From: an uncultured Spirochaetia bacterium
Lineage (GTDB): Bacteria; Spirochaetota; Spirochaetia; CAKZLE01
Length of the DNA: 64,000 bases
NCBI GenBank assembly: GCA_937125225.1
Contig: CAKZLE010000024.1
Coordinates: 113,532-177,531 of the forward strand
Direction: 5' to 3'
The position numbers and the translations under genes were made by a program. Below, piece after piece: positions 1 to 64,000 of the stretch (position 1 is the first letter of the stretch; each line of letters begins with the position of its first letter). The notes beneath the pieces are model-generated. The model did not search any database, was not told the DNA's origin, and saw only the letters and a list, made by a program, of their open reading frames with translations.

Positions 1-178
1 CTTCATTCAGAGACGTCATGGTCTTTTCTGTATGTCATCCTCAATAATTAAGGCAGAACATGATGCAGAACTTATCGAGGATGCTTCACAAATAGCACTA
101 TTAGATGAGCAGGTTAGGAGAAAAAGATAGAGGCTTTAAACAGTAGTTTTTTAACTTAAGATAAAGAAAAAATTAAAT

Positions 179-264
179 AATCCTGATACACGTGATTTGA
201 TTACAGCAGATCAAAAAGGCTGTAACGGGTGAGCTATGTCTTAAAGGCATCAGGATTCAAGGAG
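179..264 (+). promoter_or_regulatory. Candidate structured 5' leader in front of the RuBisCO-like gene
   Basis: AATCCTGAT (179-187) can pair with ATCAGGATT (249-257). This helix encloses an inner hairpin TTTGAT/ATCAAA and ends 1 nt before the AAGGAG RBS (259-264). I recognise no riboswitch class. Confidence 0.2.
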
Positions 265-269
265 TTATT

Positions 270-1559
270 ATGGGACATACAAACGCATACTTTGCCGATT
301 GGGAGACATTAGATCAAGAGAAGTATCTCATTCTTGATTACTATTTTGAATCTTTCATTGATCCTTTTGAAGCTGCAGCACATCTGTGTCAGGAGCAGTC
401 AACTGCCCAATGGAAACGAGTGGATGTGGATGAAGATCTTAGGCCTCAATTTGGTTCAAAAGTTATTGATTTACAGATTGAACGGGAACCAACTACACCA
501 TCATTACCTTACCAGATTGAAAATTGGAATAAATTATGGGGTGTCAGAGTTAAGATTGCTTATCCCCTTGCAAACTTTGGCCCAAGGATCCCAAATATGC
601 TCACTGCAGCATGTGGAGAAGGGGCATACTACAGTCCTGGAATCTACGCAATCAAACTGCATGATATTATATTCCCTTATGGGTACCTAGAGCAGTTTGA
701 AGGTCCGAAATTTGGGATAGAAGGTCTAAGGAAGTGGACGGAAGTCTACAATCGACCGTTATTCCTCGGAGTGATCAAACCAAATATCGGGCTTGCTCCA
801 GAACCTTTTGGTGCACTTGCCTACCAGAGTTGGCTTGGTGGACTAGATATTGCAAAAGATGATGAGATGCTTTGTGATACAGAATGGTCTCCATTTGCAG
901 AGAGAACAAGGGTTCTTGGTGCATTGCGTGAAAAAGCTCAGCAGGAGACAGGGAAAAGATGTGTTTATTTGGCAAATATTACTGATGAAGTAGATAAACT
1001 GCTTGAACTACATGATATCGGAGTCAAGAACGGTGCTGATATGCTCATGGTTAATGCAATGTGTATCGGGCTTTCAGCTGTTCGTATGGTAAGAAAACAT
1101 ACGGAAGTTCCACTAGTGGCTCATTTTGATTTTATCGCTCCCATGACCAAGGCTCCTTTCTATGGAATTCATTCAAGAGTTATCACAAAGCTCCAGAGAC
1201 TGTCAGGATGTGACATGATCATCTTTGCAGGTCTCGGAGCACGAATGAAGACCCCTAAGAATGAAGTATTCACCAATATAGCAGAATGTATAAATCCAAT
1301 GGGGCCAATCAAGACAGCCTTACCTGTCCCAGCTGGTAGCCAGTGGGCAGGTTCTCTCGGACCACTTCATAAGATGATGAAGAGTACTGATTTCGCAATC
1401 GTACCGGGACGTGCTGTTTTCGGCCATCCAGCCGGACCTAAAGCTGGAGCAATGAGTCTACATCAGGGATGGGAATCGGTAGAGAAAGGAGTAGAACTTT
1501 CTGAGTATGCAAAAGATCATAAAGAGCTAGCTCAAGCTATAGTGCAGTTTAATTCATAA
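270..1559 (+). CDS. RuBisCO-like protein (form IV RLP), not a carboxylating RuBisCO
   Basis: 429-aa ORF with an AAGGAG RBS 5 nt upstream. It has the large-chain barrel motifs GVIKPNIGL and GGLDIAKDDEM, so the Lys/Asp/Glu metal triad is kept. The Lys177-equivalent is Asn and the protein is shorter than true large subunits. No small subunit or PRK gene is nearby. Confidence 0.85.
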   Translation: MGHTNAYFADWETLDQEKYLILDYYFESFIDPFEAAAHLCQEQSTAQWKRVDVDEDLRPQFGSKVIDLQIEREPTTPSLPYQIENWNKLWGVRVKIAYPLANFGPRIPNMLTAACGEGAYYSPGIYAIKLHDIIFPYGYLEQFEGPKFGIEGLRKWTEVYNRPLFLGVIKPNIGLAPEPFGALAYQSWLGGLDIAKDDEMLCDTEWSPFAERTRVLGALREKAQQETGKRCVYLANITDEVDKLLELHDIGVKNGADMLMVNAMCIGLSAVRMVRKHTEVPLVAHFDFIAPMTKAPFYGIHSRVITKLQRLSGCDMIIFAGLGARMKTPKNEVFTNIAECINPMGPIKTALPVPAGSQWAGSLGPLHKMMKSTDFAIVPGRAVFGHPAGPKAGAMSLHQGWESVEKGVELSEYAKDHKELAQAIVQFNS

Positions 1560-1575
1560 TTTGGAGGTACAGAAA

Positions 1576-2016
1576 ATGAGATATGCAATTGGATCTGATC
1601 CTAATGCTACAAATTTAAAAAAAATATTTATAGAGGACCTTAAAGTCCTTGGTCATGAAGTAGTTGACTTTGGAAGTGATGACGCAGTCTATGCGAATGT
1701 AGCTATACAAGTTGCTGAAGCAGTTGCTTCAAATGCCTATGATCGAGGAATCTTGGTCTGTGGAACAGGTATCGGTATGAGTATTGCTGCAAACAAAGTT
1801 AAGGGTGCAGTAGCAGCTCTTATCACCGATGTTTATTCAGCTGAACGTGCTATTCTAAGTAATAATGCAAACATCATCTGTATGGGAGAATTTACCATAG
1901 GATCATCACTAGCACGGACTCTGTTAAAAGTCTGTACGACCCTTAGTTTTGATCAGAGTTCTCCTTCAGCAGTTAAAGTACAGCGCTATAAAGAGTATGA
2001 CAGAAATCGAGTATAG
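1576..2016 (+). CDS. RpiB/LacA/LacB family sugar-phosphate isomerase
   Basis: MRYAIGSD...VCGTGIGMSIAANKVKGAVAA is typical of RpiB/LacAB. A GGAGGT RBS lies 7 nt before the ATG at 1576; the track ORF starts at an upstream TTG at 1561. The gap to the RLP gene is 16 nt. Confidence 0.85.
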   Translation: MRYAIGSDPNATNLKKIFIEDLKVLGHEVVDFGSDDAVYANVAIQVAEAVASNAYDRGILVCGTGIGMSIAANKVKGAVAALITDVYSAERAILSNNANIICMGEFTIGSSLARTLLKVCTTLSFDQSSPSAVKVQRYKEYDRNRV

Positions 2017-2039
2017 TACCTCTTGAGAATTTTTCCTCC

Positions 2040-2074
2040 AACCTCGTCAGTTTATAATTGACGAGGTTATTTTG
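2040..2074 (+). terminator. Rho-independent terminator after the RLP-RpiB operon
   Basis: AACCTCGTCA (2040-2049) pairs with TGACGAGGTT (2059-2068) and is followed by ATTTTG. Confidence 0.6.
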
Positions 2075-2315
2075 TAGTTTTGGAATAACTCCTGGCAAAA
2101 TCAATGAGTTCTTCTTCAATACTCAATGTAAGTTTCTTATTCATTCTTTTACCTCAATACGTATATAATAAATTTATTATACGAATAAGAAAAGTGGTGA
2201 ACCTCTGAAAAAGAGAGGGTTTTATCTATGAATAGTGACTAGTTCAACTCCTCATTGATCTAGCTCTTCGAATCGAAGAATAGGTTATCCTGTCGTGACA
2301 GATGATCCAAAGAGA

Positions 2316-2360
2316 GAAAAAGACCTCCCTCCCTGTTGGGAAGAAGGTCTGTATTTTTTA
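2316..2360. terminator. Bidirectional hairpin terminator, closing the minus-strand three-gene operon
   Basis: AGACCTCCCTCCC (2321-2333), loop TGTT, then GGGAAGAAGGTCT (2338-2350): a 13-bp stem with two G-U pairs. It is flanked by an A-run on the left (a T-run on the minus strand) and a T-run on the right. It sits 32 nt after the stop at 2382. Confidence 0.6.
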
Positions 2361-2381
2361 TTTATTCTAGTTCAAGATCTA

Positions 2382-3539
2382 TCAATCGAATAGTTCTGAA
2401 GATGCCTCATTCTCTTGTGGGGGAGTTTTATCGATCGGCTCTACTATGAGAGGTTCGACTATCTTCTGGGATGAGTCTTCTAGGACTGCTGCTGCCTTCG
2501 TATTTGAGGAGTCTCCTAAGATGTTCTCCATCTCGATCACATTCTCTCCCTCTTTCATCAACTCTACTTGGGTCTCATTATTGGAGTTGATCACTTCGAA
2601 GAAGTTCTTAGGCAGGGTATAGTCATCGAGATTGAAGGTCAGCACCTGCTCTTCGACTGCTATGGTTTGTGTATGATTGAATATCTCCTGTTCAAAGGCC
2701 TTCGCAGCCTCCTCATCGACTTCTAGGGTATTGTTCTTCATATACTTCTCTGAGAGGATCGCTGCATTCTGAACGAAGAGTTCAGTGATCATCTCGATAT
2801 TGAGCAGTCTGTTTCCAAGCCCTAGAACGAATCGAGGTTCGATAAAATCTTTCTGTAACCCCTCTTGTTGAACTTGATCCATCCTCTTGATGACATCCTC
2901 TTTATTGAGAGCTATCCCGTTCTTGATCGTTCCCTCGGGATTCAGAAATACGAAGTAGAGTTGATTCTCGATCTCCGGTCTATTCTCTGTCACTGCATTG
3001 GGGTGGAGGAGGATCACTTGGTCTCCGAGTTTCGCGGTTCTTGTGGCAAAGGTCCCAACTACCGTCCTCTCCATCTCGAGCTTTGTCGTCGCATAGACAC
3101 CACCTAGGATGATAGAGTCTCTGATCATGGCGGTATTACAGAAGATATTCCCATAGATGAAGGCATGATCGATCTTTACCTGATCAGAATAGACATCACC
3201 TTCGATTACCAAACGGGAAGAGTGATCTTTGACTGGACTTGTGACGATGAACGTCTTCTCTGCCTGTATGCAGCCCTTTATCAGGGAGGAGGCCTTCGGT
3301 GTATCAAGAGTGAAGGCGGCATGTTCTTTGATGAAGATGCTCTGTTCGAGGGTACAGGGGCCTCCTCTCATATCGAGGCTGGACCCCATGACCCCACCAC
3401 CGATAGAGCAGTCTCCTCTTAATGTGATGGTCTTCCACATCTCTATCTTCGTATCGGGGATGATATCACCGGGGAAGTGATCGTTCTCAAGGATGAATGC
3501 ATGTTTTGTATTGGTCCTGTTACCAGTTGTCTTATTCAT
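2382..3539 (-). CDS. Hypothetical protein; N-terminal half looks like a repetitive beta-helix (bactofilin-like), C-terminal half unknown and acidic
   Basis: Long ORF, third gene of the operon. The ATG at 3539 is preceded by GGGAGAG. An alternative GTG at 3545 overlaps the upstream TGA stop. Repetitive G/V/I-rich pattern: IEGDVYSDQVKIDHAFIYGNIFCNTAMIRDSIILGGVYATTKLEMERTVVGTF. The fold assignment is inference only. Confidence 0.7.
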   Translation of the reverse strand: MNKTTGNRTNTKHAFILENDHFPGDIIPDTKIEMWKTITLRGDCSIGGGVMGSSLDMRGGPCTLEQSIFIKEHAAFTLDTPKASSLIKGCIQAEKTFIVTSPVKDHSSRLVIEGDVYSDQVKIDHAFIYGNIFCNTAMIRDSIILGGVYATTKLEMERTVVGTFATRTAKLGDQVILLHPNAVTENRPEIENQLYFVFLNPEGTIKNGIALNKEDVIKRMDQVQQEGLQKDFIEPRFVLGLGNRLLNIEMITELFVQNAAILSEKYMKNNTLEVDEEAAKAFEQEIFNHTQTIAVEEQVLTFNLDDYTLPKNFFEVINSNNETQVELMKEGENVIEMENILGDSSNTKAAAVLEDSSQKIVEPLIVEPIDKTPPQENEASSELFD

Positions 3540-3541
3540 GG

Positions 3542-4483
3542 TCACTCTCCCATCTCAACAGTGAGTTCATCGATGAAGGTATCGAGTTCTTCATGCAGGG
3601 ATATCCATTTGGTATCATGCAACTGTCCTGAAGAGAACATGTTCTTCAGTGAATCCTTCATGAACCCTCTCTCCTCGGTGGTGAGTTGAGCATACCCGAT
3701 TCTCTTGGTCAATTCCTTCTTCTTAGCTCTAACCTTGTCCTGTAAGGGGTTCAATACCTTCTCAGTCTTATAATCGACTGCATGATCATGGGGAATGAAC
3801 TCTCCGGGTACGTAGTGGGCGATGACAGCATCACCATTCTCTACAAGATAGACCGGTATCTGTCTCACTTCAGGCTCTTCGACTTCATCAGGGATGACGA
3901 ATCGTTGGATCTCTTCGAAGAAGGCTCCTCTCTGTTCCGTAAAGGAGGAGATTGCCTTACAGGCATCAAACCCTCTGCTCTCGACTGCAGATGTCCTTAC
4001 AGCAGTACAGTCTAGATAGTATTTCTCAGAGGTATTGGTGACTGGTATCGCACGTGTGTTATAGGCAATAGCACTCTTGTTGTTAAAGTAGTGCTTATTG
4101 AGATTTATCACATGACCATCGAGTTTCATGATCGAGGATTCCGTATTATGGACGAGTTCCCTGTTGATCAGTTCATAACGGGATCTGATCTTGTCGAGGT
4201 CCTCCTGAAGGTTGAGTTTCTTTCGTTCTAGTTGGTCAGCCATCTCGGTGAGCAGGTTCTTGTAGCTATTGAGTTCCGAACACTTCGAGACGATCATCAT
4301 GGTCGCATTGTTCTCCATGAGTTGTGCCAAACCCGTCTCCATAGTCTCATGGATCTTCCCGAAGTATCCGATGATCTTCTGTAGGATATTGACACTCTTA
4401 CCTACATCTTCCCTGATGGGAGCTACATTAAGACTTACCTCTTTGGCAAGTCCATCTATCGCTTTGATCTCATTGAATGACAT
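3542..4483 (-). CDS. Hypothetical protein (N-terminal coiled coil plus globular C-terminal domain)
   Basis: 313-aa ORF. Its GGAGGG RBS lies inside the last codons of the upstream gene. The ATG at 4483 is 3 nt after the upstream TAG (4487-4489). No catalytic motif recognised. Confidence 0.7.
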   Translation of the reverse strand: MSFNEIKAIDGLAKEVSLNVAPIREDVGKSVNILQKIIGYFGKIHETMETGLAQLMENNATMMIVSKCSELNSYKNLLTEMADQLERKKLNLQEDLDKIRSRYELINRELVHNTESSIMKLDGHVINLNKHYFNNKSAIAYNTRAIPVTNTSEKYYLDCTAVRTSAVESRGFDACKAISSFTEQRGAFFEEIQRFVIPDEVEEPEVRQIPVYLVENGDAVIAHYVPGEFIPHDHAVDYKTEKVLNPLQDKVRAKKKELTKRIGYAQLTTEERGFMKDSLKNMFSSGQLHDTKWISLHEELDTFIDELTVEMGE

Positions 4484-4486
4484 GTG

Positions 4487-6670
4487 CTAAGCCCTCCCTT
4501 CTTCAGTCTTATCTTCTTCAGTGATCAGGTCCTTGAAGACCCAGAAGTCGTGTTCGATCGCCTTATCGATCTCAAAACCAGGATGCTCTTCAAGATCGGT
4601 CTGTCTTTCACCTGAAAGGTCCAATGCTCCGGCGACAGGTTCGATAGCTTGATCGGATTCTGCGATCCTTACCATCTGGGCTGCGGCCTTGACGAATTTA
4701 GTAGTCAGCTCAACCTGTTCGACCGAACTCTCTTTGAGCTCTTCTAGCTGTTTGAGTGTCTCCTGTTGTACACGATCTCTTTCGAGATCTTCGATCTTCT
4801 CCTGATAAGAGAGCTTCTGCAATGTTGCATGAGTCTGGTTTCTCAACTCAGCGACATCATTTCTTACCTGCTCTACAATCGCATTGTTCTCTGTGATGAT
4901 ATCTTTCTCTACAGAATGGGCATAGTCTTTGACAGAGTTCAGTCTGTTCTCAGCTACAGCATTGATCTTGATCATCAGAGACTCCATCGACTCGATGACA
5001 TCTCCGATACTCTCGACTTGCGCTCTCATCGTCTGGATAGAGAGTACCTGAGAGTCGATCTCTCTACGATTGTCTCTCTCTATCTCATCCCTCTCTTTCT
5101 CATATGCTTGACGATAGTCGATCTTCTTCACATTGAGTTTAGAGTAGACCCTAATCCTCTCTTTCTCATTCTCCTGCAGCAGATAGTTATAGGCAGGCAT
5201 GAATACTGAGGAAAAGAGCTTGTGTACGGGTATAGGGTGGCGAGTCTCTCTTTCACAGAGATTGCATTTCCATACATCCTCCTTCCAGTCCTTGAGGTAG
5301 ACTCTCGCATGTTCATTCCAGGTGATCGGATCGGTGGTTCCCTCTTTGAGGGCGTTGAAGTCCTGACCAAGCAGTTTCTCGATATCCTTCTCATGACAGT
5401 AGGGACAGTAGAAGTTGTAGGCCCCGAAGTGCATGATATCTGATAGTCTCGGTTCTATGGTGGCCACCACATTCTTCACACTATGATTTCTCAGAAGGCT
5501 GATCTTGGCCATATCTTTGAGTACTTTCTTGATCACATCATCGGAGAATTCATCAACACTCCAAGAGTTCTTCTGAAGTGAGGACTCGACCTCTTCGACG
5601 ATTGACTCTTCTACGACCTCTTTAGATATATCTACGACTGGAGTCTCTATCTGCTCTTCTCTGTCAGAAGTCTCTTCAGAACTCTGTTTTTCTAGGATCT
5701 CATCACTTTCATCTAACGTGATGGTGATCTCAGAGGCTCCCTCGATCTCAGCTACAGTGGTAGCTTCAAGTTCCTGCTCTAAGGTCACAGCTTCCTCTTC
5801 TGCTATGACCGGGAGTTCTTCAGCAAGGGTTCCAACCATCTTATCCCATTTGATTCCCTGGATCTTCTCAAGCTTCTCTCTGATGAGATCTGTGTCTATA
5901 TAGGCAGACCTCTTACGGTCATAATCACTCTTTGCTATGAAATCGGTAATATCTTCAGTGTTCTCCATGATCCCCATGTCGATGGTTGCGAACTCTCTAG
6001 CTTTGAAGGCCTTTTCTATCTCTGCATAGAGTTCATGTAAAGTAGTCTCTGTATCATACAGGCAAGACTCCTCGACATTGAGTTCTTTCGGTATCTCTAC
6101 GATCGACTTATTGACAGAGGCTAGGACTGCTGGTAGATTCTGGATCTTCTCTATATAGGAGTCCCAGAGTCTTTGAACTTCATCAGCATCATCAAGATAG
6201 GGGCATGTGACATGTTCCAAGGGGAACAGACCATCCTCATCTATGATCAGAGAGCCATCACCGAATGGGTATTGGGTGAAGTTGACCACTGACTTTCCGA
6301 TCCTTGTTACCGGAGCGCTGAACTTCATCTTCTTCAACCTGCTTCGTTTTCGCAGACCTGCGATCAGTAGGATGAGCCATAGGATGGAGGGAGCGTAGAA
6401 CAGGTAGGGAAAGGTCACTCCAACCTGAGGAAGATATTCGAGGAGGAAATCAGCGACATACCCCTGTAGTAGTGGGACGATGAGACTTGCCTGTAGGACA
6501 AGGAAGAACCCCGTGAAGATGAGATTCCAGGTCATCTTCTTCTTTAGGCGTATCTTCTCATCTACATAACGTCTGAAATCTGGAAGGACCTGCCTGAGCA
6601 GTATGATGAGGAACTCATCATAGGAACTTTTCTTCTGGGAGTCAAAACCTTGAATCTTGAATGCATCCAT
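4487..6670 (-). CDS. Hypothetical membrane-anchored protein: 2 N-terminal TM helices, Glu-rich linker, CxxC-x43-CxxC zinc-ribbon-like motif, long C-terminal coiled coil
   Basis: 727-aa ORF. Hydrophobic stretches: WNLIFTGFFLVLQASLIVPLL and YAPSILWLILLIAGL. Cysteine motifs: CPYC...CNLC. The C-terminal roughly 200 aa are rich in heptad-like E/K/L/Q. No Walker or nuclease motifs seen. Confidence 0.7.
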   Translation of the reverse strand: MDAFKIQGFDSQKKSSYDEFLIILLRQVLPDFRRYVDEKIRLKKKMTWNLIFTGFFLVLQASLIVPLLQGYVADFLLEYLPQVGVTFPYLFYAPSILWLILLIAGLRKRSRLKKMKFSAPVTRIGKSVVNFTQYPFGDGSLIIDEDGLFPLEHVTCPYLDDADEVQRLWDSYIEKIQNLPAVLASVNKSIVEIPKELNVEESCLYDTETTLHELYAEIEKAFKAREFATIDMGIMENTEDITDFIAKSDYDRKRSAYIDTDLIREKLEKIQGIKWDKMVGTLAEELPVIAEEEAVTLEQELEATTVAEIEGASEITITLDESDEILEKQSSEETSDREEQIETPVVDISKEVVEESIVEEVESSLQKNSWSVDEFSDDVIKKVLKDMAKISLLRNHSVKNVVATIEPRLSDIMHFGAYNFYCPYCHEKDIEKLLGQDFNALKEGTTDPITWNEHARVYLKDWKEDVWKCNLCERETRHPIPVHKLFSSVFMPAYNYLLQENEKERIRVYSKLNVKKIDYRQAYEKERDEIERDNRREIDSQVLSIQTMRAQVESIGDVIESMESLMIKINAVAENRLNSVKDYAHSVEKDIITENNAIVEQVRNDVAELRNQTHATLQKLSYQEKIEDLERDRVQQETLKQLEELKESSVEQVELTTKFVKAAAQMVRIAESDQAIEPVAGALDLSGERQTDLEEHPGFEIDKAIEHDFWVFKDLITEEDKTEEGRA

Positions 6671-6736
6671 ACCTCATATCCCCTAAAATGAATTGTTACA
6701 TGAAGTTGAATAAGGCAAGTAAGTAGATATAAGTAT

Positions 6737-6766
6737 ATCATAGAGTCTTAGAGAATGGTAAATCAA
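6737..6766 (-). promoter_or_regulatory. Putative sigma70-type promoter of the three-gene operon
   Basis: On the minus strand: TTGATT (6766-6761), an 18-nt spacer, then TATGAT (6742-6737), about 65 nt upstream of the ATG at 6670. Confidence 0.3.
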
Positions 6767-6798
6767 ACTTTATCAGATTAGGGGTATTGCGAGGGTGA

Positions 6799-7323
6799 TC
6801 ACCTCTGGTATCTCTTGAAGAAGACCTTCTCCTCATGGAGATCCTCTGCCTTGATACCTTCGGGTCGTATTGCAGGATGACCGACTGCTATGATGGATTC
6901 GACAGTTCGATCTTCCGGGATGCCGAGAATTTCTCTGACCACCACCTCCGACGGTCTCTTATCGGTGGCGAACCTGTTCCTGATCTGGATCCAGCAGGCT
7001 CCTAGATCTAAGGCCTCAGCCTCAATGAGGATATTCGAAGAGACTATGGAGGTGTCCTCGATCCAGACATCACTCTCAGCTGGGATCCCTAAGATGACGA
7101 AGGCAAGAGGTGCCCCTGCGAGGAAGGCTGAGCCATGGGTCTTTGTCCCACTTAGTGCTTCGAGCAGTTGGTCATCTTCGACGACAATGATCTCCCAGGG
7201 TCTTATACCACGAGAGGAGGCTGAGTAGAGTGCGGCATGTGTGAGTTTCTGTACTAACTCTCTCTTTACCCGTTCTGATGTGTAACTCCTGATCGACCTT
7301 CTTCTTGCAAGCAGCGATAACAT
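6799..7323 (-). CDS. Nitroreductase family protein
   Basis: The N-terminal RRSIRSY motif and overall size (174 aa) are typical of the family. Confidence 0.85.
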   Translation of the reverse strand: MLSLLARRRSIRSYTSERVKRELVQKLTHAALYSASSRGIRPWEIIVVEDDQLLEALSGTKTHGSAFLAGAPLAFVILGIPAESDVWIEDTSIVSSNILIEAEALDLGACWIQIRNRFATDKRPSEVVVREILGIPEDRTVESIIAVGHPAIRPEGIKAEDLHEEKVFFKRYQR

Positions 7324-7404
7324 AGCAACCCCCTGTACTCTTATTCGATTGTATCATACCTGAAGGAGCAACGGAATCCTCTTGGTTGTGGTATACTGTG
7401 AAGT

Positions 7405-7818
7405 ATGGAATACCATATAGCACCCTGCGGTATGAACTGTACCTTGTGTCTTGGATATCAGAGAGAGAAGAACAGATGTCCCGGATGTCTCGGTCCTGAT
7501 ACTAAAGAGAAACCAAAACACTGTATCACCTGTGCGATCAAGAATTGTGAGAAGAGGGTCGGGACCTATTGCTATGCATGTGAAGCCTATCCCTGTACTC
7601 GATTGAAACGCCTCGATAAAAGGTACCGGCTCAAATATGGAATGAGTATGCTCGAGAATCTAGATAAGCTAAAAGATGAGGGATCGGATGTCTTCATGGC
7701 TTCAGAAGATGAGAAATGGATCTGTTCAAGTTGTGGTGCTGCATTATGTGTCCATAGGGAGCGGTGTCTATCCTGTGGAAAGCCGAATCCTCGGTTCATC
7801 ATACATGCAAAAGCTTGA
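7405..7818 (+). CDS. Cys-rich DUF3795-like protein
   Basis: N-terminal CGMNCTLCLGY...CPGC...CITC plus further C-terminal CxxC pairs. This resembles the DUF3795 family. Confidence 0.65.
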   Translation: MEYHIAPCGMNCTLCLGYQREKNRCPGCLGPDTKEKPKHCITCAIKNCEKRVGTYCYACEAYPCTRLKRLDKRYRLKYGMSMLENLDKLKDEGSDVFMASEDEKWICSSCGAALCVHRERCLSCGKPNPRFIIHAKA

Positions 7819-7843
7819 ATATGTGAAAACCTGTCATTGTCGT

Positions 7844-8623
7844 TTATTTCTTGAGGAAGTTCACGATCTGATCAAAGAGCTCGGCCTCATGCCCTAGATT
7901 CCCGAATACATGGTCTGCTCCCTTGATCGTATGAAAGAGTGTCTTTTGCTCATAGAAGTCAGCAAACTCTCTTCCGGTCTCGATAGGTACTGCATCATCT
8001 TCATCCCCATGAATGATGATCACCGGGTTCTTGTAGGCTGAGACTCGTGTTGGGAGGTCAGGTATGATGGCTCTGAGATCGACACCGAAAGCTGCACTGA
8101 CGAGGAATCCACAATGGTCTATAGACCCATCGGCTCTGAAGATCTTCCCATGTTCCTCTCTTGATCTGTCATATACATCGAGCATATTCCCGGCAGGGGC
8201 CATCAGGATCAACCCTGCAGGGATTGTTGAGTTACTCTCTTGTGCGATATCACCGCATAGACAGCTTGCTACAAGACCCCCCATACTGTGGCCGAGGACA
8301 TATATTCTATGAGAATCTATTTTTGGGTTATCGAGCATACTCTGATAGACGACCTTTGCCTGATCGATCTCAGAGGATAGGGTCATCTGATCGAAGGTTC
8401 CGTCACTCTCACCGGAACCGATGAAGTCATAACGGACAGCAACGAATCTCGATGCTTCGAGTATCCTAGAAAGATGAACATGGATCCTGTGAGCACCACC
8501 TTTATGTCCGGTGAATCCATGATTGATTAGGACAGCAGGAAAAGGACCTGATGAATCATCGGGATAGTGTTCCATACCTCTCATGATCTGGTTCTTGTAG
8601 GTCAACGTGACTGAATTCTGCAT
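7844..8623 (-). CDS. Alpha/beta hydrolase (serine hydrolase)
   Basis: GHSMGG nucleophile elbow, C-terminal IHGDEDD and GADH motifs, 259 aa. Confidence 0.85.
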   Translation of the reverse strand: MQNSVTLTYKNQIMRGMEHYPDDSSGPFPAVLINHGFTGHKGGAHRIHVHLSRILEASRFVAVRYDFIGSGESDGTFDQMTLSSEIDQAKVVYQSMLDNPKIDSHRIYVLGHSMGGLVASCLCGDIAQESNSTIPAGLILMAPAGNMLDVYDRSREEHGKIFRADGSIDHCGFLVSAAFGVDLRAIIPDLPTRVSAYKNPVIIIHGDEDDAVPIETGREFADFYEQKTLFHTIKGADHVFGNLGHEAELFDQIVNFLKK

Positions 8624-8699
8624 GGTGAGTGCTCCTCATAGTTAGTTGTATCCCCATGATAGTTCTCAATGTCCCTCTATGCAAGAGACAATATGAGGA

Positions 8700-9215
8700 T
8701 CAGGCCTGTTCAACCTCTTCATATTCTAAGTCGATCTTGAATCGCTTGTCATAGAGTTTTATCTCTACAGTCACTCGATGCTTTCGCTTATCAACCTTGA
8801 CGATCGAACCTTCATTCCCCTTAAGAGGTCCGTTGAGTACTTTCACTCGCTTATTGGTATCGAAGACCACCTGTGATTTTCTAGCGACCTCTCCATCGAC
8901 AGTCAAGCTTGAGATGATCATCCTGTCGCCATCACGTAGCGCTATGAGTTCTCCCGTTTCGTTCTTGATGAAACGCCCGAACCCAGGGAGCTTCCTGAGC
9001 ATCTCGCGTGTATTGGGATCAGGATCTTCAGTCTCCCAGAAGATATAACTCGGGAAGACCGGCTTGATCACCTTGAGGAGCTTCCCCTTTCTCTTTATGG
9101 TCAACTCTCGCCGGGGTAGGATGAGCTTGCAGGTTAGATTCGGGAAGTGCTTCACATGTTCTAGATAGAGCTCTTCCTTTCCGGTAAGGACCTGTAATAC
9201 ATAGCAATTTGTCAT
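8700..9215 (-). CDS. NusG-family specialised paralog (NGN plus KOW), UpxY/LoaP-like
   Basis: CYVLQVLTGKEE...VFPSYIFW (NGN domain) and VKVLNGPLKGNEGSIVKVD (KOW domain). I prefer the start at Met44 of the track ORF (ATG 9215), because NusG proteins begin at this motif. The 43-codon upstream extension has no support. Confidence 0.75.
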   Translation of the reverse strand: MTNCYVLQVLTGKEELYLEHVKHFPNLTCKLILPRRELTIKRKGKLLKVIKPVFPSYIFWETEDPDPNTREMLRKLPGFGRFIKNETGELIALRDGDRMIISSLTVDGEVARKSQVVFDTNKRVKVLNGPLKGNEGSIVKVDKRKHRVTVEIKLYDKRFKIDLEYEEVEQA

Positions 9216-9405
9216 AGGAGGGAGTATACCATGAAAGGATGAAAAGGGTGTAGGGATAGGGAATATGAAATTCAGATGTTTAGTAACTCCAGTATGCTGA
9301 TGAGACCCCACGATCAAGACCCTGAAGGAAGTATCCTCCCACACCTTCTAGAATCCCATAAGTGCGAGGCCTGAAATAGCTGATCCGTCTCAGGGACGAC
9401 GACTG

Positions 9406-10320
9406 TTACCGAGAGATTGAGGTCTGCCTTCTTGAGAGGCTGGCGATCAGGATCCCTGATATGATCACTACTAATGAGATCAGATGATAGGAGTGGATCT
9501 CCTCACCGAGGATCAACATAGCATCAGCTGCACTGAAGAGTGGGAGGGTATAATAGATGAGACTCGTCTTCACCGCTCCAATGGAATGGATGGCCTTGTT
9601 CCAGATCAAGAAGGCTATCAAAGAGGCGAAGATCCCCACATACCCCAACGATACAAAGATCTCAGCACTCCAGGTGATGGGAGGGTTTCCCAACCTATCG
9701 GCGATGAAGAAGGGGACTAAGATGATCAGACCGATGATGAAGGTCGCGGTCTGAAAGGTAAGGAATTCCAGATCCTTCGGTTTGAACTTGAGGAGAATAC
9801 TGTAGACTGCGAAAGTTATAGCCGCTAATAACATCCAGAGGTCACCAGCAGAGAAGGATAGGGATCGAAGTACCTCGATATCTCCTTTGGTGATGAGAAA
9901 CACAGAACCTGAGAATACGATCACCATACCAAGGATCTTTCTCTTAGTGATCTTCTCATGGAAGATGAAACGAGAGAGGATCATGATATAGATGGGAAAG
10001 GTGATAGAGATCATCGAGAGATTGATCGCAGTAGTGGTTCTGCCTGCGATATAGATGAGGGTATTGAAAAGAGATACTCCTAGGATCGATACGAGGATCA
10101 TGTAGGGAAGATTTCTCTTGATGATCGCCCGACTCTGCCATACTGATCTCCCGGCAAGCAATACTGAGAAAAGGGCTGCGATACTCCATCGAAAGAAGGC
10201 AAGACTTACCGGTGTGATACTACTACTGAGTCCTCTAGCGATGATGAAGTTCATAGACCAGATAGCTGTTGCTAATAGAGCGAATATATAGCCGGTCAGA
10301 TGTGTTTTCTTTTCTTTCAT
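9406..10320 (-). CDS. DMT superfamily (EamA-like) transporter
   Basis: About 10 hydrophobic helices and a duplicated EamA-like pattern. The ATG at 10320 is preferred over the GTG at 10338. Confidence 0.85.
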   Translation of the reverse strand: MKEKKTHLTGYIFALLATAIWSMNFIIARGLSSSITPVSLAFFRWSIAALFSVLLAGRSVWQSRAIIKRNLPYMILVSILGVSLFNTLIYIAGRTTTAINLSMISITFPIYIMILSRFIFHEKITKRKILGMVIVFSGSVFLITKGDIEVLRSLSFSAGDLWMLLAAITFAVYSILLKFKPKDLEFLTFQTATFIIGLIILVPFFIADRLGNPPITWSAEIFVSLGYVGIFASLIAFLIWNKAIHSIGAVKTSLIYYTLPLFSAADAMLILGEEIHSYHLISLVVIISGILIASLSRRQTSISR

Positions 10321-10534
10321 AGGACCTAGAGTATACACTGTTTACCCCGTTATGTAGTAGTACTTTGAACCTTTGATGAGATAAGCATGTCATCATCACA
10401 AAGAACGGGAAAACAAGGGTTCTCCATCTCCTGAAAGTATCGATCAATACTCTATTCACCTAATCGGGTTATCTACAGGAACAAATTGACAATCACCTCC
10501 TATCACCTCATCATAGATAGATGAGGTGATAACT

Positions 10535-11521
10535 ATGAGAGTCTTCATCATCGGAGCGACCGGTCTTTTAGGGTACCATGCAACGAGAGTATTTCTTGAG
10601 CATGGCCATACTGTTACGACTGTCTCACTTCCACCACTCCCTAAAGCTGATCTTCTTCCAGAAGAGGTCATCTGCACCTTAGCTGATATAAACGATCTTA
10701 GTGATGATCAGCTGAAAGCTCTTCTCCATGGGTTCGAAGTGTTAGTCTATGCAGCAGGTAGGGATGAACGGGTCGTACCGAAGGCACCGGCGTGGGAGTA
10801 CTTCAAACGACATAATGTAGAAGAGTGTTCTAGAGTATTACGTATTGCTAAAGAGGGTGGTTGTAAGAAAGCTGTAGTACTAAACTCCTACTTTGCCTAT
10901 TTCGATCGGTTATGGCCACAATATAGACTATCTGAACGACACCCCTATATAAGATCGAGAGTCAAGCAGGCAGAAGAGGCTCTACGTATAGGGGCAGACT
11001 CCATGGAGGTCATGGTCCTAGAACTTCCCTATATATTCGGAAGTATACCTGGTCGGGTCCCGATCTGGAAGGAGGTGCTCCTCGATCGTTTCTTAGCCTC
11101 AAAACATATCTTCTGCTTCAAGGGGGGCTCTGCCTGTATCACTGCAAGACAGGTCGGTGAGGCGATCGTAGGGGCCTCCGAGCAGGGGCAGGGTGGGATG
11201 AGATATCCTGTAGCAACGGTGAATATGAGTTGGCGAGAGCTTTACCGAAAACTGGCTGATCACCTGGGGTTAGAGGACAAGAAGCTACAGATGGTTCCTA
11301 AATGGGTCTTGAAGCTGGTCCTTCGTGATATAGCTCATAAGGAGAGGTCAGAGGGTTTGGAAGCTGGTGCAGACCATGTGAAGATGGTCGATATCTACTA
11401 TAGGGAGACCTATATAGATACCTCTATAGCGTTTGAGGAGTTGGGAGTCCGACTTGATGATTTTGATAAGGCTCTTAAAGAGACCATCGATGCCTGTTAT
11501 CCTGGAAGGTCTAGAAGGTAA
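10535..11521 (+). CDS. NAD-dependent epimerase/dehydratase family (extended SDR)
   Basis: VFIIGATGLLGYH Rossmann motif. A GAGGTG RBS lies 8 nt before the ATG at 10535. Confidence 0.8.
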   Translation: MRVFIIGATGLLGYHATRVFLEHGHTVTTVSLPPLPKADLLPEEVICTLADINDLSDDQLKALLHGFEVLVYAAGRDERVVPKAPAWEYFKRHNVEECSRVLRIAKEGGCKKAVVLNSYFAYFDRLWPQYRLSERHPYIRSRVKQAEEALRIGADSMEVMVLELPYIFGSIPGRVPIWKEVLLDRFLASKHIFCFKGGSACITARQVGEAIVGASEQGQGGMRYPVATVNMSWRELYRKLADHLGLEDKKLQMVPKWVLKLVLRDIAHKERSEGLEAGADHVKMVDIYYRETYIDTSIAFEELGVRLDDFDKALKETIDACYPGRSRR

Positions 11522-11538
11522 GATGGCCATGAGTTCAA

Positions 11539-12405
11539 CTAGGGAGTGACTCTCGGGAACATAGGATACAATTCTTCAAGGTCTGCAGTCAACACACCGA
11601 ACTCCTCTTCTGATAGTGGCTTGATAGGCTCCTGAGCAAGTTCCACAGCTGTGCTGAATTGAAGGATCTCTCCTGATGGGACGATTGCCGTTATCGGTTG
11701 AGAAAGGGTCCATCGGATTGCTAACTTGATCATCTCAGGATCGAAATGGGGTTCATACCAGCACTTGTTGCCCTCTCTTCGTGCATCTCCTATCTGCCAC
11801 TCCTGTCTTGCCATAGCTTTCAGACCTAACCGTGCGATACCTCTAGCCTCAGCGGCCTGAAGGATCTCCTTACCAAACCCACCTTTGAGGTAACAGGCAT
11901 AGTTGAGAGGGAAAAGGATCGAATCAAAAGGATACCGGTCCATGGCAGCTAAGGCTGCAGCACTCGAGTGGGCTGAGAATCCCAGATACCTGATCTGTCC
12001 CTCTTCTTTCTTCCTGATGAGAAGTTCCATGACACCCCCCTTACTGAAGGCGGCATCAATGTCTTTGTCGGTATGGAAGATCGCATGGAGTTGATAGAGG
12101 TCAAAGTGATCTGTTCTCATACGTTTCAGAGATTGTTTGAACTCGAAAGCAGCTTTATCTGCACTCCTCTCCATCGTCTTACAGGCAAGGAAGCAATCTT
12201 CACGATAGGGCTCAAGAGCTGGTCCCATACGCATCTCTGCCTCCCCATTCCCGTAACTCGGTGCTACATCGAAATAGTTGATACCCTGGTCTACAGCTTC
12301 AGACACGATACGATCAGATTCTCTCTGATCATAACCAAGGAGGAGGACTCCTCCACATCCGATCACTGATAATGAGTCCTGGTCTTTGTAGGTTCGGTAT
12401 TCCAT
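11539..12405 (-). CDS. Aldo/keto reductase
   Basis: GINYFDVAPSYGNGEAE and the overall AKR pattern, 288 aa. Confidence 0.85.
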   Translation of the reverse strand: MEYRTYKDQDSLSVIGCGGVLLLGYDQRESDRIVSEAVDQGINYFDVAPSYGNGEAEMRMGPALEPYREDCFLACKTMERSADKAAFEFKQSLKRMRTDHFDLYQLHAIFHTDKDIDAAFSKGGVMELLIRKKEEGQIRYLGFSAHSSAAALAAMDRYPFDSILFPLNYACYLKGGFGKEILQAAEARGIARLGLKAMARQEWQIGDARREGNKCWYEPHFDPEMIKLAIRWTLSQPITAIVPSGEILQFSTAVELAQEPIKPLSEEEFGVLTADLEELYPMFPRVTP

Positions 12406-12476
12406 ATGAGTCCTCCTAGGATTCTAGTATACCACGAAAGTCAGAGAAGAGGAGGTCTCGAGGTAGGTTTCAAGAT

Positions 12477-14138
12477 CTAGGACTCAGTCAGGCTCTTTCC
12501 CATTCGCCAACGAGAGAAACGTGTCAGGATATAGTTGGTGATCTCGCTTGGATGGTCGAGAACTTGTGAGGTATTTCCTGATCTTATATAAAACTTCTCT
12601 ACAGGGCCTCCACTCTTTGCCTTGAGGGTAGTGAACAGTGGCTGCCGACCACGACGGATCCTGATACGGCAGATCTCCTTATCTGATAGCCTAGGGAAAT
12701 CGATGGTCAAAGCTTTTGAGGTATAGCCTATACCATATTTCGCCCCGAACAGATTTCTCAGATGAATCTCATAATAGTCTTTACCAGGCTGCTTCAAGAC
12801 AGCATAATCCTTCTCGATCCCGAGAATCTTCCCATCATCAGCGACACCAATGAGAAGGGTCCCCCCTTGAGCATTGTTAAAGGCTGCAATCGATTTCACG
12901 ATGACATCCTCGAGATTCTTATTGAACTCATCTTCTCGGTAATCCCATCTCAGAGATGATTTGAACTCGAGGTTCGCAGATTCTCCCTGTGCGATCTCCT
13001 TGGTGAGCATCTCCTCGATACGGTCGACAGAACGGGTGACCTCCCGGAAATCGATTATCAGACGGTATCCGAGGAATATCGATGCACCGAAGATCATGAG
13101 AAGGACTACCTGGAGGGGAATAGAGAACCGGAAAGTCCAGAGAGATTCTGCCGGTACGAGTGTCCCGATCATGAGCGAATCGGTACCGAACCCGATCTGG
13201 TGAAATTCTGTTAGCCATTCGTTCTCAGAAGTCTCGAAACGAAACAGGATCTTATCGGTCTTGGCTTCAGTGATCTTCTGTTCAAGTTGTGCAATGAGTT
13301 CATTTGCACTGTCATCGAGAGGAGTACTCGAGGGTAGGATCTCACCATTGCTCTCTGATAGGGCAAGAAGGTCATCGAGTGGAAGAAACAGGTGATCTTC
13401 ACCTGATGGCATCAGTAGGAAGATAAGCGTCCCTTCAACCGCTCCCCCCTCTTTGAGTCTCTCTGCCATCAGATTGAAGGAGAGGTCTATAGAGAGGTTC
13501 ACCTCTCTATTCCCGTATTGGGAGGAGGGTAGAAGCGTGAGGGTTATTCCCTGTTCTTCAGAAACCGGGAGGGTGTATTCAGAGCTTATGCGAAGACCTG
13601 GTTCTGAGGTTGACTCAAATGAGTTCTCTGTCTGTCCACTATCGTTGGACAGATAACTGATTCCGCTTGATGCTCTTTTAGAGGTGAGAGATCGATCATG
13701 AGTCTCTTCTGTAACATACCAATCAGAGCTGTCCTCATGGGGATAGGTCATGACAAGTTCTTTGTAGTCAGCGTCGGTCAAACTCAGTGAGGAGACCGAA
13801 CCTAACGATCTTATCCTTGTCTGAAGGAGGTCCATGTAGTCTTCAGGATTACCGATCGAGTCGATCTCTCCTATACTGCCCCAGAGGACCGAAGAGAAGA
13901 TGATATCGATCAAAGGATTGAAATAATCATCCACTGATTCGACTGTTCTTGTGGACGCTAGTTCAAAGGCATTCTCATCGAGATCCTGTCTCAGATCAGA
14001 ATACCGGTAGATCCATACAAGTAGAGAGCTCGATACGATGATCAGTAGTAGAGGGAAGAGCCTTAAGAGGAACTGCCTGATCTGTGCAGGTCTTTGTTTA
14101 TTCCATCTGTATCGTGCGGATCGAGTTGTATGTTTCAT
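12477..14138 (-). CDS. Membrane-anchored protein with a 2-TM sensor-like topology and a C-terminal AlbA_2 (Schlafen-like, divergent-AAA) domain
   Basis: TM1 is FLLRLFPLLLIIVSSSLLVWIY. An extracytoplasmic region of about 290 aa follows, then TM2 IPLQVVLLMIFGASIFLGYRLII. The cytoplasmic part has ESANLEFKSSLRWDY...IAAFNNAQGGTLLIGVADDGKILGI, typical of AlbA_2. The start is uncertain: ATG 14138 or TTG 14195. Neither has a clear RBS. Confidence 0.7.
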   Translation of the reverse strand: MKHTTRSARYRWNKQRPAQIRQFLLRLFPLLLIIVSSSLLVWIYRYSDLRQDLDENAFELASTRTVESVDDYFNPLIDIIFSSVLWGSIGEIDSIGNPEDYMDLLQTRIRSLGSVSSLSLTDADYKELVMTYPHEDSSDWYVTEETHDRSLTSKRASSGISYLSNDSGQTENSFESTSEPGLRISSEYTLPVSEEQGITLTLLPSSQYGNREVNLSIDLSFNLMAERLKEGGAVEGTLIFLLMPSGEDHLFLPLDDLLALSESNGEILPSSTPLDDSANELIAQLEQKITEAKTDKILFRFETSENEWLTEFHQIGFGTDSLMIGTLVPAESLWTFRFSIPLQVVLLMIFGASIFLGYRLIIDFREVTRSVDRIEEMLTKEIAQGESANLEFKSSLRWDYREDEFNKNLEDVIVKSIAAFNNAQGGTLLIGVADDGKILGIEKDYAVLKQPGKDYYEIHLRNLFGAKYGIGYTSKALTIDFPRLSDKEICRIRIRRGRQPLFTTLKAKSGGPVEKFYIRSGNTSQVLDHPSEITNYILTRFSRWRMGKSLTES

Positions 14139-14285
14139 AGCGTAAGTATAACTATTATCAGATTCCTTGTCAGCTATTTCGGAGGAGGAAGGCAAGCTAG
14201 GTAAACAGCTACTACAGGGTCGATTCAGTGCATAGTGGCTAAGTCTTTGGCCTCACTCGAAAGCGCTCGAGCAAGAACAATCAGA

Positions 14286-14349
14286 CTCTCAACGAAGGGA
14301 CTTCGTACGGACACCGACTGTTGAGAGTAGTGTAGTCGGTGTCTTTATC
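14286..14349 (+). other. Candidate structured RNA element with interlocking helices
   Basis: CTCTCAAC (14286-14293) can pair with GTTGAGAG (14320-14327). GACACCGACT (14310-14319) can pair with AGTCGGTGTC (14334-14343), followed by TTTATC. There is an inner hairpin CGAAG-GGA-CTTCG. The two long helices interlock, which implies either a pseudoknot or mutually exclusive folds. The region is ORF-free. Confidence 0.2.
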
Positions 14350-14575
14350 ACGCTCCTCCCCATATTTATTAAAAAGATGAAGCTCAGCGGAGTAGGAGAG
14401 GCTAGTTCAGTCCCTGTATCCTACAGGCTATCTTCATCTTCACCTGAGAGTACGTATGAATAATTAGTTAGTTGACTGTGTCAATGATAGATTCGTTAAA
14501 GGGTAGCGACTCTATACATGATAAAGAGGTGCATACTCGGCTTTGACCTCAAAAGTGAGGAGTATATACAGCGAA

Positions 14576-14881
14576 CTATCGCGAATAGGCCTGAATATGG
14601 TCGATACAACCCCTGTTGTATGCCTCATTCACCACATCCCAATCATTCCTACGTGAAAAGAAGAGCGTACAATAGTTGCGTTGTATCTGTGATCCTGAGA
14701 AGAGGTAATATCTGATTCGTTCTATTCCCTCTTTTGAGGTCACGGTACCGAGATAGAGATCGACCGCACGGGTTGTGGGGAGATCAGCAGAGTCGAGAAT
14801 CTCCATGATCTCATCAATAGCGGAGCTATTAGCCTGTAGAGCTTTATTCTTGATCAGATTGAAGAGGCTTACATAGTTCAT
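14576..14881 (-). CDS. Hypothetical small protein translationally coupled to MarR
   Basis: The ATG at 14881 overlaps the MarR TGA stop (ATGA). 101 aa with no recognised domain. Confidence 0.55.
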   Translation of the reverse strand: MNYVSLFNLIKNKALQANSSAIDEIMEILDSADLPTTRAVDLYLGTVTSKEGIERIRYYLFSGSQIQRNYCTLFFSRRNDWDVVNEAYNRGCIDHIQAYSR

Positions 14882-15339
14882 GAGAACCTTCTCAAACACT
14901 TTTCCGCATCAAGGAAATCTAACTTCTCAAGCAATGTGATCAATTGCTCTTTATCGTTGTCAGTAAGCTGTTTGCCCATCTCTAAGATGTGTTTGCTGTA
15001 TTCCGGGTTGATCCTTTCAAGAAGACCTCTTCCTTTTAGAGTCATGCTCAAGTGCTTCATTCTGCCGTCTGAGGTGTTGAGGTGAATCGAGAGCAGTCCG
15101 TCTTTCTCAAGTCTCTCTATCATCCTTGTGATCCCGGGGCGACTCTTCCCGGTGATCTTCGCTATCTCATGAGGACTGATCATCCCATCAGCAGATTCTT
15201 CAATTGCGAGGAGGATCGAAAGCCTAGCCTGGGAAAGACCAAAGGGTTTAAGATATGTTTCTAGATCATTCAAGAGCCACATCCCACTTTGCAGGATCCC
15301 AAATATAGCAGTGAATGTCAGATCATCGAGTTTCTCCAT
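14878..15339 (-). CDS. MarR family transcriptional regulator
   Basis: Winged-helix pattern LSQARLSILLAI...ISPHEIAKITGKSRPGITRMIERLEKDGLL. An AAGGAG RBS lies 7 nt before the ATG at 15339. Confidence 0.85.
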   Translation of the reverse strand: MEKLDDLTFTAIFGILQSGMWLLNDLETYLKPFGLSQARLSILLAIEESADGMISPHEIAKITGKSRPGITRMIERLEKDGLLSIHLNTSDGRMKHLSMTLKGRGLLERINPEYSKHILEMGKQLTDNDKEQLITLLEKLDFLDAEKCLRRFS

Positions 15340-15357
15340 GCATCTACTCCTTATCAT

Positions 15358-15388
15358 ATTATAGTTAACATGTTAATTAATATGTCAA
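15358..15388 (-). promoter_or_regulatory. Putative MarR promoter with a palindromic operator
   Basis: On the minus strand: TTGACA (15388-15383), a 19-nt spacer, then TATAAT (15363-15358). A perfect 12-bp palindrome TTAACATGTTAA (15364-15375) sits in the spacer. ATGTCAA is directly repeated at 15382-15398. Confidence 0.35.
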
Positions 15389-15589
15389 AACATGTCAACC
15401 AAAAGAATAGCTTGATGTTTGGGGAGAGGTGTGAGACCGAGGAGTATGATTCTTAGTGAAGAAGAGAGTCTTTTCTGATATTTCTTGTTCTGTGGTGACA
15501 TTGGTGATAACCTTATATCAATGAGTGTGAATATGTTCTTATCCTTGATCTCGTACAACGTACTAGTCCTATCTTGAAGGAGTGTCGTC

Positions 15590-15760
15590 ATGGGTTTTCT
15601 GGTAATAATGATCTTTCTTATCATAGCAATCATCTTCCTGAGTGTTGCTCTGGTATCTGGAAGTGGTGAGTCAGTTGCTACAGATCAGCACAATGAACCC
15701 TCGAGCCCCTCACAAGAAGAACTCGAAGAGGAGTTCTTCGATGACTTTGAGGACACCTAA
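15590..15760 (+). CDS. Unannotated 56-aa protein: hydrophobic N-terminal helix plus strongly acidic tail
   Basis: Below the 60-aa cutoff of the track. An AAGGAG RBS (15576-15581) lies 8 nt before the ATG. Translation: MGFLVIMIFLIIAIIFLSVALVSGSGESVATDQHNEPSSPSQEELEEEFFDDFEDT. The stop TAA at 15758-15760 is 27 nt before the helicase ATG. Confidence 0.55.
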   Translation: MGFLVIMIFLIIAIIFLSVALVSGSGESVATDQHNEPSSPSQEELEEEFFDDFEDT

Positions 15761-15787
15761 TGATCTACACAGGAAAAGGAATACTAC

Positions 15788-18010
15788 ATGGCCGATATGA
15801 TGGACAACTTCATAACTACCTATGAGACTCTTGATACAGAAGTGCGGAAGGAGATACTATCTGCCAATCTAGATCGTATTCTCAGTCTCTATGGTGTGGA
15901 TGAGGGCTTCTATGTTCTCGCTCTCTTCTCTTGGATAGAGTGCTATATCTTTCATACGAACCCTCAATTGTCCTACGAATGTGAGAGTTTTCTTGAGAGA
16001 TTGAAGAAACTGTTCGAGATAATGGATACTGATCATTGCGAATATGACAGTCTACTCTATCAGTTGCGTGGCGGTTACCGTTTCTCCAATAAAGTGAGAC
16101 ATCAGTTTGAACTCCTGACCAAGAATGAAGCGATCTCGATGACTCATGAGTTTCTCCACTTTTGTCAGGTCATCGGATGGTATGACTCAAAACTTGATGA
16201 ATTCAAGAAGCTCAGGGCCCTCTGGGATGAAAAACTCAATCCTGCTGAAGAGCATATTGAACTCTATAGCCTGAAGAAACGTATCGCGGAGACCGCTAAA
16301 GAGAATCTAGCGCTTAGGAAGTCTCTGAGCGAGAACACGATCAGCCATGATGAGCATGAGCGTCTGCGTTCAGAATTACTGCTGAAGTCTAAGAGACTCT
16401 CTGAGGTGGAGAAGGCCGTACAAAAGAAGGATATAAAGCAGGATAAGCTCAGAAAAGAACTCTATGACCTCAAAGAAGAGAAGCGAACCTTTGAGAAAGA
16501 GATAGAGATCTTACGCTTCAGAGAAGATTATCTGACCTATATGGAACGGTTTACCGTGTATACCCGGTCGAGGAATGACTATGAACGGTCTTTGATGCGA
16601 ATGACACCGGAACAATTGCAGGCAAGCAACAAGATCCGGGAATACGGTGATTATCTCATTCGGGGAGGTGCAGGGACCGGTAAGACCCTAGTGTTGCTGC
16701 ATGCTCTACTTTCACACGAGGCTGCTGCAAAAGAGATGTTAGACTTCAGTGGCCAGAGCGATCGTTATCTGTTGACCTTCACGAATGCGCTCGTTCATTT
16801 CAATTCCTACCTGTCGAGTATCCTCTCTGAGGGAGAACCTGGCTTTCAGGTACAGAACATCGATCATTTCTTCTCTGACCGGCTGAGAATGGTAGATCCC
16901 GACTACACGATAGATTATAGCATCCTCAAAGAGTTCCTCGCCGAGAGAGAACTACCGTTCTTGAACAGTAAGGAGCTTCATGTAGAGATCGAGACTGCCC
17001 TATTCGGTAGGGATACGACACATGATACCTATCTCACGGTTCCGGGCGTAAGAGCTGGGATGAAGAGACCTTTAGGGAGGGACCAGAAAGAACAAGTCTG
17101 GAACATCCTACAGGATTTCAAAGCGCTTATGGATGAGAAGAAGAGCTTCTCAAAGAGTTATAGTAGACTCGTCCTTCTTCACCTCCTGAAGAGAGATCTG
17201 GAGCTTGCTGAGAAGCTATCTGTGAAGCGGATATATGTCGATGAGGTGCAGGATCTGAATCCTGTGGAGATAGAGCTTCTATCACGCTTGTCTGAAGAGG
17301 GCTTGGTGATGGCAGGGGATGAGAAACAGGCAATATACCAGTCAGGATTCTCCTTTCAGAGAATCGGAGTTGATATCGTAGGCCATTCATCGAGGTTACT
17401 GATGAACTACCGAAATACCAGACAGATCTTCCATCTCGCACAGCAGTATAAGTTGAAGGTGCTCACACCTCGATCATCAAAGGAGAAGGAAGAAACAGAA
17501 CAGTTTGATACCTTCCGTGATGGCCCCTCCCCAGAATTATGGCAGGAGGTGAATACCTCAAAGCTATTGGAACTCCTCATAAGGCGGATCTCCTTCTTCC
17601 TCGATACCCTTCATTATACCCCTGAGAACATCGCCGTGCTAGCTCCAACGAATGCTACGCTGAATCATACTAAGAAGGCTCTTGAAGAGAGAGGATTAGA
17701 GATGATCGACATTAGGAAAGGATCGTTTGACTTCAAAGAATCTGAGGGTATCAGGATCTCTACTCTCCATTCTGCCAAGGGGGTAGAGTTCCCTGTTGTC
17801 ATGCTGTTCCTTCCTGAAGTGCCTGTATCATCGAGAATAGATCTCCAGAGTGCAGAGAATTCAACGAGAAGACTGCTCTATGTAGCTATGACACGATGTA
17901 TCGATAACCTGCAAGTATTCAGCCTAGAGAACCCTGAACAGGAGGTATTGCAAGAGTTCCTCGAAGTATTCCATACCTATGAGGATGGAATGCAGCGATT
18001 GGAGTACTAG
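15788..18010 (+). CDS. SF1 (UvrD/Rep-like) helicase with an unknown N-terminal domain and a coiled-coil linker
   Basis: All SF1 motifs are present: GGAGTGKT (I), LTFTNALV (Ia), YVDEVQDL (II), MAGDEKQAIYQ (III), NYRNTRQI (IV), STLHSAKGVEFPVVML (V), RRLLYVAMTRC (VI). The first roughly 140 aa and a coiled coil of about 120 aa match nothing I recognise. Confidence 0.85.
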   Translation: MADMMDNFITTYETLDTEVRKEILSANLDRILSLYGVDEGFYVLALFSWIECYIFHTNPQLSYECESFLERLKKLFEIMDTDHCEYDSLLYQLRGGYRFSNKVRHQFELLTKNEAISMTHEFLHFCQVIGWYDSKLDEFKKLRALWDEKLNPAEEHIELYSLKKRIAETAKENLALRKSLSENTISHDEHERLRSELLLKSKRLSEVEKAVQKKDIKQDKLRKELYDLKEEKRTFEKEIEILRFREDYLTYMERFTVYTRSRNDYERSLMRMTPEQLQASNKIREYGDYLIRGGAGTGKTLVLLHALLSHEAAAKEMLDFSGQSDRYLLTFTNALVHFNSYLSSILSEGEPGFQVQNIDHFFSDRLRMVDPDYTIDYSILKEFLAERELPFLNSKELHVEIETALFGRDTTHDTYLTVPGVRAGMKRPLGRDQKEQVWNILQDFKALMDEKKSFSKSYSRLVLLHLLKRDLELAEKLSVKRIYVDEVQDLNPVEIELLSRLSEEGLVMAGDEKQAIYQSGFSFQRIGVDIVGHSSRLLMNYRNTRQIFHLAQQYKLKVLTPRSSKEKEETEQFDTFRDGPSPELWQEVNTSKLLELLIRRISFFLDTLHYTPENIAVLAPTNATLNHTKKALEERGLEMIDIRKGSFDFKESEGIRISTLHSAKGVEFPVVMLFLPEVPVSSRIDLQSAENSTRRLLYVAMTRCIDNLQVFSLENPEQEVLQEFLEVFHTYEDGMQRLEY

Positions 18011-18030
18011 CAAATTCACTAGTGGGTAGG

Positions 18031-18056
18031 TGGTATAATTACGGTGAACGTTCACC
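18031..18056 (+). promoter_or_regulatory. Extended -10 promoter (TGgTATAAT) plus an adjacent perfect palindrome, upstream of SGNH copy 1
   Basis: TGGTATAAT at 18031-18039. The palindrome GGTGAACGTTCACC at 18043-18056 lies just downstream. Confidence 0.3.
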
Positions 18057-18101
18057 TCGTGTAATATGATTAGATCAAAACCACCATGAAGATGAGGTTA
18101 G

Positions 18102-18734
18102 ATGATGAAGAATATACTATGTTTCGGAGACTCCAATACCTGGGGTGCAGATCCTGTAGAAAAAGGGAGATTCGATAGAGATACCAGATGGACTGGAAGA
18201 TTGCAGAGACTGCTTGGAGATGAGTACTATATCATCGAAGAAGGACTCAACGGGAGGACGACGGTCTTCGATGATCCTTTAGAAGAGGGGAGATGTGGTA
18301 AGGATTATCTGTATCCCTGTCTTCAGACCCATAAACCAATAGATCTCGTAATACTCATGCTCGGAACCAATGATCTGAAGAAGCGCTTCAGTGTATCGGC
18401 AGAGGAGATCGTGAAGGGTGTAGAGTTCCTGATCAAGAAGATACTCGTGAGTGAGGCAGGTAGAGATGAAGAGGCTCCAGAGATACTGCTTCTTGCTCCA
18501 GCTGTGATCAAGGAGATAGCAGAGTTCGAGACGATCTTTTCTGGTGGTAGGGAGAAGTCAAAAGAGTTCTCCTTAAGGTATAAGGAACTGGCAGAACAGT
18601 ATGGATGCCACTTCCTTGATACGAATACCATCATGAGCGTCTCTGATGCTGATGGGATCCATTATGAGATAGAGGGACATAGATCTTTAGCACAGCGGTT
18701 GGTAGAGAAGATAGAGCATATTAGATTGCTATAG
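18102..18734 (+). CDS. SGNH/GDSL hydrolase (copy 1)
   Basis: Block I FGDSNTWG, block III LGTNDL, block V DGIHY. 210 aa. Confidence 0.85.
   Translation: MMKNILCFGDSNTWGADPVEKGRFDRDTRWTGRLQRLLGDEYYIIEEGLNGRTTVFDDPLEEGRCGKDYLYPCLQTHKPIDLVILMLGTNDLKKRFSVSAEEIVKGVEFLIKKILVSEAGRDEEAPEILLLAPAVIKEIAEFETIFSGGREKSKEFSLRYKELAEQYGCHFLDTNTIMSVSDADGIHYEIEGHRSLAQRLVEKIEHIRLL
18118..18669 (+). repeat. 552-bp direct repeat, copy 1 (SGNH gene core)
   Basis: Manual alignment to 21913-22464 at a constant offset of 3795 bp shows no indels and 7 substitutions. Five of the seven fall in the last ~70 bp. Confidence 0.9.
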
Positions 18735-18809
18735 CTAATTAGCTTGTTGTCTCTTTACTTTTGGATAAAATATACTATACTTATAATATAAATATAGTAG
18801 GTATTAGAC

Positions 18810-19427
18810 ATGGAAGGAAAACGAAAAACTGGAGAAGCAGAGAGAGCAAGAAAGATAATCTCAGAAAATAACGGGATAATTAGGTCAACACAGATCCGAG
18901 ATATGGGTATACACCCGAGAGCCCTCTATAGTCTGAGGGATTCTGGAGAACTCCTCCAACTTGCAAGAGGTGTTTTCTGCCTGACAGACTATGAGACATC
19001 AGGGAATCTTGATCTTGAAATTGTCTCACTTAAAATCCCTAAAGCAGTAGTCTGCCTAGACTCTGCACTTTCCTTTCATGAACTAACTACCCATATTCCT
19101 CATAATATATCAATAGCGATCCCAAAGGGGGTGAAATCCCCAAAAATGGATTTTCCACCACTTAAGGTATATCATTTCTCAAAGAATCCATATGAGAGTG
19201 GGATTGAGTATCATACAAGTGATAACATCGAGATTGCAGTATATGACCGAGAGAAGACCATAGTAGACTGCTTCAAGTTTAGGAACTCCATGGGAATGGA
19301 TATAGTTATAGAAGCACTGAAAAACTATAGAGAGCAGCATAAACCAGATTTCAATAAGATCATTGCTTATGCACGAGTCTGCAGGCTAGAGAAAATCATG
19401 ACCCCGTATCTGGAGATGATTCAATGA
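18810..19427 (+). CDS. abiEi: AbiEi-family antitoxin / transcriptional regulator (type IV TA)
   Basis: The N-terminal GIIRSTQIRDMGIHPRALYSLRDSGELLQLARGVFCL is typical of the AbiEi_4 domain. Its stop overlaps the ATG of the next gene (ATGA). Confidence 0.8.
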   Translation: MEGKRKTGEAERARKIISENNGIIRSTQIRDMGIHPRALYSLRDSGELLQLARGVFCLTDYETSGNLDLEIVSLKIPKAVVCLDSALSFHELTTHIPHNISIAIPKGVKSPKMDFPPLKVYHFSKNPYESGIEYHTSDNIEIAVYDREKTIVDCFKFRNSMGMDIVIEALKNYREQHKPDFNKIIAYARVCRLEKIMTPYLEMIQ

Positions 19428-20332
19428 ATGAGAAAAGAGACTTAGCTGCATCAGTCAGACAACGACTTCTGAATGAGGCAAAAACAAACAAGCGACCCTA
19501 TGATGAGATCGTACGGTATTATGCTATGGAGCGATTTCTCTATCGATTAGCAGAATCGGAATGTAATAAGTAGTACATCTTGAAAGGCGGATTACTCCTG
19601 AAAATATGGGATTCAACAAAGACCCGATCTACGATGGATATTGATTTGAAGGGGGTTACGAGTAATAAGGAGTCGCTTGTTTTGAAACAGATAGATAAGA
19701 TCCTTTCTCATCCTGTGAACCCCGATGGTATAGTCTTTGATGCAAGTAGTCTTAAAGCAGATAGTATTACCGATGATTCAGAATACTCAGGTTTGAGAAT
19801 AAGGTTTCTAGGATTTATAGGGGCTATGCGTATTCCCATGCAGTTGGATATTGGATTTGGTGATGTGGTAACCCCTAATCCCATAATCCTTGATTATCCG
19901 GTTTTGTTAGATTTCCCAGCACCTAAGCTCTTATGCTACAACATGGAAAGTGTCATAGCCGAGAAAGTAGAGGCAATGATCAGTTTAGGCAGGATCAATA
20001 GTAGGATGAAAGATTTCTATGATATATGGTTTCTCGCTTCTCATAATCATTTCTCTTTACGTTCTTTAACAGAATCTATTGTGGCAACATTGAATAACAG
20101 GGGAACAGAACTGCCAGATATGATTGAAGCATTCACAGAAGAATTCATAGATGCAAAGAGATCACAATGGCAAGCATTTATAAGGAGATCTAAGCTATAT
20201 GATGCACCTGAGGATTTTTCTGTAATCATGAGTCTCCTCATTGAGTTTTTAACTCCTGTATTATATGACCTTAATGAGGTCATACATGAGAACAATATAA
20301 GGGAGTGGAATCTCGTTGATGGCTGGAAGTAG
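19424..20332 (+). pseudogene. abiEii: AbiEii/AbiGii nucleotidyltransferase toxin interrupted by an in-frame TAG
   Basis: The frame starting at ATG 19424 reads MNEKRDLAASVRQRLLNEAKTNKRPYDEIVRYYAMERFLYRLAESECNK, then TAG (19571-19573). It continues in the same frame as YILKGGLLLKIWDS...DIDL to 20332. Both halves match the conserved AbiEii N-terminus. Confidence 0.75.
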
Positions 20333-20605
20333 TCTTTTAGCATTTGTAGGTATATTTAGTCCTCTTGCTTGAAAGGGCAATATATCAATAAAGATTATTC
20401 ATTAATCTAAGAGACCTGCCCCTGGGTTATGATTCTGTTATAGTACTGGATGAACATGTGTCATATGATACATGAGTGATAGTGAATGACGATTTCGCTA
20501 CAAGTATGATGTTCTTATCTTAAAACACCTATCATACGACAGTCGTTAAAAAAAGATAGTGTTTTTCCTGTATCATCTTTGTAATTATAATGTTAAACTT
20601 TAGAT

Positions 20606-21760
20606 ATGCAAACTTATATTCCAAGAATGAAAGAATCTTTAATTCATAGACATCTGTCAGCCTTTCCTGCGGTAGCGTTACTCGGAGCTAGGCAGGTCGG
20701 GAAATCAACCTTGGTTAAGAAGGTCATCGAGACTGTCCCTGATGCAGTCTACCTTGATCTGGAAGATCCCCGGGACTATGCAAAACTTCAGGAACCACAG
20801 ATATTCCTTGAGGCGAACAAACAGCATATGATCTGTTTTGACGAGGTTCAACGGTATCCTGAGATCTTCCAACTTCTTCGTTCTCATATTGATACACAGA
20901 AACGTCCCGGTCAGTTCTTGTTGCTGGGTTCTGCTTCTCGGGATCTGATCAGGCAGAGTTCAGAGACTCTTGCAGGAAGAATCTCTTTTATTGAGATCAG
21001 TCCATTCATCGTCTCAGAGATTGAAGACATTGATCGGTTGTGGTTGCAGGGAGGTTACCCGGTCAGTTATAGTCTGGATACAGAATTGAGTTTTGACTGG
21101 AGGATCAATTACATCAGAACTTTTCTTGAGCGCGATATCCCGCAGTTGGGAATCACGGTCCCGGCAGAAACCCTGCGCCGGTTTTGGACCATGCTTGCGC
21201 ATCTCAATGGGAATATTGTGAACTACAGCAGTATCGCCGCTTCCATGGGGCTTTCTAGCCCCACGATCAAGAGATATTTTGATATCCTTGAGGGGACATT
21301 CATCATCAGGCGATTGCAACCGTACTTCACTAATACAAAGAAGCGGTTAGTTAAATCTCCCAAGTTATATATCCGTGATACCGGTCTCACGCACTGTCTG
21401 CTCGGTATAGAGACGGTCAATGACCTGTTGGGACATCCGGGATTAGGAAGCAGTTATGAAGCCTGTATACTATCGAGTATCATAGAACGGTACCCACGAT
21501 ATACGCCGAGTTACTACCGGTCCTCCAGTGGGGTGGAAGTCGACCTGATCATGGAGAGAGGGAATCGGCGATTCGTCTTTGAGATCAAGGTCAGCCCCGC
21601 CCCGAAGATTCCGCGAGGTTTTTATGAAGCACTGAAAGCCATAGAGCCCGAAAGGGCATTCGTGATTGCTCCAGTAGATTCACCGTATCCTGTAAAGGAT
21701 AATATAATGGTATACCCGATTAGGGAGTTGCTGAATGAACTCGATTCACTTCTGGAATAA
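20606..21760 (+). CDS. AAA ATPase with C-terminal DUF4143-like domain
   Basis: Walker A LLGARQVGKSTL and Walker B-like ICFDEVQ. 384 aa, typical of the AAA_14/DUF4143 family. Confidence 0.85.
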   Translation: MQTYIPRMKESLIHRHLSAFPAVALLGARQVGKSTLVKKVIETVPDAVYLDLEDPRDYAKLQEPQIFLEANKQHMICFDEVQRYPEIFQLLRSHIDTQKRPGQFLLLGSASRDLIRQSSETLAGRISFIEISPFIVSEIEDIDRLWLQGGYPVSYSLDTELSFDWRINYIRTFLERDIPQLGITVPAETLRRFWTMLAHLNGNIVNYSSIAASMGLSSPTIKRYFDILEGTFIIRRLQPYFTNTKKRLVKSPKLYIRDTGLTHCLLGIETVNDLLGHPGLGSSYEACILSSIIERYPRYTPSYYRSSSGVEVDLIMERGNRRFVFEIKVSPAPKIPRGFYEALKAIEPERAFVIAPVDSPYPVKDNIMVYPIRELLNELDSLLE

Positions 21761-21899
21761 TTGAAATGCAATAGGACAGCCTGTTGACTCCTGTTGGCGG
21801 ATGAGAAGAATTGATAGGGATATTGCTATCTGTCAAGAAAATCTGAAAGTGCTCAAGAGAGATTCTATGCTACTGGGCCAAGATAAAGAGGTGAGAATA

Positions 21900-22526
21900 A
21901 TGAAAACTCTAGTATGTTTCGGAGACTCCAATACCTGGGGTGCAGATCCTGTAGAAAAAGGAAGATTCGATAGAGATACCAGATGGACTGGAAGATTGCA
22001 GAGACTGCTTGGAGATGAGTACTATATCATCGAAGAAGGACTCAACGGGAGGACGACGGTCTTCGATGATCCTTTAGAAGAGGGGAGATGTGGTAAGGAT
22101 TATCTGTATCCCTGTCTTCAGACCCATAAACCAATAGATCTCGTAATACTCATGCTCGGAACCAATGATCTGAAGAAGCGCTTCAGTGTATCGGCAGAGG
22201 AGATCGTGAAGGGTGTAGAGTTCCTGATCAAGAAGATACTCGTGAGTGAGGCAGGTAGAGATGAAGAGGCTCCAGAGATACTGCTTCTTGCTCCAGCTGT
22301 GATCAAGGAGATAGCAGAGTTCGAGACGATCTTTTCTGGTGGTAGGGAGAAGTCAAAAGAGTTCTCCTTGAGGTATAAGGAACTGGCAGAACAGTATGGA
22401 TGTCACTACCTTGATACGAATACCATCATGAGTGTCTCTGATGCAGATGGGATACATTATGAGAAAGAGGCACACAAGGCTTTGGCTGAAGTTCTGTATA
22501 CGGAAATAATTAATACTCTTATGTGA
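21900..22526 (+). CDS. SGNH/GDSL hydrolase (copy 2)
   Basis: Same motifs as copy 1. An AAAGAGGTGAG RBS precedes the ATG at 21900. The 33-codon upstream extension in the track ORF is unsupported. The C-terminal ~20 aa differ from copy 1. Confidence 0.85.
   Translation: MKTLVCFGDSNTWGADPVEKGRFDRDTRWTGRLQRLLGDEYYIIEEGLNGRTTVFDDPLEEGRCGKDYLYPCLQTHKPIDLVILMLGTNDLKKRFSVSAEEIVKGVEFLIKKILVSEAGRDEEAPEILLLAPAVIKEIAEFETIFSGGREKSKEFSLRYKELAEQYGCHYLDTNTIMSVSDADGIHYEKEAHKALAEVLYTEIINTLM
21913..22464 (+). repeat. 552-bp direct repeat, copy 2 (SGNH gene core)
   Basis: See copy 1 at 18118-18669. Confidence 0.9.
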
Positions 22527-22610
22527 TGGAAACGATGAATTCTATCATGAAAATATAAGTCCTACCTTATTCCTCTTTTCCACAATCATGGCAAAAACAC
22601 TACTAACATA

Positions 22611-23155
22611 GATACCCACGGGTAAACCCGTGGTCCTTATTCGCTACGCTCACGGAACTATCGTTCCTTTGTTACAACTCCATTCGGAGTTGACCTGAAT
22701 CCTGTCTCCCTTGATATTCCACATACCTACGAGTAGTCTCTTCATCAACCCCTACGCTGCTGACGAAATATCCAGGTGACCATACGCTATTCTCTTTCCA
22801 GTAGACTTTCTTCAACCAGTCAAATCGTTTCCGTAACCTGGCCGCCGATTTGCTTTTCAGCTCTCCCATCACATTACTGATGCTGTACTTTGGTGGGATT
22901 ATCATCACCATATGCAGATGATCCTTATCAAAGCCAATCGTCTCGATTTCCACACCAGGCATCTCACGCAGCAGCTTCGGTAGTAGCTTGCGTATATATG
23001 CTTCCATCCCAGGATTCAAGATCTTTCGACGATACTTGCAGACCCATACTACATGATATTGCAATCGGTATACACTATGTCCTGATTGATAGACTTTCAT
23101 CTCATCAGTATATCGTCGAAAGACTCATTCATCCACGACTAAAGTCGTGGTTTTC
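22611..23155 (-). mobile_element. IS200-like element (tnpA only); boundaries approximate
   Basis: A Y1 transposase gene is flanked by subterminal hairpins: CCACGGG-TAAA-CCCGTGG (22616-22633), GGAAC-TATC-GTTCC (22654-22667) and CCACGACT-AA-AGTCGTGG (23133-23150). No tnpB is present. Confidence 0.65.
22672..23100 (-). CDS. tnpA: IS200/IS605 family Y1 (HUH) transposase TnpA
   Basis: YRLQYHVVWVCKYRRKIL, the HUH motif HLHMV and a C-terminal Tyr region RYVEYQ. 142 aa. Confidence 0.9.
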   Translation of the reverse strand: MKVYQSGHSVYRLQYHVVWVCKYRRKILNPGMEAYIRKLLPKLLREMPGVEIETIGFDKDHLHMVMIIPPKYSISNVMGELKSKSAARLRKRFDWLKKVYWKENSVWSPGYFVSSVGVDEETTRRYVEYQGRQDSGQLRMEL

Positions 23156-23169
23156 TGTCTACGACCGTA

Positions 23170-23205
23170 TAAAACCTCTATAGGATCTGAAGATCCTATA
23201 GAGGT
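23170..23205 (-). terminator. Rho-independent terminator of the giant surface-protein gene
   Basis: Perfect 14-bp stem ACCTCTATAGGATC / GATCCTATAGAGGT (23174-23205) with a 4-nt loop, followed on the minus strand by TTTT. It lies 19 nt after the stop at 23224. Confidence 0.7.
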
Positions 23206-23223
23206 AATAAAGTCGTTCACGTC

Positions 23224-26200
23224 TTAGATATCGGTAGGAGTCCAATTAACGGAAAGAGAAGACTTACAATTATCATACCACTGAGTCTCATGCCATCCCT
23301 CTGGTTGAGATTCTACCATACAGTTGATCGTATTAAGATAAGAACAGTTATTGATACCATCAAGATTGATGGTTGTGACTGAAGCAGGTATGGTGAGAGT
23401 TTGTAGAGCGTTGCAGCTAGTTATAGCATTCGAAGCGATAGTCTCTAGTCCATTTGGAAGGTTTAGCGTAGTGAGATAAGAACAATTCTTGATAGAATTG
23501 GAGTTTAGACTCTTCACCTGGTCAGGTATAGTGAGCGTTCTGAGTCTATAACAATTAGTGAACAAATCGGTAGGAAGTGTTGTGAGATTAGCAGGTAAAA
23601 GAACTGAGACCAGTTGTTGATGATTCTTGAACGTAGCTGAACCCATTACAGTTGCAGAACTTGCTGAGAGGTCTATGGTAGTAAAGAGGGTCCAATTCGA
23701 AAAGAAGTTCGTGTCGAATGAAGCAACACCTGCTCCTGCAGTGACAGTCTTAAAATTATTCGCATTATAAAAAGTGTCCGTAGCAATATTTGGAAGACTC
23801 TTCTCAAAGGTGATGCTCTTCAAGGCAGAGCAGCTACCGAAACTGTAACTCTTAAACGTTTCTACCGCACTTGGGAATGTGAGAGTTGAGAGTCTTGTAC
23901 AACTATAAAAAGCCTTATTATCAATTGTCTTGAGACCATCCGAGAATTCAACAGAAACAAGATTAGTACAGGATCTGAATGCCTCATCATCGATGTAGGT
24001 GACCGAGTCAGGTATTGAGATCGAGGTGAGTCCGGTACAACTATAGAAACACCTATAAGGAATGGTCTCAAGGTCTGATGGCAGTGTGATCGATTTCAAA
24101 TGTTTTGCATTGATAAAACATGAATTTGGTAATGACTTCACACTATCTGGTATCGTGATGCTTGTCACGTTAGGCAAGGCCATGAAGGCACTTGGTGTTA
24201 TTGAGGTCAACCCATCTTCTAAAGTACATTGTTTCAATTTGGTACAATTACTGAAGGCATTGGTATCTATAGTGGGGACTTTCTTAGAGAAAGACACTTC
24301 CTCTAGGGCATTACAATATCTGAAGGCATAACTATCAATCTTTGTGATCATATCCCCGAAGGCTACTTTTTCGAGTTTGTAACAGTCATAGAAAGCATTC
24401 TCTCCGATCGTAGTAATATCTCCTGATAGATCGATTTCAGATAGAACGAATGCATTAAAGAAAGCATAGTCTCCGATAGAGGTCACTGATTCTGGGATAT
24501 TCACTGAAACGAGTTTATTGCAATCATAGAAACAGAATCTTGGAATAGTTAAAAGAGACTCAGGGAGGGTCACTGAAACGAGTTTCTTACAACCCTGGAA
24601 ACAGGAGTCAGGAAGACTCTTTACCCCTTCAGGGATCGTTACGGTCGTGAGTTCGGAGAACCTTTGAAAGAAGTTATTGGGTATAGAGGTGACTCCCTCT
24701 AAGAAGGTACAGGTAGTGAGCTTTCCACAGTAGCTAAAGGAGTAAGTTGCAACCGTGGGGATAGACTTTGAGAAGGTTATCTTCTCAAGATTAGTACAAC
24801 TTGTAAATCCATATTGTCCGATGGTAGAGATCTTCGGACCGAAGGTGACCTCTTTAAGACTAGAGCATAATTTGAATGCCTGACTACCGATATTAGTCAA
24901 CTCTTCTGGCAGGTCAATCTTAGAGAGACTAGTACACTGGTAAAAAGCAATATCTCCGATAGTCTTGATTCCATCTGGCAGATCGATCTCGGTAAGAGCA
25001 GTACAATGATAAAAAGCATAGTTACCGATTGATTTGACTGTATTTGGTAAGGTTATACTCTTTAGACTGGTACAATTATTGAAGCATGATCTCGGGATAC
25101 TTGTGAGATTGGCTGGGAGGATCACCTCTTCGAGTTTGGTAGCACCAGATAAGGCATTGGTAGGGAGGGTTTTGATGCTATCAGGAAAGACTATCTTCGT
25201 TATATTAGGGAGGTAAACTGTGAAGTTCGAGGGGAACGTGGTCATAGTAGGTGAAAGATTCACCTCTGAGAGATTATCACAAGATTTAAAAGAATAAGAC
25301 CCTAATGATGGGATATTCCCTTCAAAAGAGATGTCTTTGAGTGCAATACAGCCCTCGAAAACATAGGTGGAGATGGCTGTGACAGAGGCTGGGATCGTAA
25401 TGGATGTAAGTTTTTTACAATTTGAGAAAGAGGATCTTGGTAGTGTTCTGATCCCGCTAGGGATCGTTATTGTCTCGAGATATGAAGCATTAGCAAATGC
25501 ATAGTCAGGAAATGATGTTAAGCTTTCTGGGAGGATGATCTTCTTCAGTTTGGAGAATCTAGTGAAGAAACTCTGACTAAAGTTGGTGATTCCCTCTTTC
25601 AGTTCGACCTCTGTGATTCCTGTACTAATGAAGGCATTACTGTCTATTGTAGGAGCTGAGCCTTTTTTAGAGAATGAGACTTTCTCAAGGTTGGTACAGT
25701 TTGAGAATGCATAAGTGATTACCCGACTGAGCCCTATAGGAAAGTCCAGGGTCGTCAACCCTGTACAACTCGTGAAAGCATAACGATAGATATATTGTAA
25801 TTTATCTGGGAAAGTGACTTCTGTGAGTTTAGCATCTTTATAGAATGCATATTCTCCAATGGAGTAGAGATTTGCTGGTAAGGTGAGCTCGGCAAGTGAA
25901 GTACAATTCATAAAAGCACGGTCTTCAATCAGAGTAACGCTATCAGGGATCTTGACGCTGGTGATAGGTTTCCCAGAGAAGGCTGATTGCCCTATGACCA
26001 TTACACTCCTTGATCCTATGGTATCAGGGATGATGAGCTCGGTATCAGGACCATTATATCCTGTTATCTTGACACCAACGCTGTAGTTGGTCGTAGTGAA
26101 GTAGGAGGAATCTGTCGGTGCCTCTTCCCAGTGAGCGATGAGACTCAAGTCTGCTGTTATCGGAGTAAGTGAATTCCAGGAAGTAGTCTCTCCCTCAAGG

Positions 26201-27636
26201 AACCAGCCGGTGAAGGAAAAACGTGCACGTGTAGGAGTCGTTGGAAGGACGATAGTTCTTCCAGAACCGATAGTCTGTGCTGCTACTACTGATCCTCCTG
26301 TTGTATCGAAGGTTACCGTAAAGGCTGTAAGCCATCGAGCGGTTAGGCTCACAGCAGAGGTCACTGCTGTAGAGAAATCGTAAGTGGTCTCAGCACTACC
26401 GACATACCAACTGTCAAATACATAGCCATCACGAGTAGGCTCTTCAGGGATTGAAACAGTAGTATTCTCTCTGACTGTCTGGGGTGATACTGTAGAACCA
26501 CCCTGTGAGTCAAAGCTGATCGCAAATTCCTGATACCAGTGAGCCGAGAGGGTCATAGCAGAGGTCACTGCTGTAGAGAAATCGTAAGTGGTCTCAGCAC
26601 TACCAAGATACCAACCATCGAAAAGATATCCTTCACGTGTAGGTTCTTCTGGGCTTGAAACGGTATTTTCCCCTCGTATGGTCTGGGATGAGACTGGAGA
26701 ACCACCTTGTGAGTCAAAGTTGATCGTGTATTCCTGGTACCAATGAGCGGTTAGACTCAGATTGGAGGTCACTGCTGTAGAGAATTCGTAGGCTGTATCA
26801 GCGCTACCAAGATACCATCCTTCGAAGATGCTTCCGTTCTTGGTAGGGGCTGCCGGAGCCACTGCCGATTCTCCGATGAGGATAGATTGCGAGGAGACCT
26901 CAGATCCCCCCTGGCTATTGAAGGTTACCGTATATTCAGAGATCCAGTGAGCGGTTAGACTCAGGTTGGAGGTCACTGCTGTAGAGAAGTCGTAGGCTGA
27001 ATCAGCACTTCCAAGATACCAACCGTCAAATACATAGCCATCACGAGTAGGCTCTTCAGGAGTTTCACCTTGACCCTCTGCGAGGACTGTCTGGGTTGGG
27101 ATAGTCCCTGCTCCCTGACTGTCGAAGGTGATGGTGTATTCTGGGATCCAGAAGGCGGTGAGTGTGATACTTGTATCTATCGGGGTAGAGAACTCATAGG
27201 GAGTAGAGCTGCTATGAAGATACCAATGTGAGAATTGAAACCCGCTCTTTGTAGGTTCTAGGGGTTCTTCTGCTGTCTCTCCTTCTACGATACCCTGTGC
27301 ATTGACAGGATTGCCACCGACACTGTTGAAGGTTACCGTGTGTTCAGAGGTCCAATGAGCACTGAGTGTCAGGTCTGAAGTGATGTAGGAGTCGAAGTCC
27401 CAGGGAGTTTCTGAGTACTCTTCATACCAGCCACCAAAGAAGAAACCTTCTCTTGAAGGATCAGTAGGTTCAGTAAGTATGCTGTTGAGGGGGGCGTTCT
27501 GTATCTGATAAACTTCTCCTTCTGTGGAGATGAATACTACTATGAAGGACTCCTGTCCCATAGGACATCCGGATAGGATCAAGATGGAGATCATAATAAG
27601 TGTTAAGATACCAACAATACTCTTCGTTCGGTTCAT
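23224..27636 (-). CDS. Giant surface lipoprotein: 7 Listeria-Bacteroides (InlB B-type) repeats plus a long array of BspA-type leucine-rich repeats
   Basis: Lipobox LILSGC. There are seven ~68-aa units with the signature F.GWY....Y.FST.V.S...L.AHW. These are followed by many ~23-aa LRR units (IP.SVT.IG..AF..C..L..I). The ATG at 27636 has AAGGA 8 nt upstream and is preferred over 27645. Confidence 0.85.
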   Translation of the reverse strand: MNRTKSIVGILTLIMISILILSGCPMGQESFIVVFISTEGEVYQIQNAPLNSILTEPTDPSREGFFFGGWYEEYSETPWDFDSYITSDLTLSAHWTSEHTVTFNSVGGNPVNAQGIVEGETAEEPLEPTKSGFQFSHWYLHSSSTPYEFSTPIDTSITLTAFWIPEYTITFDSQGAGTIPTQTVLAEGQGETPEEPTRDGYVFDGWYLGSADSAYDFSTAVTSNLSLTAHWISEYTVTFNSQGGSEVSSQSILIGESAVAPAAPTKNGSIFEGWYLGSADTAYEFSTAVTSNLSLTAHWYQEYTINFDSQGGSPVSSQTIRGENTVSSPEEPTREGYLFDGWYLGSAETTYDFSTAVTSAMTLSAHWYQEFAISFDSQGGSTVSPQTVRENTTVSIPEEPTRDGYVFDSWYVGSAETTYDFSTAVTSAVSLTARWLTAFTVTFDTTGGSVVAAQTIGSGRTIVLPTTPTRARFSFTGWFLEGETTSWNSLTPITADLSLIAHWEEAPTDSSYFTTTNYSVGVKITGYNGPDTELIIPDTIGSRSVMVIGQSAFSGKPITSVKIPDSVTLIEDRAFMNCTSLAELTLPANLYSIGEYAFYKDAKLTEVTFPDKLQYIYRYAFTSCTGLTTLDFPIGLSRVITYAFSNCTNLEKVSFSKKGSAPTIDSNAFISTGITEVELKEGITNFSQSFFTRFSKLKKIILPESLTSFPDYAFANASYLETITIPSGIRTLPRSSFSNCKKLTSITIPASVTAISTYVFEGCIALKDISFEGNIPSLGSYSFKSCDNLSEVNLSPTMTTFPSNFTVYLPNITKIVFPDSIKTLPTNALSGATKLEEVILPANLTSIPRSCFNNCTSLKSITLPNTVKSIGNYAFYHCTALTEIDLPDGIKTIGDIAFYQCTSLSKIDLPEELTNIGSQAFKLCSSLKEVTFGPKISTIGQYGFTSCTNLEKITFSKSIPTVATYSFSYCGKLTTCTFLEGVTSIPNNFFQRFSELTTVTIPEGVKSLPDSCFQGCKKLVSVTLPESLLTIPRFCFYDCNKLVSVNIPESVTSIGDYAFFNAFVLSEIDLSGDITTIGENAFYDCYKLEKVAFGDMITKIDSYAFRYCNALEEVSFSKKVPTIDTNAFSNCTKLKQCTLEDGLTSITPSAFMALPNVTSITIPDSVKSLPNSCFINAKHLKSITLPSDLETIPYRCFYSCTGLTSISIPDSVTYIDDEAFRSCTNLVSVEFSDGLKTIDNKAFYSCTRLSTLTFPSAVETFKSYSFGSCSALKSITFEKSLPNIATDTFYNANNFKTVTAGAGVASFDTNFFSNWTLFTTIDLSASSATVMGSATFKNHQQLVSVLLPANLTTLPTDLFTNCYRLRTLTIPDQVKSLNSNSIKNCSYLTTLNLPNGLETIASNAITSCNALQTLTIPASVTTINLDGINNCSYLNTINCMVESQPEGWHETQWYDNCKSSLSVNWTPTDI
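26110..27546 (-). repeat. In-frame tandem coding repeats (~204 nt unit, 7 copies) encoding the List-Bact domains
   Basis: An identical 48-nt block occurs at 26353-26400 and 26557-26604, exactly 204 nt apart. The neighbouring units are clearly related at the nucleotide level. Confidence 0.8.
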
Positions 27637-27680
27637 ACAATACATCCTTTAGATTATGGTTTGCTACTTTAGTGGGTGGT

Positions 27681-27816
27681 TAACTTGTATTGATGAACTT
27701 GTATGTATGAACTTTGTATGAATGAACTTTGTATGAATGAACTTTGTATGAATGAACTTTGTATGTATGAACTTTGTATGTATGAACTTTGTATGTATGA
27801 ACTTTGTATGTATGAA
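27681..27816. repeat. 15-bp tandem repeat array (about 9 units) in the upstream region of the giant surface-protein gene
   Basis: Two degenerate 14-bp units (TAACTTGTATTGAT, GAACTTGTATGTAT), then GAACTTTGTATGAAT x3, then GAACTTTGTATGTAT x4, then a partial GAA. The array lies 45-180 nt upstream of the ATG at 27636. Confidence 0.9.
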
Positions 27817-28068
27817 AGACTTTATTGTTTTATCTAGCATAGACTGTTTCTGAGCACATGTCCATAAAAAAATTACACCTTGTAACTTTTAGTATACTAC
27901 CTATTCTGAAATAGGGTTATAGAGGTCCTAATCCCCATACTTAACTTTTTTCAGGGATATGAAATATGCTCTAGTAGGGCAACTCCTTTATGATACTCTC
28001 GATAAAGACTGAAGTCGTAGGTCTACAATACCTTATCCCCCCTATAAGAAATTGTCTCAGTAAAGCTA

Positions 28069-28113
28069 GAAAAAGGGTGTTGCAGGAGGTATTCTCGATT
28101 TCTCTGCAACACC
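28069..28113 (-). terminator. Rho-independent terminator after the sulfatase gene
   Basis: GGGTGTTGCAG (28074-28084) pairs with CTGCAACACCC (28103-28113). On the minus strand it is followed by TTTTT (28069-28073). Confidence 0.65.
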
Positions 28114-28133
28114 CTATCTTTGTAGTTTCTTAT

Positions 28134-29660
28134 CTACTCAGTAGTGTTCGGTAGTGCTTCACTGATGAAACCTTTACCAGATGGAACGATGAAGTCAGTC
28201 ACATCCCGAGAGAAGGCGAACTGGTGGAGTCGTCCTAAGGGACGGGCGACGAATCGATAACTGACCATGGAATGGTTCTCGACCATACAGGCTATATCAG
28301 GATTAATTTCACATTTCTCAACCGCTTTGGATCTGAGAAGAGCTGCAATATCTTCACATTCATTGATGAGGTTATGCATCTCTGTAGGATCGGCAGCTAG
28401 GTCGAAGAGCTGTTCTCGAGCACCGTTTGCCATATAGATATATTTCCAGTTCTCGTATCTGACCATCAGTTTGAACTGTCGTGTCTTTGGTCTCCCATAG
28501 AAGGTGTAGAGGAAATCTCGACTCTCTTCGAGGATATCGATCCCATCACGAACATCGAGACATCCTGCGAGCTTTGTCGCCATCCCGAATAGGTCTGTCA
28601 GATTGACAAGATCTGCACTCCTGCTGTTCTTCTCGATCATCGGAGGGTAACTGACGAGGAATGGTACCTTCACTGATGGCTCATAGAAGGTCTCTTTCTG
28701 CCAACCATTATGGTCTCCGAGCATATCTCCATGGTCTGCATAGAAGCAGATCATAGTCTGTTCTGCATCATCTCTACTCTCGACTTCGTCAAGGATCCGT
28801 CCGATACAGGAGTCGATATAGGATATCTCCCCGTAGTAACGGGTCTTGAGATTCCTTGCCCAGGTGTCGTTGATATCATCTGCATAGATGATGTAATTCA
28901 TCCAGGGAATCTGCTCATCATAATGATCAGCCTCGCTATCCCCTCTGAGAGGATTGGTCATCCCATCAGGATCATACATCCTGTTGTAGGGGATCGGCGG
29001 TGCACAGGGAGGATGTGGACCAATGAAGGAGACAAACCCGTAATAGGGTCTCTCATCATCCGCTTGTAACTGTTCGATCGCTTTGTCTGCGACAAAACTC
29101 TCTACTGTCAGTTCGGCTGGGAGAGAACTCAGCTGTGGGGCATAGTACATGTTGGTACGTTCCCCATGAAGCTGTTCGAGATAGTTGTACTCAGGATGTT
29201 CATTCTCGATGAACTGTTGAAACCCGTCTTTGTTCCTGAGCTCTGCATCTGCCCACATCTCCTCAGTGTGGATATGGACATTATAGCCGAGTTCCTCATA
29301 GGAGTCTGGACAGGTATGGAACTTACCGATCCCGAAGGTCCGGTAACCAGCTTCGCTGAGGGTCCTTGCCAGATACCCTCCGCTCCAGTCTTCGATAGAC
29401 TTTCCTGTCGTTCCCTGTGGAGCGATCGGCTCCTCGTTACAATAACAACCGGTGCTGTAGGAGTCCCTACCTGTCCTGATACTGTATCGTGCCGGAATAC
29501 AGACAGGGCAGGGGGAATAGGCATTAGAGTAGCTGACTCCCCTAGCTACGAGCCTATCTAAGTTGGGAGTCTTGATCGTGGGGTTACCAAGAGCAGAGAT
29601 ACAATCGAAACGGAACTGATCACACATGATGTGTAGTATGTTGGGTCTTTTCTTATCCAT
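28134..29660 (-). CDS. Sulfatase (formylglycine-dependent, Cys-type)
   Basis: NILHIMCDQFRFD and the C-x-P-x-R signature CIPARYSIRTG. 508 aa and no signal peptide is evident. Confidence 0.9.
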   Translation of the reverse strand: MDKKRPNILHIMCDQFRFDCISALGNPTIKTPNLDRLVARGVSYSNAYSPCPVCIPARYSIRTGRDSYSTGCYCNEEPIAPQGTTGKSIEDWSGGYLARTLSEAGYRTFGIGKFHTCPDSYEELGYNVHIHTEEMWADAELRNKDGFQQFIENEHPEYNYLEQLHGERTNMYYAPQLSSLPAELTVESFVADKAIEQLQADDERPYYGFVSFIGPHPPCAPPIPYNRMYDPDGMTNPLRGDSEADHYDEQIPWMNYIIYADDINDTWARNLKTRYYGEISYIDSCIGRILDEVESRDDAEQTMICFYADHGDMLGDHNGWQKETFYEPSVKVPFLVSYPPMIEKNSRSADLVNLTDLFGMATKLAGCLDVRDGIDILEESRDFLYTFYGRPKTRQFKLMVRYENWKYIYMANGAREQLFDLAADPTEMHNLINECEDIAALLRSKAVEKCEINPDIACMVENHSMVSYRFVARPLGRLHQFAFSRDVTDFIVPSGKGFISEALPNTTE

Positions 29661-29663
29661 GAT

Positions 29664-30404
29664 CTACCACCACTTGATGAGATCGGTGACTTGGTTACGA
29701 AGATCGACGAAATCCTTACTTGCCACATTACGTGGTCGTGGGAGTCCATTGATCAGTTCGGTCTTCACCTGTGTCGGTTTATTGGTCATGACAAGGATCC
29801 TGTCACTCAGGTAGACTGCCTCTTCGATATTATGGGTGATGAAGATGACCGTCGTTCCAGTCTTCTGCCAGAGACTGAGTAGTTCATCTTCCAGTTTGTA
29901 CTTGAGATTCAGGTCTAACTGACCGTAGGGTTCATCCATCAGCAGGAGGTCCGGCTTGGTAGCGAAGGCCCTTGCGATGACGACTCTCTGCAGCATACTA
30001 GCTGAGAGTTCACTCGGGTAGTAGTTACGGTACTTCTCAAGATTCACCATCGAAATAGCCTCTTCGACTCTCTCCGCGACAAGTTCCTTGTTGAAGCCTT
30101 TGATCTTGAGACCATAGGCGATGTTCTGTTCTACATTCAACCAAGGGAGTGCTGAGTATTCCTGGAGGATATAGGCGAGGTTCTGTTTTCCCGGATCTAC
30201 ATCGACCCCATCAAGCAGGATAGAACCGCTGTCGATATCGAGGATCTTGGTAAGACTGTTGAGGAAGGTGGTCTTCCCACAGCCGGTAGGTCCTACGATG
30301 ACGAGGAACTCTCCCTCTGCTACGTTGAAGGATATCTTATCGAGGACGAGAAGGTCCCCGAAACTCTTCGTCAGGTCGGTGACGAGTACTTTTTCCCTAT
30401 TCAT
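29664..30404 (-). CDS. ABC transporter ATP-binding protein (NitT/TauT-like)
   Basis: Walker A GPTGCGKTT, signature LSASMLQR, Walker B LLLMDEP. Confidence 0.9.
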   Translation of the reverse strand: MNREKVLVTDLTKSFGDLLVLDKISFNVAEGEFLVIVGPTGCGKTTFLNSLTKILDIDSGSILLDGVDVDPGKQNLAYILQEYSALPWLNVEQNIAYGLKIKGFNKELVAERVEEAISMVNLEKYRNYYPSELSASMLQRVVIARAFATKPDLLLMDEPYGQLDLNLKYKLEDELLSLWQKTGTTVIFITHNIEEAVYLSDRILVMTNKPTQVKTELINGLPRPRNVASKDFVDLRNQVTDLIKWW

Positions 30405-31197
30405 TGTCTGCTCCCTCCCTCAGGTCCACTAGTGAGCTTATCTCTTCTCTCAGACTGAGGAATTCAGGTGATACGAGATCTCTCGGTCTTGGCAGGTCTA
30501 TAGTGTATTCCTTGAGTACCTTTGCAGGACACTCAGTGAGGATGATGATCCTGTCTGCAAGATAGAGAGCCTCTTCGATATTGTTGGTGACAAAGACGAT
30601 CGTCCTCTTCTCCCTGTCCCATATCTTCTCGACCTCTTCTTCCATCATGTATCGAGTCTGTGCATCAAGGTGTCCAAAAGGCTCATCCATGAGGATGATC
30701 TTCGGGTCATTACAGTAGGCTCTTGCGATACCGACTCTCTGACACATACCACCAGAAAGCATTGAGGGAAAGTGTTTCTCGAACCCTTTCAGACCGACAA
30801 GATCGATATAGTATTGGGCCTGTTTCTGTCGTTCTTTTTTCGAGACACCTCGAGCTTTCGGACCGAACTCCACATTCCCCATCACTGATAACCAGGGGAA
30901 AAGGGCTGTGGTCTGATAGACCATCCCGATCCCGGGGTCAAAGCCTTTCATCTCCTTGCCACCAAGGAGGATCTTCCCCTCAGTCTTATTCTCAAGTCCT
31001 GCGAGCATCTTGAGTAGGGTCGTCTTTCCACATTGCCCTGCACCGAAGAGTACGAGGAATTCGTTCTCTCGGATCTCCATATCTATCTTATCGATGACTC
31101 TTGCCTCTCCGTCTTCGACGAGAAAGGTCTTTGATATGTTCTCCAGCTTGATTATGGTCTCTTCTTTTACTATCTGCTTCGTACTGACCATCTGCAT
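30397..31197 (-). CDS. ABC transporter ATP-binding protein (second ATPase)
   Basis: Walker A GAGQCGKTT, signature LSGGMCQR, Walker B IILMDEP. It overlaps the downstream ATPase gene by 8 nt. Confidence 0.9.
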   Translation of the reverse strand: MQMVSTKQIVKEETIIKLENISKTFLVEDGEARVIDKIDMEIRENEFLVLFGAGQCGKTTLLKMLAGLENKTEGKILLGGKEMKGFDPGIGMVYQTTALFPWLSVMGNVEFGPKARGVSKKERQKQAQYYIDLVGLKGFEKHFPSMLSGGMCQRVGIARAYCNDPKIILMDEPFGHLDAQTRYMMEEEVEKIWDREKRTIVFVTNNIEEALYLADRIIILTECPAKVLKEYTIDLPRPRDLVSPEFLSLREEISSLVDLREGADNE

Positions 31198-31961
31198 AAT
31201 CTCCTTTCAGAATTTCGTAAGAGTGTAGCAAGAACGAGTCCTACTGCTCCTATCGATATCATCCCTATGACATTGTTCTCGATCTTACCCGTCTGCATAC
31301 CTGCAATGATCAACCATCCTGCACCCTCTCGTGCCGTGATCATCTCAGCTGCGAGGACAGCCATCCAACTCGTTGAGAGGGAGGTCTGTAATCCAGTGAA
31401 GATATAGGGGATAGAGGAGGGAAGAACGATCTTCCTGAAGATCTGGCTCTCTTTCGCTCCAAGTACCTTTGCAACTCCGACAAGTTCCATGTCTATATGC
31501 TGCGCTCCATCCATGGTGTTCATGACCATCTGAGAGAATCCTCCCATGAAGATGATGAAGTGGATAGTTGGCTCTCCAATACCGATCCAGAGGATCGCTA
31601 GCGGGATCCATGCAATACCCGGTATAGGTCGGATGATAGAGAAGATCGGGTAGATGATCGCATGAGCGAGTTTCGAGTAACCCATCAGCAGACCGATGAT
31701 GATCCCTGATATTGAAGAGAGGGTATACCCGATCAATACTCTTCTCAGACTAATCGAAATATGACCGAGCAAAGTATATCGCCCGATAGGTTCGATGAAG
31801 GCATGGAAGAAGGCACTCAATGAGACTCCTGGAGTAGGGAATATCCTACCGAAGTCTGTGAAGATACAGGCTGCCTGCCATACGAGCAGGAATACGAGGA
31901 GTCCCATGATCCCATAGAACCAGGTCTCTCGTGAATCTTTTGAGAATAGGGTCTTCGTCAT
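31170..31961 (-). CDS. ABC transporter permease
   Basis: Multi-TM protein of the BPD-transport type. Its ATG overlaps the stop of the upstream permease (ATGA). Confidence 0.85.
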   Translation of the reverse strand: MTKTLFSKDSRETWFYGIMGLLVFLLVWQAACIFTDFGRIFPTPGVSLSAFFHAFIEPIGRYTLLGHISISLRRVLIGYTLSSISGIIIGLLMGYSKLAHAIIYPIFSIIRPIPGIAWIPLAILWIGIGEPTIHFIIFMGGFSQMVMNTMDGAQHIDMELVGVAKVLGAKESQIFRKIVLPSSIPYIFTGLQTSLSTSWMAVLAAEMITAREGAGWLIIAGMQTGKIENNVIGMISIGAVGLVLATLLRNSERRLCRWSVRSR

Positions 31962-32791
31962 GATCTTCTCCCTCCCTTAACGAATCTTCTTTCCAGGAGG
32001 CTCAAGGCCTCCATCATGATCGCTCCAAAGACTCCGATCACCAAGACACCGACGAACACTACGTCGATCCTTCCTACGAGTCTTGCTGTCTGGATCATAT
32101 AGCCGAGCCCCTTAGTCGAAGCTATGAGCTCTGCAGCAACGAGTGATACCCAGGAACCGTTCAAAGCTACTCGAGCTCCGGTGAAGATCATAGGTCCTGC
32201 AGAAGGAATGGCTACGGTGAATAGTACCTGTCGATCTGAGGCTCCGAAGGTCTGTGCGACCCACTTGTGTACATCTCTTGTCTGCTTGATCCCGCTGTAG
32301 GAGTTGATCACAGCCGGGATGAAGGAGGCAATGAAGATGACCGATACCTTTGACATGATTCCGATCCCGAAGAAGGTGATCATGATAGGTACCCAACCAA
32401 CTGGTGGGATAGGTTTGATCAGGTCGAACAAGGGACTGAAGAACTTATCGAACTTCTTGAACCATGCCATACTGATTCCTAGTGGTACACCGATGACGAT
32501 ACCGAAGAAGAATCCTATGAGAGCCTCTTTGAGGCTGGTCAGGATATGGATACCCAGGGTATTCCCATCTGGATTCTTGTTGAAGATCTTGTAGATGAAG
32601 GTCTCGAACAGTTTGCTTGGAGCCGGTAACTTCTTCGCTGATATGAGCCCTGACTTCGAGACTAGATCCCAGATGACCAGGAACAGTACGAAGGAGATGA
32701 TCGAAATCACTATATATTTTGTTTTCTCTTTCACTTGTGTTTTCCTAATAAAAATGGCAGTCAATATGTGTTTGTTCTCATTGACTGCCAC
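31958..32791 (-). CDS. ABC transporter permease (second)
   Basis: Multi-TM paralog of the adjacent permease. Confidence 0.85.
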   Translation of the reverse strand: MAVNENKHILTAIFIRKTQVKEKTKYIVISIISFVLFLVIWDLVSKSGLISAKKLPAPSKLFETFIYKIFNKNPDGNTLGIHILTSLKEALIGFFFGIVIGVPLGISMAWFKKFDKFFSPLFDLIKPIPPVGWVPIMITFFGIGIMSKVSVIFIASFIPAVINSYSGIKQTRDVHKWVAQTFGASDRQVLFTVAIPSAGPMIFTGARVALNGSWVSLVAAELIASTKGLGYMIQTARLVGRIDVVFVGVLVIGVFGAIMMEALSLLERRFVKGGRRS

Positions 32792-32811
32792 GTTGATTAA
32801 CTTTTCTTCGA

Positions 32812-33855
32812 CTAGTTTACGTCGAGAACCTCTTTCCAGAAGTTATCTACGACATTACCCTTGAACATCTCAGCCTGTTCAGGTTCGATGTTTCCGATGT
32901 ATGAGTAGAAATCTGCGATAGCATTCTCAGGAGCACCATAGTCCATGCTCTGCTGTACTTCAGGAGTGATGAGGAGTCTTAGCTCTGCCTCTTGCTTACA
33001 TGCCTCGAGGTTCCCCTCTCTACCATTCTCCTCATACCATTTCACGAGCATTCTAGCTTTGAGGTCATGGTCTGCTTCAAGTTCTTCTGCTGCACGATAT
33101 ACAAGGCCCATATAGGTCTTGATCGCATCTGCTTTGTTGTTATATGCATCATTTGAAACAATAAGGTCTCCAGTCGACATGACGAAGTCTGAGAGTGTCG
33201 CTATAGGGACCCATCCATATGTGTCAGCTACAGTGAGTGACCATGGAGTAGGGAATGCTGCGATATCGCCTTCACCTGTTGCGAAGACCTGTTCACCTGT
33301 CTGGTAATCCATAGGGACTTTGCTCACGTCATCGACACCTACACCGATTCTCTCAAGATATTCGATCACGAGCTGGTGCAGTGATGTTCCAGGTGCGAAG
33401 ATGATAGTCTTGTCGGTCACGGTAGAGGGATCTCCATAGACTTCTGGGTAGGTAGGGTTGAATCCCTTTACCTTCAGGATGTCGCTGTCTGCTCGTACGA
33501 AGAGAGTATCACCACGAGTCTCTTCATAGTTTCCTACGAGTTTCGCATCGTTGTTGATGACACCGAATACATATGCCGCACCCTGGAAACCTAGATCCCA
33601 GAGTCCTGCTGCCAATGCTTCGTTAGCGGTAGATCCATTCGAATAGACCTGCAGGTCTATATCAAGACCCTCTTCCTCGGCCCATCCTTTATCTCTGATG
33701 TACATAGCTACCATACCATTGAAGTAGGGCTGTACCATGATTCCTAATTCCGACTTAGCAGCCTCATCTGCTGCTGCGTTGCTCTCTTTCGTTCCCTGTG
33801 CGAATAGTGGGAACACCATCAATAATGCCAATAGCACAACAATAAATCTTTTCAT
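32812..33855 (-). CDS. ABC transporter substrate-binding protein (NMT1/SsuA-like)
   Basis: Signal peptide MKRFIVVLLALLMVFPLFAQG. First gene of the transporter operon. Size and pattern fit NitT/TauT binding proteins. Confidence 0.75.
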   Translation of the reverse strand: MKRFIVVLLALLMVFPLFAQGTKESNAAADEAAKSELGIMVQPYFNGMVAMYIRDKGWAEEEGLDIDLQVYSNGSTANEALAAGLWDLGFQGAAYVFGVINNDAKLVGNYEETRGDTLFVRADSDILKVKGFNPTYPEVYGDPSTVTDKTIIFAPGTSLHQLVIEYLERIGVGVDDVSKVPMDYQTGEQVFATGEGDIAAFPTPWSLTVADTYGWVPIATLSDFVMSTGDLIVSNDAYNNKADAIKTYMGLVYRAAEELEADHDLKARMLVKWYEENGREGNLEACKQEAELRLLITPEVQQSMDYGAPENAIADFYSYIGNIEPEQAEMFKGNVVDNFWKEVLDVN

Positions 33856-34068
33856 TGTTCTCTCCTTTTTGTTTTTGCAATAACAGTATAGCTATGCATT
33901 CTGATTTCCCGATATGGACAAAGCAGGCTACTTTTTAGAATATTCAGTCTTCTTTTAGATCCCGTAATATTATATATATCACATTTACGGTGGTACATTT
34001 AAACATTTTCGTGAGTGTCGGGTTGCTAGATTCCATGGTAGAATCAACTATACGTTTGGAGAAGTAAT

Positions 34069-35823
34069 TTGAGAATCAGAGGAAAACTGCGATTACATTC
34101 TATTCTTTCTCTCTTCATCTCATTGATGGTCATCTCTATCATAGCAGGTCTCGGTATGCTCTCCCTCTCATTATTCAAGACTAAGACCCTTGAGAGTTTT
34201 GCTTCGAGTAGGCAAGATACTTTGCTACAGATCAGTGAGAGTGTCACAAGTTATACCAGTAAGATCGAACTGCTTTCAGAATCCTATGCCGAGATAGACT
34301 ATATCAAGGAACAGGCTGCGATCTCCTCAGAGCATATAGATATTGGATCCTTCAGATCCAGCATCGAGGAGATCCAGACTCAGATCGATGAGTCCTTCTT
34401 CTTCCCCGAGATATCCTATGAGTTACAGATCTTCTGTGATAATGGACTCTCCTATTCATCAGATGAGGGACATCTGGAAACACTGTTAGCTCTTCCTAAG
34501 ACTCTCTGGTTCTATCATGCGATGAAAGAGCATGATGACTCTCTGTGGCAGTCTAATATCCTCTTCAAGGATGAGGCAGGGAAGACTAATGTTATCTCTT
34601 TGGTGAAGTTCATCAAAGATGAACAGGGGAATAACCATGGGGCGGTCCTGATCAATCTCAATGAGCGTCAGCTCTATGAGATCTACTCTCAGATCATCGG
34701 GTTCCAGAGTACGATCTACCTCGTTGACAATAATGGCCAGATAGCATCTCATCCGATCCTGTCGATGGTAGGCAGGTTCTTCTATGACATGAAGATATTC
34801 AATGCCTTCTTTGCCGAGAACAACTGGGCACAGATCACTAAATCAGGAGAGGAGTATCTGTTCTCGAAGTTCACCTCTGCAGATAATCCCTGGATCGTAG
34901 TCGAGGAGATCCCTCTTTCTATGATAACTGATCCACTCGAGCAGGTGACCGCTACGATCTATCTGGTCACGATCCTCTTACTCCTGTTCTCCGTGATCAT
35001 CGCACTTCTCTTATCGAAGAGGGTCTCTAAGCCATTCGAAAGACTCGAGAGATCCATGGAGAGAGCAGGAGAGGGTGATCTGTCGATCACCTTCGAGAAG
35101 TCGGGTTGTTTCGAATCCTTTAACATGGCAGACAGTTCTCAGCAGTTCGTGTCTCAGATACAGGGGCTCATCGATGAGCTCAAGATAACCGAGTCTGAGA
35201 AGAGGGTGAGTGAACTTGAGTTCCTACAGATGCAGATTAACCCTCACTTCATGTATAACACCCTTTTTACCATCCGCTGTATGGTCGATATTGGTCTGAA
35301 AGATGATGCCTGTGAGATGATCGAGAGATTCTCCCATATGTTGAAGAAGGTCTTGAAGATCTCGACACCCATGATCACCATTCTTGATAATATCGACTAT
35401 CTTGAAGACTATGGCTTCATCATGAAACAGCGCTTCGGTTCTCTCAAACTAGACTATGAGATAGAGGAGGGGATAGAACAGGAGGAGATCCTCAAGTTCA
35501 TCCTTCAACCTCTTGTGGAAAACAGCGTCTATCATGGCTTTGCCGATAGTGAGATGGCCTCCTCAAGGATCCTGATCACATTCTCTAGTCTCGGTACGGA
35601 GCTCATAGAGATCCATGTCATAGACAACGGATGTGGGATGAGTGAGGAACAGATATCGAAGATCATCGAGGCCTCAGAGCCGAAGGGCGGTGATCATATA
35701 GGGCTTATCAATGTGAAGACCAAGTTAGAACTCTATTATGAGGGGAGAGCCTCTATACAGATAACATCACAACAGGGAGAAGGTACAGACATCTGTATCA
35801 TAGTCCCAAAGGTGGAGGACTGA
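34069..35823 (+). CDS. Sensor histidine kinase, YesM-like (2 TM, HAMP, His_kinase/HATPase)
   Basis: The QINPHFMYNTLFTI H-box is typical of the LytS/YesM class, with DNGCGM and GLINV ATPase motifs. TTG start with a GGAGAAG RBS. Confidence 0.85.
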   Translation: MRIRGKLRLHSILSLFISLMVISIIAGLGMLSLSLFKTKTLESFASSRQDTLLQISESVTSYTSKIELLSESYAEIDYIKEQAAISSEHIDIGSFRSSIEEIQTQIDESFFFPEISYELQIFCDNGLSYSSDEGHLETLLALPKTLWFYHAMKEHDDSLWQSNILFKDEAGKTNVISLVKFIKDEQGNNHGAVLINLNERQLYEIYSQIIGFQSTIYLVDNNGQIASHPILSMVGRFFYDMKIFNAFFAENNWAQITKSGEEYLFSKFTSADNPWIVVEEIPLSMITDPLEQVTATIYLVTILLLLFSVIIALLLSKRVSKPFERLERSMERAGEGDLSITFEKSGCFESFNMADSSQQFVSQIQGLIDELKITESEKRVSELEFLQMQINPHFMYNTLFTIRCMVDIGLKDDACEMIERFSHMLKKVLKISTPMITILDNIDYLEDYGFIMKQRFGSLKLDYEIEEGIEQEEILKFILQPLVENSVYHGFADSEMASSRILITFSSLGTELIEIHVIDNGCGMSEEQISKIIEASEPKGGDHIGLINVKTKLELYYEGRASIQITSQQGEGTDICIIVPKVED

Positions 35824-35824
35824 T

Positions 35825-37303
35825 ATGAAGATATTAATCATCGATGATGAGATGATGATCAAAGAGTGGTTGAAGATGACTATCTCTTCTCTCTCCTATG
35901 ATATCACCGTCATAGATACCGCCTCCAACGGGGAGGAGGCTCTGAGGTGTTTAGAGCAGGAACTCTATGATCTTATCTTCATCGATGTGATGATGCCGAG
36001 AATGAACGGCCTAGAGTTCCTCAAGACCATCTATTCTCATGATATCGATGCCATGCTTGTCGTATTGAGCAGTCATGATGAGTTCAAGTTCGCCAAGGAG
36101 GCGATCAGATACAATGTGAAGGATTATGTCCTGAAGAACGAGTGTTCGAAAGAGAAACTCGAAGAACTCCTTGGCGAATGCAGGCAGCGAATCGATGATA
36201 AGGGTGAATCTGAATCGAAGAACGAGGAGTTGCTCGAAAGGGCCCTTCATGGGAATATGACTGCAAAGAGTATGAGGGAGATAGCAAAGAGTTTCTCCAA
36301 GATAGGAGGACGGCAACTCTTTGTTGCAGTCTTAGGTAATGATCACCTCAATCTGATACAGAACTATGAGGTAGATACTATGAGGATCAGGCTCGAGGGA
36401 CTCATCGGAAGTACAGAGAATCATGCCTTCTATCTCTTCTCGATCAGCGGAGGGCATCCTGAGAGTTCCTATAATAAGGTGAAGCAGGATTTTGCCGGAC
36501 TCTTAAGTGAACAACTGAAGATGAAAGTCTCATTGAGCAGGACGTGTAAGAGTCCTGATGATATCCTCCCTGAATGTCGGAACGGCTGGATCGGATACCA
36601 ACAACTTTTCTACAGCGATCAGCTTTTCTGCTCAGGACCCACGAGATATAGAGAGCTCGATACCACAGTGGTCGATGCCCTCTGTGATAAGACTCTCTCG
36701 ACTATACGCTCCTATGCGAAGGAGAAGACTGTAGAGAATCTCAAAGAGATCAATGAGTATTTCGCAAGAGAGAGGCCCACTGATGTAGAGTCCCTGATCA
36801 CCGAGTATCTTGCTATCTTGAGTACCTTCATCATCTATAACAACAAGAGTTCAAGGAACCTTACTGAGAAGCTAGAGGCCTTCAGATCTGCAATCTACCG
36901 GTTCGAACGATTCTCAGAGCTCTCAGATTGGATCATAGATACCGTTGAGAGTAATGCAGAACTGATCCAGCGGAATAGTTTCAGTGAATCTGTGGAGAGG
37001 GCCCTTGGATTCATTGAGGAGCACTATAGAGATATCAAGAGTGTCAATGAGATAGCAGATCAGGTGAACCTGAGTATCGACTACTTCTCAAGACATTTCA
37101 AGAAGGAGGTTGGAGTCCCTCTAAACTCCTACCTGATCAACTATCGACTTGATAAAGCCTCTGTCATCCTCCTCTCTAGCAACCTATCAGTTCAAGAGGT
37201 AGCAAAGAAGGTGGGTATAGATAATGGTAGCTACTTCTCAAAATGCTTCAAGAAGAAGTTTCATACCCAGCCGATACGGTTTCGGATCCAGACTAAGGAG
37301 TGA
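35825..37303 (+). CDS. Response regulator with AraC-type HTH output (YesN-like)
   Basis: The REC domain has ILIIDDE and DLIFIDVMMPRMNG. The C-terminus has an AraC HTH (YFSRHFKKEVG...SYFSKCFKKKF). Confidence 0.9.
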   Translation: MKILIIDDEMMIKEWLKMTISSLSYDITVIDTASNGEEALRCLEQELYDLIFIDVMMPRMNGLEFLKTIYSHDIDAMLVVLSSHDEFKFAKEAIRYNVKDYVLKNECSKEKLEELLGECRQRIDDKGESESKNEELLERALHGNMTAKSMREIAKSFSKIGGRQLFVAVLGNDHLNLIQNYEVDTMRIRLEGLIGSTENHAFYLFSISGGHPESSYNKVKQDFAGLLSEQLKMKVSLSRTCKSPDDILPECRNGWIGYQQLFYSDQLFCSGPTRYRELDTTVVDALCDKTLSTIRSYAKEKTVENLKEINEYFARERPTDVESLITEYLAILSTFIIYNNKSSRNLTEKLEAFRSAIYRFERFSELSDWIIDTVESNAELIQRNSFSESVERALGFIEEHYRDIKSVNEIADQVNLSIDYFSRHFKKEVGVPLNSYLINYRLDKASVILLSSNLSVQEVAKKVGIDNGSYFSKCFKKKFHTQPIRFRIQTKE

Positions 37304-37387
37304 TACAGCCATCTTACGGTTATCCTTAGTGTGATTTAGGTCCAAATTTTTTCAATCAATAATAGGTGAAAACTACCCCCCTGACTC

Positions 37388-37426
37388 ATCTCATACCTTA
37401 GGATGAGATACGAGAAAAACTACCCC
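37388..37426 (+). repeat. Hairpin plus A-rich tail unit, copy 1
   Basis: ATCTCAT, an 8-nt loop, ATGAGAT, then ACGAGAAAAACTACCCC. A tail-only copy GAAAACTACCCCC occurs at 37368-37380. Confidence 0.4.
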
Positions 37427-37543
37427 GAATAGCTGGATATAACCAAGAAGAACTCCATGAAAAGTGATGTGTTAGGATAATAGTGGTGTAGCTAAACTAA
37501 TATATTATAAAAAGTTATAAACTTTTGGATATGCCCAAAAGTA

Positions 37544-37577
37544 TCTCATGCTCAAGTATGAGACGTAAAAACTCCCC
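37544..37577 (+). repeat. Hairpin plus A-rich tail unit, copy 2
   Basis: TCTCAT, an 8-nt loop, ATGAGA, then CGTAAAAACTCCCC. Same architecture as copy 1. Confidence 0.4.
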
Positions 37578-37770
37578 ATTTTACTCAGAAATATTGACCT
37601 TCACTAACTATTACCATACTGTGTAAAATCTAATGCAAAGTAGTACGTATCTATTACATGCAGGACTAGTAGTAGTAGAGAGTGAGGAAGAAGTATTTTG
37701 TAGATCGTAGAGGAACGGATTTTAGCTTCTCATAACAAAAAGTGAAATCATAGGACTTAAGGAGTAGATA

Positions 37771-38514
37771 GTGAGAGGTACTATAGGATTGTTGGGAGGA
37801 GTGAATCTAGATGAGGATCTGTGGTATTACCGGAACCTGTTTCTAGCTATCGAGAAGAGGAGTGGAGAGGACTCTTCACCGAGGGTCATCCTCCATGGAG
37901 GGAATGAGAAAGAGCTCAATAGGTTATTACGTGATAAAGATTGGGGGAGCTTGACTGAGTACTACCAGAGAGCAGCAAGAGACCTAGAGGCCTCTGGTGC
38001 AACAAGTCTCGTGTTCTGTAGCGACGTGATGCATCATATTGCACATGATATACAGAAAGTGGTTATGATACCAATCCTACGCATAGAGGAGGCGCTCAAA
38101 CGCTTTCTTGATAGTTCTGGAATCAAGAGGTTGGGGATCATCTGCTGTAATGAACCTGAGGACCATATGCATTACCAGGATATGAAGGATTCTAGGTTAT
38201 TCTTCTGTTCACAAGAGGAGTCACAGCGACTCTTTTCCCTGTTCGAAGACCGCTCACTGCCATTTCAGCGTAGTGATGAGGCATCAGTGGTCATCGGGCA
38301 GCTCTTCGGTCGGATGAGGGAGAAGGGAATCTCTCATATACTTTTGACCGACTCTGAGATCACCTATGCTATTGGTGACAGGATAGATGATATCAAGATC
38401 TATTGCAGCGATACGATCCATAAGGATTATGTGGTTGATACCTTGATCAACGATAGAGAGGCAGAGGTTCTGCATCCTTTACCAAAGAAACATCGCTCAT
38501 TCATAGAGGTCTGA
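37771..38514 (+). CDS. Asp/Glu/hydantoin racemase-superfamily-like protein, possibly non-canonical
   Basis: TIGLLGGV start and LVFCSDVMHH at the first catalytic-Cys position. The expected second GCTE-type Cys motif reads LLTDSE. GTG start with an AAGGAG RBS 6 nt upstream. Confidence 0.45.
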   Translation: MRGTIGLLGGVNLDEDLWYYRNLFLAIEKRSGEDSSPRVILHGGNEKELNRLLRDKDWGSLTEYYQRAARDLEASGATSLVFCSDVMHHIAHDIQKVVMIPILRIEEALKRFLDSSGIKRLGIICCNEPEDHMHYQDMKDSRLFFCSQEESQRLFSLFEDRSLPFQRSDEASVVIGQLFGRMREKGISHILLTDSEITYAIGDRIDDIKIYCSDTIHKDYVVDTLINDREAEVLHPLPKKHRSFIEV

Positions 38515-39261
38515 GTTATCTGTGGCAGCTATGTCAGCGATATAGGTAGCGAGCGTCTTTGCTGCGTCTGTGAAGAATCGTTCAGCCTTGAGTGGGGATG
38601 ATGCAGCAGGATTCCCCACACCGGTATCTGAGGAGACTTTTGTCCATTCACGGGGTGCCCAGACAGCTCGACTTGAAAGACCTGCAGGTCTGAAACCTCT
38701 ACTTGCTCCCTTCCCTGCTTCAGACAGGGGTAGGACGAGTTCGGGATACAGATACTGCATGACACTAGTCTCGAGTTCCCCTGCATGGTCACCCTGTTCT
38801 CTGAAATATTCATCTCCATCTTTGAGGGTCCACCAGTTAGTGAAACAGCAAAAGAGTTCCGGGACATTCTGTTGTAACTCCCTTAGCAGGGGTTTGAAGT
38901 TGTTTCCTCCATGACCGTTGACTATCATGAGCTTTGGGATCTTCTGTTCTCTTAAGGTCAGAGCGATCTCTTCCAAGAGTCGGTATTGGAGGGAGGGGCG
39001 TATGGAGATACAGAGATTGAGATCTCTCTGTCCTGTATTGACGCCATAGGGCATCGCAGGTAATACAGCGATCGAAAGAGGAGAGTCTTCCGGTATGCGT
39101 GCTACAGCCTCCAGAGCTACTGCTCTACTACATAAGGTGTCAGTCCCATAGGGAAGATGCCTGTTATGGGGTTCTGTCGCTCCCCAGGGAAGTATAGCCA
39201 TATCGATTGCCAAGTGTTCTAACTCTTTCCAATGGGCCTTCTCTAGATCAATTGAATTCAT
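38497..39261 (-). CDS. Creatininase-family amidohydrolase
   Basis: ILPWGATEPHNRHLPYGTDT and VNGHGGN motifs. 254 aa. Confidence 0.8.
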   Translation of the reverse strand: MNSIDLEKAHWKELEHLAIDMAILPWGATEPHNRHLPYGTDTLCSRAVALEAVARIPEDSPLSIAVLPAMPYGVNTGQRDLNLCISIRPSLQYRLLEEIALTLREQKIPKLMIVNGHGGNNFKPLLRELQQNVPELFCCFTNWWTLKDGDEYFREQGDHAGELETSVMQYLYPELVLPLSEAGKGASRGFRPAGLSSRAVWAPREWTKVSSDTGVGNPAASSPLKAERFFTDAAKTLATYIADIAATDNSDLYE

Positions 39262-39497
39262 GAGTACCTCTTCTCTCTAGTATAAGGTGATTTTCCCCAA
39301 CCACAAAAGGTTTTTGAAAAAGACTCTCTACTTGAGAATGGTCAGGGAGTTGTTTTCATACAGATACATATAACATAGCGAGAGTTGTATTAAAGATACC
39401 GTAATAGTGAGATAGAACAGATACAGGAACTATGAGGTGATCGATTAACATGGGAGATATCCCTCAAGCCTCTTGAAACGAAGATGGACTTAGCCTA

Positions 39498-39998
39498 CTA
39501 GTTCAATTCCAACGAATCATTAACCCATCTGTCGATCTCTTGGGTATCTCTGGAGTCTAGAGGTGCCCCATCAGGGGTCCCGAATATGAAACGTACGAAG
39601 GTTGGCATAGCTTCTGGTAGCTTTCCACCGAATACCGCGTAACGTGTCACTCCATGACTTCTAGATAATCTCTGGATACCACGAAGTATGAGCTTCTTCC
39701 AGAACGTCCTGCAGGTAGGGTAGAGATAGGATACGACATACAGCCCCTGTAGACGTCCTGAGAGTTGTTCCTTATGGTTAGAGAGGAACTCGGAGAATTC
39801 AGGCATCACCCGCATCCCATGGATCGGTGAACCGAGAATGATCTTATCATAGGTTTCCAGATTCTTGATCGTCTCGAGAGAACAGACCTCGATCGAGATC
39901 TGTTGAGAAGAATTGTTCTCTAGCTGCAGAGCGATCTGCTGTGCAGCTTCCTTAGTCGTCTGTGTCTGTGTTATATAACCGATCAGATAATGTTTCAT
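39498..39998 (-). CDS. Flavodoxin-like domain protein
   Basis: The N-terminal IGYITQTQTTKEAA and ILGSPIHG patterns resemble the flavodoxin/HemG-like fold. Confidence 0.6.
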   Translation of the reverse strand: MKHYLIGYITQTQTTKEAAQQIALQLENNSSQQISIEVCSLETIKNLETYDKIILGSPIHGMRVMPEFSEFLSNHKEQLSGRLQGLYVVSYLYPTCRTFWKKLILRGIQRLSRSHGVTRYAVFGGKLPEAMPTFVRFIFGTPDGAPLDSRDTQEIDRWVNDSLELN

Positions 39999-40029
39999 AC
40001 CTATAGTATACCATAGACTGTTCGCTAGC

Positions 40030-40743
40030 TCATTCTCTATTATAGATGACTGGGGTCTTGTATCTCCATTCCTGCCATATTTCCTCTTCAGTCAACAGTT
40101 CCAGCATGAAATGGGCCACATTGATCCTGCTCGTCTTTCCTGCGTCTGAGATTGGATTCCTCTGTCTTGTCTCATAGAGATCGTACTCACTGACTTCATT
40201 GAGATCGATAAGTGTATCAGGTCTTACCGCTACCCATTCTACTGAAGAACCGGGACCAAGAGTGTTCAGGAGATGATCTCCTGCGATCATATTGTCCCTG
40301 TGTGGGGGCAACAGGAGTCTTAACAGCGATAGGATCAGCTTATCCTTGAAGGAGTTGGTCTCTCCTAGGGGTGCATTGGTATATGCTGTGGTACTCATGA
40401 GGATAAGGCGTTTTGGGATTGGATAGGAGTTCGCAGCCTCTGTGACTCTCTCGACAAAATGAGAGACAAGTCTATGGGGCGGCCCGAACATCCCTTTAAG
40501 ACTGAGATTATGGCCGAGGCAACTAACCACTGCATCACAGTCTGCTATAAGCCCCCGTACCTGCTGGCTATCGAACTTGTCTATCTCGCCTCTCAGGATC
40601 TCAATGTCCTTGTTATCGACAAAGGCTACGGGAATCTTACTCTGTTCCCGAATGACGATCTTCACTGCTATCTTCTTCTGTATCAATTGGGTCACTACGA
40701 GTCTTCCTGTAGCACCACTTGCTCCTAATAGTAATACTTTCAT
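40030..40743 (-). CDS. NAD(P)H-binding (NmrA/BVR-B-like) SDR-fold protein
   Basis: MKVLLLGASGATGRLVV Rossmann motif. The start is set at this Met. Confidence 0.8.
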   Translation of the reverse strand: MKVLLLGASGATGRLVVTQLIQKKIAVKIVIREQSKIPVAFVDNKDIEILRGEIDKFDSQQVRGLIADCDAVVSCLGHNLSLKGMFGPPHRLVSHFVERVTEAANSYPIPKRLILMSTTAYTNAPLGETNSFKDKLILSLLRLLLPPHRDNMIAGDHLLNTLGPGSSVEWVAVRPDTLIDLNEVSEYDLYETRQRNPISDAGKTSRINVAHFMLELLTEEEIWQEWRYKTPVIYNRE

Positions 40744-40831
40744 ATAACTAGTATACCACACTCGCAGGAGTATCTGGGATGATCTTGTTCTCCTAGTTTT
40801 GATCGTGAACCTTCCTGTAAGATTATTGAGA

Positions 40832-41368
40832 TCAGGATTCTACCTCCGGAGTACGTTTGATCTGAGGATCAGTGAAGATATCGGTCTCATCACTGCTATT
40901 GGTCGAGAACTCTGAGATCACCGCACCGGTATCCCCTGCCTGGAACCAGTGAAGTGTATCTGGGTAGATAGTATATTGTTCACCGGGGTTGAGGACTACT
41001 TCAAAAAAGACAGTATAGACCCCTTTTGGATGAGAACAGGTTGGAGTCTTTACAGGAGTTCCCTCTACATAGAGATAGACTCTCCCATAACGACATCTGA
41101 AGGTCTCTTCCTTACCCGCTGATCCATTATGCGCAGGATGACGGTGTTCCGGGCAACTCTGTCCTGGAAAGAGAACCATCTCCTTTGCACAGACTCTGTC
41201 GGTGTTGATATAGGTGATGATCTGAAGACCTGTAGCCTCGAGGTCATCGAGTCCGAAGTCTGCTATCTCTAAACGCTGTTTCTCATCTTCTGATAGGATG
41301 ATATGTGCCTTCTCGTAATATGATAGGGCCTCTTCTCTAGCCTTGTCGTAACGCTCTTGTGAAATCAT
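40832..41368 (-). CDS. D-lyxose/D-mannose ketol-isomerase-like cupin
   Basis: KEMVLFPGQSCPEHRHP cupin metal motif. The size and N-terminal helix are typical of the family. Confidence 0.7.
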   Translation of the reverse strand: MISQERYDKAREEALSYYEKAHIILSEDEKQRLEIADFGLDDLEATGLQIITYINTDRVCAKEMVLFPGQSCPEHRHPAHNGSAGKEETFRCRYGRVYLYVEGTPVKTPTCSHPKGVYTVFFEVVLNPGEQYTIYPDTLHWFQAGDTGAVISEFSTNSSDETDIFTDPQIKRTPEVES

Positions 41369-41379
41369 GATAATACCTC

Positions 41380-42000
41380 CTATACGGTATGGATCGTAAG
41401 ATCTGGTCTTTGTAATCGTGAGATCTCAGATCTTGAGATCCTCTTATCGGTGATAAGCATATCTACCGAAGAGAGGTCTCCTATCTTATACTTGGTTTCT
41501 GTATTGAACTTAGAATAGTCGGCAAGAATGATCACCTTGTGTGCAGCGGAGATCATATAACTTTTTGCCATAGCTGCCTCTTTCGTTGAGGCATAGAGAG
41601 CTCCTGAAGGTGAGATGCCTGAAACACTCATGAAACTCAGGTTCACCTTTACTGTTGAGAGTACCTCACAGGTGTATTCACCATAGGTGGGCATAGCCTC
41701 TTTTGTAGACTCTCCTCCAAGGAGGATGAACTTGTTCTTCAGATACTTATCCCCACCTATGAGGGTTCCGATCCTGTAGGAGTTAGTAATCACCATCATA
41801 TGGCTCTTATCTTTGAGGTAGGAAGAGAATAGGAGAGTCGTACTGCCACCGTCGATGAGCAGGCTCTCTCCATGAGAGATGAGAGTCGATGCGAATCGAC
41901 CGATCCTTTGCTTTTCTTCGATGAAGGGGATATCCCCGAGACTCAGAAGGCTTGAGTGGATCTCTTTCTGTCGTTCGGTTGATTCGTTACCTGCAGTCAT
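41380..42000 (-). CDS. DeoR C-terminal sensor (DeoRC) domain protein lacking the HTH
   Basis: 206 aa with LLIDGGSTT, MVITNS and the DeoRC pattern, but no N-terminal winged helix. The start overlaps the upstream DeoR stop (ATGA). Confidence 0.7.
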   Translation of the reverse strand: MTAGNESTERQKEIHSSLLSLGDIPFIEEKQRIGRFASTLISHGESLLIDGGSTTLLFSSYLKDKSHMMVITNSYRIGTLIGGDKYLKNKFILLGGESTKEAMPTYGEYTCEVLSTVKVNLSFMSVSGISPSGALYASTKEAAMAKSYMISAAHKVIILADYSKFNTETKYKIGDLSSVDMLITDKRISRSEISRLQRPDLTIHTV

Positions 42001-42788
42001 CGAGCGATCCTTACCTCGATCGTATTCTCTTCAAAAAGCTTTTTATCTTGCTCATGGATCATCATATCTGTGATCACTGCATCGACTCCTGTGAAGTCAT
42101 TGAACAGATAGAGGGCATACTTACCGATCTTGGAACTGTCTACTACGATATAGGACTCAGTTGCCTGGGAGATCATCTGTTGCTTGATCTCTCCCTCTTG
42201 GGGGTTCGCTGAATAGCAACCCTCTCCGGGCATGATACTTGTAGCTCCGATGATCGCCTTATCGAGTCTGAATCTCTTGAGCATGTTCTCAGCGATAGGC
42301 CCGACGGTATTCTGTGTCTGGTACATGAGCTCTCCCCCGATGACGATGGAACGGTTATCACCATCCCCATTGGCAATGATCTCTGCGATCTGTTGAGAGT
42401 TGGTGACTACCATAAGATTCTTACGTACTTTGGCGAGTGCTTCAGCGATGACCATGTTCGTAGATCCACCATCGATGAGGAGACTCTCCCCGTCCTTGAT
42501 GAAGGCTGCGACATATCGTGCGATACTCGTCTTCTCTTGGGGATGCTCTCTCTTCCTGCTCTCGATCATGGTCGTCTGCCAGAAGATCGGTTGGTCCCGA
42601 TAGATGGCCCCACCATGGGTCCTCAATAACTTCTCCTGGGACTCCAGGAACTTGAGATCCCTTCTGATCGTAGCCTCAGTGACACCGAGAAGCTCTGCTA
42701 GCGCCGATACCTCTATCCTGTTCTCTTTCAATAGGATCTCAAGTATTCTCTGTTGCCGCTCTTCGGCGAAATTCTTTGTTTCCTGCAC
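41997..42788 (-). CDS. DeoR/GlpR family transcriptional regulator (HTH plus DeoRC)
   Basis: RQQRILEILLKENRIEVSALAELLGVTEATIRRDL plus DeoRC motifs. The GTG at 42788 has an AAGGAG RBS 6 nt upstream and is preferred over the TTG at 42845. Confidence 0.85.
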   Translation of the reverse strand: MQETKNFAEERQQRILEILLKENRIEVSALAELLGVTEATIRRDLKFLESQEKLLRTHGGAIYRDQPIFWQTTMIESRKREHPQEKTSIARYVAAFIKDGESLLIDGGSTNMVIAEALAKVRKNLMVVTNSQQIAEIIANGDGDNRSIVIGGELMYQTQNTVGPIAENMLKRFRLDKAIIGATSIMPGEGCYSANPQEGEIKQQMISQATESYIVVDSSKIGKYALYLFNDFTGVDAVITDMMIHEQDKKLFEENTIEVRIAR

Positions 42789-42998
42789 TGAAGACTCCTT
42801 ACTCCCGTTTGTTCGAATTGTATGACGAAATATATAATCAGTCAATCAAAACGAACACAAACAAAAATATAAATGTTCGAAGAAGTTCATATTATCTTGA
42901 CAATGGGTCTGATTATATTATAATCACCAGTAATACCGTAAGGATCATAAGAAAGAATTTACCAAGACACAGGAATGTGATCATAAGGAGATATAACA

Positions 42999-43862
42999 AT
43001 GTTGATGAATATGAAAGAGCTGCTCGGAGTAGCTAAAGAGAATGGGTTTGCAGTCCCTGCTTTCAATACGGGTAGCGGAATGATCGCTAATGGGTTGTTC
43101 GAAGCATGTGAGAAGATGCAGTCCCCAGTCATTATCGCGATTCACCCTGATGAGCTTGAGTTCATCAGAGATGGTTTCGTGAAGTTTCTCCTTGAAGAGG
43201 CTCATAAAGCATCTTTTCCCGTGGTCATACATCTTGATCATGGTTCAACCTTCGATCAGGTGATGCGTGCCATCACTGCAGGGTTCACCTCAGTTATGAT
43301 CGATGCATCTACTAAATCATTCGAAGAGAATGTCGCACTCACGAAGAAGGTCGTAGAGGCAGCACATGCAGTGAATGTCAGTGTCGAGGCAGAGCTCGGG
43401 ACTATCGGAGGGACAGAAGAGGGTGGTATCGCTAGTACCGATAATATCATCTACACCCAGCCTGATGATGTAAGACGATTCGTAGAGGCAACTGGTGTCG
43501 ATACCTTAGCCATTGCGATCGGTACTGCTCATGGTCTCTACCCTAAGGATATGAAACCAGCATTGAGACTTGATCTTCTTAAGGAGATCAGAGCGATCAC
43601 CGACATTCCCCTCGTACTGCACGGAGGATCAGATAACCCTGACTCAGAGATCGCTACCGCAGTGAAGACCGGGGTTCAGAAGATCAATATCTCAAGTGAT
43701 ATAAAGACCGCTTTCTACCTCAAGTGTAGAGAGGTCCTCAAAGATGGTTCATTACGTGAACCCTTAGAGATCTATCCTCCCTGTATCGAGGCGATGAAGC
43801 AGGTGATGTACGATAAGATCAAACTCTTCGATGCTGCAGATAAGGTAAAATGCTATACATAG
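42999..43862 (+). CDS. Class II ketose-bisphosphate aldolase (FBA/tagatose-bisphosphate aldolase family)
   Basis: GFAVPAFN, the VVIHLDHG zinc-site motif and LVLHGGS. An AAGGAG RBS is present. Confidence 0.9.
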   Translation: MLMNMKELLGVAKENGFAVPAFNTGSGMIANGLFEACEKMQSPVIIAIHPDELEFIRDGFVKFLLEEAHKASFPVVIHLDHGSTFDQVMRAITAGFTSVMIDASTKSFEENVALTKKVVEAAHAVNVSVEAELGTIGGTEEGGIASTDNIIYTQPDDVRRFVEATGVDTLAIAIGTAHGLYPKDMKPALRLDLLKEIRAITDIPLVLHGGSDNPDSEIATAVKTGVQKINISSDIKTAFYLKCREVLKDGSLREPLEIYPPCIEAMKQVMYDKIKLFDAADKVKCYT

Positions 43863-43897
43863 TATTCACTGATATCTCAATCGAGATACACGAATAG

Positions 43898-43937
43898 GGC
43901 CTACCTCTCACCATCATGGAAAGGGGTGGGCCTTTTA
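43898..43937 (+). terminator. Rho-independent terminator after the aldolase gene
   Basis: GGCCTACCTCT (43898-43908) pairs with AGGGGTGGGCC (43922-43932) including two G-U pairs. It is followed by TTTT. Confidence 0.65.
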
Positions 43938-44045
43938 TCTATCAGAACCATTCCTCAGTACATAGAGCCCAAAGGAGTGCAGGATCTCCTATGACCTCTT
44001 CCTAGCTAGATCCTCTAGGAGGGGTCACCATGGTATTGTTTCCCC

Positions 44046-44103
44046 TTGTCCTACAAGGTTTACCCATTGTCCTACACCTAGGATACTAGGTGGTTTGTTA
44101 TAC
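44046..44103 (+). promoter_or_regulatory. Direct-repeat element plus extended -10-like box upstream of the FG-GAP lipoprotein gene
   Basis: TTGTCCTACA occurs at 44046-44055 and again at 44067-44076, a 21-bp spacing with the flanking CCC also shared. TGTTATACT follows at about 44095-44103. Confidence 0.25.
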
Positions 44104-44338
44104 TGATAAAAACTTCCCTCATAGTAAAAAGTAATACAACTTCATCAGCATTCAAGAGTCAAAAGAACTAGTAGCTAAAAAAGCCTGGTTCGTATGTTCT
44201 TGGAAGCTCATTCGATTTGGTTGGATCGTATGGACCTTTTGGGCTGCTGGAATGGTAACAGATCTTTTTTTACTTAAAAGGGAGGAGTCAGGGGATCTCT
44301 CTTTAGCAGAGGAGGTCATCACTAATAGGAGGAAACAG

Positions 44339-46045
44339 ATGAGAGAAACTAGGAGAGGGACCATTTTAGTGATCCTAACGATGATGGTCGCTTTACTTTG
44401 TATGAGTTGTGATGGCCTGGTTGTGCCGATGGCTAATGGAACGATTACCTTTGATAGTCAAGAAGGGACGCTCGTCCCATCGCAGGAGGCAACGGGATAT
44501 ATTAACGAACCAAACGAACCGACAAGGACCGGTTTCAATTTCTCTGGTTGGTATTGTGATGAAGCATGTACCATCGCTTGGGATTTTGATGAGGATCTTA
44601 TCGAGGGCTCTATGACCCTCTATGCGAAATGGGAGGTCGATAACAATACGGTTACCTATCATGCCAACGGTGCTGATAGTGGAGAGGTCCCATATCCTCA
44701 GATCAAGGAACCTGAACAGGAGTTGTATATAGCGGATAATGTCGGAGAGCTCAAGAAGACCGATTATTTCTTTACCTGCTGGAATACTGCTGCAGATGGG
44801 TCTGGTACTGATTATAGTATGGGTGAGGCCTATTCTGTAGAAGGAGACCTTGACCTCTATGCTCAATGGGTCGAACTCAAGAAACTCATAGCTTCAGATG
44901 CTGATGTAGAAGCATACTTTGCTTACTCGGTCGGTCTAGATGGAGATACTGCGGTGCTTGGAGCCTTTAGGGAAAACAATGATGAAGTTGATTCACATAT
45001 TGGAAGTGCCTATATCTTCACACGTACCGATGGATCGTGGTCAGAGCAGGCAAAGTTGGTACCATCTGATGGTGTTGCTGAGGATGGCTTTGGTTGGGAT
45101 GTCAGTATATCTGGAGATACGGTCGTGATCGGGTCCCCTTATGCTGATAACGATAATGCCTTCGACTCAGGAGCTGCCTATGTCTTCATTCGTGAAGGAG
45201 GGACCTGGTCAGAGCAGGCAAAGTTGGCAGTCTCTACTGGTGCTCAAGAAGATCTATTCGGTGATGCAGTCTGTATCTCTGGAGATACGATTATGGTCGG
45301 GGCACCGTTAGAGGATGTTGATGATAACGATACAGGTAGTGTCTATGTGTTTACTCGATCAGGGTCTTCATGGTCACAAAGGACAAAACTGTTTGCCAGT
45401 GATCGGGAAACAGCTGATTACTTTGGGACTGCAATCGATATATCTGGAGATACGGTCGTGATCGGAGCCAATGGTGTGAGCACTCTTGAGACTACTTGGT
45501 CAGGAGCCGCCTATGTATTCACTGGTTCAGGAGAATCATGGTCAGAGCAGGCAAAACTGATTGGTAGTGATACGGCCTCCTTCGATAGGTTTGGATTCTC
45601 AGTCAGTATAGATGACGATACCATCGTGATCGGAGCCTATTGGGATGATATTGATGATGCCGATGATCGAGGAAGTGCCTATGTCTTCACTCGTGAAGAT
45701 GCGAGTTGGTCAGAGCAGACTAAGTTGACGGCTTCTGATGGGGTTAGCGGTGATTATTTTGGTACTCAAGTAAGTATCGATGGAGATTCCATAGTCATCG
45801 GAGCAGATAGTGATGATGATAAGGGGCACAACTCAGGAAGTGCCTATATCTTCACTAGGACTGAGGACTCATGGGTAGAGCAGACCAAACTGATCGCTAC
45901 TGATGGTCAGAATGGAGACTACTTTGGGGGGGCCGTGGCCATAGATGGAGATACGGTCCTAGTCGGAGCATCTTCAGATTGTGTAGATGACATCACTGAT
46001 TCTGGTAGTGCCTACTCGTATGATATAGCATCACAGAATCTTTGA
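44339..46045 (+). CDS. Lipoprotein with 2 List-Bact repeats fused to a 7-bladed FG-GAP (integrin-alpha-like) beta-propeller
   Basis: Lipobox LLCMSC after the Met at 44339. GFNFSGWYCDE...LYAKW and YFFTCWNT...LYAQW form the List-Bact units. Seven repeats of D.FG..V.I.GDT.V.GA...GSAYVF follow. Confidence 0.8.
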   Translation: MRETRRGTILVILTMMVALLCMSCDGLVVPMANGTITFDSQEGTLVPSQEATGYINEPNEPTRTGFNFSGWYCDEACTIAWDFDEDLIEGSMTLYAKWEVDNNTVTYHANGADSGEVPYPQIKEPEQELYIADNVGELKKTDYFFTCWNTAADGSGTDYSMGEAYSVEGDLDLYAQWVELKKLIASDADVEAYFAYSVGLDGDTAVLGAFRENNDEVDSHIGSAYIFTRTDGSWSEQAKLVPSDGVAEDGFGWDVSISGDTVVIGSPYADNDNAFDSGAAYVFIREGGTWSEQAKLAVSTGAQEDLFGDAVCISGDTIMVGAPLEDVDDNDTGSVYVFTRSGSSWSQRTKLFASDRETADYFGTAIDISGDTVVIGANGVSTLETTWSGAAYVFTGSGESWSEQAKLIGSDTASFDRFGFSVSIDDDTIVIGAYWDDIDDADDRGSAYVFTREDASWSEQTKLTASDGVSGDYFGTQVSIDGDSIVIGADSDDDKGHNSGSAYIFTRTEDSWVEQTKLIATDGQNGDYFGGAVAIDGDTVLVGASSDCVDDITDSGSAYSYDIASQNL

Positions 46046-46222
46046 TCGACTTGGGGCACCTGAGCTTTTCTCTACTAAGAGTTCAGGTGCTGCTCTTTCG
46101 ATCATCAGAGGGGGAGAGCACTCTCCCTCTTCACTGCAGGGGACAACGTAAATATACCATTCATTCTAGACATACTATATGTGCTTCATTAGTATAGAGG
46201 GTACGTTAGAAGGGGTAGCAAT

Positions 46223-47440
46223 ATGAAAGCACAGAGAGTCATCCATAATGGTTTCAGAGATAGTGTGGAGTTATCACATGAGAGTCTCAAAGTAGTCATC
46301 AATGCAGATAAGGGGATGGTCCCTGAATTATGTAGCAAAAAGGATGACAGCTGGTATAATGCCCATTGGCAACCGATCTTCAGGGCAAACTCCGGGATAG
46401 CCTGGGATGAGACACTACATGCACCGTTCTGGAAAGTCCCTCTCCTGTATGATATCGCAGGGAACTTCCCCTGCTGTCCGAACTTCGGACCGGACCATAC
46501 CTTTGGATCTTATGAACTGCCACCTCATGGTCATACGAGTCTGTTGACCTGGGACCTGCTGGGATCTGCAGCAGATGAACAGCAGGCTGGGGCCTCCTGG
46601 TCTCTACAGAGCCCTGATCACCCCTTTTCCTATAAGAAGCATGATCTGATCTGTAAAGGAGAACATAGCCATTACACCTCTTTGACCATAACGAATAGGG
46701 GAAACACTACAGAACCCTATAATTGCGGATGGCATAATACCATCGGAGCTCCATTCTTGGAGTCGGGGTGTATCATCAGTAATAATGCGAGAAGGTTCGC
46801 TGTCCCTGAGGTGGGTACCGAGTTCGATACCACTGGTAGACTTGCTTTTGGCAGTGAGACTGATACCATGAAGAGGGTAGAGACAAGAACTGGAGAGTAT
46901 GTGGATCTCTCTGTGGTTCCTGGACGAAACGGGTATACCGATTTTCTCGTAGGAGCGGTCCCTGAAGATTGTTCTTTAGGTTGGTCGACCGTAGTCAATC
47001 CAAGAAAGAGACTTATGTACCTGACCTATTTCACCGGACCGAACGCCGTGAAAGAGGGGGAGATGCCCCTGTACTTCTATAACTACTGGATGAACTATGG
47101 AGGGAGACCCTTCCAGCCATGGGCTGCCTATGAGGGGGGAACCGATAACTCCTTCTGTCTTGGAACAGAGAACTCGGTGAGTCGTTTTGCCAATGGTCTC
47201 AAGGACTCCGTTGAGAACCCAACATTACTCGGGCACCCCACTCATCTGGATCTGGCACCTCAGAGTTCTATCACACTGAACTATGCGACGGCCTTTCTAC
47301 CCTATGAGGGGGCTCTCTTTGATGATGGGGTGAAGCATATAGAGGCTGAAGATGAAGATACTCTTATCATCCATAACCATCATGGGGCACATATGAGAGT
47401 TCAATCTCAAGCTGGATTCAAGGCTCTACGTGAGGTTTGA
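46223..47440 (+). CDS. Hypothetical protein (405 aa); no confident family assignment
   Basis: Long ORF with a plausible RBS (GAAGGGG). I considered a mutarotase-like fold, but this is unsupported. Confidence 0.55.
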   Translation: MKAQRVIHNGFRDSVELSHESLKVVINADKGMVPELCSKKDDSWYNAHWQPIFRANSGIAWDETLHAPFWKVPLLYDIAGNFPCCPNFGPDHTFGSYELPPHGHTSLLTWDLLGSAADEQQAGASWSLQSPDHPFSYKKHDLICKGEHSHYTSLTITNRGNTTEPYNCGWHNTIGAPFLESGCIISNNARRFAVPEVGTEFDTTGRLAFGSETDTMKRVETRTGEYVDLSVVPGRNGYTDFLVGAVPEDCSLGWSTVVNPRKRLMYLTYFTGPNAVKEGEMPLYFYNYWMNYGGRPFQPWAAYEGGTDNSFCLGTENSVSRFANGLKDSVENPTLLGHPTHLDLAPQSSITLNYATAFLPYEGALFDDGVKHIEAEDEDTLIIHNHHGAHMRVQSQAGFKALREV

Positions 47441-47534
47441 TCGTTATTGAATGATCAGAAATGAACCAGTTCTCATAATGATCTTGGTTGGTGATCAATG
47501 AGATCTGCGTAAAAAGAGACATGGATCCACGGCT

Positions 47535-50500
47535 CTACCGCTCTTCGATGACCTCACGCACTTTTCTTGCCAATCCATCGATAGTGAAGGGCTTTTGAAT
47601 GAAATGAAGCCCCTCATCGATGATTCCCTGATGGGAGATGATATCAGCAGTGTACCCCGACATGAACAGGTAGGCGACTTTGGGGTAGTAGAGTTGTAGG
47701 GTGATAACGAGCTCCCTGCCATTGAGACCAGGCATGATGACATCCGAGAGTACCAGATCGATCGAACCTGAGTGCTCTTTTGCGATCTTCAGGGCCTCTT
47801 TAGGGTCACACGTTGCAAGGACTTCATACCCGAGATCTGTGAGAATAGATGAGGTCAATCGGAGGATCGGTATCTCATCCTCTACAAGAAGGATCGTCTC
47901 CTGCCCCTGAGGCATCTTGTCAGGCTCTACTCTAAGGGTTCTCGTATCAGCAGGGCTATAGGCTAATGGCAGATGAATCCTGATAGTCGTACCTATACCG
48001 ACTTCACTGTAGACTGAGATACATCCGTTATTCTGGTGGATGATCCCGTAGACCATAGAGAAACCAAGACCGGTCCCCTTACTCATCTCCTTGGTGGTAT
48101 AGAAAGGTTCAAAGAGATGTTCAAGAGTCTCTGAGTCCATCCCCGACCCATTGTCACTGACCTCAAGTTCTACATAGGTGCCTGGTTCTATCTCAGATTC
48201 ACAATTTGTGAAAGAATCATCGATCTCCATGATCTGGGTACTGATCGAGATCCTTCCAAGGCCCTCCATCGCATCCCGTGCATTGACGCAGAGATTCGTG
48301 AGTATCTGATTCACCTGACTTGGGTCAATATGGACCATGGCAGGAGAGGGCGAGGGGGTCCATTCGAGCGAGGTATCCTCTCCTATGAGTCTGATGAGCA
48401 TCTTGTACATCTCTTCGATACTGTCGTTAAGATCGATGGTCTTTGGTTTGATCGGTTGTTTCCTTGCGAAGGCAAGAAGTTGAGAGGTCAGCGCCGCAGA
48501 ACGTTCTGCAGCCTTGTAGATCTCCTGAAGATTATTATAACTAGAGGATCCCTCTTCGAGTTCCATCAGAGTCATCTCGGTAAAACCCAGTATGACTCCG
48601 AGCATATTATTGAAGTCATGGGCTACCCCACCTGCAAGTCTTCCGATAGATTCCATCTTCTGTGCTTGGAGGAGCTGGACCTTGAGGGCTCTTCTCTCTT
48701 TCTCGCCAGCCCTCATCTCAGTGACATCCTGGGTTATTCCTCTGAGGGTCCTCTGCTTACCCTCTGATGAGGGGGTCATGAACCCTTTGGAGTTGAGGAT
48801 CCTCGGAGGTCCCCCTGTGGATGAATCGATCGTGAACTCTAGATTGAATGGTGTGTGTTCTTTGATAGCCCTATTGAAATCCATCACGATCTTCTCACCA
48901 TCATGAATACGATCAATGACCCTTTGCAAGGGGATCTTTTTATCATCTAGTGCAAATCCATAGATATGGTTGATCTCATCAGAGACCGTAAAGATCTCGG
49001 AATCAACATCATAGGTCCAGCTACCCATATGGGCGATCTGTTGTGCCTCATTCAAAGATCTCTCACGCTCTTTCAACAGATCCTCTGACTCTTTACGCAG
49101 CGTTATATCCTCAGCCGTGAAGATATAGTCTTTGCTCGGGTCATGGTATTCGATCGGGGTAGAGGTCAACGCTATGTTGATCACTTTACCATCTTTTCGC
49201 ACCCACCGGGTCTCGGTCCCCTCATTCCTCTTATCATGTGTTGAATGATAGACCACCTCCCCGATCTCCTCATATTCAGACTGAGTCGGATAGAGGCTTC
49301 TTGCATGCATCCCGATGAGTTCCTCTCGGGGATAACCGGTGATCTCACAGATACTCGGGTTGATCTCCTTGATATAACGATCTTTTGAGACGATACCTAT
49401 TCCGATCGGGACGACATCATAGATACCTCGTAACTTCTCTTCACTCTCTCTAAGAGCTTTCTCAGAGAGGAGGAGGTTCAAAGCATTAGCAAGCTGTGAG
49501 GTGTAAGTCTCAATCTCCTGTGGAGGTATTCGGGGTGTCTCCTCTGTAGTCATGTATAAGATGTTCCCGAGTAGATCATTGGTCTGCTCGAAGATGATCG
49601 AATGGAGTGTGGTGAAACCGAACTCCTGTTTGATGATCGTCTCAGTCTCTCGTGATACCTGGCTTGAGAACATGCTTTGGATGTCGAGAGGCATCTCTAC
49701 AAGTCTTCCCTGACGTATGAGATGGATCATCTCATCGAGGACCTCTCCGTTCAGATCAACTAAGGGGAATCCCAATAACTGGGGTAGCCTCTCGAAGAAC
49801 GTATTGTGCTGAGATACCGCTTTTAGTGTCCAACATAACCCTTGCTCATCATATTCGATGAACAGGATCGCAGCAGTCTTTCCCAACAACCGCTCTAGAG
49901 TCTCTATGGCAAAGCGATAGACCTCCTCAGGTGTTCTCAGCAGGAGGATATCATTGGCTGTCTGTGAGAAGAATTCCTTTGCTCTCTGGTTCTCACGGAG
50001 TCTCTCTTCTGTGATCCTCTTCTCGGTAATATCGAGGGTGAATGCTAGATAGCGGTCTTCTTCGATATCTGTGATGATCAGGTTCAACCATCGTCTTCCT
50101 CCCTGGAAGGTACGAATCTGAATCTTTTCATTGGTAGCCTCCTGTGAACTCTCGATCAATCGGGTGATGGAGAGATCCTCCTCAAAAGGAGGAGTGGGTA
50201 TGATGAGTTCTTGAAGGCACATTTCCAGTAGCATCTCTTCAGGATGACCAGTCAGGGTGATGAAGGCTTGGTTGGTCTCAAGGAATCTCCCACTCTTATC
50301 GATGGTGAACACTCCGAGAGGAGCATGATCTACGTAGGAGTGATAGCGGTGATCGATGAGCTCTTTCTCTCTATTTGCCTCTGATTGTAGTTTACGCTGT
50401 ATGGCATCCTCACTGATCATCTGTGTCATATGTTGGAGAAACCCCATGACCTTCGTCATCTCTTCGAACTTCACCACAGGGACCTCTCTGAGGGCCTTCA

Positions 50501-50897
50501 TGAAGGGTCTCTCATCGAACCCAAAGGTGGTAGCCATCTGCCGGTAGTGTTCGACATCTGGCTTTTCCAAGAAGAACTGTCCAGAATAGAGATTGGCCGC
50601 ATGTTCTCCCTCGATCGTGATGGGTACTACCGCATCGACGAGGCCATTGAGACACTGGTAATGATGAAAGCTCTCACCTGTCTCCATGCTGTTCGCCAGG
50701 ATGGTGTCACTTTCGATACAGCGTCTATTCGTCTCAGGATGTTGTCTGAAGAATTGAATACAGAGAGGTCTCCAACCAGAATGGGAGAGAAGTCTTCCTT
50801 GAGGATCGATGAGTGCCGTCGCAAAACCGGTCAGCTTATTGATTTCATCAAGGTACTTGTCTATGAGTTCATAATCGATATAGTCAATGGTATTCAT
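47535..50897 (-). CDS. Hybrid sensor histidine kinase/response regulator with N-terminal PocR domain and PAS repeats
   Basis: PocR pattern: INKLTGFATALIDPQGRLLSHSGWRPLC...CIESD...YQCLNGLVD. H-box: VAHDFNNMLGVILG. ATPase: DNGSGMD and GTGLGFSMVYG. REC: ILLVEDE and DVIMPGLNG. Confidence 0.9.
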   Translation of the reverse strand: MNTIDYIDYELIDKYLDEINKLTGFATALIDPQGRLLSHSGWRPLCIQFFRQHPETNRRCIESDTILANSMETGESFHHYQCLNGLVDAVVPITIEGEHAANLYSGQFFLEKPDVEHYRQMATTFGFDERPFMKALREVPVVKFEEMTKVMGFLQHMTQMISEDAIQRKLQSEANREKELIDHRYHSYVDHAPLGVFTIDKSGRFLETNQAFITLTGHPEEMLLEMCLQELIIPTPPFEEDLSITRLIESSQEATNEKIQIRTFQGGRRWLNLIITDIEEDRYLAFTLDITEKRITEERLRENQRAKEFFSQTANDILLLRTPEEVYRFAIETLERLLGKTAAILFIEYDEQGLCWTLKAVSQHNTFFERLPQLLGFPLVDLNGEVLDEMIHLIRQGRLVEMPLDIQSMFSSQVSRETETIIKQEFGFTTLHSIIFEQTNDLLGNILYMTTEETPRIPPQEIETYTSQLANALNLLLSEKALRESEEKLRGIYDVVPIGIGIVSKDRYIKEINPSICEITGYPREELIGMHARSLYPTQSEYEEIGEVVYHSTHDKRNEGTETRWVRKDGKVINIALTSTPIEYHDPSKDYIFTAEDITLRKESEDLLKERERSLNEAQQIAHMGSWTYDVDSEIFTVSDEINHIYGFALDDKKIPLQRVIDRIHDGEKIVMDFNRAIKEHTPFNLEFTIDSSTGGPPRILNSKGFMTPSSEGKQRTLRGITQDVTEMRAGEKERRALKVQLLQAQKMESIGRLAGGVAHDFNNMLGVILGFTEMTLMELEEGSSSYNNLQEIYKAAERSAALTSQLLAFARKQPIKPKTIDLNDSIEEMYKMLIRLIGEDTSLEWTPSPSPAMVHIDPSQVNQILTNLCVNARDAMEGLGRISISTQIMEIDDSFTNCESEIEPGTYVELEVSDNGSGMDSETLEHLFEPFYTTKEMSKGTGLGFSMVYGIIHQNNGCISVYSEVGIGTTIRIHLPLAYSPADTRTLRVEPDKMPQGQETILLVEDEIPILRLTSSILTDLGYEVLATCDPKEALKIAKEHSGSIDLVLSDVIMPGLNGRELVITLQLYYPKVAYLFMSGYTADIISHQGIIDEGLHFIQKPFTIDGLARKVREVIEER

Positions 50898-51111
50898 ATG
50901 TTACTCACACTCCCCGATAAAAATCTGTTTGCCGCTACCCCAAGAGAAACTCTTCCTAGAGTATAACAAAACTTCATGATTATTCCAGTGAAAACGAACT
51001 TGAAAGAGGGAGGGGGCGATATTCGAGTGCTTAAGACTCTTTGATCTACGTAACAATCCTTGTTTCTTTGCTCATTGTATCCGATCTCTCCTACACGTGT
51101 AGGGCTAATAA

Positions 51112-54100
51112 CTACTGAGTCTTTGATAGGATCGACCTCACCTTTTGTGCAAGTCTCTTCGGGGTAAAGGGTTTTTGGATGAAATTAGCATCTTCATCTA
51201 GAATACCCTGATCTGAGATGATATCGGCAGTATAGCCTGACATATACAGATAGGAGAGTCCCGGATAGAAGGGGAGGAGCATATCAACGACCTCCCGTCC
51301 ATTGAGCTTCGGCATGATCACATCAGTGATCAGGAGGTCGATCCCTTCTGGATACTCAAAAGCGGTCTTCAAGGCATCTTGCGGGTCCTCACAGGTGATC
51401 ACCTGGTATCCTAGTCCTTCAAGGATCGAGGAGGTCAGGGAGAGGATAGCTTTCTCATCCTCTACGAGTAGGATAGTCTCCTTTCCCATCTCTAGCTCTT
51501 TCGGGACTTTTCTTGTGGCTTCTAACTTGGGAGAATCCTCGAGTCGTGGTAGATGGATCTTGATCGTCGTTCCCCTGTCTAGTTCGCTGTCTACAGAGAT
51601 GAACCCTTTATTCTGTTTTACGATTCCATAGATCATGGAGAAGCCGAGCCCGGTCCCCTTACTTCGTTCTTTCGTCGTGAAGAATGGTTCGAACAGGTGG
51701 TCTTTCGTATCTTCATCCATCCCTGACCCATTGTCAGTGACAGTCAATACTACATATTCTCCGGGTTCTCCCTCTCCTAGCAGTGCATCATAACGCTCAT
51801 CGAGGTATAGCGACTCAGTAGTGATGATGATCACCCCCGATTCGGTGATCGCATCTCGGGCATTGATACAGAGGTTGGTGAGGACCTGGTGTATCTGAGA
51901 TGGATCGATCAGTACCGGCATGATGGCCTTTCCCGGTATCCATTGTAGATCGATATCCTCACCGATAAGACGTGAGAGCATGTTCAGAAGATCCTCTATA
52001 CTGGTATTGAGATCGATAGCCTTAGGGGTGATCGTCTGCTTTCGTGCGAAGGCAAGAAGTTGTGAGGTGAGTTCAGCAGATCTCTCAGCGGCCTTATATA
52101 TCTCATGAAGGGGCACATAGAAGGGATCCTCCTCGTCAATATTTGACATAGCCATATCTGCATAGCCGATGATGACACTGAGCATATTATTGAAGTCATG
52201 AGCGACCCCACCTGCGAGCCTTCCCACAGATTCCATCTTCTGGGCCTGTACGAGTTGGTCTTTGAGGTGTTTCTGCTCCTCTTCGGCAGCTTTCAATTCC
52301 GACAGGTCCTGAAGGACTCCTTGGATCTTGATCGGTCTTCCCTCGTTATCAGTGATGATGCGGGCCTTCGAAGAGATGAATCTCTTCTCACTCCCATCCT
52401 TCGGGGTTATCGTATGTTCAAGACTGTAGGGGATATGATCGTTGATGAGTGCCTCATAGCTCTCTTTGATACGGGGGTCTTCGAAGATGAAATCCTCAAA
52501 GGAGAATTCCATGACCTGATTCTCTGGTGGAACCATCCCGTAGATCTCATAGACCTCCTGTGAACCACGGAACTCTTGTGTCAGCAAGTCGATCTCCCAG
52601 TTACCGAGGTGTGCGATATGCTGAGCCTCTCGGAGAGACTTCTCGCTTGAAGCAAGGAGCCGCTCTCCTCGCTTTCTCTCTGTGATATCGAGAACGGTGA
52701 AGATGAAGCCCTTTGAGGGGACTCCGTTCTCTAAGGGTGCTGCGCTCAAAAGGATCTCCACACGGGTCCCATCAGGTCTCATCCAGGTAGCCTCTGTCTC
52801 ACCAGGACTATACTTACAGATCTCCTGATAGGTTTTACCGGCAGTGAACAGGTAGGCCTCATCTGAGGGATAGAGCATACGTGCCGGGGCATTGATGAGC
52901 TCTTCTCTCGTATAACCAGAGATCTCACAGACACGAGGATTCACCTCTTTAAGGACCCGATCTCCATCTACTATACCGATACCTACCTGTACCAACTGAT
53001 AGATACTTCTCATCTTCTTCTCATTGTCCTTGAGGGCCAATTCAGAACGTAATCGTTTGAGAAAGTTCGATACTTGTGAGACGAACGCCTCGATGGTGTT
53101 GGTATCGATCGGTCGTGTATCTTTCTTTGTGATGAAGGTCAGGTTCCCCAATAGTTTGTCACCCTGTTTGAAGGAAATACCATACATCTTATCGATACAC
53201 AGAAGCTCTTTGAGCCGGTCACCTGTCTCATTGGTGATACGCTCATTGAGATGTTTTCTATAATCTAAAGAGAATTCGAACAGACGTCCGGAATCTCGCA
53301 GTTCTTTATACTCTTCAGAGATCGAACCGGTTATCGCGTGGTAGTCAAAGTTCAGGAGTTCATCGAGTGCAGACTCACACCCTTCGATCCCGATGAGTTC
53401 AAGGACCTCCCATCGCTGACCACTATCAGAATACCCGATAAAGGAGACGACACCTCTCTCTTCAAGGAACTCGTAGAGCTTTGTGACACTGAAGTGGTAG
53501 ACCTCTTCGAAGGTCGTGAGTCTTACGATCTCGATCGCTGTCTGTGCGAGGAAGGCCTGTCTTCGATGGCTCTCCAAGAGTTCCTCATCTGCGATCTTCT
53601 TTTCGGTGATATCTGTCACGAAACATAGATAGCGGTCATCATCTAACCGAGAGGTGATGACATTCCACCACCGCCTCTCTGCTCCTTTGATCTTGATGAC
53701 GACCTCAGAGTTCGAGTTCTTATATCTACTATTGGAATCAAAGAAGGTGTTGGCCCCCTGTACATGATCCTCAAGCACCCTATCGAGGAAATTCATGTCC
53801 AATAACTCAGATCTCGTGAATCCAGAGATCCGACAGACCTCCGCATTGGCCTCCAGAAAGTCCGCTGCGGAGTTGGTCAAGAAGACTCCTAAAGGGGCAT
53901 TATCGATATAGGTACGGTAACGAGTATCTGCCTCTTGGTTCTCGATGTGCAACTCATGTTGTTTATACTGACCATAGGTGATCTCACTGATCATCTGGGT
54001 CATATTCTGAAGAAAGTTCATGGCGATGGAGACCTCTTCTAAGGTCACTACCGGGACCTCTTCGATGGCTGCCAGGTAGGGAGCCTCCTCGAAGCCACAT

Positions 54101-54477
54101 TCTCTTGCCTGCTCTTTGAAAAAGGAGATGTCAGGTTTATCGATGAAGAACTGTCCTGAGAAGAGATTTGCGATATGTTCACCATCGATGATGATGGGGA
54201 CTACCACATCGACTAGGCCATTAAGGCACTGGTAGTAGGAGAAATGCTCTCCCTCGAGCATACTGTTTGCGAGTATGGTATCACTTGTGGTACAACGAAC
54301 AGCGGTCATTGGGTTCTTTCGATGAAACTCAGTACAGATGGCTCTCCAACCTGATTGAGATAGAATTGTTCCATTAAGATCAAGGATCGCAGTGACATAG
54401 CCGGTCAGCTCGTTGAATTGTTCGAGTAGTAGATTGATCCTGTTGAAGTCAAGAAAATCCAATTTTTTCGATATCAT
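51112..54477 (-). CDS. Hybrid sensor histidine kinase/response regulator with PocR domain (paralog of 47535-50897)
   Basis: Same architecture and colinear motifs as its neighbour. A GGAGG RBS lies 7 nt before the ATG at 54477; the track ORF begins at GTG 54501. Confidence 0.9.
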   Translation of the reverse strand: MISKKLDFLDFNRINLLLEQFNELTGYVTAILDLNGTILSQSGWRAICTEFHRKNPMTAVRCTTSDTILANSMLEGEHFSYYQCLNGLVDVVVPIIIDGEHIANLFSGQFFIDKPDISFFKEQARECGFEEAPYLAAIEEVPVVTLEEVSIAMNFLQNMTQMISEITYGQYKQHELHIENQEADTRYRTYIDNAPLGVFLTNSAADFLEANAEVCRISGFTRSELLDMNFLDRVLEDHVQGANTFFDSNSRYKNSNSEVVIKIKGAERRWWNVITSRLDDDRYLCFVTDITEKKIADEELLESHRRQAFLAQTAIEIVRLTTFEEVYHFSVTKLYEFLEERGVVSFIGYSDSGQRWEVLELIGIEGCESALDELLNFDYHAITGSISEEYKELRDSGRLFEFSLDYRKHLNERITNETGDRLKELLCIDKMYGISFKQGDKLLGNLTFITKKDTRPIDTNTIEAFVSQVSNFLKRLRSELALKDNEKKMRSIYQLVQVGIGIVDGDRVLKEVNPRVCEISGYTREELINAPARMLYPSDEAYLFTAGKTYQEICKYSPGETEATWMRPDGTRVEILLSAAPLENGVPSKGFIFTVLDITERKRGERLLASSEKSLREAQHIAHLGNWEIDLLTQEFRGSQEVYEIYGMVPPENQVMEFSFEDFIFEDPRIKESYEALINDHIPYSLEHTITPKDGSEKRFISSKARIITDNEGRPIKIQGVLQDLSELKAAEEEQKHLKDQLVQAQKMESVGRLAGGVAHDFNNMLSVIIGYADMAMSNIDEEDPFYVPLHEIYKAAERSAELTSQLLAFARKQTITPKAIDLNTSIEDLLNMLSRLIGEDIDLQWIPGKAIMPVLIDPSQIHQVLTNLCINARDAITESGVIIITTESLYLDERYDALLGEGEPGEYVVLTVTDNGSGMDEDTKDHLFEPFFTTKERSKGTGLGFSMIYGIVKQNKGFISVDSELDRGTTIKIHLPRLEDSPKLEATRKVPKELEMGKETILLVEDEKAILSLTSSILEGLGYQVITCEDPQDALKTAFEYPEGIDLLITDVIMPKLNGREVVDMLLPFYPGLSYLYMSGYTADIISDQGILDEDANFIQKPFTPKRLAQKVRSILSKTQ

Positions 54478-54652
54478 CGAAAACCCTCCAGATAGTATCA
54501 CTCATCATAACAATCATACCATGGACTTACCGATTTGGCATCTCAATTATGGGAGTTCTCTAGACCTTATCCTCTTAGGTGTCCGAGAGATACGATCCTA
54601 CGAGCCTTAGCTTGGGATCCTCTCGTGCCTGCAGGTACAAGGTGAAACTATC

Positions 54653-57202
54653 TTACGTTGCTAAGGAGTTGATGACCTGCTCTAATTGAGCGAGTAGATA
54701 GGGTTTCTTGATGCTCGCTTTGAAACCTGCTTGCAGATAGTCCTGATCCTCATAGCCGCTTGATGCGATAGCTGTTATCTCCGGAGCCCTCTTTAGGAGT
54801 TGAGAGAGCGCCTGTTTCCCACCCATCCCGTCTGGGACTGTCAGGTCGAAGATCAGGAGATCAAAAGGACTGTCTGTTTCATAGGCTTCCCAGAAGTATT
54901 CGATAGCCTCTTTCCCATCACAGGTACTCATCGATTCGTAGCCCAATACCGCCAACATCTTCATCAGGACGATCCTGATGATCTTATCGTCATCCATGAT
55001 CAGTACCCGTTGGAAACGATTGGTAGAGCTTCTATCGGTAGGGACAGGCTCCCTGCTGATCTCAGGGATACTCACGACGGTCTCTCTGAGATCTGTCGGG
55101 AGAAAGAGGGTGAATACAGACCCTATTCCCAATTCTGATTCTGCATAGATCATTCCCCGGTGTCTCTTCATGATCGAATAACTTGAAGCTAAGCCCAGGC
55201 CATTACCACTCGCCTTCGTGGTGAAATAGGGGTCGAATAGCTTCTCGAGATCTCCTTTAGTGATGCCAGCTCCCTCATCCTTGAAGCTGATCCTGGCATA
55301 GGAGCCAGCCAAGAGTCCAGGTCTCTCGTTCTGTTCCAAGGAGACTAGATCAAGTGAGATCTCAAGAGTACCACCAGAGGGGGAGGCCTGTCTTGCATTG
55401 GTGACAAGGTTGGTGAAGACCTGATCTATCTGTCCCTCATCACAGGAGACCATCAAAGGTTCTTGAGGGAGATTGAAGACCGGCTTGATATTGCTTCCTG
55501 AGAGATCGAAGGAGACCGTGTTCTGTAAGGTGCTGAGTAGGTCGACTTTAGTCTTTACCGGGGCACCCCTTTTTGAGAAGGTCAGCAGTTGTCTCGTGAG
55601 TTTTGCTGCCCGATCTAAGGCCATCTCTGTATCGTCGATATAGCCGATACTCTCATGAGTATCACCGAGTTCGAACTTGAGTAACGAGAGACTCCCATAT
55701 ATCCCGGTGAGGATATTATTGAAGTCATGGGCGATCCCTCCGGCAAGAATTCCTATACTACTCAGCTTCTCAGCTTTTAGGATCTCCTGTTCGTTATGGA
55801 TCTGATCAGTCACATCACATAGGGTCCCGACCATACGTATAGGATGACCCGTCTTATCCCGTTTGACCACCTGTCCATAGTCGTTGAACCATCTCCAGAT
55901 GCCTGTTTTTGTCATGAGTCTATGAGTATTCTCATATATGGGAGTCTCTCCGGCAAAATAAGCCTCAAGATCCCTGTTTACTGCTGGAAGGTCCTCAGGA
56001 TGGATCTTATTCTTCCACCAGCTGATATGAGGGGTCACCTCTTCGAGTCGATACCCGAGAAGCTCTGTAAGGATCCTGTTGAACTGCTCATCCCCTGAGG
56101 GGATATCCCAGTCCCATATACCGAGATGGGTACCATCAGATACGATATTCAGCTGTTTCAGGATATCATCTTTCTTTTTGATATATCTGAAGATGAAGAT
56201 ATGGGTGATCGAGAGGATCATAAATAGGATCAGGATATATATGATGATCCTCAATCTGGTACTATGAACAATATAGAGATCAAGAGACTCCGATAGGACC
56301 ACGAGATAACCGACAGCCTGTTCAGAGAAGTCTATCACCGGATAGAAGGTGAGGATATTCATCGTCTGATCAGTCTCATAGGTCAGGGAGAACTGTTCTT
56401 GTGGCACGTCATGGGAAGCTAGCTCTTGACGAATGAGTTGTTGGAACTTCTCTTTATCTTTCCCCTGAACTAGATCTCGCTGTTCGAGCCCCGAATCGAT
56501 GAGGAAATGCTCATCGACACTCCAGAGTTCGTAGTTGTCCTGCTCCTCTTCGAGGACGTTCTGTTGGACAATGGTATCATGGAGGATGAACAGAGACTCT
56601 CGTCCATAACTCTCTTCTAGCTGGTCTATGATCACCTGCATCGTGATACTCAACTCCACAGAACCCACCTGCTCATCGGCAGAGAATACGGGATAGACAA
56701 AACGGAACCCATTGAAGATCTTCCCCTCTTCAAAGCCATGTTGGGGAGTACCGGTCAAATTGACCTCCACCACAGAGGGTCTAACCCGAGAGAGGTCATC
56801 ACCATACAGCTCAGGTCGATGCATCCTCAGATAGCTGTTATTATTACGGTCATGAAAATGGACCTGTCTGAACCCATGAGCCTTCAGTACCTCATAGGTA
56901 TGTAGCAGCTGTACATACAGTTGACTTCTTAACTGCTCTTGTTGCTGTGTATCTTCTAAGAGAGCTCCTTGTGCAAAGAGATTCAGGACTTCTTCATCGC
57001 TGATCATAATACCAAAGAGGGTTCTCGTGAATTCCTGATAGTTTCGTATCGTACTGTTATATTCCTTATCTATGAGGTTAGTATGTTCAGTGAGGACGGA
57101 TTCGCAGGCCTCTTGATTCTTCGAGAGACTGAAGAGGAGTGAACACACAAGAAAGATGGCGATCACTAGATAGGTAAACATGATCTGTCGTTTTTTTATC
57201 AT
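54653..57202 (-). CDS. Hybrid sensor histidine kinase/response regulator with a periplasmic sensor (Cache-like) domain, PAS, HisKA, HATPase and REC
   Basis: Two TM segments flank an extracytoplasmic region of about 290 aa. H-box IAHDFNNILTGIYG, ATPase GNGLGLASSY, REC VLIMDDD and DLTVPDGMGG. The start is ambiguous (57202-57223); GGAG precedes 57202. Confidence 0.85.
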   Translation of the reverse strand: MIKKRQIMFTYLVIAIFLVCSLLFSLSKNQEACESVLTEHTNLIDKEYNSTIRNYQEFTRTLFGIMISDEEVLNLFAQGALLEDTQQQEQLRSQLYVQLLHTYEVLKAHGFRQVHFHDRNNNSYLRMHRPELYGDDLSRVRPSVVEVNLTGTPQHGFEEGKIFNGFRFVYPVFSADEQVGSVELSITMQVIIDQLEESYGRESLFILHDTIVQQNVLEEEQDNYELWSVDEHFLIDSGLEQRDLVQGKDKEKFQQLIRQELASHDVPQEQFSLTYETDQTMNILTFYPVIDFSEQAVGYLVVLSESLDLYIVHSTRLRIIIYILILFMILSITHIFIFRYIKKKDDILKQLNIVSDGTHLGIWDWDIPSGDEQFNRILTELLGYRLEEVTPHISWWKNKIHPEDLPAVNRDLEAYFAGETPIYENTHRLMTKTGIWRWFNDYGQVVKRDKTGHPIRMVGTLCDVTDQIHNEQEILKAEKLSSIGILAGGIAHDFNNILTGIYGSLSLLKFELGDTHESIGYIDDTEMALDRAAKLTRQLLTFSKRGAPVKTKVDLLSTLQNTVSFDLSGSNIKPVFNLPQEPLMVSCDEGQIDQVFTNLVTNARQASPSGGTLEISLDLVSLEQNERPGLLAGSYARISFKDEGAGITKGDLEKLFDPYFTTKASGNGLGLASSYSIMKRHRGMIYAESELGIGSVFTLFLPTDLRETVVSIPEISREPVPTDRSSTNRFQRVLIMDDDKIIRIVLMKMLAVLGYESMSTCDGKEAIEYFWEAYETDSPFDLLIFDLTVPDGMGGKQALSQLLKRAPEITAIASSGYEDQDYLQAGFKASIKKPYLLAQLEQVINSLAT

Positions 57203-57281
57203 CAGTACTCCATGAGTCATCACTACCTAAGGTATTTCTTAACATATCTTAACATATGCCACTATGATCACAAAGTTTTTT

Positions 57282-58760
57282 CTAACGAACTTGATTCCAA
57301 GTGACCACCGGATTTGATGAGATACTACCATCCCAAAGGGTATCCCACCCCAGAGGGGCTGCTGCCGCACCACATCTGATGGTAGAGAGTACCGAGGTAT
57401 GTGGAATATACCTATCAGAGAACAGTTTCGACCCTATGGTCGTGACTGAATCTGGGATGAATATCGTGGTAAGATTCGTACCGGTGAATGCTTGAGTCTC
57501 GATCGTGTTCAGGGTATCGGGCAAGGTGATAGCACCTAGTGAATTACAGTCGTAGAAGGCATTCGATCCGATCGCCTGGAGTGTTGTGGAGAGGTTCACC
57601 GTATTCAGGGAGGTACAGCCTGAGAACATGCTGCCCGGGATCACGGTACATTCTTGAGGGATATCGACCGAAGTGAGGCTCGTACACCTAGAGAATGTAC
57701 CCGTCTCATAGTGAGTCTCCGTGTTCTCCGGGAGACTGACTGAGGTCAAGGAGGTGCAATCGGTAAAGACATTCCTTCGGATCTGCGTGAGGGAATCGGG
57801 AATGATGATCGAGGAGAGAGCACTACAGCCTTCAAAGACTGAGTCCTCTAGCTCATCTAGCGATGGAGGAAGAGTGATCGCCTCTAAAGAGGTACAGTCC
57901 TCGAAGGCACTGAAGGCTATCTTGGTGAGGGTCGAAGTCCCAGAGAAGGTCACCGAGTTCAACGAGGAGCATCCTGAAAAGGCATGAGAACCGATAGTCT
58001 CGACATTCGGGGCGATGGTGATCGCACTAAGAGAGGTGACCCCGGTGAAAGCTCCGAAACCCAAAGAGGAAAGAGAGGGAAAGGAGGGAACACTGCTGAG
58101 GGAGGTGGCTCTCCTGAAGGCATTGCCGGCAATCTCTGTGACTCCGGCACCACCGGTGATCGTCTCTATCGTCGTATTATCTTCAAAGGCACTCGTCCCG
58201 ATCGAGGTGATCGTCGTAGGGATCTCCAAGGTCGTCAATGCACTGGCATACTTGAAGGCCCCAGCTCCAAAAGAGGTGAGTGAATCGGGGAAGGTTATAG
58301 TGTTGAGGGTATCTGAGACTATGCTTTTCAGATAGGTAACCTCTACTCCCAGATAGTATCTGGGTATCGTTAGGTCCTCTCTGGTATCTTCAGCTTCATT
58401 GGGTACATATTGTATCGTCCCCACAAGAGTGCCATAGGGTAGAGACAATCCTGGTATCTGCCAATAGGCATAGAGATCGAGATCTCCGGTACTTGAGGAG
58501 TTCACATGATAGACTCGGGTGCCACCGAGGGCATTGTCATACCAACCATAAAAGATATACCCCTCTTTTGTGGGGTAGGGAAGCGATGGATAGGTCGCTC
58601 CTCCCTCCTCGTAGGAGGTCGGTCTATCAGAGGAGATCTGAGCCCCTTCGATCCCATGGTAGGAGATGCTTCTCGTAGGACCGGAAGATGATATAAGTGA
58701 GCAGGCTGTAGTGAACACTAAGATGAGGGCAAGGAGTAGGAGCACAAGGTACTGTTTCAT
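57282..58760 (-). CDS. Surface lipoprotein: one List-Bact repeat plus BspA-type LRRs
   Basis: Lipobox VFTTAC, GYIFYGWYDN...LYAYW, then repeated LRR units (IP.S.T.IG..AF..C.SL). Confidence 0.85.
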   Translation of the reverse strand: MKQYLVLLLLALILVFTTACSLISSSGPTRSISYHGIEGAQISSDRPTSYEEGGATYPSLPYPTKEGYIFYGWYDNALGGTRVYHVNSSSTGDLDLYAYWQIPGLSLPYGTLVGTIQYVPNEAEDTREDLTIPRYYLGVEVTYLKSIVSDTLNTITFPDSLTSFGAGAFKYASALTTLEIPTTITSIGTSAFEDNTTIETITGGAGVTEIAGNAFRRATSLSSVPSFPSLSSLGFGAFTGVTSLSAITIAPNVETIGSHAFSGCSSLNSVTFSGTSTLTKIAFSAFEDCTSLEAITLPPSLDELEDSVFEGCSALSSIIIPDSLTQIRRNVFTDCTSLTSVSLPENTETHYETGTFSRCTSLTSVDIPQECTVIPGSMFSGCTSLNTVNLSTTLQAIGSNAFYDCNSLGAITLPDTLNTIETQAFTGTNLTTIFIPDSVTTIGSKLFSDRYIPHTSVLSTIRCGAAAAPLGWDTLWDGSISSNPVVTWNQVR

Positions 58761-58938
58761 GGTTCCTCCGGATAGGTCTCTTTAGGCTGGATAATTGAGT
58801 CGGTAGGTGGTTTTCCTCCTCTTATGATACACAACCAAAATCGCAAAAGCTAATAGCATGCTTATTAATGGTCTCATTGAATCTTACATGACTTCATATT
58901 ATGGAAGTGACAGGTAATAAAGTCCTACAAAAGGATTC

Positions 58939-58968
58939 TTGACGGCTGTAGTAAAGGGATTCTAGAAT
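58939..58968 (+). promoter_or_regulatory. Putative sigma70-type promoter for the 59158 gene
   Basis: TTGACG (58939-58944), an 18-nt spacer, then TAGAAT (58963-58968). Confidence 0.3.
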
Positions 58969-59157
58969 TAATCATGGGTTGATGATCTTACCGCTTGTGG
59001 GGGGAGGAGGATCATTGATTCCTGGGATCTGGAAAGAAACCACATCTGTTTGATGGCACTACCTAGATATACCATCGAATCCTTTTTATTAGTTCAAATC
59101 ACAACCCCACGAGAGGCCTTCTAACCTATAGATTGGCTTCATATCTTTGGAGGATGT

Positions 59158-60177
59158 ATGAGACGAATTATAATCATGTTTACACTTTTCATGGTCCTGT
59201 TCTTTGGTTGTATGGTAATGCCCGTAGAGGATCTGATACCGGAGAATACGAGACGGACGATCAATTTCGATGCTAATCAAGGTGAGGGAAATATGTTACC
59301 TATCTTTGTGGAACAGGGATCGACTGTTACCCTACCTCTCAATACCTTCACTAGAACAGGTATGACATTCAACGGTTGGAACACTTCATATAGTGGGACA
59401 GGAACAGCCTATGCTGATGGTGCTGAACTCATAGGAGGAGAAGCTAATGTTACCCTGGTCGCTCAATGGCAGTGGCCTCTCCATACGATCACCTTTCATG
59501 CGAATGGGGGAACGGGGACTATGGACCCACAGGTAGTAGAGCAATATAAGCAGTTCACCACTAATGCGAACACCTTCACGAGAACAGGGTACAGCTTCGT
59601 AAGATGGGATACTTCCCCTACCGATGATCGGGGAAGATATTTTCCTGGTCAGACCTACATCATGGACGAATATGATTTTGATCTCTATGCGATATGGGAG
59701 CCAAATCTCAAGCGTAAAGAATTCACTAACAATAATGTGATCAGTATTGATGTCGATCCAACGAACAGGCGGTTCATCACGATCGATTATGTTGGGGGTT
59801 TCATCTTTCAGAATTCTTCAGAGGATGCTGCTAGTCTTCAACTTCTCAGGACTAATAATGCGGTCTATTTCAAGACGACTGCATCAGCGAAGACCCAGGA
59901 GTCTCATGGTGAGGTCCCACATCTAGCTTCTGGTACTGCGATCAGTTCCACCGATTCCTGGAGTTCCTCATCTGAGCCCCTCATCTGTGGAGGCAGTTCT
60001 AGCTGGAATGTCATATCTCATGAGTTCATACCGGTAAGGATACTCAAAGACTCCTCCTGGTACCAAGGCTATCTAGAGGTCTCTTTTGATGCAAGTACTG
60101 ATGCTTTTACGATCCATTCTTTCGCCTATAAAGAGACTGCAGGAGCCTCTCTGACTGCAGGGGAGCTTGCTCCCTAG
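59158..60177 (+). CDS. Secreted or lipoprotein with 2 List-Bact repeats and an unknown C-terminal domain
   Basis: Signal/lipobox-like LFFGC. GMTFNGWNT...LVAQW and GYSFVRWDT...LYAIWE form the repeats. Confidence 0.8.
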   Translation: MRRIIIMFTLFMVLFFGCMVMPVEDLIPENTRRTINFDANQGEGNMLPIFVEQGSTVTLPLNTFTRTGMTFNGWNTSYSGTGTAYADGAELIGGEANVTLVAQWQWPLHTITFHANGGTGTMDPQVVEQYKQFTTNANTFTRTGYSFVRWDTSPTDDRGRYFPGQTYIMDEYDFDLYAIWEPNLKRKEFTNNNVISIDVDPTNRRFITIDYVGGFIFQNSSEDAASLQLLRTNNAVYFKTTASAKTQESHGEVPHLASGTAISSTDSWSSSSEPLICGGSSSWNVISHEFIPVRILKDSSWYQGYLEVSFDASTDAFTIHSFAYKETAGASLTAGELAP

Positions 60178-60200
60178 GTGAATCCCTGAGATGTAACAAA

Positions 60201-60241
60201 CCCTCTCACACCTCTTAAAGACGTGAGAGGGCTTCTTTTTG
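60201..60241 (+). terminator. Rho-independent terminator
   Basis: CCCTCTCAC (60201-60209) pairs with GTGAGAGGG (60223-60231), followed by CTTCTTTTT. Confidence 0.65.
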
Positions 60242-60370
60242 TTCTGGACTTCTTAACCTGTCTTTTCTCTTGGATAGGAAATATTTCTATACATCAGTAA
60301 GATTTCCGAGTATTATACTAACCATAATCAATAATAAAAAGTAAAGATCACATTCTTATGGGGGAAGCCT

Positions 60371-63300
60371 GTGTACACAAATCCTATCGTACCAAGAAGA
60401 GTCCTATGCCTGATCGCCATCTTTCTGACACTCGCCTCAAGCACTTCGTTTGCCGGGGTGAGGAGTATCAGGTCCCGTCAGTTACTCAATGATCCGGTGA
60501 TCGAGACCTACGAGTATGCGAAGATCAGCCCTTCGACCCTCCTCAAGAATACGATCCTACGAGTACAGATAGATAACGATCAGCAGGAGGCTGCTGAACT
60601 GATGGTAGTCTTCTCTATCGAGATAGATGTTCCTTCCTCTGCAGATTCAGCAGACCTCTCCTGGGATGGTACGATGGAAATCAATCTCTATCCGGTTATC
60701 CCCATAGGGGAATCTCTCACGATCGATAATACGACGATCATAGCGAATCTCGATGATTATATGAGTTTCGGTTTCGATGGTTTCTCAGGAAGCTTCGGCC
60801 CTGACGGTAACACCTCTCCTGGGAACCTGGACTTCACTGATCTCGATATGGGGGATACTGCTGCTTTGGGTGAGTTCATCAATCAGGTGCTCGTGCTACC
60901 AGAAGGGGAGTATACGATCGCCTTTCATATCTATGAGAAGGATTACACCTCTGCTCAGGATGACTATTCTGAAGATAGGGGTGCTGAAGAGGTCACCTTC
61001 AAGGTCGTCGATATCGGAGGGCTTACGATCAGTGAGACTCCACAGATCGATGACCTCTCGATCGGTTGGGAACTCCCAGAGATCCCCGATTACCATGATA
61101 ATCGTAAGACCACCTCAGTGATCACAATCACCGAGGGGAATGATGAGCTGTATTCGATCTCCATCGAGCATGACCCCCCGAACGGGCAGGGTATCAAGGG
61201 CTATCCCGGTGATACCGACGAGGGTGCTATGACTCTTGATCTCAGTGATGAAGGGATCCCTTTCAGAGCTGGAGAGCAGTATACCCTGTCATTGGCCTAT
61301 CTTGATTGGCATGGAGAGCCTATCGCAGCGGATATGGACAAGACCTTTGACTTCGAAGGATTCGAGCTCTCCTATACGAAGATCGATAAGACACTTGAAG
61401 AGCTCTCTGTAGAGCTTGAATGGGATGCAGGCAGCTATGGTATGGATGATTGGATCGAATCCTATGATCTCTATCTTGATGGGAGAAAGATCACAGAGAC
61501 CGATGATACCACCTTCGAACTCGATGAGGGTCATCTCTCCTTTGGTACGAGCTATGACTGGTATGTGATCCCCAGGTATGCATCAGATGGGAAGCCCTTT
61601 GAGACGAACACGAGTGAGAGAGGGGGCTTCTCAGTGAAAGAACACGATGCACCTCGAGTCAACATAGCCTCAATGAAGGACTCCGATACGTTCTTCTATG
61701 CAAGGGAATATGATTTTGTCGCAGAGGCTCAAGGTTTCGATGAGGCGACGATCGTCTCCTATGATTGGGTATTCGGGGTGATAAGACTCCAGGGAGAGAC
61801 GGTAAAGAACACCTTGTGGAACAGGACCTCTGATTTCCCGATCAGTTGTCAAGTCACCGATTCTCTAGACATGACCTCAGCCAAAGAGACTATCTATGTC
61901 AGTGTCATAGACCCAGATTTCATGATGCGAAGATCTTCTCAGGTACTCAAATACAAGGCAGAGAGTGAAGAGTATCCTGAGATGACCGTGGAGATAGTGA
62001 GCTATCCCATAGACCCGATCGAGGTCATCTGGTCAATAGATGATAAGAGGATCGTGACTAGTGAACCTGAGCTCACTCATACCTACAGAGGTCTCGGTGA
62101 ACATGAGATCTTTGCCACTGCCCGTTATGAAGACTCCTATGGGAATGTCCTTGAGGTGGATCATGATACCAAGGTGACGGTCATAGATGCTGATCTTGGG
62201 ATCTTTGCAGGAGAAATGAGCCAACCTCTCATGCTCCCTATCCCGTCTTCGACACCCTATACTCAACTACGACCAGAGGGGGCCTCCGTACCAGATATGA
62301 CAGCTTCTGTACCACAAGTAGAATTACCGACTCCTCCAGAATTCCCCTATGGACAAGAACCTATGGGAGACTCCCAAGAAGATGGTGATGGAGGTTCAGG
62401 AGGTGAAGATGAAGAAGGTGCTGATCAGGGTCCTGAGCAGGATGGAGAGGGAGATGAGCAAGGTGCTAGTGGGGAAGGAGAAGGTGATGATCCTAGTGGT
62501 TCTGACACTGGTGGCCCTGATCCTGGTAGTGACTTCTCGCAAAGGGGTGCTGACCAACCTGCTCCATTGATCCCTACAGGTGGTCCCCAACCAGTAGATA
62601 CCGATGATCCTTCGGTACCCTCTCTATATGACCGGGAAGATGGTCTTGATGAAGAAGAGCTAGACAGGATGAAGTGGACACCTAGAATCGGTAGTCCGAT
62701 GACCGGAGAGAGCTTCGATTGGGGAGAGCCGATACCGCTCAATGGTATCGCACCTGAGGGTTCTCCGACAGCCTATGTCTGGGAGATAGATGGTGAGGAA
62801 ATCGCTTTGAGTGATACTCTTATGACGAGTATCTCTTCACTCTCTGAAGGAGAACACCTGATCAGACTCTACAGCATAGTTGATTCGTATCAACGACGGT
62901 ATACATCAGAACCCGTACAGATCATCGTGAACCCGAGGAGGAACTTCTCTCGAGGGAGAGTGATGGTCGTCGAGAGACGTAAGCTTGGGACCGTACTGAG
63001 ACCTCCCAAGAATGGCCAGGTCCTAAGAGCTGATGGCTCAAAGTCTTCTATCTCGGCATCTTCAGACTTCTTCGAAGGAGATGAGATACAGATCAGATCA
63101 GGTGATAGTATGAGTGTGTTCATCATAGATTCCAATAAGAGTGTTGAGTTAAGGTCGGGTGATTACCTCTGGGATTCAGGGAGCCCCTCCTGGACTAAGA
63201 CTCTCCCTGCTCATGTGGTGGAGGAGGCTAAGACTACTAGCGGTTCGATACAGGGTATGGCCACCTCGATCGCCCTCATCAGGGAGCGAGCACAAGAGGC

Positions 63301-63655
63301 AGAAAAGCTGGCAAAAGCCTCTCAAGATCCCGCTGAAGTTGGACGAGAACTCTCGCTCACTGTAGATTCGTTGACCGAAGCCCGATCGATCAGAGATGAT
63401 ATGAACAGGATACTCACAGTTGGGATGAGGAACACCCTCAATCTCCTTCCGGTACAAAAAGCAGCTATTGAGAACTCTATGAGGTCTATCAATGAGGATC
63501 TCCAACAGATCGGAGAGTCTCTTAGGAGTATAGAGTCACACCTAGGAGAGATATCAGGTCCAGAAGGTGTAGGAGGCTCTATAGAGGATGGTCCTCTCGA
63601 GGCTCCACTACCGACTCTTAGGGAATCGAGACCAACAACCGGAAGCATTGAATAA
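60371..63655 (+). CDS. Large secreted protein with PKD-like Ig domains, an acidic low-complexity region and a C-terminal coiled coil
   Basis: Signal peptide LCLIAIFLTLASSTSFA. PKD-like stretches include VIWSIDDKRIV...HTYRGLGEHEIFATARYEDSYGN and YVWEIDGEEI. The D/E/G-rich tract is at about 62340-62560. GTG start. Confidence 0.75.
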   Translation: MYTNPIVPRRVLCLIAIFLTLASSTSFAGVRSIRSRQLLNDPVIETYEYAKISPSTLLKNTILRVQIDNDQQEAAELMVVFSIEIDVPSSADSADLSWDGTMEINLYPVIPIGESLTIDNTTIIANLDDYMSFGFDGFSGSFGPDGNTSPGNLDFTDLDMGDTAALGEFINQVLVLPEGEYTIAFHIYEKDYTSAQDDYSEDRGAEEVTFKVVDIGGLTISETPQIDDLSIGWELPEIPDYHDNRKTTSVITITEGNDELYSISIEHDPPNGQGIKGYPGDTDEGAMTLDLSDEGIPFRAGEQYTLSLAYLDWHGEPIAADMDKTFDFEGFELSYTKIDKTLEELSVELEWDAGSYGMDDWIESYDLYLDGRKITETDDTTFELDEGHLSFGTSYDWYVIPRYASDGKPFETNTSERGGFSVKEHDAPRVNIASMKDSDTFFYAREYDFVAEAQGFDEATIVSYDWVFGVIRLQGETVKNTLWNRTSDFPISCQVTDSLDMTSAKETIYVSVIDPDFMMRRSSQVLKYKAESEEYPEMTVEIVSYPIDPIEVIWSIDDKRIVTSEPELTHTYRGLGEHEIFATARYEDSYGNVLEVDHDTKVTVIDADLGIFAGEMSQPLMLPIPSSTPYTQLRPEGASVPDMTASVPQVELPTPPEFPYGQEPMGDSQEDGDGGSGGEDEEGADQGPEQDGEGDEQGASGEGEGDDPSGSDTGGPDPGSDFSQRGADQPAPLIPTGGPQPVDTDDPSVPSLYDREDGLDEEELDRMKWTPRIGSPMTGESFDWGEPIPLNGIAPEGSPTAYVWEIDGEEIALSDTLMTSISSLSEGEHLIRLYSIVDSYQRRYTSEPVQIIVNPRRNFSRGRVMVVERRKLGTVLRPPKNGQVLRADGSKSSISASSDFFEGDEIQIRSGDSMSVFIIDSNKSVELRSGDYLWDSGSPSWTKTLPAHVVEEAKTTSGSIQGMATSIALIRERAQEAEKLAKASQDPAEVGRELSLTVDSLTEARSIRDDMNRILTVGMRNTLNLLPVQKAAIENSMRSINEDLQQIGESLRSIESHLGEISGPEGVGGSIEDGPLEAPLPTLRESRPTTGSIE

Positions 63656-63673
63656 GAAGAGCAGGAGGAACCT

Positions 63674-64000
63674 ATGAACAACAAGACTTTTTATGTGATC
63701 ATGATCTTGATCACCATGACATCCTTCCTCTTCGGATATGAGGTGGGGCTCCCTGAACAGATACTCGATCGACAGTCGGTAACGGTGAATCTGAGTAGCG
63801 AGAGCGGGGACCCAGAGATAGCATCGGTACGATTCTATCTCCTGCAGGATATTGAAGAACCCCTGTTCCTCTCCCTCGAGGAATCTCTCGGGCTCTGGAG
63901 TGCGATCATTCCTGGAGCCTATATCGTTGGTGAGAAGATGCATTACTTCGTAGAGGTACAAAGTAGCGACGGCTATGTGCGGAGACTCCCGCAGCGGGAT
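63674..64000 (+). CDS. 5' part of a secreted hypothetical protein (runs off the window)
   Basis: The ATG at 63674 is preceded by AGGAGGAA. 109 stop-free codons run to the window edge, starting with a signal-like N-terminus MNNKTFYVIMILITMTSFLFG. It is absent from the ORF track because no stop is reached. Confidence 0.6.
   Translation, partial: MNNKTFYVIMILITMTSFLFGYEVGLPEQILDRQSVTVNLSSESGDPEIASVRFYLLQDIEEPLFLSLEESLGLWSAIIPGAYIVGEKMHYFVEVQSSDGYVRRLPQRD

Follow-up and report, generated by a model that had tools for sequence, protein, structure and literature searches.

Bactofilins are cofactor-independent polymers that serve as membrane-associated scaffolds (PMC13393453). Their protofilaments form by head-to-head/tail-to-tail polymerization, and the spirochaetes are a phylum in which bactofilins act as scaffolds (PMC13393453). 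We analyzed a 64,000-nucleotide stretch of DNA from an uncultured Spirochaetia bacterium (the window), in which three adjacent genes encode proteins designated here A, B and C. Like the bactofilins (PF04519/DUF583; BacA/BacB, CcmA, BbbF/BbbG), protein C is modeled with a core made only of beta structure, ~115-165 residues in C, and has extensions on its N- and C-terminal sides. However, no member of the C family reaches the bactofilin gathering score of 27.9 bits, C proteins (320-385 aa) contain a conserved helical domain of ~100 residues that bactofilins lack, and C, unlike bactofilins, is always encoded together with A and B. We know of no described bactofilin system with two such dedicated partners, and no account of such a three-gene system was found in the literature.

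In protein A, a long cytoplasmic coiled coil comes after N-terminal transmembrane (TM) helices, a layout that we take to resemble that of TipN and EzrA, and one A-family member weakly matches a ZapG-like family. However, TipN, EzrA and proteins of the ZapG/YhcB type lack both the invariant four-cysteine domain and the second conserved globular domain of A, and share no sequence homology with it. In contrast to Lamassu LmuB and Wadjet JetC, A lacks an ATPase head (Walker motifs are absent, and P-loop and SMC families gave no match to window A); the trio also lacks partners like LmuA or LmuC, and B and C have no similarity to Lmu proteins. As a small operon of patchy distribution whose largest protein begins with TM helices, the trio can presumably be likened to 2TM/4TM CBASS effectors, retron effectors and Kiwa KwaA. 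It differs from such abortive-infection modules in having no PADLOC homology, no signaling enzyme or nuclease as a partner, and a mostly housekeeping genomic context.

A conserved three-gene operon

The sequence-only reading had described three open reading frames (ORFs) of 727, 313 and ~385 aa forming an autonomous module, and ORF analysis of the window located all three on the minus strand (Table 1). The stop codon of A (TAG) is followed by CAC and then by the ATG of B, giving the 3-nt gap that had been proposed, and the sequence GGGAGGG within the 3' end of A provides a ribosome-binding site for B. A stop/start overlap had been claimed between B and C, which would hold only if C began at GTG 3545; all homologues start C at ATG 3539 (MNKT...), so the gap is 2 nt and the protein has 385 residues. 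The corresponding ribosome-binding site (GGGAGAG) lies inside B, and both downstream sites are therefore located within the preceding gene, as had been suggested.

Table 1. Positions of the genes and flanking signals of the operon within the window.
Feature	Position	Strand	Description
Gene A	4487..6670	-	727 aa; based on ORF, hydropathy, Cys positions and composition
Gene B	3542..4483	-	313 aa; based on ORF, family alignment and helical periodicity
Gene C	2382..3539	-	385 aa; ATG start backed by homologues
Terminator-like hairpin	2321..2350	-	13 pairs, 7 of them G-C, followed by TTTTTCTCTCT; 32 nt past the C stop
Putative promoter	6737..6766	-	sigma-70-like, TTGATT-18-TATGAT; 9/12 consensus matches
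Ribosome-binding region of A	6671..6690	-	AGGGGA...GAGGT ahead of the ATG; read from sequence

The 128-nt gap between A and the upstream nitroreductase gene holds the putative promoter. Seven promoter-like sites were found in the region compared with 7.7 expected from shuffled sequences, so the site put forward as the operon's own promoter is a match to the consensus only, no better than chance. The strong bidirectional terminator of the earlier reading stands for the minus strand, where the 13-pair stem precedes a T-run; on the plus strand no terminator was called at this hairpin. A separate hairpin (2040-2068) belongs to the convergent rpiB gene. The view of the trio as an autonomous three-gene module is supported.

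At all 16 loci with enough flanking sequence, which span GC contents of 35-68% and include Spirochaetota and Gemmatimonadota, an A-like gene is followed by a B-like and then a C-like gene, with order, strand and tight spacing kept; the trio thus holds together as a conserved unit of synteny in lineages that are far apart. Besides A, B and C, no gene recurs across these loci. The pairwise distances of the three proteins correlate strongly (r 0.93-0.96; Mantel 0/2000). The genes are under strong purifying selection (dN/dS 0.04-0.15, with dS saturated), the adjacent nitroreductase gene evolves faster, and synteny is stable over three Spirochaetia species. GC, GC3 and codon usage of the trio are typical of the host. 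Charged and aromatic residues that are invariant or near-invariant in the trio persist at overall identities of 15-20%.

Profile scans of the window proteins against Pfam, NCBIfam, PADLOC and PHROGs returned nothing significant, nor did searches of PDB sequences (phmmer/hmmsearch with 3-, 13- and 23-sequence profiles). Among 5.8 billion proteins, a word-indexed search recovered two sister-species copies only (for A, among the 8000 low-complexity candidates listed), and a contig search with exact N-terminal peptides from alignment A1 recovered only two already known MAGs. When the part of A outside the coiled coil served as the query of an exhaustive HMMER search, 130 clusters (50% identity; 1-5 members each) were identified among 1.84 billion representatives. 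No enzymatic family was detected in the window proteins or in 74 A-family, 13 B and 13 C members. A, B and C are one conserved, co-evolving unit that matches no curated family; no Walker, nuclease or protease family was detected, in agreement with the earlier reading, which saw no such motif and could place none of the three proteins in a named family. Each of the findings that had been set out beforehand as speaking against a new system, i.e. placement in characterized families, separation of the three genes, or a modeled C without a beta-helix, failed to appear.

Architecture of the three proteins

All of the elements attributed to protein A, i.e. two N-terminal helices, a Glu-rich linker, CPYC-x43-CNLC and a long helical stretch, were seen. 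Hydropathy places the two hydrophobic helices at ~47-69 and ~83-106; K/R counts before, between and after them are 7, 0 and 9, and by this positive-inside pattern the hairpin is predicted to be oriented N-in/C-in. The hairpin is followed by a conserved domain (~111-290) that is cytoplasmic by predicted topology, a variable linker (291-365; 31% Glu), and a near-invariant four-cysteine domain (~366-520) containing CPYC (422-425) and CNLC (469-472). Helical periodicity extends over 505-672, and the C-terminus is a conserved tail. The AlphaFold2 (AF2) model, which was built from a 3-sequence alignment and is poor (pLDDT 44, pTM 0.22), shows residues 519-665 as a single amphipathic helix of ~150 residues. 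The A family has in common the TM hairpin, the conserved domain, an invariant CPxC-x42-46-CxxC and the long amphipathic helix, and C422, C425, C469, C472, L497 and R505 are invariant in 113 sequences; E208, H483, E500 and R505 are invariant or near-invariant polar positions. Since all 113 sequences carry two conserved CxxC pairs with this spacing, the four-cysteine domain is probably of zinc-ribbon type. Pfam zinc-ribbon models did not match the A family, except for one member that matched zf-Sec23_Sec24 (E 6e-4).

In the public annotation of the source contig, A is called as a 613-aa protein (P0001) that begins at Met115, so that the TM hairpin is lost; the 727-aa form is the one backed by the alignment of the family. 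Two other assignments were rejected: an HNH-like or HEPN-like reading of the Cys/His motifs, as the spacing, judged by eye, does not fit; and a spirochaete cytoplasmic filament protein of CfpA type, as NCBIfam, which may include no CfpA model, gave no match to A.

The first ~135 residues of B show the helical periodicity of a strongly helical or coiled-coil region, as had been read at its start, and are followed by a C-terminal domain of mixed character. R102, Y103, D122, H124, R163 and G227 are invariant in the family alignment, and distant B-like copies at equivalent positions align with hhalign probabilities of 68-90%. Homology between B and the coiled coil of A was rejected, as hhalign gave it a probability of 6%, and a relationship to PADLOC PDC-M09B was also discarded, that model being matched by only 2/13 B members (window B, E 0.0045).

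In C, the N-terminal ~185 residues form a candidate beta-solenoid-like region with a YGN motif and an invariant G130; a conserved helical region comes next, and the protein ends in an acidic tail that varies. Distant C-like proteins align with C at hhalign probabilities of 99.4% and 97.3%. In the AF2 model, which rests on a 3-sequence alignment, residues 70-185 are all-beta (pLDDT 62-82) within a whole-model pLDDT of 44. The Foldseek neighbors of the model were all beta-helix proteins, left-handed beta-helix (LbH) acyltransferases being among the nearest, although all had E>0.5 and none was significant. Hydropathy gave no significant long-period repeat, only a beta-type period of 2. The Pfam Bactofilin model did not match window C at E<=1; it matched 4/13 C homologues below threshold (E 1.9e-5 to 0.07), the best scoring 25.2 bits and the others 13.8-18.5 against the gathering score. 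These matches fall on different turns of C, which points to generic solenoid similarity, and LbH/Hexapep matches were weak and far under cut-offs. The proposal of a bactofilin-type beta-helix in C gains support from the all-beta modeled core, the nearest (non-significant) structural neighbors and the sub-threshold Bactofilin matches.

A candidate membrane-tethered scaffold

We tentatively favor a reading of the trio, possible though well short of secure, as a membrane-tethered polymer or scaffold complex that organizes some other cell component. A, B and C would form one co-inherited, probably stoichiometric cytoplasmic complex suspended at the cytoplasmic side of the membrane. A would insert as an N-in/C-in hairpin, with its conserved domain, flexible acidic linker, four-cysteine domain and helix in the cytoplasm; B, which is likewise helical in its N-terminal half, would most likely pair with the ~150-residue helix of A; and C, as a beta-solenoid with a distant resemblance to bactofilins, would most likely self-associate into a polymer or sheet. 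A and B could then tether the C polymer to the membrane, so that the scaffold would position another component. This arrangement is favored by the conservation of the trio alone as a co-evolving unit (r 0.93-0.96) whose genes are separated by just 3 and 2 nt; by purifying selection, host-like codon usage, stable synteny and mostly housekeeping neighbors; and by the topology of A, the helices of A and B, the all-beta core of C, the sub-threshold Bactofilin matches and the lack of any enzymatic family. Several observations count against it: (i) 130 rare and patchy clusters would be unusual for a core cell-biological scaffold; (ii) a copy that fills a 4,964-bp circle (see below) is a better fit to an accessory or mobile function; (iii) C scores under the Bactofilin gathering threshold and its model is of low confidence (pLDDT 44); (iv) neither a client protein nor an enzyme recurs with the trio across its loci; and (v) the invariant polar residues of A and B could mark an unrecognized active site. 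A scaffold of this kind would represent a new way to tether a bactofilin-like polymer to the membrane, and hence new bacterial cell biology; the trio could also be a new membrane-acting conflict system, or the cargo carried by an unusual minimal circular element. An operon that is strictly conserved and co-evolves from Spirochaetota to Gemmatimonadota is well-defined and experimentally tractable functional dark matter, for which the alignments of family members, their invariant residues and the circle, as a natural minimal construct of 4,964 bp, provide experimental handles.

Rival readings: defense, catalysis and a 4,964-bp circular contig

The serious rival, somewhat unlikely in our view, is a conflict module, i.e. 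an anti-phage, abortive-infection or addiction cassette. A might then be a membrane effector or sensor whose hairpin perturbs the membrane when B and C detect an invader or are lost. Abortive-infection effectors often have N-terminal TM helices, and the trio is a compact autonomous operon, sparse and patchy across phyla, that makes up 78% of the circular element. In a small sample of loci, defense-like neighbors occur at L019 (Band_7/zinc-ribbon, Pkinase, Lit-type Peptidase_U49, CHAT-TPR) and L008 (PemK/RHH, SNF2), and weakly at L001 (a MazE-type gene two genes upstream of the trio) and in the window (a Schlafen/AlbA_2 gene ~6 kb away). At L020 the trio lies within an sdh/frd operon and resembles an inserted cassette. 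However, most loci of this small sample lie outside defense islands, and the neighborhoods are mostly housekeeping (rpsB-tsf-pyrH-frr, mnmE-yidC, Lon, asnB/phoH, sdh; loci L006, L012, L018, L020, L021 and L022), and no NTPase, nuclease, protease, TIR or SIR2 domain is present in the trio. The earlier proposal to search PADLOC was followed, and the window proteins had no significant match, A and C giving no hit at all. The PADLOC LmuB model was matched by 13/74 A-family members (best E 1.3e-9) and the archaeal ASRP family of NCBIfam by 6/74, window A being unmatched by either; JetC and ZorA matches were scattered over a minority of members. The LmuB, JetC and ZorA matches of A members, like those of B members to PDC-M09B, look like coiled-coil noise, and the long helical region of A offers the simplest explanation for the LmuB and ASRP matches. 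Strong purifying selection, synteny that is stable over saturated dS and host-like codon usage also argue against a conflict module, as does the lack of relatives among INPHARED phages (tblastn with B and C), PLSDB plasmids (tblastn with A 111-520, B and C), IMG/VR viral contigs (scans with alignments A6, A3 and A1) and PHROGs phage families.

The description of the trio as non-enzymatic reflects absence of evidence only, as each protein has invariant polar residues. An unrecognized enzyme complex at the membrane is improbable: it would require a novel active site, perhaps drawn from E208, H483, E500 and R505 of A, R102, Y103, D122, H124 and R163 of B and D215 of C, with the solenoid binding substrate or serving as a transferase-like domain in the manner of LbH enzymes. 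The persistence of such residues at 15-20% identity, the LbH acyltransferases and weak LbH/Hexapep matches noted for C, and the position of the L020 trio in a respiratory enzyme operon are compatible with catalysis, but no profile or PDB match to an enzyme family was obtained, the cut-offs for LbH and Hexapep are missed by a wide margin, and no metabolic neighbor is co-conserved.

More improbable still is a small-replicon maintenance module, in which the trio would serve to anchor, partition or replicate a minimal circular DNA, its zinc-ribbon domain sitting on the DNA and its polymer acting as a track for segregation; the copies in chromosomes would then be versions that had integrated or been domesticated. 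Two loci from two samples (L013 and L014; samples Ga0172367 and Ga0172369) are 99.97% identical and are circular permutations of each other; their ends overlap by 115 and 123 bp, and both imply a circle of 4,964 bp. Apart from the trio, it contains just a single lipoprotein-like ORF of ~200 aa and AT-rich non-coding sequence of ~0.5 kb; Pfam replication-initiator families matched none of its four ORFs, no further convincing ORF was found, and all three contigs known for its A protein are <=5.1 kb. However, this is the only circle among 17 trio loci, the others being chromosomal and housekeeping-flanked with no integrase or transposase; no iterons or origin are evident in it; PLSDB contains no matching plasmid; DNA binding by the trio is conjecture; and tandem duplication can also yield a circular assembly graph. 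Least probable of all, and by our estimate far-fetched, is that the trio is a new polymer-based membrane machine forming the maintenance or propagation core of initiator-less circles of ~5 kb, repeatedly captured and domesticated in unrelated bacterial chromosomes, including that of the window spirochaete.

Gene organisation and conservation of the trio

The genes A, B and C, which together span 2382-6670, form a real, autonomous and co-inherited three-gene module. They do not stand out from the window in GC, GC3 or codon usage, and no paralogues of them were found within it. The TAG stop of A lies 3 nt from the ATG of B, with GGGAGGG within the 3' end of A, and the TGA of B lies 2 nt from an ATG at 3539, with GGGAGAG within B. 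The stop/start overlap (GTGA) previously proposed for B and C needs a GTG start at 3545, which none of the homologues uses; all of the C homologues start MNKT/MSQP, and C is therefore 385 aa long with its start at 3539. The terminator claimed for the unit was borne out on the minus strand by a 13-pair hairpin. A consensus match at the claimed promoter is present, but promoter-like sites are no commoner in that region than in shuffled sequence (7 observed vs 7.7 expected). The public gene call for A in the source contig (P0001) is a 613-aa form that starts at Met115, omits window positions 6329-6670 and lacks the TM hairpin; judged by the family alignment, the correct form is the 727-aa one with the predicted hairpin.

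Positions of the trio, its signals and other features in the window
Feature	Position	Strand	Remarks
Gene A	4487-6670	minus	727 aa
Gene B	3542-4483	minus	313 aa
Gene C	2382-3539	minus	385 aa; ORF listing extends to 3545
Hairpin with T-run	2350-2321	minus	13 pairs; 32 nt past C
Promoter-like match	6766-6737	minus	TTGATT-18-TATGAT; consensus match
25-codon ORF	~2066-2143	minus	own GAGG RBS
Schlafen/AlbA_2 gene (Pfam)	12477-14195	minus	572 aa; ~6 kb upstream of trio
RuBisCO-like/RpiB-type gene pair	270-2016	plus	genes 1 nt apart

The order nitroreductase-A-B-C also occurs in two sister species (an uncultured Spirochaetales MAG and a 4.3-Mb Spirochaetia MAG). A, B and C are real genes under selection, with dN/dS values of 0.04-0.15 (dS at or past saturation) and fewer amino-acid changes than the neighbouring nitroreductase. 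We retrieved 17 non-redundant trio loci, with enough downstream DNA for B in 16 and for a complete C in 15. As expected of the single unit that the sequence-only reading had proposed, an A-like gene (604-854 aa) was followed by a B-like gene (301-322 aa) in 16/16 loci and then by a complete C-like gene (317-385 aa) in 15/15, all on the same strand, with intergenic gaps of -32 to +131 nt. All of the B-like and C-like genes were recovered by locus-wide HMM iteration; hhalign probabilities were 99.4% and 97.3% for distant C proteins and 68-90%, at equivalent positions, for distant B proteins. Comparison of B with A was negative, ruling out homology between them. Between-locus distances computed separately for A, B and C are correlated (r 0.93-0.96, Mantel 0/2000; 0.85-0.93 without close relatives), and no gene beyond the trio recurred in an all-against-all comparison of the locus flanks.

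Family searches and predicted architecture

A, B and C constitute three uncurated families. In Pfam, NCBIfam, PADLOC and PHROGs, window A and C had no significant match and window B gave coiled-coil-type noise only, and sequence searches of the PDB were negative whether the query was a single sequence or a profile of 3, 13 or 23 sequences, in keeping with the earlier reading, which could name no family. A word-indexed search found relatives in the two sister species only (for A, among 8000 candidates). Exhaustive phmmer with A 111-520 against 1.84 billion cluster representatives gave 130 proteins, mostly of 550-850 aa, that passed E<1e-3; 100 of these had E values under 1e-10. The strongest match covers A ~360-520, mid-protein in the targets, and 111-290 was matched too in many. 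In nearly all members, TM segments fall at ~40-105 and CPxC-x42-46-CxxC at ~300-400; across a 113-sequence alignment the four Cys, L497 and R505 are invariant, and P180, E208, Y421, P423, W467, P479, H483, P492 and E500 are at least 90% conserved. Members gave only scattered noise against Pfam and NCBIfam, are called 'hypothetical protein' throughout and, where organisms are named, come from Spirochaetota and Longimicrobiales; a literature search found no published description of such a system. The PADLOC LmuB model matched 13/74 members and NCBIfam ASRP 6/74; as an ATPase head is lacking, these matches are probably due to the long helix.

The two hydrophobic helices of A (about 47-69 and 83-106) have 7 K/R before them, 9 after and 0 in the 13-residue loop; they are a predicted N-in/C-in hairpin, so that residues 107-727 would be cytoplasmic. 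A conserved region (111-290) follows, then a linker of variable length with 31% Glu (291-365) and a segment containing CPYC-x43-CNLC that is nearly invariant among the three closest species (366-520). Periodicity marks an amphipathic helical stretch at 505-672, and 519-665 is a single helix (pLDDT up to 86) in AlphaFold2, whose models of A and C, built on three-sequence alignments predating the wider family, are not confident structures. The helix pair, Glu-rich linker, Cys motif and heptad-rich stretch of about 200 aa had all been picked out beforehand. Several A-family members (at loci L009 5620-7716 and L013 932-2791) carry tandem ~13-residue repeats, G[FL]xxV[TS]xAVxxxT, in their C-terminal part, where these precede a conserved GNAIxAAxA motif close to the end of the protein; window A lacks the repeats and retains only a PVAGALDL-type motif.

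The first ~135-140 residues of B are strongly helical. C is all-beta over 70-185 (pLDDT 62-82) in a model poor as a whole (pLDDT 44), and its Foldseek neighbours in PDB are nearly all beta-helix proteins, none significant (tapirin, LbH acyltransferases, CAP/CARP, SufD, autotransporters, ice-binding proteins). Pfam Bactofilin matched 4/13 C-family members, on differing parts of the beta region, at 25.2, 18.5, 16.7 and 13.8 bits, the best being under the 27.9 cut-off. These sub-threshold matches lend support to the proposed bactofilin-type beta-helix as a probable fold of C, a bactofilin-like solenoid, and do not back family membership. Bactofilins, whose beta-helical domain is DUF583, need no cofactors to polymerise and serve as membrane-associated scaffolds via terminal tails (PMC13393453).

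The complex is predicted to be cytoplasmic, with the TM hairpin as anchor, and combines a four-Cys domain (A), long helices (A and B) and a beta-rich, bactofilin-like C. Our best explanation, a tentative one, is that A and B would pair via a coiled coil and C would polymerise, giving a membrane-tethered scaffold.

Neighbourhoods and alternative explanations

A conflict or defence module is a serious alternative, only somewhat less probable. Defence-flavoured neighbours were found at two loci, L019 (Band_7/zinc ribbon, Pkinase, Lit-type Peptidase_U49, CHAT-TPR) and L008 (PemK/RHH, SNF2), but most neighbourhoods consist of housekeeping genes, e.g. rpsB-tsf-pyrH-frr (L018), mnmE-yidC-yidD (L022), Lon (L021) and phoH/asnB (L012), in a sample of 17 loci that is too small for enrichment statistics. 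Phage, plasmid and viral collections yielded no relatives. At locus L020 (8328-16069) the trio interrupts a succinate dehydrogenase/fumarate reductase-type (sdh/frd) cluster: it is preceded by the flavoprotein gene, whose stop overlaps the A start, and followed by the Fe-S/CCG subunit genes, and it looks like a cassette placed within an operon. Two loci, L019 (15658-16755; order: extra TPR protein, kinase, Peptidase_U49, CHAT-TPR) and L022 (5039-6571), have a Ser/Thr protein kinase gene a short way downstream of the trio; the two kinases shared no cluster in the all-against-all comparison.

An unrecognised enzyme complex is improbable. Less probable still is that the trio serves to maintain small circular elements. 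Contigs L013 (Ga0172367_10027484, 5,079 bp) and L014 (Ga0172369_10026775, 5,087 bp), assembled independently from two samples, are 99.97% identical and circularly permuted; their ends overlap by 115 and 123 bp, so that both imply a 4,964-bp circle, which may be a replicon or else result from the collapse of a tandem repeat. Apart from the trio, it carries only a single ORF of ~200 aa, whose product has a lipoprotein-type signal (…LAC), and AT-rich non-coding DNA; a search of it for a Rep family and iterons found neither.

Other features were noted in passing. The 25-codon ORF MNKKLTLSIEEELIDFARSYSKTTK, just past the trio terminator and ahead of the convergent rpiB terminator, reads like a putative truncated ribbon-helix-helix or antitoxin-type N-terminus. 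A Schlafen/AlbA_2 gene lies upstream of the trio, and in the sister genome (L001) a MazE-type antitoxin gene lies between the hydrolase and nitroreductase genes. Two genes convergent with the trio, encoding a form IV-type RuBisCO-like protein of 429 aa and then an RpiB-type sugar-phosphate isomerase, sit in a sugar ABC-transporter/aldolase cluster of the source contig; the GC3 of the RuBisCO-like gene is notably low (0.33 vs a window mean of 0.51).
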